A stretch of 64,000 bases of DNA, taken from Adineta vaga. Lineage: Eukaryota; Animalia; Rotifera. Location of the stretch: assembly GCA_021613535.1 (NCBI GenBank), contig CP075495.1, forward strand, positions 7,564,001-7,628,000, in the 5' to 3' direction. Below, piece by piece: positions 1 to 64,000 of this stretch. The translations under genes were made by a program, and so were the position numbers. The notes beneath the pieces are model-generated. The model saw only the letters and a list, made by a program, of their open reading frames with translations. It made no database searches and was not told where the DNA came from. Numbering within the stretch: the first letter of the stretch is position 1; each line of letters starts with the position of its first letter.

Positions 1-782
1 TTGTCAATTTCGAAAGGTGATAATCAAGCAGAAATTCTTATTAAATAGAACAATCTTCTAATCATATCATTATTCAAAATTCATCGATATCTATGTCAAG
101 AACATGCTTGTCTGTAGAACATAGATATGGATATAACATTCATTGACCTATATATACATGAAATATAGAATCGAACAATGTATGGCGTAATCATTATTGT
201 GATAACGATGTTATTGCACTATTGTTCCACTTGGATTAGAAAACAGATTTGTACAATAGAATGAATATTATCAAACAATCTAAATGATAGTAGTTATTAC
301 GTGCCTGTTTGACCCATCTTTTTCTTCTCTTTTTTGATAAGCAATCTTGTTTATGTATTGATATAGATATAGAATATATATTAATCTATGATTCAAGTTG
401 AAAATCAGTAACATTTTCAACATATTTGTGATCGATTCTAAAAAAAGCTTTTCTTCAAATTGAGATTGTGATATAATTGTAAATCATACTTATGTACACA
501 AATATTTTAAGTATTTGACATGTTTTGATTGCATCAGATACTGAATGAGTATTCACTCTCTCTCTCTCCCTATGATGAAATTTCTATTGAAATACTTTTC
601 GATGTTTATCGAATATGTATGCAAGTATATTTTATATTTCCATCATCAAAAACCAAAAAGAAAAAAGAAATTCCCGTATATACACAAAATAACTGCACAA
701 ACTTCATTAAAGAAAATTATTAATCATTGTTGAAATGAGAAACAAACAATAACAAAAACAAGAAGAAGTAGAAAGTATGAAA

Positions 783-3700
783 TCATGTTCGTCGATAGCA
801 TGCTCGCACCCACTGTTGATCATCATGTTGTATACGTACAATTAATTCACGTAATTCAGTATATGTTCGTTCGAGATCATTATTAATTAAAATAGAATCA
901 AATAATAAATAATGATGTCTTTCAATGGATCGACTTTGTCGTATTATTTCTCGATAATCATTATCAGTCAAATGATCACGACGATCTAATTCTAAACGTT
1001 TTAAACGTTCAAACGATGGAGCAGCAATACAGATGATAAATGGATAGAGATCTGTCTTATAAAATGTTCGTATTGCATCTGGATTTAAATTTAATATACA
1101 AATTTTTTGTTTTGCTGAAACAACATGACGAATATCATCGATAGATGTGCCATATAAATCTCGATCATATTGACCAAATTCGACAAATGCATGATTTGCA
1201 ACTTTAGAGAGAAAATCAGTTTCTGATACAAAATGATAATCAATATCAGTTATTTCATGAAGACGACGAGTACGTGTCGTATGTGGAATGGCAACATCGA
1301 AAAGATTTGGTTCAGTTTGAAGAAGACGACGACGTAATTCATGTCGACCAACATTCGGAGCACCTAGAATAAATATTCGTTTAGTATTCTTATAAAATTC
1401 AGAAGAATGTAGATGAATTTCTATTTTATTCACTTACCTAATAGAACAATTGGCCGTGTCATTTGATGTGTGGAAAGATCAAGATGAAAGACAGGTTCAT
1501 AGAAACGAAATGTATCTAATATCGATAAATCAGGAGTCATGTCTTTATTATCATTTATAAATGCTTCATTTGTCTGTGATGGTGGTGATGATGTTGATGG
1601 TTGTTCTTCTCCGATTTGTCGAGTATCTGTTAATGAAAAATGATTAATCGATGGTCGAATTGTTGGTGTTTCGTGATCATCAATTTCACGTAAAAATGAT
1701 GCATTATTATAAACAGGATGTAAAATCTTTCTTTCTTTCTTTGGTACACAAGGAAGACACAATTCATGTTTTTTCTTTTTTCGATTCTTTTGACAAAATA
1801 TGGAGGTTGAAGTTCTTGATGATATTGATTCTGTTTCATCACTAACAGCTTTAATTAATGCTGTACGTTTCTGTTGTAAACCATCGGATGGTACAAGACC
1901 TGCTAAACATGGATCTGTATCTGTCTCTGTGGAATTTTCACGATAAGCTTGCCACCAACTAACTGAAGATTCATGGGATTTGAGGAAATTTTCTTCACGT
2001 GCAACAATACGTAAAATATCACCACGTTGAAACATCAGACCAAGTTCTTTACATGGTAATAATGGATCATTATATGGATCATATGCATATAAAGCACGAA
2101 CATAGAATGTTTGATAGGAAATTTGATTATTATGAATTGATCCGGAATATAATGGTGGAGCAAGAAGAAATTTAATTAAACCAGTCGTAGTTGACATTAA
2201 TGAACAGACGTAATCTAATGAACGACCTGTAATAGATTCATCATTAATTTCCAGTATGCGATCATTAATTTGAAAGAGTTGTGTATTTGCTGCAATACCA
2301 CCGACAACAATTCGAGCGATATGTATTGTACCCGAATCTGAACGAGATATTGTTAAACCTAATGGTTCATGATTTTTTTCAATTTTAACAATTTTCAATT
2401 CGTCAATTGCATACTGAGATAATTTCAATAATTCTTCTGTTGTTTCGGAATTATTTAATTTCATTTCGATATTTTCATCATGATGAGTCATTTGTTCGTC
2501 TGTATCAGGTAAAGCAGGTGGATAAAGACGTAATTTTAAAATATTATCAAATGTTTTGAAAAGACTTTGAATTTCTGTTCGACGTAATAGTGATAAACAT
2601 GTTTTTAAATCATTAAGCATATCAAATAAAGATGGTGATGAAGATCGTGTTGCACTAAAAGTAAAATTTCGTGTAGAAATTATCATCGATCTTTAAACTC
2701 CTTTTTCTCTTAGTAAAGTTAGGTCACCTAATTTCAACATATCTTTACTTTGATATTCAGCGTAAGCTTAGCAATCAAATATTATACTTTTCTCTATAGA
2801 CATTGACAATTAACCTCATTAGTAGATAGAAATAATAAGCGACATCAAACGTGAACTCTACTTTCGATTTTTCAGAATAAATAATAACATACTTTTCATC
2901 AAACATTTGAATTTCAGTATCGATTAATTTCTTTTCAATTAATCCGATAAAATCATCGACTATGTCTTTAAAATCTCGTTCACCATCATTATTATTCATG
3001 ATAATTTCATGAAATAAATCCATAGAACAACCAGTTGCTTGAGTAACAATAGGTAATATATGTAGACTTTGTTGTAATGGACCTTGTTGTGCTATTTCAC
3101 GTAAACGACCAATATCTTCTTTAATCTGATCATCATCCATGTTTAATATTTGTTGAGTTCGATCCAATGTGGTATAGATATCGTCAATTGATATAGTTAA
3201 AATGGGTGATGAAGCACAATGATGTGCACTTGTTGATAAACTACTACTTCGACTAGAAGAATCTGTTCGAATTAGATCGTTATCATGAATATTCTTCTTC
3301 TTTTGAATACCACCACGATGTGTTGACAAGGTACAATAAGCTTCATCAGATGTTTGTGCATCAGGAGATGATCGACTTAAATGACTACTACCACGACGAC
3401 TACTTCGACGAAGTAACGAGTCTCGTTCAAATGCAGTAGGGAGTTGTTTATTCTAGGAATAACATAAGTATATAGAAACAGTGAATAAATCAGTAAGCGA
3501 ATGAAGAGACAACAATGAAGAATGATTATATTGACAAGAAGTAAATGAAAGAAGTTTAGCTTTTAAATAGTGAGAAAAAAAATCCTCGATTTACTAATGA
3601 ATGAAAAAAGAATGTGTTGTAGAAGACAGTAACTTACGAGTGGTTTAAGTCGAAGTAATTCAATGCATTCCACCTTGGAGGCAACAATGTGATGGTCGAC

Positions 3701-3921
3701 GAAATCTTCTTTTGTCGGTGACGAGACATCAAATTCTGCGGGAACATCAACTAAAATGTAGACTAATGATCAACATTCTTGTTTCATTTTCATTATCACA
3801 AACCTGCTCGTTCTCCACCTAACCATTGAATAATTCTTGCTGTTTGATGATTATGTTCTTCTTTGATTTTATTAGTACCACCATGATTGCTAGTATTAAT
3901 CTTGTCGGCTATGGCTACCAT
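783..3921 (-). CDS. PALS1: MAGUK p55-family polarity scaffold (PALS1/MPP5/Stardust-like): PDZ-SH3-HOOK-GK, multi-exon
   Basis: PDZ (KIVKIEKNHEPLGLTI...IARIVVGG...DRILEIN), SH3 (VRALYAYDPYNDPLLPCKELGLMFQRGDILRIV...WWQAYR) and GK (GAPNVGRHELRRRL...AIPHTTR...DYHFVS...EFGQYDRDLYGTS...QQWV). Spliced N-terminal exons (ATG 3921) give ERAVDVPAEF, resembling the PALS1/Sdt Par6-binding ECR1 motif (EMAVDCP). Internal exon borders approximate. Confidence 0.85.
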
Positions 3922-6900
3922 TTCGTGTATGATCAAATGTTCATTTTATGTCGCAAACTTTACTTGCAATCCTACATCAAAGATCAAGGATGAATATTTT
4001 TTCTCACGTAATGAGCTATGAACGCGTGCTTCTACTCCCACTATTGAACAGAAGAATATGTTAAGACATGGTTAAACATTAGTTCGTAGATCTTTTTCTT
4101 CTTTCTTTCAGATGCAAAAAAAAAAGTAAACTATCAAACGAAAAGGAATATTTTTTCGCGTACATACACGTATATATAAATTGATACAATTTCACAATTG
4201 CTACTGACAGTTCATATAAATGAATCAAGACATATGAGATAAGATTTGTGAAAAAAAAATTAGATAGACACGAACAACATCAGTGAGTCTAAGCTCGATG
4301 CAAACAATAATGTTAGCTTTCAATAATTGAACTAATGTCGTCTGTCTTGTCCCGCTTAATCTCACATACACGTCGGTCACTGTCGTCTGCTTTGAATATA
4401 TATATATATCATCAATCTGAACTACTTTAATTATTGTTACTTACCTTGACCAAGAAGAGAAAAAGTGTCAACCTTTTCTTCTTCTTCTTCTTCTTCTTTT
4501 TTTCGTTTCGTCTTATTTTTTTTCCCTCTCTTATGAAATGACTGAACATCGAGACGATCGTGTGAGTCATTACGAAAAGAAAAGAAAACAATCGAGTGTC
4601 ATTCGTCCCTACCGATGATTGTCGTCGTCTTCATATTCTCTTTCATTACAACATTTTCCTTACCTTTTTCTTCTCGATATCCTCCATGTGGAACACAGAT
4701 ATATACCATATATGAACACGAAAAGAGAATGAATTATTTTTCTATCCTTTCGATTCTGTATGGTTGTATGTGTGGGTGTATGTGAAAAGAAAAGATGATG
4801 CTTCGAGTATGAAAACAACCATCTCCTTTGGTTAGAAAGAAGTGACTAGGAAAAGAAAAAGACTTTCAAGTGCATTATTGAGACAACATATACGAAAAGA
4901 AAACTATATAATAACATTCATCATCAATTGATTAAAGTTAAAAAATGATTGATACGAACACTTGAAAGTTTTTCTTAGTAAAAATAAGTAAATGATATTC
5001 AAATATCACAAATGAAGTCTTTCCAAGTATTACATCATATGGTGAACAAATAACAATCTTTTTATAATTCACAATCAAACTTGTTTGTTTTACAGAAACG
5101 ATTCTGATTGATCAATAATGAAAGCTTTTTTTTCAGAACAACAACGAAAGAATAGACTAATTGACTATGCACATTTATTGATTACGTATTTCGTTTATAG
5201 TAAAAGATCAATTAGTTCGAGTAATTTACACTTTCATTTGACAGTTTGTTCAATAATCATACGAATAACTAATGAATCATTTCTGTCTTTGATTCGTCAT
5301 CACCATCTAAAACAATAATATCAACTTGTAGTGGTATCAGATGGAATTATTTATTCATTAACAGCATATGCTCATTGTTAATGAAAGAACTATGTATTCT
5401 TTTGTAAAATTCTGATTCTTATATATTTTTAAATAGATCAAATGAAGTAGAATGTACATAATTCAAAAATGATTTCAGTTTCATGCATTATTCACGTTAT
5501 ATTCATTAATGGACACCACGTTGTCTATTGTATATTCATGTAGTAATTTTTAACTTTTATTTTACATTAAAACTAAATGTTATGAAAAGAAAGGAACTTA
5601 TATCATGATCAGTTCAGATATCAAACTATGAAATTTAGTAACCATATCATCCGACATTGATATATATATATATATCGATAGAATGAAAATGTACTTCTGT
5701 TCTTAATATTTCAAATGATTGTAACATATTTGAAAGAGGAGGAGTTACATCTTTTACTCAATGATTACTTATCTGTGTCTTATACAAAGTAGTTTGGAAG
5801 GATTAATTTTGAACAAAACATGAATGTTAAAAATATTTGTATAAAAAAATATCACAAATGATTATTGCATAACTAAAACGTGATTTCTTATTTCTTCGTC
5901 ATACATACGATAAAAAGAAACGTAGACAGTAGACTCCATTTCTCACCATTTTGTTATTTAATATATTGTGTTATTCTACCATCGTTCATCTATTAATGGT
6001 ATACATCATGTGTGACGAATGGAACAGACATATGAACACATGTTTCCAATTATCATCTTCAATTGAGTAATAAGAAATAACATATATAAAATGATTACAA
6101 TTACAATTTCGAATTCGTTTTTCTTTATTATAAACGTTTTATAGATATCAATTTTTTCGAATAATAAATGTTCGAGTTGAATACAACATTCGAGAAAAAA
6201 CTTTCCATTTGTATTGTAAACTGACAAGGAAATAATTAGTGTTATAGAATTATTATTAAATATTTTACGCGAGATCCTTTTATATCTTCAAGGTTTTGTT
6301 AACCTTTATAAAATTTAGTGGAGCAATTTGAATACATGAGAAAAGAAATCTATTAACTTTCATTGAATATCCATGAAAAATTCAATAAAAATAAAACAAA
6401 AGAATGTTATTAATTCCAAGTAGATAGATATACTAATAATGAAGTCAAATGAATGAATTTATTTTAAATAACAAGGTTAAACATATACACAAATATGAAA
6501 TTTCACAATTTGTCTCTCGAATCTCTTCGTGTTTTTTCTCTCTCTCGAATTTCTCTCAAGAAGATAAACAAAAGATCAAAGACAAACATGGAATGCTATT
6601 ATTAATAAGAATCGAAATATTTTTATATCTCTATCTCTCGAGTTCTCATTCGAAATAAGTAAAAATTTTTTTTGTCAGATGTATACACTGTTTTTTTTTC
6701 TCATTTATTGCACGCGCATACAACACCGAAATAATGACATACAAACAAGAATTGTTGTTGTTTTGTTCTAATAAAAAAAAACCAAAGAAAACACACATAC
6801 ATAGATAGAAACGAAAAGCAATACAAAGAAGAGAAAACAAAAATCGATTACATATCACTGAAATCTCAAAAACAAAATGTCATTGTATGTGAATCATGGG

Positions 6901-7266
6901 ACTTCTTCTTTGTGGTGGTTTCTTTTTCTCTCTCTCTCTTTCTTTTTTATAATACACTTCTTGGAGCAACTGAGTGCGTTACGACTAGTTCGAATGCTTG
7001 AGCAATATTCACACAGTACATAGAAACATAGAGAAATATATGCAATAGAACAAAACGAACAACAACAAAAGACAGAGAAAAACCATGTTGAGCAAAGCAA
7101 GCAACTAAAAACGAAGTCTTTCACAAGACGACAAAGAAGAAAAAATTACAAGATCACCAAATGTTTTTTTTTTCAAAATATCACCTTGGCTAGATAAAAT
7201 GAATGCAACGCAAAAGAAATCAAAAGTAAAAGACATTCTTTTTTTGTTTGCTTGTTTTTTCATTTC

Positions 7267-10200
7267 TCAGGTGAGAATATCAACAAAAGTTGTTGATTCA
7301 TTCGTTGTTTGGTTTGTTTCATCATTACTGTCAATATCTAATCGTATTGCATTTGGTTGAAATTTTTTGGCCAAATGATTATTGTTGTTATTATTATTTG
7401 TGACAATTTTTTGTGGAACTGATTTACGTTTTTTACTACTACTACTACTACATGAATTTGATATTGATGAAACAGGAGGAGGAGTTTTTTGATTATCAAT
7501 TAATGAAACAATATTGGTTGATGTTGCTGATAGACCAAGTGGACTTGTTGAACTGTTCGAATCATTCGTACCATTAAGCCATGAACTAGTTTATTAAATA
7601 GAAAGAGAATAAAGAGATACTAATAAAAAATTGTCTTTGTTTTTGTTTACCTTGTTAATGGTACAATAGTTGGTAAGATTGAATAATCATCTTCGTCATC
7701 ATCATCATCATCATCATCATTTGGGTTATTGTTATTATTATTATTGTTATTATCATCAATATCATCTTCATCATCACTTTGGGCAGGTAATAAATCATCG
7801 TTTAATAATGATGAGGTTGGATATTTACTTGTTGGACTGGATAATGGACGTATATTAGTCTTCGCTCTCATACGAGAATTATGAAACCAATTAGCAATTT
7901 TATTCATTGGTAATGATAAATCAGTAACTAATTGTTCTAATGTTGCTTGAGATGGATAGGGTTCATTTTCAAATGTTTGTTTTAACACACGACGTTGTTC
8001 ATCAGTGAATAAATATCGACGTTTTGGACGATTAGCTGTTGTAGAAGCATTGTTATTACCACTTTCAGAATCGCCATTATCTGCATGGGATATTGCTGCT
8101 GGTGGAGCTGGAGGACGCGAACGACGTAGAGCTAAGAAAAGAAAAATAATTAAATCTGATGAGCAGTTTCTCTATGATTTAGCATCAATAACTTTCTACA
8201 AAACATTGTAGATATTCTACTATAAAATTCAATTTACCATCACGTTCTCGCTTCCATGCAAGTAATTTTTGTACATTGTCTGTATCATTAAACCATGTAT
8301 ACATACGCATGTATGGTTCACGTCCCTTAACACTTAATGAGTGCCACGGGCGAGGTTTCGATAAAATTTCACTAACAGTTCCTTGGGAAAGATTAAGTAC
8401 TGCTTCACCTGAAAAACAGCAAGACCGTTTGAAATATTATAATAAAGATTTATACATACCAAAGACACGTTGTCCAATACTATATGCGAAAAGAAGTTCA
8501 CGTACTTGCGAACTTAATTGTTCAGTATCGATTGAACCTATTGAAATTAAAACAAAACAATTGTTTTCAAAATTAATAAAAAAAAAGGATTAATCTATTA
8601 CTTGGCAATGTTATTTTTGGTAATTCATATGGTGCTAACAATGGATTTGCTGTTGAATGTCGAGATGGATTGGGTGTAGATTTATCGTTATTAGTTTTTG
8701 AGCTTTTTGAGCGAGATTTTGATTTATTGGAATTATTTGTGATACCATTTGATGGTGATGATGATACTGTTGCTGCTGCTGTCGATAGTGTTGATGTAAA
8801 TGGTGTATTTTCATTTGTTGCGATATGTAATGAATCATTATTTGATTGTGAATCGGTGGAATTATCTCTTGTTAAGAGATTATTTGAATGAAAACCATTT
8901 AATGTTGAATTCGATAGAAGTGATGGCGTAGTTAAAACTGATGATGAAGTTGATAATGTTGATGATAAAGGTGGACAGAATGTTGGTAATAATATGGAAC
9001 TTGTATTAGTTGTTGGCGCGGTTGTAACAGTTTGAACAAGTTGTTTGATTGCATTTGGATCATCAAGAAAAATACGCATACGAAGAAATGGTTCTCGACC
9101 TTTCTGTGTCAACAGTTCCCATTGTTTTGGTCGAGCAAGAATATCACTAGAAATTAATTATATTTATTTATCCCATGGAATTTTATGACTTACCTGACAC
9201 TGCCCTGAGATAAGCCAAGAATTTTTTCGCCAAAATGTCGTTGTGATATACTATAACGACTAAGAATATCTTTTACTGTTTGTACTAATTCTATTGTATT
9301 GACGTAACGATATTTGGATGTATCTTGTTCACGTAATGGTGTTAAAGCAGTTTTAATATGTTTCGTCGATGATGATGATGATGATGATGATATTGGTTGT
9401 AGTTGTTTATTGTTGGATAATCTCATTAAAGATGATTCAGAATCATGATGATTTGAATCAAATTTCATACTTAAATCAAGTGGAATTTCATCTGAACTAG
9501 TTGGATTTTCATCATCCATATCATCATCATGGTCATTCCTATCATCATCTCCATCAACATCATCATCATCATCATCATCATCATCTTCGTCATCATCGTC
9601 CTGATTTCCTTGTTCACTTTCTTCATCAGTTTGAATTGGTATTGGAAATGCTGGTTGAAATTGTTTAAGTAAATCATTATTTCGAACAATTTCTTGTAAC
9701 ATTAACCAATTTCGATAATTATCTGGTTGATGACAGAGTAGATTGAATGGTGATGACATCGAACAATCGATTAAATTTCCTGCTATAGATGGTGTAGGCA
9801 ATTCATTTTTCAGGCCATTTGCTGTTCGCATTAGTAATGATGGTACGAATGCAGAAAGCATCGACAGAGATGTTGGTGTAGCGTTTGATGAAGATGTTGC
9901 GAGTGGTGGCGGTGCAATAGGATGTAAAAATTGTTGTTGCTCCAATGCAATTGAATCATTTAGAGGAGAATTTGCTGTAGACGAAGCTGATGATGAAGAC
10001 GGTGTTTTCGATTCAAGTGAGTTGGATGGATCATTGGGTAGAGAACTACATGGAGATAATGAAGATTTTTGTTCCTAAAAATTTAAAAGTAGAATTTTAT
10101 TTTTATAGATGATTTGTTATATTGAAATATGAATATCATGCAATACAACGTTAGTACATTTGTCTAGGAGAGATATTAATTCAATGCATGATATGAAACG

Positions 10201-13200
10201 ATGGACCAAAATTATGCCTCATACTCATCCGGAAAAGAACTGTACGAAGAATTTTGTATAGGTGAAAAACTTACCATATTTGCTGCTGCAGCAACGGCTG
10301 CTGCTATTTGTTGTTTTTGAGCATCGGCTAAAATTTGTTCAATTTTTTTATGTGTTGCTGGATCGGTATGTTTAGTACTAACAGCTGGATATGGATTGTC
10401 CTTGGAGCCTATAAACATACAGATAGAAGAAAATAGCATTGTTTTGAAAACAATCAATTAATTGTTACTTACGATTATTCATTCCTTTACGTGGACTAAT
10501 ACTTTTCAATGTTAGAATACTTTCTTCTGAATTGGCCCAACACCACATTTTTCGATAACTTTCTTTACCTTTTTCCGTTAGTTTTGACCAACATTTTGGT
10601 TTTGATAATAATTCACTAACTGTACCTTGGGATAAACTTAAAATATATCGAGCAAATATTCGTTGGCCAATATTATGTTGTGCAAGAAGTTTTCGTACAA
10701 CATTTGCAACATATGTTGTATCAAGTGGTTCAAGTAAACTACTCATATTATTAGTAGTGGTAGTAATAGTAGTATTTGTTGATAGAGTAGAACCCGATGA
10801 TGGGACAAGAACTGTTGGTGATAGTGATGGCTTTGGTGACGATTGTTTTGATGATTTAATTACTGTTCGATTATCTGTAGATGTTGTTGCAATACTTGAA
10901 ACACCTGATGATGTAGATAACGGTGGACTCCAAGATGATGTTGGTGGACAATGAAGTTTTGTACATAGGACGGATGAAAGTTGCTGACCTAATTACAGAA
11001 GAAGAAAATAAGTTAATAAGATTTTTTTGTTATATATGTATTACCTGGAAAGAGACTGGACGGTGTTAATGACGTTGTTGTTGTCACTGATGAAAGAAGT
11101 GACGCTGTCGGAGTCACCATTGTTGAACATGATGAAGCCATGGATGGATATTTTGAAGTTGTTGGATTACATAATTGAATATTATCTTTTGATGAAATAA
11201 TTGAAAGTGATTGTGGTACTGATGGAAGAAATTTTGAGGTAGAATCATTGAATGATCGTGTTGTATCTTCAGTACCATTACAAGTTGTTGTTGACTGTGG
11301 ATGAGGTTTCAAATAAATTTGAGAAGGTGATGAAGGTGATGGAGATGAATTCGACGACGACGAAGAAGTTGATGATGAAAGAAGAGATGGTACAGGTAAA
11401 AATGGAGTAGTTGTTCGGTGGAAACATGCTGAAGTACAATGAAGGCATGACTGTTGACCATGTTGTTGATTTGTATCATCTAAAGAGAAGAAACAAAATC
11501 GTAATTTTTTTTTCTTCTTCTCTTATGCATTTCATTTCTACATAGATGATTAGAAAGTGATTAAAAAATGAACCAATCAAGAAAGAATTCGTTGCACCTA
11601 CTTTCACAATCAATCTGAGATGTTTTCATTGCAACTGGTTCAGTTTTTAAAGGTCGATTTTTGTCTAATAGTAAGATTTCTAAAGCTTTTTTTGGCAGAT
11701 TTTCTGTTTGATCAACATTTATGCGCGTTTGTGTGGATAATTCTGTTGATTTTAATATTCTAAAAGTGATGGAAACATACTTTCTTTTCGACTTAATATA
11801 AAAGGTAAATCTGTCACTCACGTCAATTCTTGTTTGATTTCTTCATAATCGGCTTGACTTTGCAATTTACTTTCTAATTGTGCAATTAATTTTTCTCTTC
11901 CACTTACAGCATTTTCAAGATCAGAAATCTAAAATAGTCATTATCAAATTCAATATGAATCATTTCGAAGTTCTTTTCTTTTCTTTTCTTTTCTTTTTGT
12001 TCTGCCTACCTGAGTAACTGATGTTTCTTTTAGTTTAATCAATGTTGATTGTAATTTTTGTGTTTCTCCAACAAGTGTAGCTATTTGATGTTCTTTAGAG
12101 ACTAATTCATGCTCAAGTTTTTCACGCAATTTCCGTTCTGTTTCTTCTTGTGAAATCAATTCATCAGAATTTGTATTTGTTGAATGTATTTGGTCAACAT
12201 CTTCACGTAATTTATCAACTAATCGTTCAGCATCGGATGTTCTCTAAATATTTCAATCAATGAATGAAAAGAAAAAGAAGAAATTTTGTACTGTCATTTA
12301 CTTCATGTGTTTGTTGCAAATCTTGATTAAGAATGTCAAGATCAGATGAACACGTATTTGTCGTATTTTCTAACATATCTTGATGGCGATGATCTAATGC
12401 TGATTGATGAATTTCCATTTGTGCATATTTTATTCGACGAGTCAATTGATGGTTTTTATCAGCTAGACAAAAAAAAGGCAAATGTAAAAGCACAAATAAA
12501 GAAAAATAAAATCTATTTATTTAGATGATTGTCTTATCAGTTTTGAAACTAAAAAATAGTAGGAGAAGAAAAACGATATACATACCGAAGATATGTTGAA
12601 AGTCTTCGTTGTTTCTGATATGATTCTAGAAGAGAAAAGAAGAAAAGAAATAGAAATCATTTGAAAAAAAAAGAGATTTTCATTTCTTTTTTCAATAAAA
12701 GAATAATTATTGTCTCAAACTCAATAAACTCACTTCGTTATATATTTTTATTCTTTTCAATAGAAAAACTTTCTCCTTCCGGTTAACGTCTTTTAAAAAA
12801 TTTACTTCGGTTTTATTATTCTTTTATATTATCGAAATAGAATTTTTTTTTCTTTTCTTCGCTGTTTCTTTCTCTTTCTCTCTATATATCTCTCTCTCTC
12901 TCTCTCTCTCTTCCTTTCTAGCATAGAAAAGTAAAATTATGAAGGAGAAAAAAAAGAGATAAAATTTACCAATGTTTTTTCTTCTAAATCTTTGATTTTA
13001 TCACGTAATTGCTTAATTGATAAGGCTTAAAAGAAATTTCGTTTAGTGTTTTATAGAAACAGTTTTTTCCTAATCTTACCTGAGATGTTTACATCTGCGA
13101 ATTGATCTAAATAAAAAATTGATTGAACGATGATTTTTAGAGATGATTTGTGATTTTTTTACCTAATGAATGTGAAATTTCTAGATCAGTTACTTTTTCA

Positions 13201-16200
13201 ATAGATTTTTGTAAAGTTTGAGCGTATTGAAGAGCTTCCACCGGATCTTGATGAGATTCAACAAAATCAAAACATATAGACAAAAAATAACAATTCGTCA
13301 ATCTTACTTGGAAATTCACTTAAATGTTGGTAAATTTGTAGAGCGGATTCTTCCGTGATATGATTGGTTTGCTTTACTAGAGTATCGATTTCGATCTGGA
13401 ACGATTTTAATAAAGGTGTAATGGTTTTGTGCACATCCTAGATAGAACACAAGTGACAAAGTCAACACTTTTTTAGAAGAGAAGGATAAAAATGTCGAAG
13501 ATATGATAATGTTGTTATCGATTAACATAGTAGAAGTGTATGTTTAACGAAAGGTAACAATTTCTTTCTTTTTTTCTAAGTTGGCTCACAGACACTAGCG
13601 ATGATGATGATTAGAAGGAGTATCGCATAAAGAAATGATGATGATGATGATAAGGTGTCGGTCGTTTCTTTCTCTCTCTCTCTCTCTGTCTATTCTATTT
13701 TTTTTTCAAGAGGACTATGCGTGTCGTCGTCTATCTATCGTTCGCGTTTATGAAAGAGGAAGACCAGACAGGTGATAGATAGATTTCTTTTCTTCTTGTT
13801 CTTCTTCTCATTCTCGCTCTATTTCTTTTGTATTCTCTAAATGCAGGCAGGTGTTTACTAAAAGAGAATAAAAAATCGCGTGCTATACTCTTGTCTTTCT
13901 ATTTCTTTCTCTTTCTCTCTCTCTCTTTCCCTCTTACTGTTATTTGTCCAAAAATTGCACAACGCGATCGATTCTCGGCCAATCATTGGCGAAGACCAAT
14001 CGCGAATTTTTCCTTCGCTCACTCAGTTGCTCTCTCTCTCTCTCCCTTCTTCTTCGTTCTCAAGATATATAGGCATTTTCTCGCCTTCTCATATTAACTG
14101 ACTACAAGAGAGCAGAACGCGCGAAAGCAAAGAAGACGAAAGAGTGACAACGGCAGCCTGTCACACATCGTTTTGTGTTATGAATATTTTATTCTTCATC
14201 GTAAACAGAGGGAGAGAGAGAGAGAAAGAATAAGAAGAAGAAAATTTCAATCATCATTGCGTTTATTCTCTCTGAGTAACCGTCGCTTGTCTTTTTCTCT
14301 ATTAGCAATCATCGGGTGAGGTACCGGCAACGGAAGTCTCACAATGTTTATTCAAACAAAATGAAATGAACACACATATAGACACACGCATATAAGAACG
14401 CAAAATGCATTCCATTGCGTTCGTGTCGATTATCTTGCGCACGATTCATTTACACACTATAACTACAATAAAACAAATTTGATGTGAAAGAAAAGAAAAA
14501 AAAAGAGAAAAGAAGACGAATATGATCGGAAACGTTTTGTATTTTAATCATCCGCTGGAGAGAAAGCCTATAAGCATATGAAGAAGCGTCGAAAAAGAAG
14601 TTTCATTAGTAGGATGGACGCATACGCATCGGTGGTGATGCAGATCGAGCAAGAATATTAGGCATTGGGGCTCCAGTGTCGTTGTTATTATGATCGGTTA
14701 GCTTACTTCCTCACACCTTCCAGGCACTCACATATATACAACACGTGTATATATGTATTCATATATATAGATCTTACAAAACGGTAGTGCGGCATCAACT
14801 CAAACAAGAAAAAAATCACTTTAAGTTTTTTAAATTTTTAACAACTCTTTTTTCTCGCTTGACGAATGTGCTTATTCAAAAGTGGTTCAATCACCTGAAG
14901 TGGAGACAGACAGAAAGTAGTCAAAGACAAGAAACAACAAAGGACATTGAAAGAAAAAAAGAATGATTCTCTATTTTCTGATTGGTTTTTCTTTGTAATT
15001 GGAGGAGCGCGCGGGTGTTCGATTTTCTCATCGGAAGAGTTGCGTGCCGATGGGCACCAAAAGTAATCAACTAGAGTTCACTACTATTACTCTTTTACCA
15101 ACGACAACGACGATTCGATACACGCGACAGAGAATGAGAGAGGGAGAGAGAAGAGATCATGATATCGAATGATCACATCTAATTAAAATCTCCATTTATA
15201 TGTGTGACTAGTTAAGAAGTACGAATGTGCATCGAGTTTTTCACCTTCCAGGTTAGGAAAGAAGTAGAAGAAGAAGAAAAAAAAAGAAGAAGAAAATCAA
15301 TTACGAAAGAGGAAATTGACCCTTGTTTGTGATTAGTTCTGATGCCGATCCGACTTAGTCGTTGACACACCGACCAAGACATTCTTTAAGTATTCATTCT
15401 TATTCTTATTCTCTTACTTCTATTCGTTCTTCCTCGTCTTCATCTTTGTCTATTTCTCCTCCTTTTCTTCTCGTCATTTACGAGATGCCGTCTGATTAAA
15501 ATTTCAGGAAGATGGAAAAAGAGGGAGAGAGACAGAATTGAAAAGTCATCAACCTAAACAGGATTTGACACAATTCAACACACCGTATGCTGTATATGAG
15601 CGCGCATTCACTTTCTATTCATCGAGTGCTTCGAAGAAGCTTTTCTCTCATCTATTGAAAAGAAAACACCAGGTAGAAGTAGTAAGATGATGATCAAAGT
15701 GTAAGAAAGATACATGATGGCAGTCGCTCCGCCTATTGAATATGTAAATCATGTCTCTTTTCTGCTTTTTTTTCTTGTCATTGTGAATGCGGATAAGATG
15801 AACTGAAGTTTTTCTTTTTTCACTCACTCATTTCCTTTAACGTGAATGATGAGAAAAGAGAAATGATAATGAATAATACAAATCGTCGTCCGCCAAGGAG
15901 GCGTGTATGTTCACGCACATACGAGTATATATCTATATACATGAAAAGAATCGAATGTATCGGAACTACTTCGGAGAAGCTACATTAGCTAAATGATAGG
16001 TCGCTAGTTTGTCGTCCCGTAGAGGGATTATAGAATAAGAGAGAGAGAGAGAGAGGGAGATAGAAAAAGAAAACTTTTCTTTCTCTCACTGCTCAATCAC
16101 ACGCAGACACCCAGTCTGTCATCACGCACAGACTTAGCGAAGACTATTCTACTGTGTCATTACCGGGTGATGATCAGGAGGAGAGGAAAAACGACACACA

Positions 16201-19200
16201 ATTAAAGACTATAGCAATGCTGCTGGAAATGATAGATAGAGAAAGGAAAAAATTCTTTCCCCTCTCTCTCTCTCTTATTCTTCGATTGAAGTTGGATGTA
16301 TGTTATATATATATAATGTAGAATTGACTTCATCATCAGACTTAGTCTTCATCACAAACAAAAAGAGAAGAAGAAGAAGATCAAAGATCTTTGCACACGA
16401 GTGCACATATGAAGCACGTTTCAAACAGCAATAAATCACACGTAAAGAACAGACTCTCTCTCTCACTTATATGATTGACAAGTCATTCTAATGAGGTGTG
16501 TATGTAGATGTATATACGTATGGCTACTACAAAAAAAAATCAATTTTCGCCCCCTGATGTCCAAGACATACAATTGAAATATAGAAATGAAATTTGATTA
16601 TCACCTTTGTGACGGGACACACACATAGGTAGTTTGACTGCTGTTACTTATTGCTGATCGACTTCTATTTCACTTTGGCAAATTAGAACAAAAGTGACGC
16701 GGGCACACTGCATGAAAGCGGCAAATGGAAAGTGTATGTGATGATTTGGCAAATGAATCAATGGAGTGGTAGTCGAGGTGTGCATAAGAGAAAGAAAGAA
16801 TGTGAGCAGATGCTGAATGTATGCGAAAGATCTAACTGGTTAAATTTAAAAATCGGTAGTGTGTTCATGAATGAAAAATGTTGCAGGATGATTAAAAATA
16901 TCAATAGTTGAATGACGCCAAAAGAATTTTAACTAAAAGAAAACCTTTTTGAACATTTACAAAATGAAGAGAAATAAACACACACACACAGAAACAGAAA
17001 TCATCTGTTTTAGCATTTTTGTATTTAAATTTTGAATCAAAAGTTTCTTTTTTTATATGTTATTTGTGATAGTTATATGTATTGTTCGTTTATGTAATCT
17101 GTACTATGATTAGTCTAATACTAAAGTTTCTCATTCGATCACATCAATGTCAATTTGTAATGAACGGTGACTTCGACGCGCGTTATTTGTAATATGATCT
17201 TGTCCTTTCCACGATATTCAATTCAGCGAAAGGTAAATGCGTACACTTTTACATACAAATTGATCCCTTCGCTTTGTATTTCCTGTATATATATATATAT
17301 ATATCGTATATAAAGAAAAAAAGATGTAAGTTTCTAAATCAGATGAGCTATTGTTATTGTCGCAATGTGTATGCTACTACCGCATAGTAATCGAGTGTAT
17401 TGTTGCGAGGAGATCGTGCGTAAAATAAAACGACGACTGTGCGCGAGTTAGTTCGACAAACAAGAGAGACATCCATACACGCAAATTAGTTCAACTATAC
17501 ACCTGCGCAAACGATGGTGGTCCAGGAAATGCAATCTTAGTTGAACGAGAAAGAGAAGAAGAAGAAGAAGAAGAAGTAGTATTAGTAAAAGAAAAAAAAA
17601 CGGCAACGAGAGGAGTTGTCGAACGATCAGCCTGTCTTATAGATGATCACGTTCGTTTCTGTAGAATATAAAAAATATAAACGTAAAAAAAAAAGAGAAA
17701 CCAAGAGACAATTGAAGAACAACGATGTGAATTCGCACACATCTACACTTATACACGACTGATGATCATGAATACCTGTCTTTCTCGTTTTTTTATCTAT
17801 TTAATGATCAATTAAAACAGAAAAGATAACGAACAAGAAGAAATAAGAGGATCCACCTACCTCGTTGATATTTTTCTTCAAATCTCGACTTAATTCAACC
17901 AATTTTCTTCTCGATTGATCACTTTCATCAGCACGACTAACTATCTCAGTAGTTGTCACGTCTAAATCATGCTAAAATAAGAGAAAATAATATTATTTCA
18001 TATAATATTTATATTTATTTATTTACATCGAGAAACATATTTTCAATCTATCGATCTCAAATTGATATCTGACAACAAAAAAAGAAAGAATACGAAGAAC
18101 AATTTATAAAAAGAAGAATAAAATGAAGAAATCATCATTCATCGCATGTATAGAAATATACAAAGACAATGCACGTGGGTACCATCTTGCACCAATATGT
18201 GTGTCGTGTCGTGTCATCATCTACAATTAATCGATTGCTTCTTGTATTTGGCCCCAAAAGTGATTTGTTTTATTGCTTTCTCTCTTTTTTTTTCCTTTCG
18301 TGTTTTTCTTTTGACATAATGTTCACTGACAATTTCTCTTTTGGACTTCGTTTATTGATACAACTGTACATGTGATGCACATAGACATATCTATATATCT
18401 ATCTATCTATATATACAGTCAAAGTTGTCTGTCGTCAGTAGTAGAAATGATCATAATTAACGATCATGGATCATTAGTTGTTTGTTGTTGACAATATCTT
18501 TTTTTTAAACATATATATATACATAGATAGATAGATGTATATATACATATTACAGTGAGAAGAAGAGAAAAGTAGAATAACAAAGCTGGATGTTGTCAAT
18601 TTGGATTAGGTTTAGTCGTTGAGTCTTTCGGGAAAAAAAAGAAGGGAGAGTTGATTGATATAGATTAGACACGGCATCTCTTTTCAAGGAGGAAATCAGC
18701 GACGTCTTGTGGTGCTGCTACTCAACTCAATGTCGTCTCTCTTTATTTCTTTTAGCTCGATAAACGAATAAGTATAGCAAACGAGAGATTAGAAGAGGTG
18801 TTCGTTTCTACTGTTGTCTTTCTTATCTTCTTTTGTATAGTGTATGTATGGATGTGTATGGGTGTCAATATCTGAGTACGAAGTGCTTTGTAGGATGGAC
18901 CAATAAACATGGTACCAAACTTCACTACACATCACCTAAATACTTCTAAGATCAATCATTACACATACACAAACATACATATATACAAGTATACAAGATG
19001 CGATTTTTCCTCTTTGATGTTTTATTTCGAAATACATACCGACATATACACGTATTCATTCACTGATGTCGATCATTTATTCATTCATTCAGGCTATTTA
19101 TCACATGTATAGAAGTATAGATAGAAAGGATGGGCAATATTTCTTTTCTGTAAAGCAATCATCAATGGAATTTCTGCGTATTTTTTTCGTTTCTCTTTTC

Positions 19201-20278
19201 GTATGTTCTTTTCGTTGCTTAAAACATATCTGCCTGCATATCTATCAATCCATCCATCTATATCTTTCTATACTACATATCAATCACTCAAACTTATTTA
19301 TCAAATTCCATCACGTGTATTGCTTACTTTTAATACTTCACTATGTATATATGTTATACATTTATATATATATATACACTTACAGAATCAATTGAGATGC
19401 CAACAAAGAATTATTACCGGAAATTGTCGTTGTTGTGATATCGAAAAGACGATATCTCTATCTGTATCATCATCAACAAACATAATAAGTAGTATCGAAG
19501 AACGGCGAACAAGAGAGGAAGAGAGGCAGATGCGATGGAGGCGCAAGAAAGAATTCGAATCACAGACGAACAGTAGTATTATAGAAGAACAACAAAACAA
19601 AAGGAGAGAGAGAGAGAGAGAGAGACGATAGACAAAGATATAGGAAAAGGATATTCTTCAAGAGCGATCGTTTTGGGCAAAACTCGATCTATTATCATTA
19701 TGCGACATATCACTAGAGAGCGAGTGTCAACGATGACGATTACATGATTAGTTCTCAAACTCTTTGTAAAAGGAAAAAGAAAGAGAAGGAGAAGAAAAGA
19801 AGGTCGTCAGTCTTTTTTCTTTCTTTTCTTCACATAAAAAGTAAGATGGACAAGTTGATTATTTAGTAATCGTGCTGATCATTCGATGAATAAAGGTGTT
19901 ATAATCGAAAAGGTCATTCTCATGCACACAACATATCTGTACACAACAGTTTTAAGAATAAATATAAATAAATATACGTACATCTGTTTTAAACAGTTTA
20001 TTACACAATCATTTGATCACTTAATTCATTCGTTTTCGTTTTCTTTTTCTTTTCAACTGAATTGATCAAGAAATCTAACTCGACAAGATAGATAGAGAAA
20101 CACTTGACAGAAGAAAGCGAGGAGAAGAAGAAAGGTAAAGATAATAGTTTGATGTGTGATGTCAACAAACAAAAGAAAAAAAGAAATCAACTGTAGAGAT
20201 AGGGAGAGAACACTTTACCTGAAATGATTTCAAATCAAATGAAGTCCATTGTTCAATAGTTTTATTTGTTGAATTCAT
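7267..20278 (-). CDS. CUX1: CUX/cut-class homeobox transcription factor: CASP-type N-terminal coiled coil, three CUT repeats, homeodomain
   Basis: Exon 1 20219-20278 (MNSTNKTIEQWTSFDLKSFQ), exon 2 17861-17971 (HDLDVTTTEIVSRADESDQSRRKLVELSRDLKKNINE) and exon 3 from 13437 (DVHKTITPLLKSFQIEIDTL) match the CUX/CASP N-terminus. CUT1 ~10490-10730 ([48 protein letters not shown]), CUT2 ~9050-9310, CUT3 ~8240-8540, homeodomain ~7850-8030 (RRYLFTDEQRRVLKQTFENEPYPSQ...IANWFHNSRMR). Stop TGA at 7267-7269. Confidence 0.92.
9541..9600 (-). repeat. (GAT)n coding trinucleotide repeat encoding poly-Asp in CUX
   Basis: catcatcat run on +. A similar (GAT)n/(AAT)n tract at ~7690-7770 encodes poly-Asp/poly-Asn. 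Confidence 0.8.
12888..12910 (+). repeat. (CT)n microsatellite in a CUX intron
   Basis: tctctctc run. Similar GA/CT tracts recur through 13670-19625. Confidence 0.75.
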
Positions 20279-22252
20279 TCGTTCATCTAAAACGTCAGTT
20301 TGAATTTTATCTCTCTGTAAAAATTCTCAATATCGTTATATAATTTCACGACTCTTTGGTAGAAAAAAAAGACAAGAATAAATATAGATATGAATATATA
20401 CACATTTACGAATCGATCTCGTACGATATGTTCAATAACTTATCCTAGGACGTAATTATCATTCTAAAATGTGTATGCTTATGCACTGAGGTAGTATATG
20501 CATTCACCTACATCTGCCAAAGAAATATATGATTCTTATTGTTTTACTTGTCTTTGTCTGTGTACGAACAAGCGAGTAAATGGGTAAACTGATAAACGAT
20601 GGTAGTAAAATTTCTCCTTTATTCTCACGTTCTTTTTTTTATCCTGCATTTTTTTTTGTGCTTCGAATGTTTGTTCCGATCATGTTGTTATCGAATCGAC
20701 GACAAAGTCACGGCTTGGCGAGTGATCGCGCAAGCATGTGCACACATATGCACATACAATGACGACTTTATTGGAAATGACTGTTTATGATCGATTACCA
20801 GCCACCTCGACATACAACACGTCGACAAAGAAAGGAACAGGAGAATAAACGAGAGAAGGAGGGAAAACGTACTGTCGATAGTACGAACAGTCGCCACTAT
20901 GTATATATTCAGTACTGCTCCAAATTTTCAATTAATCTAACTGATATCAAGTCTTTCTTCTGATTGCATTTCGTTGCATGCAATCGATCATAGAACGATC
21001 GAACTACAGAATATGGGCGAAGAAGAAGAAGAAGAAGAAAAATCGATACGCATACTTATATATATATGTACACAATAAATCGTCGTTTTTCTTCTGATAC
21101 AAGAATATGTGCGTGCATTGGTGCGCTCAAGGTAAAAGCAGAACGACAACGACGATCTTACCTTACTGATCTAATCAATTCTGTCGTCGAGATCATAATA
21201 ATTCTTTTCCAAGCCGTCATCGTCTTTCTCTTTCCTTGGGGGCGACTTATTGAGAGAGTATGCACCTGATTTATGATCAGTTTTATGCGTGTATGTGTAC
21301 GTCTGCTCCTCCCTTCTTTTTCTTCTTCCTTATTCGGTTCGCTTGTCGATACTTTCATGAATGCTCAATGTTAATGTATCGAAAGTAAGAGGAGAAGACA
21401 AGAGAAAAGAAAAAAATGTCATCAGTACCCTGATCATTTCAACATCAATAAATCAGGTAGATACTCTCGTCTCTTTTCTTCTTCTCCATGGTACCATATT
21501 GTCAATTTTCTTAAATATGCAGGCCCGGGAGGTGACATCCTGCCAGAAGAACATGACACGCCATCAACATATGCCCGCATACTCATAAGGGCTAACTCTC
21601 ATCTAAAAATGATGATGACAATGATGATTGGCATTGGGAAGTCGATGGCAAGAAGACGACACGAAAGGTAGATTAGATGCGATTGAAGAAAATTGCTTGA
21701 ACATTAATGAGAAAAGAAAGGAAAACAGAAGAGAAGAAAAAGAAACTGAACGAGTCTATCGATTGAATTGTAAACTATATCTGTCCTAGGATAAGGAAAA
21801 AAAAATTTCTACCTATTCATTAATTGCAGAAAGAGTCAACGAGAAAAGGAAAGGTTAAATCAATGGATTTTTAGACAGCACAATAAGATGAAAGAGTATG
21901 ACATACAAAAGTTAATGATCACTATTACAATAAGTCTCAAAAGACATAAAATGAATAAAATATTCATCATCATCTTACATTCAAGCTAATTCACAAATAT
22001 ACTTCTACAGAAGTCTAACAGTCATCATTTCTTCTTCGATGCTTACTTGTTGAATAATGTAAATTAAGCAATATCAAAAGTTCTTTATTTTTTATTATTA
22101 CATATGTCATTATTTATCTGAGCGGGAATAAGAATAATACACAAATGGAAATGCTAGTTTTACATGAAGAGATTTCGTGAACAATCAAAGAAAAAATAGA
22201 GGTACATAAAATGTTTTCGAAGAACTTTCGAGATCACTAAAGAAAATAAATC

Positions 22253-23578
22253 TTATTCAATTTTCCGTCGTTTGGTTTTTTTGGGTGATTTTGGTTTACA
22301 ATCTTCTTCGTCTTCATCTTCACTATTCATTGCTTTCTTTAATTTTTTCTTTTCAGCTCGTATTCGTTTTCGTTCATTAACTTCACTTTGTACTCGTTGA
22401 GCATTTTCATAAATATAACGATACTGTCCAGGATCGATATCAATTGTTTGATTACGAACACGTTCTCGTGCAGCATAAGGTACTGCTATGATTGCACTTT
22501 GTTCTTTATCTTTAATTTCTAACATAATATCAAATTGAAGATCTCGTGTTTCGCGTATAAATAATTCAAAATGTCTTTCAACAATATGTTCAGCATGAGC
22601 ACCCACACGTTTGCCGTCTTGTTGAGTCGCATAATCAATCAGTGGACGTTGACTATCGGGCCATGTAGCAAAACATAGTTTCATTGCTTCGATCATTGGT
22701 TCACCATTATTTAAACAAGCATGATGAAGATTATCAAATAGAATTGGTATATTTGTATGTTCATGAATATAAAGACAGTCTTTTACTGAAAATAATCTAT
22801 CATCATTTTCAATAACCAGACGTCGACGAACTGAATCACTTAGTTTTGTTTTATATCGTTCAATAAAACGATCCATAGCAGCCTAGAAGAGATATTTGAA
22901 AGTTATCTATTTATTTTTTTCAAACATTAATAAACTTACTTGTTTATCACCGTAGATTCCTCCGACATGAATTTGTATCTTTGCACTTGCATCTAATTCC
23001 ATTTCATCCAATAATCGACAATGATAATTCAATTCTGCGACACTTCTATCAATAATATTTTCATCTTTTGCATTTATTAAACAAAATTGATCGGGATGCA
23101 TACTAATTCGACAGTTATGTTCTTTAATATATTGTCCTATTTGCTTTAATAAAGTTGAAAAATGTTTTACCCAATCGATTGTACATATGGAATGACTTGC
23201 AAATGGTACTGTTTGAGATGAAATACGAAAAAAATAAAATCCATGTTGAATATTATATTCAAGAATCTTTTGAAGACATGATAAATTTTGACCAGTTACT
23301 TCTAAACATTTCTCATTCGTATAATTAGCTAAACGAAATACATGACTAGGTGTACATAAACTTGTACATAGACATGGATAACCAATTTTCATGCCAGTAG
23401 AACGAAGAAGATTGGCAGCATTACGTAAAATTGAAAGTTTTTCTTCACGTGATTGAATAAGAACTTTTTCTTTTTCAATTTTAATCGTTTCTGTTGTCTC
23501 TTTTTTCACGGGAGATTTCTTTGTCAAAGTTTGAAGAAGAACTTTAGCTACTCGTTGACTACGACGATGTGCTGACAT
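22253..23578 (-). CDS. uvsE: UV-damage endonuclease (UVDE/UvsE), two exons (22940-23578, 22253-22882)
   Basis: MKIGYPC...FRLA...FFRISSQTVPFASH...RISMHPDQF...IHVGGIYGDK|AAMDRF...RLVIENDDR...IPILFDNLHH...GAHAEHI...DIMLEIKDKE. These are UvsE/UVDE metal-binding motifs. A phase-0 GT-AG intron at 22883-22939 joins the two ORFs. Confidence 0.93.
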
Positions 23579-23874
23579 TTGATTGATCTAAAAGTATACA
23601 AACAAATCCTTCGTATTTCCTGATCGTCAATAGACTCAATATGTTTTAGTTATTCTTATTCATTACACTTATTATATCTTGATATCTATTATTCATTATT
23701 ATTCTTAATTAAACAAAACACGAGATTGTCAATACAGAAACAATAAAACATATGAGCACCTTCATTTCTCCAATCTGACCAAACAAACAAACGAAAACAA
23801 AACCCACAAAATATCATAAAGTTATAATAATAGTAATAATCAAACATTCTCGTACATATATGTATAACAAAAGA

Positions 23875-24824
23875 TTACAAAATAGTACAAAAACAACAAT
23901 CATTCTTCTTCTGTTGTTTCTTTTGTTTTGATAAGGAAAAATTTGTGTTTGTTTGATGTTGACATTTATTTTTTCTTATTAAGCGTACCAATTCAATAAA
24001 TATCTCATCGATATTATGACGTGTACGAGCTGATGTTTCAAAATATGGAATACGCATTGAAGCAGCTGCTGAACGTGCATGTGCATCCATACCATGTTGA
24101 CGTATATCTAATTTATTTCCAATTAATAACATTGGAACATTATCTGTATCTTTAATACGTAAAATATCACGATGTAGTTTATAACATTCATCAAGTGAAC
24201 GACGATCTGTTAAAGAAAAAACTAATAGAAAACCTTCACCAACACGAACATATTGATCACGCATAGGTTTAAATTCTTCTTGTCCAGCTGAATCAAGTAT
24301 TTCTAATTGAGCAATTTGATTATCAATTAAACATTGTTTAACATAGGAATCTTCAATTGTCGGATCATAATCCGAGAAGAAAAATGATTTAACAAATTGA
24401 ATAGTAATCGCCGACTAAAATAATTAATATAAAATTTGTATTATGTTTTCTTTAAGCATATCAGAAAGACTGACAGATGAATAATTGTTTTTAATCATTA
24501 TGTCTAGAAAAGTTCATTCCTGTCAAGTAGAAAATGTCAGATAATATGGTGAACACAGCATGTTTTTGCAAATTATTGATTATATCACTAATAAGACTAT
24601 TCTCGAACTATGAATTCTCAATAAGTACTGAAACAATCGATTTATCGCTAGTAATTTGATCTTGTCTTTCAAAGTATGATAATATCTTAAGCAAAAAAGA
24701 CTCTTACTTTGCCGACGCCGCCCGTTCCTAAGACGATTATTTTATAAGTTGGTTTATCTTTTAGTTTTTTTGTTGCTGAGTTCGAATGACCATTTGTGGA
24801 CGATGTTCTATGTTTTCGTGGCAT
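23875..24824 (-). CDS. Ras-subfamily small GTPase (R-Ras/M-Ras-like), two exons
   Basis: Exon 1 (ATG 24824) ends YKIIVLGTGGVGK. Exon 2 reads SAITIQF...DYDPTIEDSY...LDSAGQEEF...GNKLD...ETSAR, then a polybasic tail and CaaX (CTIL). Confidence 0.9.
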
Positions 24825-26966
24825 GTGTTTCTATTCCGGGTTTTTTTTCTAAACAAAATAGATGAATGATTCTTTACATCAAGATATATGTACATACATA
24901 TATATATATATATGTGGAAATCAACAGTATGATAAAAAGAAGAACTGTCAACCAACAGATTACATATATATATATATATGAACTGATCGAAATTGATTTG
25001 CTTCTTAATATATCTAGTACTACTCGTTCAATTACCTTGACTATTGATATGTAATATATATGTATACGTATGTGAGTGTGTATATATATTACTTCTTAAA
25101 GTTTGAAGTGATGGTTGTTGGCAGATATGTCTCTATAGCCTTGTCATCATCATCATCATCGTAACTTTGCCGTCGGTCTCTGATGATTTATGAGAGAACA
25201 GATGCCAATGACTCTTCATTGAATGCGAGAAAGAAGATCAAACATTGATATCTGGAATAGAAGAATAGAGAGAAAGAGAAAAAAGAATGTATGGGATGAG
25301 AGAAGATTGAAGAGAGAAAAAAATACATATGGAACAGGTAAAAGACGAAGAAACTTGACACAAATATTCTCGCTTTTCTCTATCTATCGGATTTCATTCG
25401 AGAGAATACCCTAGAAGTAAAGTTCTATATGTATATTTCTTCTCTCTAGGCTTCTGTTCTTGTTTAGATAAAAACGATCAGTTATCTTTGTTGGATAATG
25501 AGAAAGTTTTTATTCGACTATTAGAATTATTCTTAACATACTTCAATTTCATTCTTTATGTTATTCAATAATACAAACAGCGTAAGAAAGAGAAGTAAAC
25601 GAACATTTATAACAACTGCTATAGTTACACATATAATAAAAAAGAAAAATGAGAAAGAAATCTCTTCTGACTATAATATATGGGTTAATTGATTCAACGA
25701 AGCAAGTCGACTAGTAGACGTTTGTGTAGATAGAAATGAATGAATTTGAATGTTTGTTCAACGACGTAACATCGAACAACAGAGAAAGTAGAAATGAGAA
25801 AGAATTCCTTTTTTCTCAACATTGTTGATTACACAATATTCTCCTGTGTATAGATCGACATTGTCACTCAATTTATTTGCACATTTTCTTGTCGTAATCA
25901 AGTTAATTAGGTGGTAAAATATGATCTTTAGTTTACAATATTACATACTACACTCTTTACAATTTATACAGAGCAAATGTCAACATATGACTCGCCAAGC
26001 GATTTGTCATCGTTTTTTTTGGCACGATTGATCGTCTTTCTGTCTATTCTTTGCAATTACTTTGCATAAGGAGGCGCATGCATATGTATACATACATACA
26101 TACATCTACATTCTCGATCAAGAATAGTCGTAAATCATCATAGAGTTATTGATTTCCAACGACTACTTTATCAGTATATAGAATAAATAATACGATAGAG
26201 GTCATGTCCATGAAACATTTATTATGTATATATCATTTGACAGTAATAAAGAACGTGAGACAATCAATAACCTTCTATTACTATATTCATTGCGAAGGAG
26301 AGAAAGAAAAGAAAAGAAAAAGAATCAATGGAATATAAAACATGAGAAAGATAAGTATTTATGTAGATAAATCTTATAGACAATTAATTATTCTTTATTT
26401 TAAAAATAATAAACAAAGAATTAGAAAAATAAGATTAATCATTCATGTTATATTCAATACATTGTTATCTATGAAATATGACAGTTTTTTCAGATATTTG
26501 TCTTAATAATCAATATGAATATTGATCGATTAAAGTTTTCCGCTGACTTCATTAATTAATCAAACGTCACTTTATTATAAAATTCGAGAAAACGATTCAT
26601 TGATTATATTGTTGCATATATTCGAATACTAAATTAATAAGATTTGTCAATGGGTTTTTATTTTTCTAGCGTATATCTCATTGTCAGCAATGCAACTATA
26701 GCACAAGTACTGCGTGCGAAATAGTTATTTCTTTAATGATGGATAAAGTGTTATTCAATACATACTATTTCTCTTGTGTATGATATTTCGGTAATGACTT
26801 ATATTAGCCGATAATTGCTATAAATCATTGGAAATCACGATTAACAAAGATTGTTTTACCAATAAATTAATTCAATGTACGCACATAACTATGTGATAGA
26901 CGAAAGTATTATCTTCATCTACAAAAGAAAAATGATGCACCAACTTTCCTTTTCTTTATTTGATCA

Positions 26967-27347
26967 TTATCGATAAAGTTTATATTTGGAAAACAAATGT
27001 TCAATATCTTTTTTATAATAAGGTTTAACAGCAATTGCTGTTGGAATATTTTCCGGTTGTTCAATCCAAAGATGATGTTCAATAGAATTTTGTTTGAGTA
27101 AATCACTTATTTCTCTTAATTCATTTTCACCGCCCTCAATTCCTAACAGAATTTTATGCATACGATCTAAATCGTTAAAATACGATTTGGTTAATTCATC
27201 ATTGATTGTTTTATATAGAATAGCACTCGAAGCATGACATGCTTGAGCAATAATTGCACCATCATTATAATTCTTCATCTTTTTTAAATCACGTCGTAAT
27301 AAAATATATTGAACAATAACATTCACTGGTGTTGCCATTAATCTCAT
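26967..27347 (-). CDS. PTRHD1: Peptidyl-tRNA hydrolase domain-containing protein 1 (PTH2 family)
   Basis: VQYILLRRDL...GAIIAQACHA...MHKILL...HHLWIEQPENIPTAIAVKPY...KLYR; single exon. Confidence 0.9.
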   Translation of the reverse strand: MRLMATPVNVIVQYILLRRDLKKMKNYNDGAIIAQACHASSAILYKTINDELTKSYFNDLDRMHKILLGIEGGENELREISDLLKQNSIEHHLWIEQPENIPTAIAVKPYYKKDIEHLFSKYKLYR

Positions 27348-27480
27348 GAAACTAAAGTAGAAGATAAATCAATGATAGAAGATATCGAATATCTAATTAT
27401 TTCTTTGTTTGTTTTATTATTTTTCGAAAACAGATCATCACAGTATTTGAAAAGACAAATAAAGGAAAGAAAAACAATAG

Positions 27481-29473
27481 TTAAAGTTCATTCTTATCCG
27501 TTGATTGCATTGTATTTATATTCGATGAATGTAACCATTCATTAGGAAAGAAAACATTTCGTTCACTATGATGTTTAACAAGAAGTTCATTACGAAAATA
27601 TGCAATTGTTCGATTCAAACCATCGTTTAATGTTACCTGAAAAGTTTCCAAGAGAGATTTTCATTCGTAGCCAAACATAATAGACTTACTTTTGGTGACC
27701 AATTCAACCATGATTGAGCCAATGTTATATCAGGTCGTCGTTGTTTTGGATCATCAATCACAGGATCTTTATAAACGATAGATGCTTGTGATCCTAAAAT
27801 GAATACAAAACACATCAAATGAATGATCTTTTTTTCCAGTTTCTTCACATACCAACAAGATCCTTTATTTTAAATGCAAATTGTTCAATAGTATATTCAT
27901 CCGGATTTCCAATATTCATTGGCATTGAATAATTACTATTCATTAAAGCGATAAGACCGTCAACAAGATCATTGACATATTGAAATGAACGTGTTTGTTT
28001 TCCAGAACCATAGACCTGTTGAACATTAAAAAAAGAAGTTCGGTCTTCATTTTGTTTCATAAGAATTTACATCTTACTGTAATTTGTTCATTCTGAAGTG
28101 CCTGTAAAATAAAATTACTAACCACACGTCCATCATTCATATGCATTCGTGGACCATATGTATTAAAAATACGAGCGATACGAATACTAATTCCTTCCTA
28201 AATAAACAACTGCAAGATTGCTAAATTTTGAGAATCATTGTTTGAACCTGTTGTGCATAAGCATAACACATAGCTTCAGCTACACGTTTCGATTCATCAT
28301 AACATGATCGTGGTCCAAATGGATTAACATTTCCAAAGTATGTTTCTTTTTGTGGATGAACTTCTGGATCTCCATAAACTTCACTTGTAGAAGCAAATAA
28401 TAATCTAGCTCGAACACGACGTGCTAAACCTAATAGAAATATGGATATTCATATTGGAAAAAAATTCTCTTTATCTATATCAATGATATACCTAACATAT
28501 TAATAGTACCGATTGAATTAACTTTAATTGTTTTAACAGGATTATACATATAGTGTGGTGGAGAAGCAGGTGACGCTAAATGATAGATTTGATCAACTAA
28601 AAATAAATGGATATGTTCGTAAGATGAAAATGAATCTTTTGCTGAATTTACCTTCGATATAGAGTGGATTAACAATATCATGATTGATTAATTCAAAATT
28701 TTCATGACCAATCCAATGTTCAATATTACGTTTTCGTCCTGTAAAAAAATTATCAGCCACAATAACTTCATGTCCAGCAAGCATGAGACGATCCACTAGA
28801 TGTGATCCAACAAAACTAGATTGAAGAGAAAATGATATATATATATATCATTTCAAATGAAATAGATTCAGAAAAATCAATACCCAGCTCCACCGGTTAC
28901 CTAAAGGAAAACGTACATAGAAGATCATTTTTTTGGATAATAAAATTATTGAAATACTAACAAGAATACGTTTACGATCTTTGTAACTAAGAAATGTTAC
29001 TTCAGGAAATTGTTGTTGTCTAAATAGCAATCATACATCATAGTTTGGATTTATAACCGATGATTTACTGAGATTCAAGATCTTGTATACGTTTTTCTAA
29101 TGCTTCAATTCTATCTTCTTGACATAAGATCAAATGAAAAACACTAGATGAATAACATAAAACATACATAAATGTAACAATCGATTGGATTACTTTATAA
29201 AAATAAATATATATAGCATAGTTGAAATATAATCTAAATAATTAGCATGAAAATTCACCGTTTTGTTTAAATAATATCAATCTTACTTTGTGTATTTTGA
29301 AGCATTATGGAATCAGATGAAGAAGAAATGAGAAAGTTAATAGATCATTGAGAATTTATACAATCAGATTGAGACATACTAAAGTCGAAATATCAATACT
29401 CAAATATGGAAATTATCACGAAACGAAGCCAATATACAATCAACAGATGTGAACGTGAAAACATACAATACAT
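27481..29473 (-). CDS. UXS1: UDP-glucuronate decarboxylase / UDP-xylose synthase, multi-exon (5' end uncertain)
   Basis: [117 protein letters not shown]. Last exon ends STDKNEL* (stop 27481-27483). The start exon could not be resolved. Confidence 0.92.
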
Positions 29474-29749
29474 CTATATTTGTCATTTCTATTGGTTAAA
29501 CTGAATAAGCAATCAATGCTTTGTCTGCTGTTTCTTTCACTTTCATTCATATAGGAAAGGAATTATTTCAATTTACATTCAATTTCTTTTTTTTTCTTGA
29601 TTCTAAATTAACAATAAAATCGATTAATTCTGGAATATTGATCGTTCAATGTATTTTTTCTTTTGATTCGAACGTTTAGTTATTATAATTTATTGGAAAT
29701 ATGTTAGAAGCGATTAAGATAATATAAAAAAAATGATTTCAAAGTTCAT

Positions 29750-31238
29750 TCAATAATTAAAAACGGCTGCTAATTGTTCTTGTGTAAATTGTTGGCCAAA
29801 TACCACTTCTTCGGACATATGTTCAACTATTCGCTCAAAATCAGCTTTTCTCTAAAGAAATATCAAGCAAACAAATAAGATTGCATTAGATAACATGTAT
29901 AAACAAAAAAGCTAGTAATATTCTTCTATCATGCATCATGCAAAATATTATTTAGTTCATTTTATACTAATAAAATGATTTTACACGAGTATTTTCTGAG
30001 AAAAAATGTAGAAATGCTTCTACTATCTGAAGAGAAAAGTATATGTATATATTCGAGAGACGATTGGTCGTTCAATGATGAATACTTACTCTTGCGTTAG
30101 CAAAAACCTGACCAAAACAAGAGAGAAGAAGAGGATCTTCTCGAACTGATTGAGAAAAATCATTGTCACCCAAACGATTATCATGATCTTTATCCATTTT
30201 TTTCAATGTAATTTCGACTAATTCTTTAATACTTTCATCAAGATCTTCATCACCAGCTTGCTATAAATACGACAAAAAGAAAAACTTGATTTCCTCTGAG
30301 ATGAAATATAATTTTCTACACATACTTTTAAAACACTACTTTTTAGCAATTGAAAGATTTCTTCACGGGTTATATGTTTTTCTCCTTTAAGTGAATAACA
30401 ATTGAATGCAACTGAAAAACAAAGTCCAAAAATATATTTGTCTGTTAATACTTATAATATCGCTTACAGGCAATTTTTTCATCCAATGTTCCACGTAAAT
30501 ATGTATTAAGTCCAACAACCCATTCAAGCATACTAACTTGTCCATCATTATCGCGATCAAATGCTTTGAAAACTAGACAAAACATGAATTCGAAACATTT
30601 TGTTTTACATCATTTGTTTCAATTACCTCGATCCATTAGAATATCATCAGTCATATCGAATGTATTATGTAGAACATCACGAAAGCGAGGTCGATCAATT
30701 TTATCTAAAACAGAATAGTTCTAAGAAAACATAACGATTATTAGAATAGGTTTTACCTTTATCACCACTTTTTGTCAAATGACGAAATATTGTACAAAGG
30801 GATTCGATTTCTTGTTTTGAAACTAAAGATACATTTTATAAATTAATTCCTGTTGACATTTTTTAATACAAGGGACTTACAGTGAAATTTATCTTTTCGC
30901 TTAGCTATTTCGTCTTGTACGTGTTGAATAGCTTTTCGTGAGACAGGTTGAGCCTTACCATGAGTGATACTTTCTAATTTCTAAGAAATCAATTATAGAA
31001 ATTACATAGAAAAGATTTTGTTTGAAAAAGATCACTTCTTACCCATGTATGACGACTATGAATTTTTCGAACGCCTGGTGTTTCGATATTTTGAGATGAT
31101 GATCGACCACTTTTACCCTTTGATGACGACATCTAGTATTTGTAAAAACAAGCCTTCTGTTTCTTTATTTTTTACTGTAAAAAACGACATACATGTATTA
31201 GCCATTAGAACTTGTTGGTGCTTAGAAACGTCCGTCAT
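29750..31238 (-). CDS. EFCAB1: Calaxin / EFCAB1, an EF-hand Ca2+ sensor of ciliary outer-arm dynein
   Basis: Spliced exons give [57 protein letters not shown]...[12 protein letters not shown]...[24 protein letters not shown]...[12 protein letters not shown]. Confidence 0.85.
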
Positions 31239-32342
31239 AATTAGTCGTATCATTTATTAAACTAAGCTTTTATTTACATTGTATAAATTCTGCTTTAATC
31301 TTTCCAACATTTAATTAATATTAAAAAAATTCTTTACAAAACAATAAAACGCTCATAGAGTGCGCTGTATGTACCACATAGCAAAAGAAATCACGATTAA
31401 TAAAAACTTTTCATATCTCCCCATTTTAGTTTCATAGTATTTTCTGAATTATCATTTCATGAAGTTCCCACTTAGTTCACTTAGATTGATCTCAAAGATG
31501 ATCGTATAGAACTTAAAACAAATATGTATTCGGTTCGATTGTTTGCTTGATCCTCATCTTCTTCTCAATGGTATGCTCGCCAAGTATTATCAACGAGAGT
31601 GCATTGATTACATATTAAATATAAAATGAAACTCAATTCATCCTCATTATTACAGATAACCTTGACACTTGTGATGCATTACATCAAGTTATAAAAGCAC
31701 AAAAAAAAATTGAATATTTTCATTGAACAAATTTAAAAGAGTAGAAGACCTATGTTATACTTATACACACAATGTAATCAATCGTGTGATCATGTGTGTA
31801 TTACAATGCGTACATAAAACTACAAGATTGCTCGAAAGAGTCCAACCACTCAAAGTCATTTTTTCACACGTACGTGTGTTGATAATAATTTAACACATAT
31901 CAGTAGACGGTAAAAATCAGATTGTACAGTAGTGACATCTATAAGATTATTATCGCTAAAATTATCTTGTCTTTAAAATGTTATTAGATTGAAATATCTT
32001 ATCATGCTCGTTGCTTTACCTACACGATAGAAAAGTGAAAATCATAAACAAAAAACAGCGTCATCTATCTGCCATCTTGTCTCATTTGTTTCTAAATAAA
32101 CTAATATGACTTATGATTGTCGGCGATCAATAACAGACCTATTATTAGATATTACAGAAACACATTTAAAAACGAGTTCTACAGTACTTAAAAGTCATCT
32201 GGAGATTTCGAAATGTCAAATCCTCATTTTCAAAATTCATGTCAATCGTAACAAATGTCTTGAGTCTTTATTTTCCATGTTATTTGTGGAAAGACAGAGC
32301 ATGAAATTCTTTGGATTTGTTGTAGATTGACTATTGATTATC

Positions 32343-32906
32343 ATGGCGTCCAAAATCCTTAAAGCGGTATATAAATTCTTTGAATAATGTATTTTTTCTA
32401 AGAAGTTTTGTTTTCTAGACGACAAATATTACCGGACTGAGTGTTTCTAAAGATCCACATTATGTATGTGATGTGTTCTTACTGATTTTTATCACAAACG
32501 TGATCTTTTTATAGGCATTAAAACTGCTTTATGGAAAAATTTTACGTGATCTTAAAAAGTTTCCTACTGCATCAGCATATAGAAAATACACGGAAGATAC
32601 AATTAATTCACGTCTTTCTCATGTAGAAAATGTACGTAATTTGAAAGAAAATCATTTCTTAGAAGTTATTCTATTTCAAATCTAGGAAACAAATATCGCT
32701 CGTCTTGAACGTAAGATCAATTGCGGTCAAATCGAAGAAGTTATTGTACAAGTAATGAAAAGATATCTAATTAATACAAAATAAAATAGTCTGTTTCCTA
32801 GGCGGAAAATGAACTTATGTGTGTGCGTCGAATGGCTTTAAATGATGTGTGGGAACCATTAATCGATCAAGCTCCACCAAATCAATGGAAATGGCCTATT
32901 GTTTAA
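32343..32906 (+). CDS. NDUFA5: NADH dehydrogenase 1 alpha subcomplex subunit 5 (5 exons)
   Basis: MASKILKA|TTNITGLSV...|ALKLLYGKIL...AYRKYTE...|LERKINCGQIEEVIVQ|AENEL...WEPLIDQAPPNQWKWPIV*. Confidence 0.92.
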
Positions 32907-33089
32907 AACAAACTCTTTTTTTTCTTTTTTTATAGTATAGTCTTTTTCTTTCTTTCTTTCTTTCTCTTTCTCTCTCTCTTTTCTCTATGATTATAGAAAC
33001 CCATTAAAATGTACCACCTTTTGTTTTTTAGATATATATGTATTGAATTAAAAGCAGTAACGAATTAGACTATTGTTAATTTCTCATGT

Positions 33090-34630
33090 ATGTCTGATTC
33101 GTCAAAAATAATCGAGAATGATGATGATGACGATGAACCACTTGATCCTCGAATCCAGGTATGAAATTCATCACTATTTATCATTAGTTATTAATCATTT
33201 ATGATTAGATTGAATTGGAACGTGCTAATGTTGCAACCAGTGATATAAATAATCTTGAAACTCAATTAGAAGTATGATTCATTTTCTTAACTATAAAAAT
33301 ATCTTATCGAATAATTTTCGTTTCCGAAAAGGATGCTCAAAAGTTATTTCAAATTAGTTTTACTCACTGTAAACAACACTTAGCTAATCTATCAAAAACA
33401 CTTGGTCGTTGTGTTGAACGTGCACGACCATATTATGATATTTGTAAACAAGCAAAAGAAGTTCGTTCAATAGTTCTATTGATATAAATTATTGAAATTT
33501 GATGCATTCTTTATTCTATAGGCTCAAATAGAAACTCAAAAGGCTGCTCAAGAATATCAAAATTCCGTCGAATTATATTGTACAGCAAAAGAAAATTTAA
33601 CTCTTGCTGAAAGTAAATTATCTCAATCAGATCCCATCACTCGACAAGAATATGTTGATCACACAACTCGACAAGTAAACTATCCTTTTTGATAAATGTA
33701 TTCAAGTATTTATTTTCTTATCTGTAGGTGACGCAAGCTCAACGAGATAAGATTCGTTATGAACGAATACATGCAGAAAAATCTAAACTCTATCAAGAAT
33801 ATGAACAGCAAAGAATATCACTCTCTGGATCATTGACAAGAACAATTATTAAATCAAAGTATGATACAAATGTAAATGTGACGAATATCATTATGTGTAT
33901 ATTTTAGACCTTATTTCGATGCAAAAGCCAAAGCAGAGAATGAACTAAAAGTACGAAAAGATTATGATTGATTAATTGAAAAGTTCTTATTTATATAGAA
34001 TCAAAAACTTCGGATTGAAGACGTACAAAAAGCGATCATTCAAGCGAAGAAAACCTATCGAACAGCATTGAATAACCTTGAACAAATCTCCGAAGAAGTA
34101 AGAAATGTTCATCATTCGAATAGTATGATATATTTCATTTGCTTTAGATTCATATTAAGCGTAAAAATCAGATCCCAATTAAACTTCCTCCACGAGAACC
34201 AGGTGTTGGTGCAGAAAAACCTGATGAGTTTATTGAATTATCTAGTCTTGGTAATTTCAATCTAATTTTTTTTCTCCATTTAATCTTTCGATTTCTCTTA
34301 GAATCAACTGAATTTGTCAAGATCGATCTTTCGGATGATTCATCCGATAGTGATCTTTCAAAATCAGCAAGTACGACTTGCATGCATTCCTCATCTAATA
34401 TAGATCTTTTCAACACTAACGCATCGATTTTAACTAAGAACTGTTCAACTCATTTAACTTTACAAACAAATGCATGTGTAAATGATAAACATGAACGTAT
34501 GCGTAAAAAGTCTGGTAAAATAAAATCAACACGAATGATTATGAATATTGAAACACCATTGCTTTCACATCTTCTCGGCACACAGAAATTCCATAGTGAT
34601 TCAAATATAAATTTAATAACTAAAAAATAA
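33090..34630 (+). CDS. SH3BP5: SH3 domain-binding protein 5 (Sab/parcas family Rab11 GEF)
   Basis: EPLDPRIQ|IELERANVATSDINNLE...LGRCVERARPYYD...TQKAAQEYQ...IIKSK|PYFD...KKTYRTALNNLEQISEE|IH...REPGVGAE. Confidence 0.88.
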
Positions 34631-35624
34631 ATTCCCTACTAAAAAGCTTTCTCTTTTTTTCTCTTCATTCTTGTCCTCTCCTTCTAACGCTTTCATATAG
34701 CATGATGATTGATTTAACATAAAAATTCTTTTTTTTCTGATATTGTTTTCTTTTGTTCTTTACATATTGTTTATTTTTGTGAATAATTGAATTGATCTGA
34801 CGAAATCTTTTGTTTGTATTTTAGATTAGAAACATAGCTATATTTATTGAAATATCAAGAATGAATCGATCTGTTTTATAGGTATAGTATAGTATAAACA
34901 GAATCTTTTGATTCGATTCATCGAAAATATCTGATCATAGATCCTTGAAATTCCATCGCGTTGTGTTTTTAATCAGTAATAACAAAAATATGTGCTATTC
35001 TCCAACTCAGTTTATAATCGTTAATGTTCGACTTTTACATTTTCTATAGTCATTTTTCATAATCATCGAACAATATCTGTATGCAATGGTTACTATTTTT
35101 TTGACGATGTTTGCTGCATCTTTTGTATGACTAATATAGTATGTGTTGGATATGAATCATAATATCTAATCATCAAAGAGCGAATCGTTTTCTATTGATT
35201 CTTTTTTTCTCAGTACAGTTACCTGTCTTTGTTCTTTTATAATCACATTTCATGAAAACAGACATGACTAATAGCAAATGTTTTTTTCTTTCTTTCTATT
35301 ATAAAAATAAAACGGTCGATTTGAATGTATAATAAAAAAGTTAATTTATCGTCTTTTTTAGTTAAATGTCTGATAATATTCCGTGGAAAAATTTCTCATT
35401 CTACGTAGCAAAAACAAACATGTGTTTATATAAATCCTTGATTAATCTCGTTTTTTTTGCATTCCTTTTCTTTTTCGTTATCAATCATTTGTATTCCGAG
35501 GACTCGTGCATACCAGTATTATAATCACCCTATCGAGGATGATTATACTAACCATATGCAAAGAAAAGAATGATAATTAAATTTTCTATTTTTTTCCCTA
35601 TTAAAATCAAATAGCTATTTTCCA

Positions 35625-37014
35625 ATGATTATGGAATCTTTTCTAGATGATAGTTTTACAAAAACATTGCCAATGACAAGTCGAAATTTAACTTCAAATT
35701 TTTTGGAATTTCGAAATCGTGCTGCACGAGATAGAAATTTCCATCTTGATGATAAAGTATGTGTTTTTTATCTCTACGTGAGAGAGAGAGAGAGCGAGCA
35801 ACTGATGCCTTTACTTATCTAGTCTAATGATGATCGAACGGCATTAATTCAAAATGAAGACGATGAAGTTGTACAATTCGAAACGGGAAATAAGCCATCA
35901 TGGTATTTATGTTCTTGCGAATTTGGTTTGCAACTTTTGATTGATTTAGGATGGAATCTCAACGTCGACTACAATTGCAATTCGATCAAGTTCGAAGTCG
36001 AAGTAAGGCCATATTAAATCAAATGACATCATAATCTTCATTGTCCAATCAATTTCGTAGTGAAAAAACTTCAACAACTACATGATAAACATTTAACAAG
36101 ACCTGATTTTGATGAAAATTCGAGTGAAGAAAAAGAAATTGAGACTATTACGAAAGACATTACTTCAGTAAGTTTGAACTTTTGTTTTTCTTTAGTAATC
36201 ATAAGATTTGCATTTATTTTTCTATCGATTAGTTATTAAATGGATGTCATGCATCTGTACAACAACTTTCAGCTTATGCAATGAAATCACAAGCTAATAC
36301 ATATGATAAAAGTTTATCTTCTAATGTTGTACAAGCAACAGCAAGTGCTTTACAAGATCTAACGATAAAATTTCGTAAATGTCAGTCTACTTATCTTCAT
36401 AGTAAGTATTTTATAATATATATATTTTCTTTTGTAATCTATCATTGCTTGTCAATTTAGAGTTAAAATCTCGTAAAGAAAATTTCAATCGTATTATGCC
36501 TGATCTCGAAATCGATATGCATTCCAATCCATTTGGTGATCAAGATGATCCTGATAAAAATTTTGATCAAATATCTGTCTGTATTTGTTCTTTTGAAATT
36601 CGTATCTATTCATGTTTCTTTCTATTTAGTTAACTTCCGAAGATCAACTACAATTAACTTCTCAAAATGTTGAATTCTTAGAAAAACGTGATAAAGAAAT
36701 ACGTGAAGTATTACGATCTATTGAAGATGTTAATGAAATCTTTCGTGATGTTGCAGCATTAATTTCTAATCAAGTTCGATCTTTGCATTTTTCTCAAAGA
36801 ATTTAAGAAAAATTTTAATTTTCTATAGGGAACAATTCTCGATCAAATAGAATATAATATAGAAAATACTGTTGTACAACTTGAACAAGGAAACAAACAT
36901 TTAGTTAAAGCAGTTGAACATAAACGACGTGGTCTCAAATGTAAATTAATTTTAATTGGTTCTGTTGTATCCGTCTTATTATTTATCTTATTCGTTGGAA
37001 TTATATCCAGATAG
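35625..37014 (+). CDS. STX16: Syntaxin-16 (Qa SNARE)
   Basis: N-peptide MTSRNLTSNFLEFRN, LHDKHLTRPDFDE, FRKCQSTYL, SNARE motif RDKEIREVLRSIEDVNEIFRDVAALISNQGTILDQIEYNIE, and a C-terminal TM helix. Confidence 0.88.
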
Positions 37015-37296
37015 AACTGAATATATATATAGATGCATTTTTTGCTGTTGTTGTTCTATTCTTCGATAATCTCATTTGAAACCTCCTGAAAAAAGCCAAG
37101 TATAATATTTTTTGTTTCTTATTCACAAACTTCTATTTATTGTCATTTCAATATCAAACGTTGTTGTTTCGTTTGTGTAATTCTTTGTTTTATCTTTTCT
37201 TTTCATTCGAAAAACAAAACAAAATTCCTGGTTATGAAGATCTTCTATTTATTATTATTGTTGTTGTTTTCTTTTCTTTTTCAGATCAGTTTCAAA

Positions 37297-38779
37297 ATGT
37301 TCAAGATATATTTAGTTTTTCTTATCGGATTATTATCTGCAACAATGATTGAATGTGATATTACAAATCTTAATGAATTTTTTGGTACCGTTAAACAAAA
37401 TGAATCTTTCGAACAGCCAGTTGGATTTCTTAGTCGAACAAATTTCGAAGTTGTCAAACGATACTTACCTAAAAATATCAAACCTATACTATTTCAAAAT
37501 AAAAGTCAACTATTAAATGCAATTGATAATAACACCATTCTTGGTATGAAAATATTCATAATGATTTGAATTGATTAGCAAAATATTCTCTTTTTTTCTT
37601 TCAGCTGGTGTAACAACAGGTCGATTAGCACAAGATCTAGAACCACGTTATCATGTTTTTTCTTCATTAATTGTTTCTCCACAAGCTATGCTTTTAACAC
37701 CGAATTATGATGAACGATCAACACCGTATGGCTTTCGAAATCAAGCAAATAATGATCTATTCGATGCCCTCAATGCTGCTATAGCTGGAATGCAAGAAGC
37801 AGATACGGATGAAACATTACTTTCTCTAAATAATCGAACAGATTTAATTCGTGCATATACATGCCGACAAAGTACTCAATTACCAGTACAAAATCGTAAT
37901 GAAACAAGTGGTTTTCTTCGAGATATTCTAATTGATAAAAAACCACTATTAATTGGTGGTCTTGGTCCATTTGATTGGGGCACACATGATGGAAATTATA
38001 ATTTAGATCCACCAACAGGTTTTTACCCAAAATTACTTGAAGAAATTGTCAAACAAATTGGTAAATTAAAAGGAGCTGATGGTAATGTTTATGGTGAAGG
38101 TATTAGTTTCAAACGAATACACTATACAAATGAATCTGGACTTTTTAAAGCTCTACTAAATGGAACTATTTATGCAACAGATGTTTATTTACTCGTCGAT
38201 GGTTCTTATAATGGTACGCGAGAAACATGTTCAAATAACACTCAATGTCGAACAGGAGAATCGTGTGATAAGGAAGTTTGTACATATCCAACACGACCAC
38301 GATATCTTCATTTTCGTACAACATGTACAACAGCAAGTCGTGATACAAAATTTATTACAAAAAAGGTATGTTCTGATTTCTTTTTTTTCCTACAAAATCA
38401 TTTCATTTGTCATATGAATAGAGAAGAAATGATGATATCTTTTTTCTGTCACAGCTGTTTCTATGAATTGTGATTTTTTTCAATGTACTTTTAGAATAAT
38501 GGAATGATAGTTATTCCAAATAATACAACTCGTGAAACACCAAAAACACGTTGGATTGGTTATGTTTTAGTATTTGTTGCTCTTTTTGGTACAATGTTTC
38601 TTATTTTACTTGTGCTCATACGGCGAAAGACAAATTTTCGTATACAACATACATTACAAGGTGGTTTTGGAAAATTTGCTCGTCTTCAAGAAGAAGCTGA
38701 GCCACCAATGGATGGTATTGATGCATTTGAAGATCATATTGTACAATCACCCAGAGACAACAGTAATTCAACATCTTAA
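37297..38779 (+). CDS. Uncharacterised type I membrane protein with a putative solute-binding-protein (PBP2/SBP_bac_3-like) ectodomain; exons 37297-37543, 37605-38365, 38495-38779
   Basis: Signal peptide MFKIYLVFLIGLLSATMIEC; SBP-like segments; a small Cys-rich module; TM helix WIGYVLVFVALFGTMFLILLVLI followed by RRK; acidic tail. Both introns are GT-AG and keep the frame. The gene model is solid; the fold is inferred by eye. Confidence 0.7.
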
Positions 38780-38787
38780 ATGAACAG

Positions 38788-38861
38788 GCTCTTGTGGCGC
38801 AATTGGTTAGCGCGTTCGGCTGTTAACCGGAAGGCTGGTGGTTCGAGCCCACCCAGGAGCG
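38788..38861 (+). tRNA. tRNA-Asn (GTT)
   Basis: Acceptor GCTCTTG/CAGGAGC+G, A box TGGCGCAATTGG, anticodon arm TTCGG-CTGTTAA-CCGGA, T arm GGTGG-TTCGAGC-CCACC, followed by an oligo-T Pol III terminator. Confidence 0.96.
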
Positions 38862-39258
38862 TTACTTTTTTTTCCTAATTTCTACTTCTGAACAGTTTTT
38901 ATCTTTCTCTTTCATCATTTTTCCAATGACCGAATGCGAATCTCTGTGTAACAGTCTTATTTCTAGCTTTGTGTATCTATTATAATGGAAAAACAAATAT
39001 TCTTTTAGCTGTGATAGATCTTCGTAAATCTATTTGTGCGCTATATTATTCATCTTATTCTTTGCCTTTTGCTTGTGTATTCTTTGTATTCGTATATTAA
39101 TATTCTCATCCGGTTAGATATTTTAATAAACGAAAACAAAATTGCAAAGAAAACATCTTGTAAAATTTCGAATATAATTTTTGATTGTGATTGATGTCTC
39201 TATTCAGAGTAATAAGAAAAACACAATTTATATAGAGAAAGAAATCTCATTTGAGCAT

Positions 39259-39332
39259 GCTCTTGTGGCGCAATTGGTTAGCGCGTTCGGCTGTTAACCG
39301 GAAGGCTGGTGGTTCGAGCCCACCCAGGAGCG
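39259..39332 (+). tRNA. tRNA-Asn (GTT), identical second copy
   Basis: Same 74 nt and the same ttac-oligo(T) trailer as 38788-38861. Confidence 0.96.
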
Positions 39333-39790
39333 TTACTTTTTTTCTGCAAAAATTTTTTTTTAATCGATAGGATGGTTATAAATCTTATTCTTTCATTTTC
39401 GAAGTAGTTTTTTTAAAGTTTCAAAGTTCGAAAAAGCTTGATTTTTACATAAAAATAACTTCAACATCAATACATACGTGTTACTGTATACTAAATTTGA
39501 AGAAATAGAGATGTATCAATAATGGAATGATTTTGTTTATGTTTGATGAGTATTGCACAAAGGAAGAGGATTACATTATAAAATTCTCAAGATATGTATC
39601 ATTCATTAGTTTCTCTATTCGAAGTTTACTTGATAAAAGCTTTATTCTCTACCTTTTTTGCAGTAAAGATAAAGTGCATCTACCGTAGTTTATTATAATA
39701 TAAACATTGTTGTATAAAATCGTTCACTCCTTTTACGCTTCACTGATTGTTTGATAAAATTTCAAGTCGGTCACAACGACGACGTGAAAG

Positions 39791-40363
39791 ATGAAGAAAA
39801 GTAACGACCAAAAGAATAATATTATACAACGCTTATTTACTTCAACATTAAAATTTACAAAAAATAACAATGAGACTCATTTGAAACCATTAGATTATCA
39901 GTTCAATTATGAATTACCTGAAAGTTTCCTCAAAGCTGTCGACAGTGCTCGTATCAAAGCGGGATATGATATTCTACCTCGTCCTCTTCATCATCACCAA
40001 TCAACTTCACCATCATTATCATCCTCTTCATCAGCTCATGATACTTATAAATATCTTCAAACAGTTTCTGAAATCTTTCGTTCAACATCTCATGATGATG
40101 TTCCTCGGATTTCAACGAAAAAAATTCAATTTCGTCGAACACCTCGTGAAAAAGTTCAACAACAGCATCATCACAACAACAGCACCTGCTTTACTTTCAC
40201 CTCAACCAACAACATTTCGAATGATGATGCCGCAAAATTTCATGATGATGAATCGTTGTCGTCGACCTTTACATTTTATGCCAATGCAATCTCCACTACA
40301 TATGCAACAACAACGACGACCAATATTCCGAATAAGATTTTGATAATAAAAAGAAATATTTAA
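39791..40363 (+). CDS. Hypothetical protein, 190 aa, Ser/Thr/His-rich
   Basis: Uninterrupted ORF with coding-like composition in very AT-rich flanks; no recognisable motif. Confidence 0.45.
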   Translation: MKKSNDQKNNIIQRLFTSTLKFTKNNNETHLKPLDYQFNYELPESFLKAVDSARIKAGYDILPRPLHHHQSTSPSLSSSSSAHDTYKYLQTVSEIFRSTSHDDVPRISTKKIQFRRTPREKVQQQHHHNNSTCFTFTSTNNISNDDAAKFHDDESLSSTFTFYANAISTTYATTTTTNIPNKILIIKRNI

Positions 40364-40691
40364 AAACTTGATCTTTCAATTGATTGTTTATTAGTGACAT
40401 CTTTATAAAAAAAAGAATAAAATTTTATCAATTAAATATAGTATAAATTTTATATTATTTCATGAAATTTTATCTCATTTATATTCTATACAATCTATTC
40501 ATATTCTTCATATCATCTTTTTAATATCTTTTTTTAATAATCATCATAGATTTCCAATCATTTTTCTCTCCATATTTTACGTCTATTTATTTTTACCTAT
40601 ATGCTTGCTTAACTATCGTCGATCTTTTTCTAATATATACAAAGAAAAATAACAGCATCGCGACTAGTCTCGCGATAATTTTCTTCACAAA

Positions 40692-43614
40692 ATGAATAAA
40701 TTAACTCGATCAAATAGTCATGATAATATAGCATTAAATCCGATGTCAAAAATTATTCATTCAAAACCAACATCTCATGGTGCTGATCCATCGAGTCTTG
40801 GCGTTAAAGACAATGGTACATTGATGTCTTCATCAAGTGAATACGTTGCTTCACCATATCAGAATGCTTCATCAGCAATAGCTGTAAGTTTTCAAAGATA
40901 TCTCATCCTTTTAAATCTACAATCATCATGTTCATCATTCATTATAGGTACTCGATGTATTACCTCTAACTTTTGTAGGTGTTTCGTAAATTAGACTACT
41001 GTTCTCTTTCTTTTGTAAAAAAAAAGTTCTTTATCTGCATACGCTCATTTTTACATTGCTAATTTCAACTATGATTCTTTTGTTTTCTGGAATAATAAAG
41101 AGAGAATATTTGTTTATTATGATCTATTTTAGGGTGCAATACGAGGATATCTACCTGAACGACATCAACTTACAAACTTATCCATTCCAGAATTACAGCC
41201 AACAATTCTTTCGACAAAAGAATTATCTTTACCAGTTGATTTTCTTCCAGGTGAAGATGATGTAAAATTACGAGAAGGTAAAAGAACAAAAGTATTTCTA
41301 TGAAATAGAATCGTTCTATTGATTAGATATAACTTATCATGGTCATAAACGAAAAGTGATACATCACGGTGAATTAATTGTAACGAAATATCGTCTATTA
41401 TTTGTGACGAAATCAACCGATTCTAATGTTATGGTTAATGTACCAATTGGTATGATTAGTCAGATGGAAAAGATTGGTGGACAAAAATTTAGTCATATAA
41501 ACGATGGTGCTGCATATGGTATTGAAATTGATTGTAAAGTAAATAAATTTCTAATTGTAGAGAGAAAACATGCCACAATATTGACTTTTTTTCTAGGATA
41601 ATCGACGATTCTTTTTTGGTATTGCGAAAGAACAAAATCAACGACGTAATTTATTTGATCAATTAACTCGTTTGATATTCCCATTTTCGATTGCAAAGCC
41701 AGATAATACAAATCCACTTCAATTCTTTAGTGTAAAATGATAGATTAAATTAACTCTGATAATTTATGTTTCGTTTTCATTTTTAGTCATTCTTTGCATG
41801 GAATTATAAGCAGAAAATTTGTCCGGATACTATCGATGAAGGTTGGACTTTATATGATAAAGTTACAGATTATACAAGAATGGTAGATTTGATTAAAGAA
41901 TTGTTTTTGTTTTCTCAATATGTAAAATATTCTCTTCAGGGTATTCGACGACATGGTGATCCACATTGGAGTATAAATACTGAAATCAATAAAGATTATG
42001 CTCTCTGTGATACATATCCAAATGTTCTTGTTCTTCCAGCTAATTTTGATAGTTCGAGATTTCAAAATGTTGCTGCATTTCGTAGTCGAAATCGTATGCC
42101 TGTACGTTTGGAAACTTTTCTTTGTTTATTCTATTCTATATTGATGAGTAGGTTCTTAGTTGGTATTGTCGTGATAGTTATGTAACAATTACTCGTGCAA
42201 GTCAACCATTAACCGGTCTTAATCGAAAAAGTCAAGATGATGTTGAATATTTACAAGAAATAGCGAATACAAATGTGAATCAAAATTCCAGTTTATATAT
42301 TCTTGATGCTCGTCCCAAAGTCAATGCTATTGCTAATAAAGCAAATGGTGGTGGATATGAAGATTATTCGGATTGTGAATTAGAATTTCATAATATACAA
42401 AATATTCATGTGATGAGAGAAAGGTAATAGATTTGATTTGAAATAAATGAAGTATATTTTATTTGAAATAGTTTAAGTAAATTACATACAACTATTCGAC
42501 ATGGATCAAATGAAGATAAAAATTGGTTGATACACATTCGAGTATGAGAACATTTCGAAAGAACTATTATTTCAATTAATGTTTTTTTCTCTCCTATAGG
42601 CAATTCTAACATCTGTCAATCGAATTGTCTCCTTAGTTAATAATGATAAACGTTCGGTTTTAGTTCATTGTTCTGATGGATGGGATCGAACAGCTCAAGT
42701 AAGCAATAGATAATAAATTATTTCTCATATTCTATGATTGATTGTTTTCTTTTCTTATGATTAGCTTACTTCATTATCGATGTTAATACTAGATTCATAT
42801 TATCGAACATTGGATGGTTTTTTAATTTTAATTGAAAAAGAATGGATTAGTTTTGGTCATAAATTTCTCTTGGTAAGTTTTAAAATAGAACTATGAAGTA
42901 ATGATTTCATTTTCAATTCTGTTGTATAGAGAATTGGTCATGCAGATAAAATTTATTCCGAACGATCTCCTGTTTTCCTTCAATTTCTCGATTGTACATA
43001 TCAATTACTACAACAGGTAAATAGATTTTGTCTAACTCGTCTTTTTCTTTGACTGTAAAAAAGAATAAATACAAATCAATTTTTTTCCTTCTCTAGTTTG
43101 AATCTGCTTTTGAATTTAATGAAAAATTTCTACTAACAATTGCCGATTCTTTATATTCATGTCAATATGGGACATTTTTATTAAATTCTGAAAAATTACG
43201 TACCGATATGAAAATTTCCGAGTATACCATGTCAGCATGGACACCTATTTTACAAGACCGTAAGATGTATTTAAATCCCTTATATAATACAAAATCAAAT
43301 GAGATATTACAAATCAATTCTACATTAAATCAAATGAAATTATGGAAAAATTATTATTTTCAACATATGCCTGATTATCAATCGACAGTTGTAAGTATAT
43401 TTGACGACGAAAAAAGTTATTAATAAAAAACAAAATTATTTTTCTATTCTAGGATAAAAATACAAATCGTTATTCGACTTTACTTCATCTCCGAAACAAA
43501 CTTACCACTGAATCAAATCCTGTCCGACCAGATGACGATTCTTCTCAAACAAAATCTCGTACATCTTCTTATATTTTATCTGGTACACATAATCAAAATT
43601 CTCAAACAACATAG
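40692..43614 (+). CDS. Active myotubularin-family PI3P phosphatase (MTM1/MTMR1/MTMR2 clade)
   Basis: PH-GRAM ([12 protein letters not shown]...[14 protein letters not shown]...YGIEIDCKD), [44 protein letters not shown], catalytic [37 protein letters not shown]. Confidence 0.92.
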
Positions 43615-43832
43615 AACAGTATTTTTTTATATATGTATAATTATACAACGTATACAAAAGAATCTTTTTTTTCCTATTCTTGTTTAACAGTAATTTTCTC
43701 GATTGATTTGAATACTATATAAATATATATGAGTCATACGAATATGAATATAAATGAGTGTATTTTTTTTCTTTTTCTAGATCAAATTCTTCTCTGTAGT
43801 TATCAATAACAGCAGTAATAACTGAAGAAATA

Positions 43833-44263
43833 ATGGCCTTAAGCAATGATGAACTTGCCTGTATCTATGCAGCACTTATCTTAGCTGACGATAATGTCGA
43901 TATCAAAGGTGATAAAATTGCATCGATTCTAAAAGCTGCTAATTACGAAATTGAACCATATTGGCCCGGTCTCTTTGCTGGTGCATTAGAAGGTGTCAAA
44001 GTAACAGATCTTATTAAAAATATTGGTTCAGGTCCAGCAGCTCCAGCTGCATCTGCCGCTCCTGCTCAAGCTGCTACAACTGCAGCTGGTGATGATAAGA
44101 AAGGTGCTGGTGGTAAGGAAGCCGCGAAAAAAGAAGAAAAGAAAGACGATTCGGATGAAGGCGAAGATATGGTATACAGAAAAATCATTTGCTTTTTTCT
44201 CATGAGCAACTTTTTCGAATACTCTTTTTTTCTTCTATTTAGGGCTTCGGTTTATTCGATTAG
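43833..44263 (+). CDS. RPLP1: 60S acidic ribosomal protein P1
   Basis: ELACIYAALILADD...EPYWPGLFA...Ala-rich hinge...EEKKDDSDEGEDM|GFGLFD*; intron 44172-44242. Confidence 0.96.
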
Positions 44264-44569
44264 ATTCATCCAAATGTTAACACACATTACGTCATTGTCA
44301 TCGATCGTTTCTTTTCTTGTTTCACGAGTGTATGTGTGTGTATTGTTTACGATTTCAAAATAACATAAGAAAAAAAAAGGAGAAAAACAATTGTCAATAT
44401 CATACTGTAAAATATGTGTTCTACTAATTAGAAGGAATGTTTCGTTAGATAGCTATGATTTGTTCAGTAAAACTGATGGACGCATGTTTATTTCAATATG
44501 GATAAAAACAGGATAAACTAATGAGAAAAGAAAATGGAGAATTTAGTTAATATAAAGTATGTTCAAACT

Positions 44570-45418
44570 TTAAAAAAGTATAATCATAATTAATGTAACT
44601 ATGAATAATAAAAGTCCAGATATGGTTGAATAGCATGCATGATTGTTTGTCAAACCTCCTGAAAAAGCTACAATTGAACCATCTCTTGGTATAGTTACAT
44701 TTGATTGAAGTTGAAATAGGCTTCCTTGATCAAAATAGGATGATTTAACAGGAGGAAATCTATTATTGAAATTCTCTTGTTGTGGCACCACACGTACATC
44801 GTTTTCATCATCTAAATTCAGACAGAAAAATCGATACAAGATATTCATTAGCAATAGAACTTACGTGGACAAAATGTTCGATTTGATACTTCAGGACAAC
44901 GATCGGTAGCTGAATATAATGGTGGTGTTTTTGTTAATCCACATGTCTTTGCTAATAATTCATTAGTTATATCATCTACGAGACGTTCTTGAAAATCTAA
45001 TGGACGATATCCATTTGCATGTATTCCCCATTTCTCCAGAAAAACAACGTACAAATATCCACGATCAAGCCATTGACAAGCAGTATGACCTGATTTAATA
45101 CCTTGAATATATAAATAAGTAGGAATTATATAGAAGATCATTGAATGAAAAATCATTTTCTTTACCTGCATCCGTTATTTCAATTGGACTTTGAATTGCT
45201 GGTCCTTTGAAAATACAATCAACGCGAAAACTAACATTAAAAAGTAATTCTGTATCAGAATCAACATAAACTCGTTTTCCAACAACTTCACCAAAAATAA
45301 CAATTGGTGAACGTAAAATTTTCTCGTGAAATAAGACGCCATTGTTGATGCATCGTCGACGTGCTAGATTAGTTTTAATAAAACATATTAAATATAAGAT
45401 TAATAATCTTCGAATCAT
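44570..45418 (-). CDS. Secreted, probably GPI-anchored or C-terminally anchored protein with an NtA (agrin N-terminal)/TIMP-like OB-fold domain; 3 exons
   Basis: Signal peptide; EKILRSPIVIFGEVV...FRVDCIFKG...IEITDAG|IKSGHTACQWLDRGYLYVVFL resembles the NtA/NTR pattern; hydrophobic C-terminus with no cytosolic tail. Confidence 0.6.
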
Positions 45419-48400
45419 GATTGGTTTGTTTTATGTAAATGAGATGAATATATGTCCAAGCGTAAAAGAAGTTCACGTATTGACAGAATGAACGTTCGTG
45501 TTTATGTCAGTTGAATCTATTGAAAAAAGAAATGTTTCGTCTTTTAAGGTAGAAATGGACGAATGAATTGAATGGGTCAGAGGTTAGAGTTAGTTTGTTT
45601 TGTCATGGAAGAATAGGAAAGCAAAAAATGAAGAAACGTGAGAGAAAAGAATGCATTGACGATTCAGTTTTTTTCTTTGATATATTTGTCACATACGAAA
45701 AGTTCTATCCTATCATATTTCTCTAATAGAAAAACTAACTTACGTAGTATTATTTGGAAATGAATAAATATAATAGGATAGTGTAATCTCAATTTCGAAA
45801 AAAAAAGAAATAATCATTTCAATATTATCTAACGGAGTATTCCTTTCGCAACATATCGCACGCAAATCCCAACAAAATTGCTCATGTCAATAGGATATAA
45901 CTTAGTGATAATTATTTCGTTATGAGAAGAAATGCAAACATCAGAGAATGATCAGCTGCTGCTAATCAGTCACATAGTGTCAATGTTTCATGAAATAGAT
46001 CGCAAATATTCTATTGAAATTGTTTGTACGTTTGATTTCTCTGTTTGTTCACCTACTTGACAATTAATGAACGGAAAAAAAAGAGATGAATTTTACGTAC
46101 AAATAAGAAGAACATTCAAATTTTCAAGGTTCTTGTATGAGTAAAATAATGTTAAAAAAAGAAATCTGGTTTAAGATTGATCATGACGGGCAGTAAAACG
46201 TCTGCGACGTCTGTCTGAGTGATTGAGGATTGTCCGTAAGGTATGAAAAGTTCTCAAAAATCGAGTAGTTGCTTTTAAGTTGATACTACGTTCAAAAATG
46301 TAGATGACTATAGAACATCATACGAATAATTTTCAAATCCTATTTGAAAAAAGAATATCGAGATATTAATAGATTTTTTTGATTTTGTATTGAATCTTCA
46401 TTGAAGAAATATTTAGTATTATAATACACATACATCTATGTTATCAATTTTTATCTTCATATCGATTCTCATCTTTCAATGAAATTTGACATCATGTAAT
46501 TCATATTCAAAATTCGAATTGTTTTCGACGATTAATCATACGTATTACATACAATCAATAATGATAATACTATCGATTTTACTAGTAAGAAAAGAAACAG
46601 GTTGATATGACTGACGGATCTCATATATATATATATATACATATACAGTTGATTGAGTAGCATCACTAAAATGATCGGTGTTATGAGTATATTCAAATAT
46701 AAATGGAAATTTTTTCGTCTTGCTTTAAATCTCGTCATTTTGATTGAAAGAATATTCATAATCACAATAAAAAGCCAGCATAGGTGTAGTTTTTTTTTAA
46801 AAACTATTGAAAAATAAGAACTGCTACTATCGTATAATGAATAGGTTAACACAAGAGAGATGTGCAGACATCAACATATATGCATGTATGTCGATTTGAG
46901 ATAGAGTAAAAGCATAGCATGACGAAACGATTATCATTCACCCGGCAAATTGCATCAAGTACGCGTTATTATGTAGCATTCAACAGAATTCATAAATCTT
47001 TCTATACATCAAAGTTCCTTGTCAAAGATACGTTGATATCATTAACAAGGACACAAGTATACTGGAAAGACTTTTTGCTGGATAAGTTTTGTTTCTCTTA
47101 TAATTCTAAATTACTTTGTCTATCATATAAGAATATTCTCATTACTTAACAACTGCGTAATAAAAACAGTGTTGATGTAAATATACCCATCGTCAAGTCT
47201 CTCTAACAGTTGACAATGAAGTTTACAATAATGAGATGAAGTGTAGATATATTTATGTATCTATATCTTTTCTAGAGATATAGACAAACGATTCTATTAC
47301 GAAAGAATCCAACAAGGAAATAGACATTTGTCAAAGAAAAAGCTCGTTCTACAAATCAAATGTCGGGATGTCACAACAATCCATATCTGCTGTCTATGGA
47401 TGTTGTTAGATGCTGAGATGAACAAGTAACAAGGCTGTTGTATGCACTCGCTAATGTAAATGTAAATGTCATTTTTGTCTTTTGTACAATCGTTCGATTC
47501 TCTCTCTCTCCCTCTCGTATTGCATCATATACCTTGAATGTATAATCATCACTTAGATGATCAGTAGCAGTCCTTTGATTAACAATAGATGCTCGATACT
47601 ACAAAAAGACATTTGTTGCTTTCTTTTTTCCGATATTCTTTGTTTCATTATCGATACGATCTTTATTCTAAAGGCAACAATATGGTGGTAAGATTGCAGC
47701 AACAATCAATCAGACGAATATCGATCGGATTGATCTGTTTGAAGGTTGATAGATGATTATGGAAGCTTCCTTGTGCTTCAGAAATTCTCAATACTGAATA
47801 GAAAGGTACTGTAACAGACTGCTTTATAAGTTAATTTTAATAGATATTTTCATTCTTGTTTTGCAAAAAAACCAAACGAGAAATATTTGCTACTTTTGCT
47901 ATTCTTTTATCTGAAGCGTGTAATTTTCACTGTGCATGTACCTTTTTTGTATGGAATATATTTGAATACAAACTATTCGATCTATTGACTGACTCCTATC
48001 TGTATTATGGCCTTGAATAAAAAAATACGGCGAGAGCGAATAGAGTAGAAAAAACATAGAGAACCTAGAAGGCTCTCTGTCTACAACTGTGTATGATTAC
48101 ATGTATGTATACACATTCTTCCTTCTTTTTTAGTAAGATTTCGTCCCTCAGTTTGAGTGTCACCGTCATTGTGTGCAATGAGTAGGAGAAACGAGACGAC
48201 AAAAAACGAAATTGGGACACGTATACACATGCACACATCGACTTGATACGTATGTGAATGTATGTGTAAGTGTGAGAGAAGCAGAGAGCATAAAAGCACG
48301 AAAAGAAAAGAAACAAAGAGAAATGATTGCATTAACGCAAGTCGTGCACACGAATATGCATATGTAAAAAAAATGCGAAGAGAAGAAAAAAACGAAAAGA

Positions 48401-50188
48401 GCACAAACGCTGTAAGAGGGTGGTGCAAAGACAAGATGTCTATATGTATGCGCATGCATTTTATTTTATGATTATTCTTTCTCGTTTCTTTTTCTCTTTA
48501 TATTTTTTTATAATCTACTGTTCGTTAGTCTTGATGATAATTATTATAAGATCAGCTGTTCGAATATTATATATGAAGATCAATCTGTGCATCTCTTCTG
48601 TTCTGTTATCATCTTTTCGACTAGTTTTGTTCTGAATATCATCATTCCTATCGGTATGTAAGCACTGAGCTCTTCATCTCTCGTTTACTTTCATATTTTT
48701 ACACATTTAGTTTTTGAAAAAAAAGCATAGAAAGAACAAGTAAAGAAGAAAAAGAGAGGGAGAGAGAGAAAGACAGAGTGGGAGAGTAAAAAGAGAAAAC
48801 AGCGAATATCTATGCAGTGTCTTTGTGTTACTCTTTTTCGTATGTTTGTCACCACTTTAGTATTTACGCGTAAGTAAGAAGCAGTAGCGTAAGATGCGAA
48901 AGCAATTACAACCAAGGAAAGAAAGGGAAGAAGAAAGAAACTCGAAGGCCATGTCCTCCATGCTTGCAAAAGCGAGTAGAGTCGCAAGATATCTCAATAG
49001 ACGAAAAAAGTAAGAAGAGAAAAAAGAGAGTACAATGCAAAGGAGTCGTTGCCTTTGTCGCGCGCTTCTATTTGTATTGTCATTACGATTACATTGCCGA
49101 CAGGCGACGGTAGTCTTCTTGCACGAAAAAAAAACAGTTTTTGGCGATGCTTAATCGACGATCAGGTGAGTATATATATATATATACGTATGTCAATAAT
49201 GGCAACTATTCTTCATATAAAAAAAAGACTTCCAACGATCGTCACATGGCTAGCTGATCAGTCATAAATGGAAATAAACTTTTATCTGACAGTTTAGCCG
49301 TGTATGGATCTGAGAAGATTAATCAACGCTTATTTATGATCTATTGTTTTAGAGAGAAGAAAATAAAGAATAATTATATGTCGTTTGTAAAATATATATT
49401 TAAAAAAAAAGTATACTTCAATAATTGTATCTTATTTATATCATTATACCAATTGGAAAATCGTAGAAACAATCATAACATATCCGTTATATGCACATAA
49501 ATCTTTATTGACTATGAATGTGTATTCAATTAACATTGTTTATAATAGACATCATTAAAATAGAATATTAGAGCGAATATGAAGTTATTATTGCTTGTTT
49601 CAATGAAGATAACGTGTACTTTGTATTGATAAATAAAATAACAATTGAATGATTGAGTTGACTTTATATTTATATATATATATATATATCTATAATAAAC
49701 CTTCTTAAACGATCTCAAATGTTTCTTTAATAGTAAAAATCATGATTTTTCGGAAATACCAAAAAGAAATGAAGAAACTCGATACCTCAATATTCATATA
49801 ACCATGATTGATGATATTATATGTATTCAAAAGTTAAAAAATGCAAAGTAAAAGATTCTTTAAACGTAATCTTCGTTGCCAAGTTTCAAAAATTTGATAT
49901 CAAGAAATATCTTATCATTCATTCATACATGAATTCTCTTTCTATTTATTGTTCAGTATTATTCATTCATTTCGACCTAGGTCACCGAAGATAACACTAT
50001 GAAAAAAAAACTCACTTAACTTTAGATCCACTCATGAATGAAAATGAGCCGTTTGAATAGATAACACATCTATCGAAATGAAAGCGGATATGTATTATTA
50101 GATAAGACAAGAAGAAATAGGATAAATAGACGATTATATAAATGAAAATTTGAATCATTATTCATTTCAAATTGTTTTTCTTGCTCGA

Positions 50189-51690
50189 ATGAAGTTACAT
50201 TTACTTTTCTTTGGTATTCTTATATTTGGTTGTATAATCAAAACTCAAGATGCTTTGTTTACTAATGGACGTTCATTACAGGAGGTATGATAAAAAGATA
50301 AATTTGCTATTTGCATAAATGTAAGAAAACAAATCCACCATATTTTTCGCGAAATTTTAGGTTATCGATGAGACAATGGACAAGGCAATGACGAAAGTAT
50401 CGAAGAAATTACAAGATAAATTAGAAGTTTTAAAAGATAATAAATATGCTCTTAAACTTTGGAAATTGTATAAGAGATTTTATCATAAAAATTATTCCAC
50501 AGCTGAAGAAGAAAAAGAACGTTTAGGAAAATTTATTGATAATTTAAAAATAATCGTTCAAGAAAATTTTCGTTTTGATGAAGGTCTTAAATCATTTAAA
50601 TTACAATTAAATCAATTTGGTGATATGAACTTAGATGAGTTTCGTCAGAAATTAACAGGCCTAAATGCCGATGGGCAAGGAGAAAAACCAGCGGGTGAAG
50701 TTCGTACTGAACAAGAACAAACACGTGATCGTTTTCGACGAATGTTTTTTGATTCAGTGAAAAAGAAAATTAAGAAGAAAATCAAAGATAAAATTAATAA
50801 AAAATTAACACCTGGAAGCAGTCAATCACGTACTTCAGGATCGACATATTATTCATCGGGAACACGAGTTAATCCTAGTGCAAAACGGCCAACCAGTGTT
50901 AAAGCAAGTAAAGGAACAGTCGATTATCGACAATATATGAATCCTGTGGAAAATCAAGGTCGTTGTGGGTTAGTTCTTATATTTTAATTGCAATTGAAAA
51001 GAAATCTTTTTACGAAATACTACTTTCATTTCTTAGATCATGTTATGCATTTGCTGTTACAGCCGCCATTGAAGGTACACATTCATTAAAGAAAAATCAA
51101 CGATTTAAATTATCCAAACAACAATTAGTCGATTGTTCACCAAGTAATGGTTGTTCAGGTGGTTATTTAGGTGCAACATTTGATTATATTAAACAACGTG
51201 GTGGCCTTGAACCAGATACATCATATCCATATGCAAATACTCGACAAACATGTAGTTTAAAAGCGAGAAAAGTCGGAGCTATATCGGGTTATGGTAATAC
51301 ACCACGAGGTGATGAAGAAGCAATGAAACAAGCTTTAAGTACTTATGGACCATTGGCTGCTGCTATTCATACAACAACAGATTTACAATTCTATGGTGGT
51401 TCAAAAGGTGGCCGTGGATCAGATATACTCGATATACCTTTATGTTCCAAACAAGTTGATCATGCTATAGTTATTGTTGGTTATGGTACAGAAAATGGCA
51501 AAGATTATTGGTGTATGTATTGAGGATTTCATTTAACAAAAAAAGATGAATTCTGTGGGTTTTATTTTCTATTTTAGTGGTTCGAAATTCTTGGGGAGAG
51601 AAGTGGGGTCTTGATGGTTATTTCAAAATTGCTCGAAATAAAAATAGTATGTGTGGCATAGGAACATATGGTTATTATGCTATCGTTTAA
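50189..51690 (+). CDS. Cathepsin L-like papain-family (C1A) cysteine protease with I29 propeptide; 4 exons
   Basis: Signal peptide; ERFNIN-like [13 protein letters not shown]; LNQFGDM; VDYR...PVENQGRCG|SCYAF (catalytic Cys); [10 protein letters not shown]; [11 protein letters not shown] (His); VRNSWG (Asn). Confidence 0.93.
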
Positions 51691-51812
51691 TATTGTGTTT
51701 TCCTTATTCACTATTTTTTTTCATTTCATGGATTGCTTGTATTAATGAAAAATATGCTTTACTTTCATCATAATAAATTAAAAAGAGAATACTCTTTTCC
51801 TTGTCTCAAAGA

Positions 51813-51824
51813 AAATAACTGACG
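51813..51824 (+). promoter_or_regulatory. AAATAACTGACG upstream element containing a CRE half-site (TGACG)
   Basis: The identical 12-mer lies ~200 nt upstream of both paralogous precursor ATGs. Confidence 0.5.
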
Positions 51825-52023
51825 CAGTAATAGGGCAACAGTAGTAGCATCAAACTTGCTTGTCAGAAGCATAATTCTTCTTCTTCTTTCTTCTTCTTCT
51901 CTTTCTTCTCTTTTGTCTATATAAAAACATCGTCTATTTTGCAGTAAAATGACACTTCTATAGTCAATTACAACAAGTGAAATACTCTCAAACACAAACT
52001 AATCTCTTCAATAGTGATCCAAC

Positions 52024-52347
52024 ATGTTTTCATCAACAATCGTTTGCAACATTGTACGAATATACATGGCTTTATTAGTAGTAAATATTGTCTTTGGCTT
52101 TGATGAAATATCTGATGACAATCGACGATTTAATTCGTTATTAAAGCAACGTTCAGCAGAAAATGATAATGAGTATGTTTGGTTTACACGTGATCTTCAT
52201 AATACTATGGTTAATGACGATGCTCGTGAATTAATCAAACGTGGATCCTTGGGTAAATTTCAACATTTACCTCGTCCAAAAACGAACAATCCTGGTAGTT
52301 CACGCAAATATCGATCAATTCAAAAGTCTATGAATCAATTCCAATGA
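52024..52347 (+). CDS. Secreted peptide (neuropeptide-like) precursor A
   Basis: Hydrophobic signal region; RR, KR and RK sites; QRSAENDNEYVWFTRDLH shared with the downstream paralog; TATA-like box ~51918; AATAAA just after the stop. Confidence 0.7.
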   Translation: MFSSTIVCNIVRIYMALLVVNIVFGFDEISDDNRRFNSLLKQRSAENDNEYVWFTRDLHNTMVNDDARELIKRGSLGKFQHLPRPKTNNPGSSRKYRSIQKSMNQFQ

Positions 52348-53101
52348 AAAATGAAGAAATAAAATTAATCTTTCAAAAATCGTTTTAATTGTTGTAAAAT
52401 CCTATATATTCAAAGATATTTTTTCAAAGTCGGCCAAAGAAAATGAAGTATCATCTGATTTTTCATTCCATCTAGTACTCTTTTGTTTTCTGTAGTGAAC
52501 AAAATAAAATATCCATTCGAATGTATTTGCCGAACTAATAATCTTATGTCTTTCATTCTCTTCAAAAAAAAAAACAAAGTCAGATATTATCTACTGTTTA
52601 CGAGCACATCCCCTAGAAAATTCACTGAAGGGAAAGCATTTTGTTAATTATCATGTCTCTGACGATAGCATACTACCTGGCAAGAAAAAACAGCACATAG
52701 AACGTCATTTGAATATTAATTTTCATCTGTCAAATTCATATTTAAAGACTACTTTATCTGAGATCTAAAGAGTGATAGTAGACAAACAGATACTTTGATT
52801 GCTAACAACGAATCATATAAATTATTTTACGGGAGTATTATTCAATCTCTCAATACATTGATTTTAGTTGGCGGAAAATGTTCTTGTCGATTACGAATGC
52901 AAAAGATAAGCTATTTCATGTATATTATCAAACAAAAATAGTTCATCCTAGCCGCCTAAAGTATATGAGATTTACAATAGCTATAGGTAGACATTTTAAT
53001 TAAAATTGACTTTTTCTATTATTTTGCACCTTTATATTTACTTACATGTCATTTGATCAATTATATCCATTTTGAAAACTATGATAATTCTATATTGTAG
53101 T

Positions 53102-53113
53102 AAATAACTGACG
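53102..53113 (+). promoter_or_regulatory. Second AAATAACTGACG element (CRE half-site)
   Basis: Same 12-mer and near-identical spacing to the ATG at 53318. Confidence 0.5.
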
Positions 53114-53317
53114 TGTCAACATAGAGATACACATAAAGAGAGAAAAATCAAGTATCTCTACTATACGTGCTATTTATTCTGATTAATGATTTTTTCCTAT
53201 GATAAAAGGAAATTTAAGCAATAGAACATGACACATTTCTCCGTTTTTTTATTTCTATTCACACACGTATTGTGACATAAATTTTGACAAGTTAGCATTT
53301 CCTCAACTATTACAAAA

Positions 53318-53653
53318 ATGATCACATCCGGAATCCGAAACATTATCCAATTCTTTTGTATTCTAATATTATTCAATATGATAGCTGCTGTTTATCTAAA
53401 TCCTCGTGAACATCGACATCCATACGTATACAACAATCAACGATCTGCTGATAGTGGATACAGATACGCTTGGTTTACTAGAGATATTCATGATGATCCA
53501 GATAGAGATGATGGAAACAATTCTTTAGAACAGCAACGAGAACAACAATTATCTCCACAAGAAACTCTTCGTCTGAAAACGCCCAAAAGTATTTTCAATC
53601 GACAATATCAAAATAATGACGAGACTATGGTCGAATCAAATGAAAATCGTTAA
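53318..53653 (+). CDS. Secreted peptide (neuropeptide-like) precursor B
   Basis: Signal peptide (IIQFFCILILFNMIAA); QRSADSGYRYAWFTRDIH; AATAAA after the stop. Confidence 0.7.
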   Translation: MITSGIRNIIQFFCILILFNMIAAVYLNPREHRHPYVYNNQRSADSGYRYAWFTRDIHDDPDRDDGNNSLEQQREQQLSPQETLRLKTPKSIFNRQYQNNDETMVESNENR

Positions 53654-54302
53654 ATGATAAATAAAAAAAACTTTTTTTCATTGTATAAGTCAATTACAAT
53701 AAATAAAAGATAACGACATGAAATTTTCTTTGTTTCTCGAGACTACAATTAAATGAATCTATACTTAAAATTAAAATATTTTGAAGAATGATATGCCTAA
53801 TTGGAATTGAGTTAACTATATGACTTCAAATTTCGAGTGGTTTGGTACTACTAATGTTGTTTTGACTGACGCTTCATCTACCATTATGTTTCAATTCGTC
53901 AGAGTTTCACTGACACGTCTCTTAATCCACTTATATTTCCTCCTTTTTCTAGTAGTACATACAAGAACATCAATAGTCGTATCAAACAAAAAACAACGAG
54001 CTAAGAACATATGGAAAACGAAAAAGAATATAAACATGTGTAGGAACGTACTATATCTAATTAAAAAAATGCAATGAGATTTTTATCAAATATAGTACGT
54101 TCATTGTTTTTAAGTTTCTTCATCGAAAAAAGATTCTGCTTTGTTAAAATACACGAATAAACCAAAGGAAAAATACGATAAAAATGAATAAGCAATACAT
54201 AAAAGAAAGGGAAAAAACCGTTTCATACAAATCTTTTCGCTTGATTTTGATTTTTTTTTGTATGAATTAAAAAAGAAAAGTTTGTTAAGGATCTGTATCC
54301 AT

Positions 54303-55327
54303 CTAATTTTCATCATTGTCATCTCCGCCTTGTTGGCTTCCTGAGCCACCACTTGGACCACCACGTGTATCAGGTTCAGGACAATCACGTGCAAAATGAC
54401 CAGGTTTTGAACATCGGTAGCAATTACCTCCACCACCGCCACCTGTTACAGAGGAAAAAATTCGAAGTTAAATCGATTTAATTCATTTTGGCAAATATTT
54501 ACCTCGATTATTGCGAAAACCGCCACCACCACCGCCACCACTGCTATAATTGTTTGAACGTGGTTCATTACAATCGCGACTTATATGACCTGAGAAAAAG
54601 GAGACAGCATTGATTTTTTAACAAAAGCAATTAACTTATGCAAATTAATACTACCTGGTTGATTACAATTGTAACATATTACTTGGTTACTGTCCGATGG
54701 ACAATCACGAGCAAAATGACCTGCTTGACCACAGCGGAAACTAGAAGACAAGAAGAAAATAGAATGAATCAAAGTGAATGCGATATCGTTCGTACCAACT
54801 GCCACCTCCTCTGTTATAAGATGAACCACCACCATAACTTCCTCCACCACGACCTGAACCACCTAAAATAATTGAAAAAAAATGAATTATTTATTTGAGT
54901 TATACTTTGCGAAACTTTTTCTATACAGTTCCGAGAACTATCACAAAGAAATTTGACAATCTTTTAAAGACAATAACTCACCATAGGAACCACCTCGTCC
55001 TCCGTATGAGCCACCACCACCGTACGAACCTAGAACAATAAATCCACTCATTGAAAAATCAAAAATATATCTGCGGGCAAACCTCGTCCACCTCCATAAC
55101 CACCGCGACCACTTCCGCCTTAAAACAATTTTCAAATACTAAATTTTTTCAACACAACAAAGTAAATTCTTATCGTACCACCACCACCACCATTTCCATC
55201 ACCATCTGGACATTCCCGAGCAAAATGACCTGGCTATAATATAAATTTTCAATTGAGCGAATGCCCGATCAGTTTTAATTAATCTTACTTGGTTACATTT
55301 ATAACATAAACTTCCTCTAGAACTCAT
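54303..55327 (-). CDS. CNBP-like CCHC zinc-knuckle / RGG nucleic-acid-binding protein; about 8 short exons
   Basis: Four knuckles after splicing (CYKCNQPGHFAREC, CFRCGQAGHFARDC, CYNCNQPGHISRDC, CYRCSKPGHFARDC) separated by RGG/YGG-rich linkers. Confidence 0.85.
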
Positions 55328-55987
55328 CTATGATGTTCTTTTGTTTTGATTTTCTTTTGATGTTACTTGTTTTTCTTCGACTACTTCACTCTCCTACACT
55401 CCCCACTTGCCTTATAACACCGACCTCGTCCCTTATCGTAATCTAAAGAGAAAACCAAAGGAAAACATCGATCGGTCATTCAAAAACGATTTCATTCCTA
55501 TTCGTTAAGATTAATAAATCGATTTATTGAAATCCTTGTCACTACATCTAACGTAAAAAAATATCTTCTATCTATCATCCATTCTTCTTCAACATTGATA
55601 AGCAAAACCAATTTATATGATATAAAAACGTAGTATTAAAGTCAAGCGAAAATCCGAACAAAACTACTCAAAAGAAGACATGTGAATTTAGTAACTTTTA
55701 TTAATATCAAGATCATCGACAGCGAGGAAAAGAAAAACAATGTAGAAGAGTACAACTATCGATGTGACCTTAAATTATCTTTATGCCTTCATTTATCGTC
55801 ATGGCGCAAATGCATTTGTGTGTTAAAAGAATGGAGGAATGATTATACCTAAATTAGTGGTTAAAATGAGAGACCATTCTCTGAACGAGAAAAAATTTTT
55901 AGAGTTGCTAAATAAATCTATTCAATTCAATTCAATTTTCTATTTTGAATCTAATGATTTGAATTTAAATAAGATTTTCACGATTGA

Positions 55988-56877
55988 ATGAGAATGCTCG
56001 ACAGAAATGATGAACTTTCGACAGAATATGATAGTGATCAATCATCAACATCGAATGATGATAGTATTCACATACCACACTTATTATCAAAAAGAAAAAT
56101 CTTACTGAGCAAATATAATCAGTCATCGAAAAAGACTTGTTGTTTAATTTGTTCAATTTTACCTGCATTATCAAAGATAAACTGTTGCGAAAAACATTTA
56201 ACTTTGTTAACAAAGATCAATCACCTAATGCAGTCAGCATATGAGAATGATTCAGAATCAGAATGTCGTAATCGAATACGTTGTCCAAAAGGTAAATACC
56301 GTCGACGATCTTACTCATCATCAACATTCGATGATCAACCTCGAAGAAAAAAAAACCGAATGGATGTGCAGTTATTAGTAGGAATATAATACTCATAATA
56401 TTTAACAATGTATGCTTTTTTCTTGAAATAGAATACAACATTCAGGAATAGATTGTTACCTTCTTCTAATTTTCAAAGGTTAGTGTACGATTTGTTTTAC
56501 GAAAAGATTTATATGTTCATCATTTCTGAAACGCGCCAATTAAGATCGCTCTTTCTATATAATCTAATTGATTCATGTTTTAGTAATCGAATACTATTAC
56601 CATCTGTTCTACGAAATAGTACCATGAATAAAAATAATTCGCGACAACAGAACAGAATTCTATCATCATCATCAATTTTAACTCGAAATAAACGCCGGTA
56701 TATGTTCCGAAAGTAAGTTAATAGTCATTTGTTTTATAAAGACATCGAGTTTTTTGTTCTTCTAGAAGATTCATGATGAGAAACAAGGCCATTCAAACCA
56801 ATCTACGATCAGTAAAGGATAAATCCACAACTCCCGAATTAATCGAATTAGAACCAGAATTATGTATGTTATTGTGA
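55988..56877 (+). CDS. Hypothetical multi-exon protein with a Cys/His cluster (CCLICS...CCEKH) and basic stretches; 3' end uncertain
   Basis: 133-aa ORF plus downstream segments bounded by GT-AG sites with compatible phases; no family recognised. Confidence 0.45.
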
Positions 56878-58578
56878 ATTATTTGAACTAGAGAATAATC
56901 GATGATGATTCGAACTAAGAAAGTCATCTCAACTTTTTCAGTTCATTCTTCGAACTTCATAGTGGGTACCTATCATTGAGAACTGCGAGAATGTTCAGAG
57001 TAAACAGATAACATTCTTATTCTAAACAAGTCGAGTTCATTAGTTAAATGCGTTTTTCTAATAGAAGCACTTACATTTGTTAATCTACTTAACTTTAAGT
57101 AACTTGTCATCCTTTTCTAAAAGTATGTCCTTCTATTCAGATTATCATATTAATCTGACTAAAAATAACCTTTTACTCTAATGAATACGCCCATGTTTTT
57201 ATAACTCATCTCATTGTATGGTTTATATAGGTATCTGTTCTATATTTAGCATATTCGCCGCGTCTTCTTTTAAAACGAATTGTTCATATTAAAGATGAAG
57301 AATTATCCGTGCATACTTCTCAGGTAGCTTTAAATATGAATCGATCAACTGAACGCATGACAAACCAAAGTGAAGCTCGGCCAACAATTCTATTAAAACG
57401 TGTACGTTTCGACAAAGAATGATTAACAAGTAACACTTATCCTCTGGATTAGCTGACCCTTTTCTGAAAGAATGATAAGAGTGCTGAGTAAAGCTCTCAA
57501 GCTCGACCTGGACTTGACCAGATCCCGGTTCAAGCAAACTTCATACATAAAAGCTTTTCAAAAGTGTTTTTCATTTTTTCACCATTTCAAAGTATCATTA
57601 AATAATTTATTGAAAGAAAAAAGCAAAAAACAAGTACTGTTTGTAAATATTCATAAATCTGATCGCTTGATACTTCTCAAAAATGCATTATCTATATTTA
57701 TTTTTCTTCTTATAAGGCTCTTAAACAAAGCTGATATAAGTCTCGTATTTATTTTGCCGATTAATTGAACTGCAGTTTTCTATGAAGTTATTACGAAATC
57801 CTGTGCTCAGAACTCGTAAATGGTTTGAATGGCACATACACCCACCCTCAGCATACAGTTTATTAGTTTCTATCATCTTCTGAAAAAGGATATATACAGA
57901 GATATTTTTCTCGGAGAGAAAGGCAAGAGATCCAGGTGGAATCGATTAGAGAGATGGCATCAGATTCAAATTCATTATTATCGATAACTTTTCATCGAAT
58001 TTGAATAAAAACCCGTGAAACATTGAGTTTCTCGGAGGAGAACGATAAAAATAGGTCACATATAATGATTCACCAAAAAATGACATCAGATATGAAATCC
58101 TCGACTTCAATTATCTTTGACTGAATCATTTTCTGATGATCATTAGTAAGTTTTCATGAGTGAATTTTTTATATTGCTGCGATCTGATTGGATCAGACAA
58201 ATGAGAAATAATAATTAATTAATTATGGTTAATAGAAAAATATTTTTGAAGAAGGAACCCCATAGTCGTATTCCTCAACCTCGATTACATTTAATAATTT
58301 GTTGTTCGATGACCAGTAGTAACTTTTGATCGATTTATAGACTGCCTTCACCTGATTGGCTTGGACAAACAAACAAACAAATTTTAACGTGCCTATAACC
58401 CTTTCTTTCAGAAAAGGGAACTAATGTTAAATTCAAAGACACAATCTTTTATTTCTTGTTTGTTTTCGTGATGTTTGTTTCTGTATGTGAATTCTTTATT
58501 TCTTTGCTTTTTATAAAAAGAAAGTAACTGAACAGTATATATTGAATGAGAAATGTTCAACTTGAATTTTCACTTTAG

Positions 58579-59019
58579 ATGCCAAATTTAGAAGAGAAAT
58601 TAACAATTTTAAAGAAAAAAAAGCTGACAGCAAAAACAATTGTCGAACAACAACGAAATGAAATACGTTTATTAAAATCTACAATGACAATAAATGAACG
58701 ATTGGAAGAAATTTATAAAAGATTTGATACAAAAATAAATCTTGATACGAATTTGTACAATAGAATCATTCAAAAACCAAATGAGACAAACGAAACATTT
58801 TCTGTTCATAATCAAATTCCTCACACAATCGATGATTTATCAAATTTAATCGAACAAATCTTGCATATACTCTCACTTCCAAATGATATCAATTTGAAAA
58901 ATCAAGAATTAGATGTGATTTTAAAAAAACAAAAGGAATGTTTTCAATTAATAAAATGGAAATTATCTGATATTTATGCAAATCGTGTTGCTGATGAAGT
59001 TTCTTGTATTACAAGTTAA
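58579..59019 (+). CDS. Coiled-coil protein with a CEP85/CEP85L-like C-terminus and CaaX-like end
   Basis: Ends KLSDIYANRVADEVSCITS, which resembles my recollection of the CEP85/CEP85L terminus (SDRYAQDMG.NC.TQ). The ATG directly follows a splice acceptor, so this could be a terminal exon. Confidence 0.5.
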   Translation: MPNLEEKLTILKKKKLTAKTIVEQQRNEIRLLKSTMTINERLEEIYKRFDTKINLDTNLYNRIIQKPNETNETFSVHNQIPHTIDDLSNLIEQILHILSLPNDINLKNQELDVILKKQKECFQLIKWKLSDIYANRVADEVSCITS

Positions 59020-59060
59020 AATAGACGATTAATCCCTTCTTATGTTATTTTAGATCGAAA

Positions 59061-60420
59061 ATGGATTTAAATAAACGTGATCGATTATCGTTTGAAGATT
59101 TTCAATTACCATCAGGATTACTTCTGGGTTTATATGCAATGGGTTTTCAAAATGGTCCATCAGATATCCAAGATTTGATTTTACCATATTCGTTAGCAGA
59201 TCAATTGCAAAGAAATATTATCGTTCAATCAAAAACTGGAACAGGAAAAACGGTAAAGATCGTTTAATTATATACGTTATGAATGAGAATTTTTTAAAGA
59301 TATCTTACATTATACATACACTCGCACGTATTCAATCGACTCTGTCACAACCACAAGTCTTAATTATAGTTCCGACAATTGAACTTGCATTTACCGTTGG
59401 AGGTGGTATTGGAAAAATGTCTGTATATCTTTCAAATATTCAAATAACATATGTGACATCTTCTTCGATACCATTAGAATTGATCAATACACCTATTGTT
59501 ATTGGTACGATAGATGTATTTGATATATTTCAAAGTTTGATGGATTTCAATCAACTTAATATTTTAATTTTGGATGAAATCGATGTAATGATTATTCGAG
59601 AAGATTATCGACAAAATCTCTTGAATCTTCTTGATAATTTCCTTGTGAATGACCATTGTCAAATACTTGTCTATTCATCAACATTATCCGAACAAATTAT
59701 GAATTTTACAAATGAATTAATACCGAATGCAATATTAATTAAACAAAAATCAATGAAACAACAAATATCAAATATTGAACAATTCTATGTTATGTGTCAA
59801 GATGAAAATAGGAAAAATGAAATCGTTACTATTATTCTAAATCAATTTATTCATACGCAAATTATGATCTTTTGTTCGGATGATAATATTACCGAACAAC
59901 TTTATCAAAATCTTATCAATGATTCAAGTCATGATCATGAGTAGGTTTTAGACCTAGAATGAAGTGATTTAAAACCAAATAAGAATATTTTCTTATATGT
60001 AGTGTTCGAATGTTAACGACAACAGTGACAAATCATCAACGTATTTCATTAATTGAAGAATTTCGTTCGAATTCCTATCGAATATTTCTTCTTTCCGCTC
60101 AAACATGTGCGACAACACATGGAATTGATTTAGATAATGTGAATATAATTATTAACTACAATCTACCTTGTTCACTTGGCAATAATTCTGATCTTGATTA
60201 TGTTACTTATCATCAACGACTTGATCGGTGTGGACGTTACGATAAACATGGTTATGCAGTAAGAAAGAAGATGATGTTGATTTAGAGATTTAATTTATTT
60301 TTCTAGTTTAATTTAATTCAATCATTAAATGATTGGAATATTCAACTTGGTCAACAGAATTATTTCTCGTTTGAAATTAAACCTATCGATACTGATGGTA
60401 TTCGTACACTTGTCTTATAA
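59061..60420 (+). CDS. Divergent DEAD-box helicase, DDX19/DDX25(Dbp5)-like; 4 exons
   Basis: Q motif (GLYAMGFQNGPSDIQ), RNIIVQSKTGTGKT, PQVLIIVPTIELA, IVIGT, ILDEID, YSST, IEQFYVMC, MIFC, HGIDLDNVNIIINYNLP, TYHQRLDRCGRY. Confidence 0.8.
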
Positions 60421-60476
60421 TTTTGTTTTGTTTATCAGAAAAATAAAAGAATAGAATGTCTTGTTTGTTGTTGCTT

Positions 60477-63400
60477 CTAGAATTCTAATTGATCAGTTGA
60501 CCAACGATTGATGATTTGATCAAGATTAGACGAAATCCATGCTGAATAGAGAAATTTCAATCGATTTTGATTGAGATATAGTATTCGACCTCGTCTAAAA
60601 GAATCAAATCAAATATACTTTTTATACATGTATTTTATACGATTACCGAAGATTCACATCTTCCTCACCATGTTGATCTAGATAAAGTGACGTCCAATAA
60701 GTATAATGTTGTTCTCGTTGAATTAATGTTTTCGTAGAATTGATATTAATCGATATATTTAAACCACCACTACATGTTCTTAGATGCTAGAAAATATTTC
60801 AATAGTGTGATAATTAGAGTCTCATTCCAATATGAAAAGAAATAGATTAAACCTCTTGAATAAAATGTGTTTGTTGAGCACAACATTTTTGTTTACAACG
60901 TTCTTGTGAATAAATAGTTCCACAAATTAAACAGAGAATTGGTTCAGTAATGATCTTTTGGCAATACGGACAGCGACGATTGTGACAGGATCGAAATAGA
61001 TCAGAATACCAGGTTGGCAATTCAATGAATCGTGGAGAATGAAATGTAGGTGTCTTGAGAACAATTTGCTAGCCATAATAAAAGATTCTGATTAAAGAAA
61101 AATCAACTTTGCTTCTCTACGAACGAGGATGGATTGTCGATTATCTATCGATAATATCTCATCGAGCCAACAATTTACTAGTATTGATGAATTATGATAA
61201 AACCAGTATGGTTCACCAAGTTTATATATGTGAAGTTCTTTTATTAAACTTTCCCATAGAAAATCAAATTGAAAGTGACGGCTTGCCTTGAAAAGAAGTT
61301 TCGATTCATTTCATTGTTTTCAAGTAATATCATTACTTACCACCCACCATGTTATTGATTGATATAGATAATGTTGTATAAGAGCAGCAATCTTAAGAAA
61401 GTTGCTACATCGTTCTCGAATCGATGCATTGATTGATTCTTGAGAATAAATTTTTGACTAAAGGAAAAGAGATACTAATATTTTACCATATGTACAATTG
61501 ATATTTATTTACATCTTTAGTCTTTGAGTTAAAATTAGCTTGATATAGTTTGATTGCTATCATACGAAGATATCGAAGGACATTCTCCAGATAAAATAAG
61601 GTGGATAAAAATAGATATTACAAAAAATTTAATCATTACATTTTCAGACGTATTTGTAAATATTGATGAACTCCATATTTCTTGTTCGTTTGGACTCATT
61701 TCACTAACAATAGCAAATAATCCTTGAATATAGACTATATTATATATAGCTTGTACAAGAATCTGATACAATTCTGTTAGAGAGATAACATAAGAAAAAT
61801 GATGAACTTTATTATTAAATTTCTGAATACTTTTGTTGATTAAATATGGAAGACTAAGCATCAATCGAAGAAGTAAAACAACGGGATCAATGAGTAGCAA
61901 TGGAACAAGAGGTTTTTGATCATGTTCGATCATATTGAATGCCGTAATTGTAAGACCAATCATTCGTTCCCAAAGTAAGATATGAGATTGACTTAATAAA
62001 TATGAATATTTTAGATTGCAAATATAAAATATTTCACCTATTATAATTGAATTACTATTATTAATATGAGTGTATTCGTTTTTAATCAGAAAACATACGG
62101 AAACATGATTTTCGATTGCTTATTGTTGAATCACTATGTTTAATATCTCGAATAAGCAACTCGTTCTCCAAATTGAATCTGTACAAGGTAAAAACAAAAG
62201 TATTGATTTTAGAAAACTAATTTTCCATTAATAAGAACCGTAATATAGAAATAAGAAATACTGCCAGAATATCATCTGTTAATCCTTTATTTTGTTGATC
62301 AAGGGTTCGATCGTTTGAATTTACCATCAAATACATTTTTTGAATGAAGTTTGTTAACCATTCAGCAATGACAGAAGAAATCTATAGAGACAGGAGAATA
62401 TTCTTTTTTCTAACTATCACGTCTTATTACACAAGGTTTGATATTCTTTTCGATTAGATGAGTGATAGTTTCAATTGAATCTTCATTTTTTGCGACTTGT
62501 TTATCACCTGGTGGAAGACAAATCAGTGCATGGAACTTTTGACGACACATAGGACATCTGAATTCAACATCTGGATCGATTTCTGCATTGGGTTTTTTCT
62601 ATGCAATGAATGTATGAGACACACTCATTGAATATAAAAGCCTTACATTATGAGATTTTAAATATTGACGATAGCATGCTAGATGCATCGAATGATTACA
62701 AGAATCAATAATCACTCCAGTTCGCCAGCTGATTGTCATAAATTTTGATACACTATCCTAAATGAAATATTCTCAACCATAACAATATCAAATTTGTGGT
62801 TTACTTCGGTGAAAAGTTTCAACATAATAAGTATTTTTTCTTCATAGAATCGAGCACATGTCAAATTATATTTATTTTCATCTTTCGTATATGTAGTTTG
62901 AGTAGGTTCTTTCACTTGATTCTCTGAAACGAATTTTCCCGTATCATTTGATTTTGTAGGATGACAACAGAATAATGAATCTTGAATTAACGATTGTTTA
63001 TTATCAAAACTATCAGTTGTTACTGGTAAATAATTGTTCGAAATGAAAGTAACTTCTCGAACACCGAGTACTATTCAATCAGATAATAAATATCATGTTT
63101 CTTCTTGAAAAAGGAAAATATTTTACCTCCACTGTTACTTAATCTAACGGTGATACCAAGCATATCTTGATCATCCGTGTTTTGACAAATACAACATTCA
63201 AGATTGTTGTTCTTAGCATGAATGAGAGAAGAAACTACAAACATTCATGGAAAAACAATAAAGTATACGTAAAAAACTGTTCAAAAATCATATGAACACC
63301 CTCTGCCTGTTCGTCTTTTGATATTGACAAAAGTTTCTGTTGTTTCTTTGCTATTTGTTCAAACATTTTTCGTTGCATTTCTTTCACTTTATTCTTCCTA

Positions 63401-64000
63401 CAGAGCAGAAAAGGTATTTAATTAAAAAAAATCGCCTTTCCTAAACTTTTGTACTTATCAATATTATCTGCATGATTTTTTAATTGTTTATCATCCAGTT
63501 GATTAATAATATCATTGATCTGAACTTTGCATTTATCCGATAAGTTCTCTAATTTAATCAACAAACGAGTAATATAAAAGCTACCATCACCAATTTGTCC
63601 TTTTCCTTGTTTCAAACGAGCATTTGCAAGTAATTCATTCAATGACGTTTTTTCATTGTTCGTATCGTTGTTAGTCAAGAGTATTTTAGCAAGAAGATGG
63701 ACAAATATTTGTACTAGAGACATATTAATCATTTGTGTTTCATTCAATCGTTTTGAATTTGTTTGAATCAACATTGTATGTAGATTTCTCAATGGTTGTT
63801 CAACTAAAAGATATATATATATATTAAAGAAATTGCTTTGTTCTATCGGTTTACGTTGACTAGAAGTACAATTATTCTCTTCAATATTTTGTTCACTATT
63901 ATCTAAATATAGTTATTCTAAATCATTATAACTATTCTTTTTTTATGAATGCATCTTACCCTTTTCTTCATCGAGAACGACACGTTGAAAAGATATTTTT
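60477..64000 (-). CDS. UBR3: UBR-family RING E3 ligase, UBR3-like; 3' part only, gene continues beyond the window
   Basis: ECCICQ, DSCNHSMHLACYRQY...EFRCPMCRQ (RING-H2), ILCLICGT, and C-terminal WTSLYLDQHGEEDVNLRRGRILYL...WISSNLDQIINRW, typical of UBR3. Confidence 0.82.

What the first reader, a model, noticed from the sequence alone, without database searches (positions are those of the whole stretch)
37297..38779. Animal cell-surface protein built from an apparently circularly permuted bacterial-type solute-binding protein
Seen: signal peptide, ectodomain, one TM helix and a short acidic tail. In family-3 amino-acid-binding proteins (SBP_bac_3/PBP2) the canonical order is [substrate strand..PF..GFDvDL..ALqSGkiD], then [VGV..GT..eeal.Al..G], then [eLl.aiNkAl..l..dG]. 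Here the second and third blocks come first (VGFLSRTNFEVVKRYLP...SQLLNAIDNN; NDLFDALNAAIAGMQEADT; ~37417-37820). The normally N-terminal block follows (LRDILIDKKPLLIGGLGPF...TGFYPKLLEEIVKQIG...SGLFKALLNGTIYAT; ~37915-38190). A small Cys module (CSNNTQCRTGESCDKEVC) sits before the membrane. It lacks the pore helices of iGluRs/IRs, the usual animal carriers of this fold. Inference: a horizontally acquired, permuted, intron-bearing ligand sensor or nutrient-capture receptor.
Basis: partly seen in the sequence, partly recalled or inferred. Interest (0 to 1): 0.8.

Follow-up and report, generated by a model that had tools for sequence, protein, structure and literature searches.

The report
Circularly permuted Venus-flytrap membrane protein
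This Adineta vaga (rotifer) gene encodes a cell-surface protein whose ligand-binding "Venus flytrap" domain is a bacterial-type solute-binding fold with its halves in swapped order, and it belongs to an old, almost unstudied eukaryotic family (the malaria protein PfVFT1 is the only studied member) rather than being a recent bacterial import.

Summary
Window 37297-38779 (+) is a three-exon gene of Adineta vaga. It encodes a 430-aa type I membrane protein: signal peptide, ectodomain, four-Cys module, one TM helix and a conserved acidic tail.

It is circularly permuted. Against an E. coli HisJ/GlnH/ArtJ profile, the native order gives two out-of-order matches. Swapping the halves in silico gives one collinear match of 202 columns (P 1e-10).

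The same family holds the other order (A-B, as in PfVFT1). The B-A and A-B profiles match in swapped order at E 2e-51 and 8e-25. Tandem BABA and ABAB members also exist.

The horizontal-transfer reading is not supported as stated. I found no bacterial relatives. The family (181 clusters, no Pfam entry) occurs in dinoflagellates, Blastocystis, green algae, Amoebozoa, CRuMs, apicomplexans and a giant-virus contig. It also occurs in other spiralian animals: Brachionus, Owenia and Lingula. Bdelloid sequences group with the Brachionus clade.

The ligand and the output are unknown. No RNA reads could be laid.

The parts
37297..37543 (+). Exon 1. It holds the signal peptide (about 37297-37356, MFKIYLVFLIGLLSATMIEC) and the first part of lobe B, which corresponds to lobe 2 of canonical SBP_bac_3 (motifs I-x-N-L-x-E-F, VGFLSRTNFEVVKRYLP).
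   Evidence: junction confirmed by P0190 and by Rotaria orthologues; hhalign to HisJ-family columns 122-215.
37544..37604 (+). Intron 1 (61 nt, GT..AG, phase 1, inside the codon of Ala83).
   Evidence: The ORFs called in bdelloid metagenome contigs start just after this point, so the intron is probably shared among bdelloids.
37605..37687 (+). End of lobe B (GVTTG ... HVFSSLIVSPQAML), running into the second hinge strand.
   Evidence: AF2 model m7ad5594e2840 has a long strand at residues 82-94 in P0190 numbering; hhalign.
37688..37828 (+). Hinge-2 region and the two helices (NDLFDALNAAIAGMQEADTDETLL) that correspond to the C-terminal helix of canonical SBP_bac_3.
   Evidence: hhalign of this segment alone to HisJ-family columns 215-248, P 7.4e-6.
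37829..37909 (+). Family-specific linker joining the 'C-terminal' helix to the 'N-terminal' lobe. It contains the invariant Cys169 (YTC) and Pro178.
   Evidence: Invariant columns in alignment A4. The linker is present in both the B-A and A-B forms.
37910..38221 (+). Lobe A, which corresponds to the N-terminal lobe 1 of canonical SBP_bac_3 (LLIGGLGPFDWGTHDGNY..TGFYPKLLEEIVKQIG; ISFKR; GLFKALLNGTIYATDVY).
38228..38281 (+). Four-Cys module (C291, C297, C303, C308). It is an insertion found only in one clade of the family.
   Evidence: Weak EB-module and DUF7107 matches. Alignment A4 shows it absent from many B-A members. The clade that has it is supported 100/100.
38294..38365 (+). RPRYLHFRTTCTTASRDTKFITKK: the first hinge strand and a final beta strand that returns to lobe B. 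It contains Arg315, which aligns by transitivity with the carboxylate-binding Arg of HisJ, and the invariant Cys323.
   Evidence: Strand 310-319 of the model in P0190 numbering. LysR-type domains align to model residues 18..323 across both lobes. hhalign pR to eR and B-A to A-B.
38366..38494 (+). Intron 2 (129 nt, GT..AG, phase 0).
   Evidence: junction FITKK|NNGM in P0190.
38495..38779 (+). Exon 3. It holds a short N-glycosylated stalk (38495-38551), the TM helix (38552-38620), and a cytoplasmic tail of 52 aa (38621-38776) with QGGFGKFARL and an acidic stretch, followed by the stop codon at 38777-38779.
   Evidence: hydrophobicity of orthologue P0004. The tail, including the ending DNxNSTS, is conserved in Rotaria and Adineta.

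Best explanation
The gene encodes a glycosylated type I membrane protein of Adineta vaga. Its whole ectodomain is one Venus-flytrap module of the type II periplasmic-binding-protein (SBP_bac_3-like) fold. The order of the chain is: lobe 2, second hinge strand, the helix that is C-terminal in bacterial proteins, a new Cys-containing linker, lobe 1, a four-Cys insert, the first hinge strand, and one strand that goes back into lobe 2. A stalk, a TM helix and a conserved tail follow. This is an exact circular permutation of the canonical order, and also of the A-B order seen in the only studied relative, Plasmodium falciparum PfVFT1.

Shown: the fold, the permutation, the family and its distribution.

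Inferred, origin: the permutation arose by tandem duplication and trimming. Both orders share the same new linker, and tandem BABA and ABAB members exist. It arose long before rotifers, in an old eukaryotic family of membrane-anchored or GPI-type flytrap proteins. Bdelloids inherited the gene from a rotifer ancestor, and probably from a spiralian one.

Inferred, function: a small solute, probably carrying a carboxylate or another anionic group, binds in the cleft between the lobes and closes them. An Arg aligned with the carboxylate-binding Arg of HisJ is kept, whereas the Asp that holds the alpha-amino group is Ser or Thr. The movement or occupancy is then read out through the stalk, TM helix and conserved cytoplasmic tail, so the protein acts as a receptor. 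Less likely, the protein hands the ligand to a partner in the membrane.

The confidence given (0.75) is for the statement as a whole. The fold, the permutation and the family membership alone I put at about 0.9, and the receptor mechanism at about 0.45.
For: Gene model.

Permutation against canonical SBP_bac_3: two out-of-order hhalign matches in native order become one 202-column match (P 1.2e-10, probability 97) after swapping the halves.

Permutation against the A-B relatives: E 2e-51 and 7.6e-25 in swapped order, and one 273-column match at E 1.6e-77 after re-cutting. Among members with sub-HMM matches, 69 are B-A, 26 are A-B and 6 are four-segment tandems.

Distribution and descent. Bdelloids plus the Brachionus clade are supported 94/95, Lingula plus Owenia 100/98, and the Cys-module clade 100/100. 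An all-animal clade is present in the ML tree. The SNARE neighbour gene is conserved within Adineta.

Ligand clues: pR aligns with eR; Asp column aligns with Ser/Thr.
Against: No member of the family has a known ligand or function. The PfVFT1 literature that I could read says its function is unknown (PMC13199436).

Pfam SBP_bac_3 is not matched above threshold. The best result is E 0.057, in 2 of 20 members.

The residue equivalences rest on alignments at about 20% identity.

I had no model coordinates, so the pairing of the last strand with lobe B is inferred from aligned ranges only.

The animal genes of Owenia, Lingula and Brachionus are intronless, and the distribution among animals looks patchy. 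Transfer between eukaryotes is therefore not excluded.

The support for a single animal clade is weak (49/27).

No RNA evidence was obtained.
Confidence: 0.75

Rival explanations
1. One reading: a bacterial solute-binding gene was transferred horizontally into bdelloid rotifers. It was then permuted, gained introns and was fused to a membrane anchor.
For: Bdelloids are known for many foreign genes (established knowledge). The fold is of a bacterial type. The gene has only two short introns.
Against: The exhaustive profile search gave only family members, and no bacterial protein was identified among them. Named members are all eukaryotes. The contigs I checked carry eukaryotic or giant-virus genes. 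The same B-A order, Cys module and TM anchor occur in Rigifila, Mastigamoeba, Owenia, Lingula and Brachionus. The permutation and the anchor are therefore older than rotifers.
Confidence: 0.03
2. Eukaryote-to-animal transfer: the animal copies come from one or several transfers from protists, possibly carried by giant viruses, into spiralian lineages, rather than from vertical descent in animals.
For: The Owenia, Lingula and Brachionus genes are intronless single ORFs. Among named animals only spiralians are seen. One B-A member lies beside an NCLDV major capsid gene. Inside the Cys-module clade, the relations among animals, Rigifila and Mastigamoeba are an unresolved polytomy.
Against: The two animal subclades match animal relationships: brachiopod with annelid at 100/98, and bdelloids with the monogonont clade at 94/95. 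The ML tree places all animal rows on one side of a branch. Most database members are unnamed, so absence from other animals is not shown.
Confidence: 0.25
3. The domain has the flytrap fold but does not act as a small-molecule receptor. It could be a structural or adhesive surface glycoprotein, or a tethered binding protein that serves a transporter or an enzyme.
For: PfVFT1 has no known ligand and is discussed only as a surface antigen (PMC13199436). The Asp that binds the alpha-amino group in amino-acid-binding proteins is not kept. Many members end in a GPI-like signal and have no cytoplasmic tail, which does not fit transmembrane signalling.
Against: Residues around the predicted cleft are nearly invariant across very distant taxa: W191, G196, Y198, R237 and Y261 in P0190 numbering, and the RPR arginine. 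The juxtamembrane motif RE[KR]xGxPxF (G-x3-F-x2-L in bdelloids) and the bdelloid tail are conserved. This suggests a cytoplasmic partner.
Confidence: 0.25

Closest known systems
PfVFT1 (Plasmodium falciparum PF3D7_0606800, PDB 5jkq; Parker et al. 2017, Protein Sci 26:1878, cited in PMC13199436)
   Different: The domain order is swapped: PfVFT1 is A-B and the rotifer protein is B-A. No membrane anchor has been found in PfVFT1 (PMC13199436), whereas the rotifer protein has a TM helix and a tail. PfVFT1 also lacks the four-Cys insert.
Bacterial family 3 solute-binding proteins (Pfam PF00497 SBP_bac_3: HisJ, ArgT, GlnH, ArtJ, TcyJ)
   Same: Same type II PBP fold. Profile-profile homology extends over the whole domain once the halves are swapped (P 1.2e-10). 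The motifs G-F-x-x-D/P-[LY], L-x-x-G-x-[IV]-[DH]-A and N-x-A-[LI] are shared, as is the aligned carboxylate-binding Arg.
   Different: The order is circularly permuted, with the cut after the first strand of lobe 2. There is no Pfam match above threshold. The protein is membrane-anchored in a eukaryote with no ABC importer partner known. The Asp that binds the alpha-amino group is replaced by Ser or Thr.
Ligand-binding core (S1S2) of ionotropic glutamate receptors
   Same: The usual animal carrier of the SBP_bac_3-type flytrap. It is extracellular and tied to the membrane.
   Different: In iGluRs the flytrap is interrupted by the pore domain but is not permuted. This protein has a single TM helix and no pore. 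The genome's own iGluR-like loci, at least 35 of them and mostly open frames of 840-990 aa, hit PF00497, while this gene does not.
Effector-binding domains of LysR-type regulators; periplasmic flytrap domains of the BvgS/EvgS sensor kinases
   Different: There is no sequence relationship beyond the fold. Those are bacterial proteins with kinase or DNA-binding outputs, which this protein lacks.

Membership tests
SBP_bac_3 (PF00497) / type II periplasmic binding proteins | Match to the Pfam model above its gathering score | tested here: not met
   No hit on any exon. Among 20 diverse family members, only 2 gave weak hits, with a best E of 0.057.
SBP_bac_3 (PF00497) / type II periplasmic binding proteins | Two alpha/beta lobes joined by two hinge strands (type II fold) | tested here: met
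   AF2 model with pLDDT 91.6. The nearest Atlas shapes are all SBP_bac_3, with TM 0.52-0.61 by the query and 0.64-0.76 by the target for the single-domain matches. LysR and SBP chains align over model residues 18..323. See also Foldseek.
SBP_bac_3 (PF00497) / type II periplasmic binding proteins | Canonical order: lobe 1a, lobe 2, lobe 1b with the C-terminal helix | tested here: not met
   hhalign gives two out-of-order matches. They become one collinear match only after the halves are swapped.
SBP_bac_3 (PF00497) / type II periplasmic binding proteins | Residues that hold an alpha-amino acid (Arg for the carboxylate, Asp for the ammonium group, as in HisJ R77 and D161) | tested here: inconclusive
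   The Arg is kept by transitive alignment. The Asp column holds Ser or Thr. The alignments are at about 20% identity.
SBP_bac_3 (PF00497) / type II periplasmic binding proteins | Works with an ABC importer or another membrane partner | not testable with these tools
   No partner can be inferred from sequence. The neighbouring genes are a SNARE gene and tRNA genes.
PfVFT1-like eukaryotic flytrap family (no Pfam entry) | Significant sequence homology to PfVFT1 and its relatives | tested here: met
   E 9e-10 to 5jkq. hhalign to the A-B profile gives E 2e-51 and 7.6e-25.
PfVFT1-like eukaryotic flytrap family (no Pfam entry) | Structural match to the 5jkq crystal structure | tested here: met
PfVFT1-like eukaryotic flytrap family (no Pfam entry) | Same order of segments as PfVFT1 (A then B) | tested here: not met
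   The rotifer protein is B then A. It belongs to the B-A branch of the family, with 69 such members against 26 A-B members.
PfVFT1-like eukaryotic flytrap family (no Pfam entry) | Signal peptide, plus a C-terminal TM helix with juxtamembrane RE[KR]xGxPxF or a GPI-like tail | tested here: met
   Signal peptide and TM helix are present. In bdelloids the motif is altered to G-F-G-K-F-A-R-L and shifted.
Ionotropic glutamate receptors | Pore-forming membrane segments between the two halves of the flytrap | tested here: not met
   There is one TM helix only, after the complete domain.

The most novel reading that the evidence does not exclude
This is the animal branch of an unrecognised, eukaryote-wide class of single-pass Venus-flytrap receptors. 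Natural circular permutation by tandem duplication produced two coexisting domain orders, and tandem members still exist that show the duplication step this route needs. In spiralian animals the B-A form with the Cys insert would serve as a chemoreceptor or nutrient sensor that signals through its conserved tail. Giant viruses also carry members and may have moved the family between lineages.
Probability: 0.3. Interest if true: 0.75.

Novelty: new variant of a known kind. Interest (0 to 1): 0.6.

Why it matters
Type II binding proteins are a textbook fold for transport, sensing, iGluR evolution and biosensor design. Circular permutants of them are usually made in the laboratory.

Here one natural family holds both orders, with the junctions mapped to the residue, and also holds tandem forms that show the duplication step. 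It is a clean case for how permutation arises.

The result also gives a family context to PfVFT1, a malaria surface antigen of unknown function.

Finally, it shows that animals other than vertebrates' usual models carry a second, non-channel way of putting a bacterial-type flytrap on the cell surface. A ligand for any member would open the function of the whole family.

Tried and rejected
- Direct Pfam and NCBIfam scans of the three exons gave only weak Cys-module hits.
- The first exhaustive-search call failed and was repeated.
- The first AF2 model, of the Rotaria orthologue with bdelloid rows only, was mediocre (pLDDT 76). Its VIA rows aligned one lobe only. I replaced it with a model of the window's own ectodomain built on a diverse alignment.
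- A word-based search with the family alignment saturated at 8000 candidates and returned almost only bdelloids.
- Contig look-ups of the closest unnamed relatives gave no taxonomy.
- The PfVFT1 structure paper (PMC5563136) is not held. I therefore could not see whether its authors noted a permutation.
- Literature searches found nothing on animal homologues or on natural permutants of this fold.
These places lie in the tRNA gene just downstream. Splicing and the 3' end therefore have no read support here. The word shares do not separate RNA from DNA.
I searched the exons by reference, and the database proteins P0004 and P0190 stood in for the spliced product.
- The idea that the protein is an iGluR fragment was rejected.
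- The notes search by words found nothing.

Full report
**What is in the window.** Reading 36800-39300 and translating the three open stretches gives a clean eukaryotic gene on the + strand. Exon 1 is 37297-37543. A GT..AG intron of 61 nt follows. Exon 2 is 37605-38365. A GT..AG intron of 129 nt follows. Exon 3 is 38495-38779, including the stop. The product has 430 residues.

The protein has these parts, in order:
- a hydrophobic signal sequence;
- an ectodomain of about 315 residues with many N-x-S/T sites;
- a four-Cys module;
- a short stalk;
- one TM helix;
- a 52-residue acidic tail.

I searched them by reference. Two database proteins stand in for the spliced product. One is the Rotaria socialis orthologue P0004. 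The other is P0190, 'hypothetical protein I4U23_008116 [Adineta vaga]'. P0190 is 100% identical to exon 2 and has exactly my two junctions. The window is therefore A. vaga (G000: 100.8 Mb in 6 contigs).

P0190 starts at the second Met, so it lacks the signal peptide. It also leaves the gene five codons before the stop and continues in ORFs at 39893-40201 and 40550-40609, beyond two tRNA-Asn genes. The Rotaria and A. steineri orthologues end in DNxNSTS like my model. I therefore take the annotated 3' end to be a chimera.

**Fold.** Pfam and NCBIfam see nothing but a weak Cys-module resemblance. A profile of the bdelloid orthologues hits one solved structure, PfVFT1 of Plasmodium falciparum (5jkq), at E 9e-10. 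It hits in two pieces whose order is swapped.

An AlphaFold model of the window's own ectodomain (P0190:1-340), built on a 62-row alignment, is confident (pLDDT 91.6, pTM 0.88). The structure searches agree with one another:
- Foldseek gives 5jkq at E 2e-7, followed by amino-acid binding proteins, GluR0 and EvgS.
- The nearest ESM-Atlas shapes are all SBP_bac_3 clusters, with 213-255 aligned residues and TM up to 0.76 by the target.
- Language-model look-alikes point the same way, but only as a lead.

The ectodomain is a type II PBP, or Venus flytrap.

**Permutation.** I built a reference alignment of six E. coli family 3 binding proteins: HisJ, ArgT, GlnH, ArtJ, ArtI and TcyJ. I compared it with the family alignment by hhalign.

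In native order there are two separate matches. The family's N-terminal part matches canonical columns 122-253 (P 5e-7). The later part matches columns 26-114 (P 5.7e-4). I then moved the alignment columns so that the second half came first. The result is one collinear alignment of 202 columns over canonical columns 26-251, with P 1.2e-10 and probability 97.

The chain order is therefore:
1. lobe 2 without its first strand;
2. hinge strand 2;
3. the 'C-terminal' helix;
4. a new linker with an invariant Cys;
5. lobe 1;
6. the Cys insert;
7. hinge strand 1;
8. the first strand of lobe 2.

I infer the return of the last strand to the first lobe from the aligned ranges. I had no coordinates.

**The family.** An exhaustive profile search of 1.84 billion representatives found 181 proteins. 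Sub-HMMs for the two halves show three kinds of arrangement among proteins with sub-HMM matches. There are 69 with the rotifer order (B-A), 26 with the PfVFT1 order (A-B), and 6 four-segment tandems (4 BABA, 2 ABAB).

Profile against profile, B-A and A-B match in swapped order at E 2e-51 and 7.6e-25. After re-cutting they match in one piece of 273 columns at E 1.6e-77. The C-terminus of one form abuts the N-terminus of the other to the residue.

Both forms share several features:
- the signal peptide;
- the new linker with its Cys;
- a C-terminal TM helix with a juxtamembrane RE[KR]xGxPxF motif, or instead a GPI-like tail.

The A-B form is itself a rotation of the canonical order: its first helix matches the last helix of HisJ. 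This pattern is what duplication followed by trimming would give. In the tandem members, however, the two units are each other's closest relatives. They are therefore recent duplications, which illustrate the route but are not the ancestral intermediates.

**Who has it.** Named members are listed below.

| Order | Named members |
|---|---|
| A-B | P. falciparum, Piridium, Blastocystis, Chloroparvula |
| B-A | Gymnodinium, Rigifila, Mastigamoeba, all bdelloid genera sampled (Adineta, Rotaria, Didymodactylos), the monogonont Brachionus plicatilis, the annelid Owenia fusiformis (two loci on chromosome-scale contigs), the brachiopod Lingula anatina |

One B-A member lies next to an NCLDV major capsid gene. 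Other contigs that I checked carry eukaryotic-type genes. I saw no bacterial context.

In a careful tree the Cys-insert clade is supported 100/100. Inside it, Lingula groups with Owenia (100/98). Bdelloids group with the Brachionus clade and two unnamed rows (94/95). Rigifila, Mastigamoeba and unnamed rows form a third group. All animal rows sit on one side of a branch in the ML tree, but with weak support (49/27). A rotifer-only clade is not rejected (p-AU 0.475).

The Owenia, Lingula and Brachionus genes are intronless, and Lingula has a tandem pair. The A. vaga gene has two introns. The SNARE gene just upstream is also its neighbour in A. ricciae and A. steineri. Only one copy is found in the haploid assembly.

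**Reading.** The horizontal-transfer inference is not supported as written. The permutation, the anchor and the Cys insert are all older than rotifers, and the nearest relatives are eukaryotes. Vertical descent within Rotifera is well supported. A single origin in animals is compatible with the data but not shown. Transfer from protists, or through giant viruses, into early spiralian lineages stays open at about one in four.

**Function.** Nothing is known for any member. The PfVFT1 literature that I could read calls its function unknown. By transitive alignment, Arg315 of the window protein sits at the place of the carboxylate-binding Arg of HisJ. The Asp that holds the amino group is Thr87 here, and Ser in most members. 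Several cleft-side residues are nearly invariant across kingdoms. The tail is strongly conserved among bdelloids.

I therefore favour a membrane-tethered sensor for a small, probably anionic, solute that reports through its tail. I put this at moderate confidence only.

**Limits.**
I sent none of those letters to a search tool afterwards, and I have no read-level support for splicing or expression.
- Most family members are unnamed metagenome proteins, so the taxonomic range is a lower bound.
- The Parker et al. 2017 paper could not be read.

Noticed in passing
window 38788-38861 and 39258-39333; 39893-40201 and 40550-40609: Two tRNA-Asn(GTT) genes lie directly after the stop codon. The public A. 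vaga gene model P0190 skips the last five codons and the stop. It then reads on into ORFs about 1.1-1.8 kb downstream, across both tRNA genes. This is probably a chimeric annotation.
   Followed up: partly
window 36829-37015 (+): The last exon of a SNARE-domain, tail-anchored (syntaxin-like) gene ends 280 nt upstream of the start codon (PF05739, E 4e-13). In A. ricciae and A. steineri the public models fuse this SNARE gene with the flytrap gene (P0189, P0191). The neighbourhood is therefore conserved within Adineta.
   Followed up: partly
G000, 35 places, e.g. L005-L014 (C3:18939043-18940074, C1:11508075-11509034): The genome holds at least 35 loci that match SBP_bac_3 above threshold. Most lie inside uninterrupted open frames of 840-990 aa, which look like a large set of intron-poor iGluR-like genes.
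   Followed up: no
contig of P0060 (ENA ERZ24794637, 22.8 kb; no DNA served): A B-A member of the family lies about 3.8 kb downstream of an NCLDV major capsid gene (Capsid_NCLDV, Capsid_N) on a densely packed contig. Giant viruses therefore carry this flytrap family. The contigs of P0101 and P0199 are similarly compact, with ATG8, RFC, kinases and PP2C.
   Followed up: partly
L020 (Lingula anatina LFEI02000301.1) 3001-4281, 6979-7278, 7935-9207: There are two intronless tandem copies, 95-100% identical to P0203, with a fragment between them. The public gene range spans both.
   Followed up: no
P0040, P0046, P0049, P0055, P0072, P0107 (metagenome proteins): These family members have two complete flytrap units in tandem (BABA or ABAB). 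P0040 has two Cys inserts. The two units of each protein are each other's closest relatives.
   Followed up: partly
window 52024-53653: Another first-stage note on this window proposes a tandem pair of peptide precursors (s1-483014). I did not look at it.
   Followed up: no
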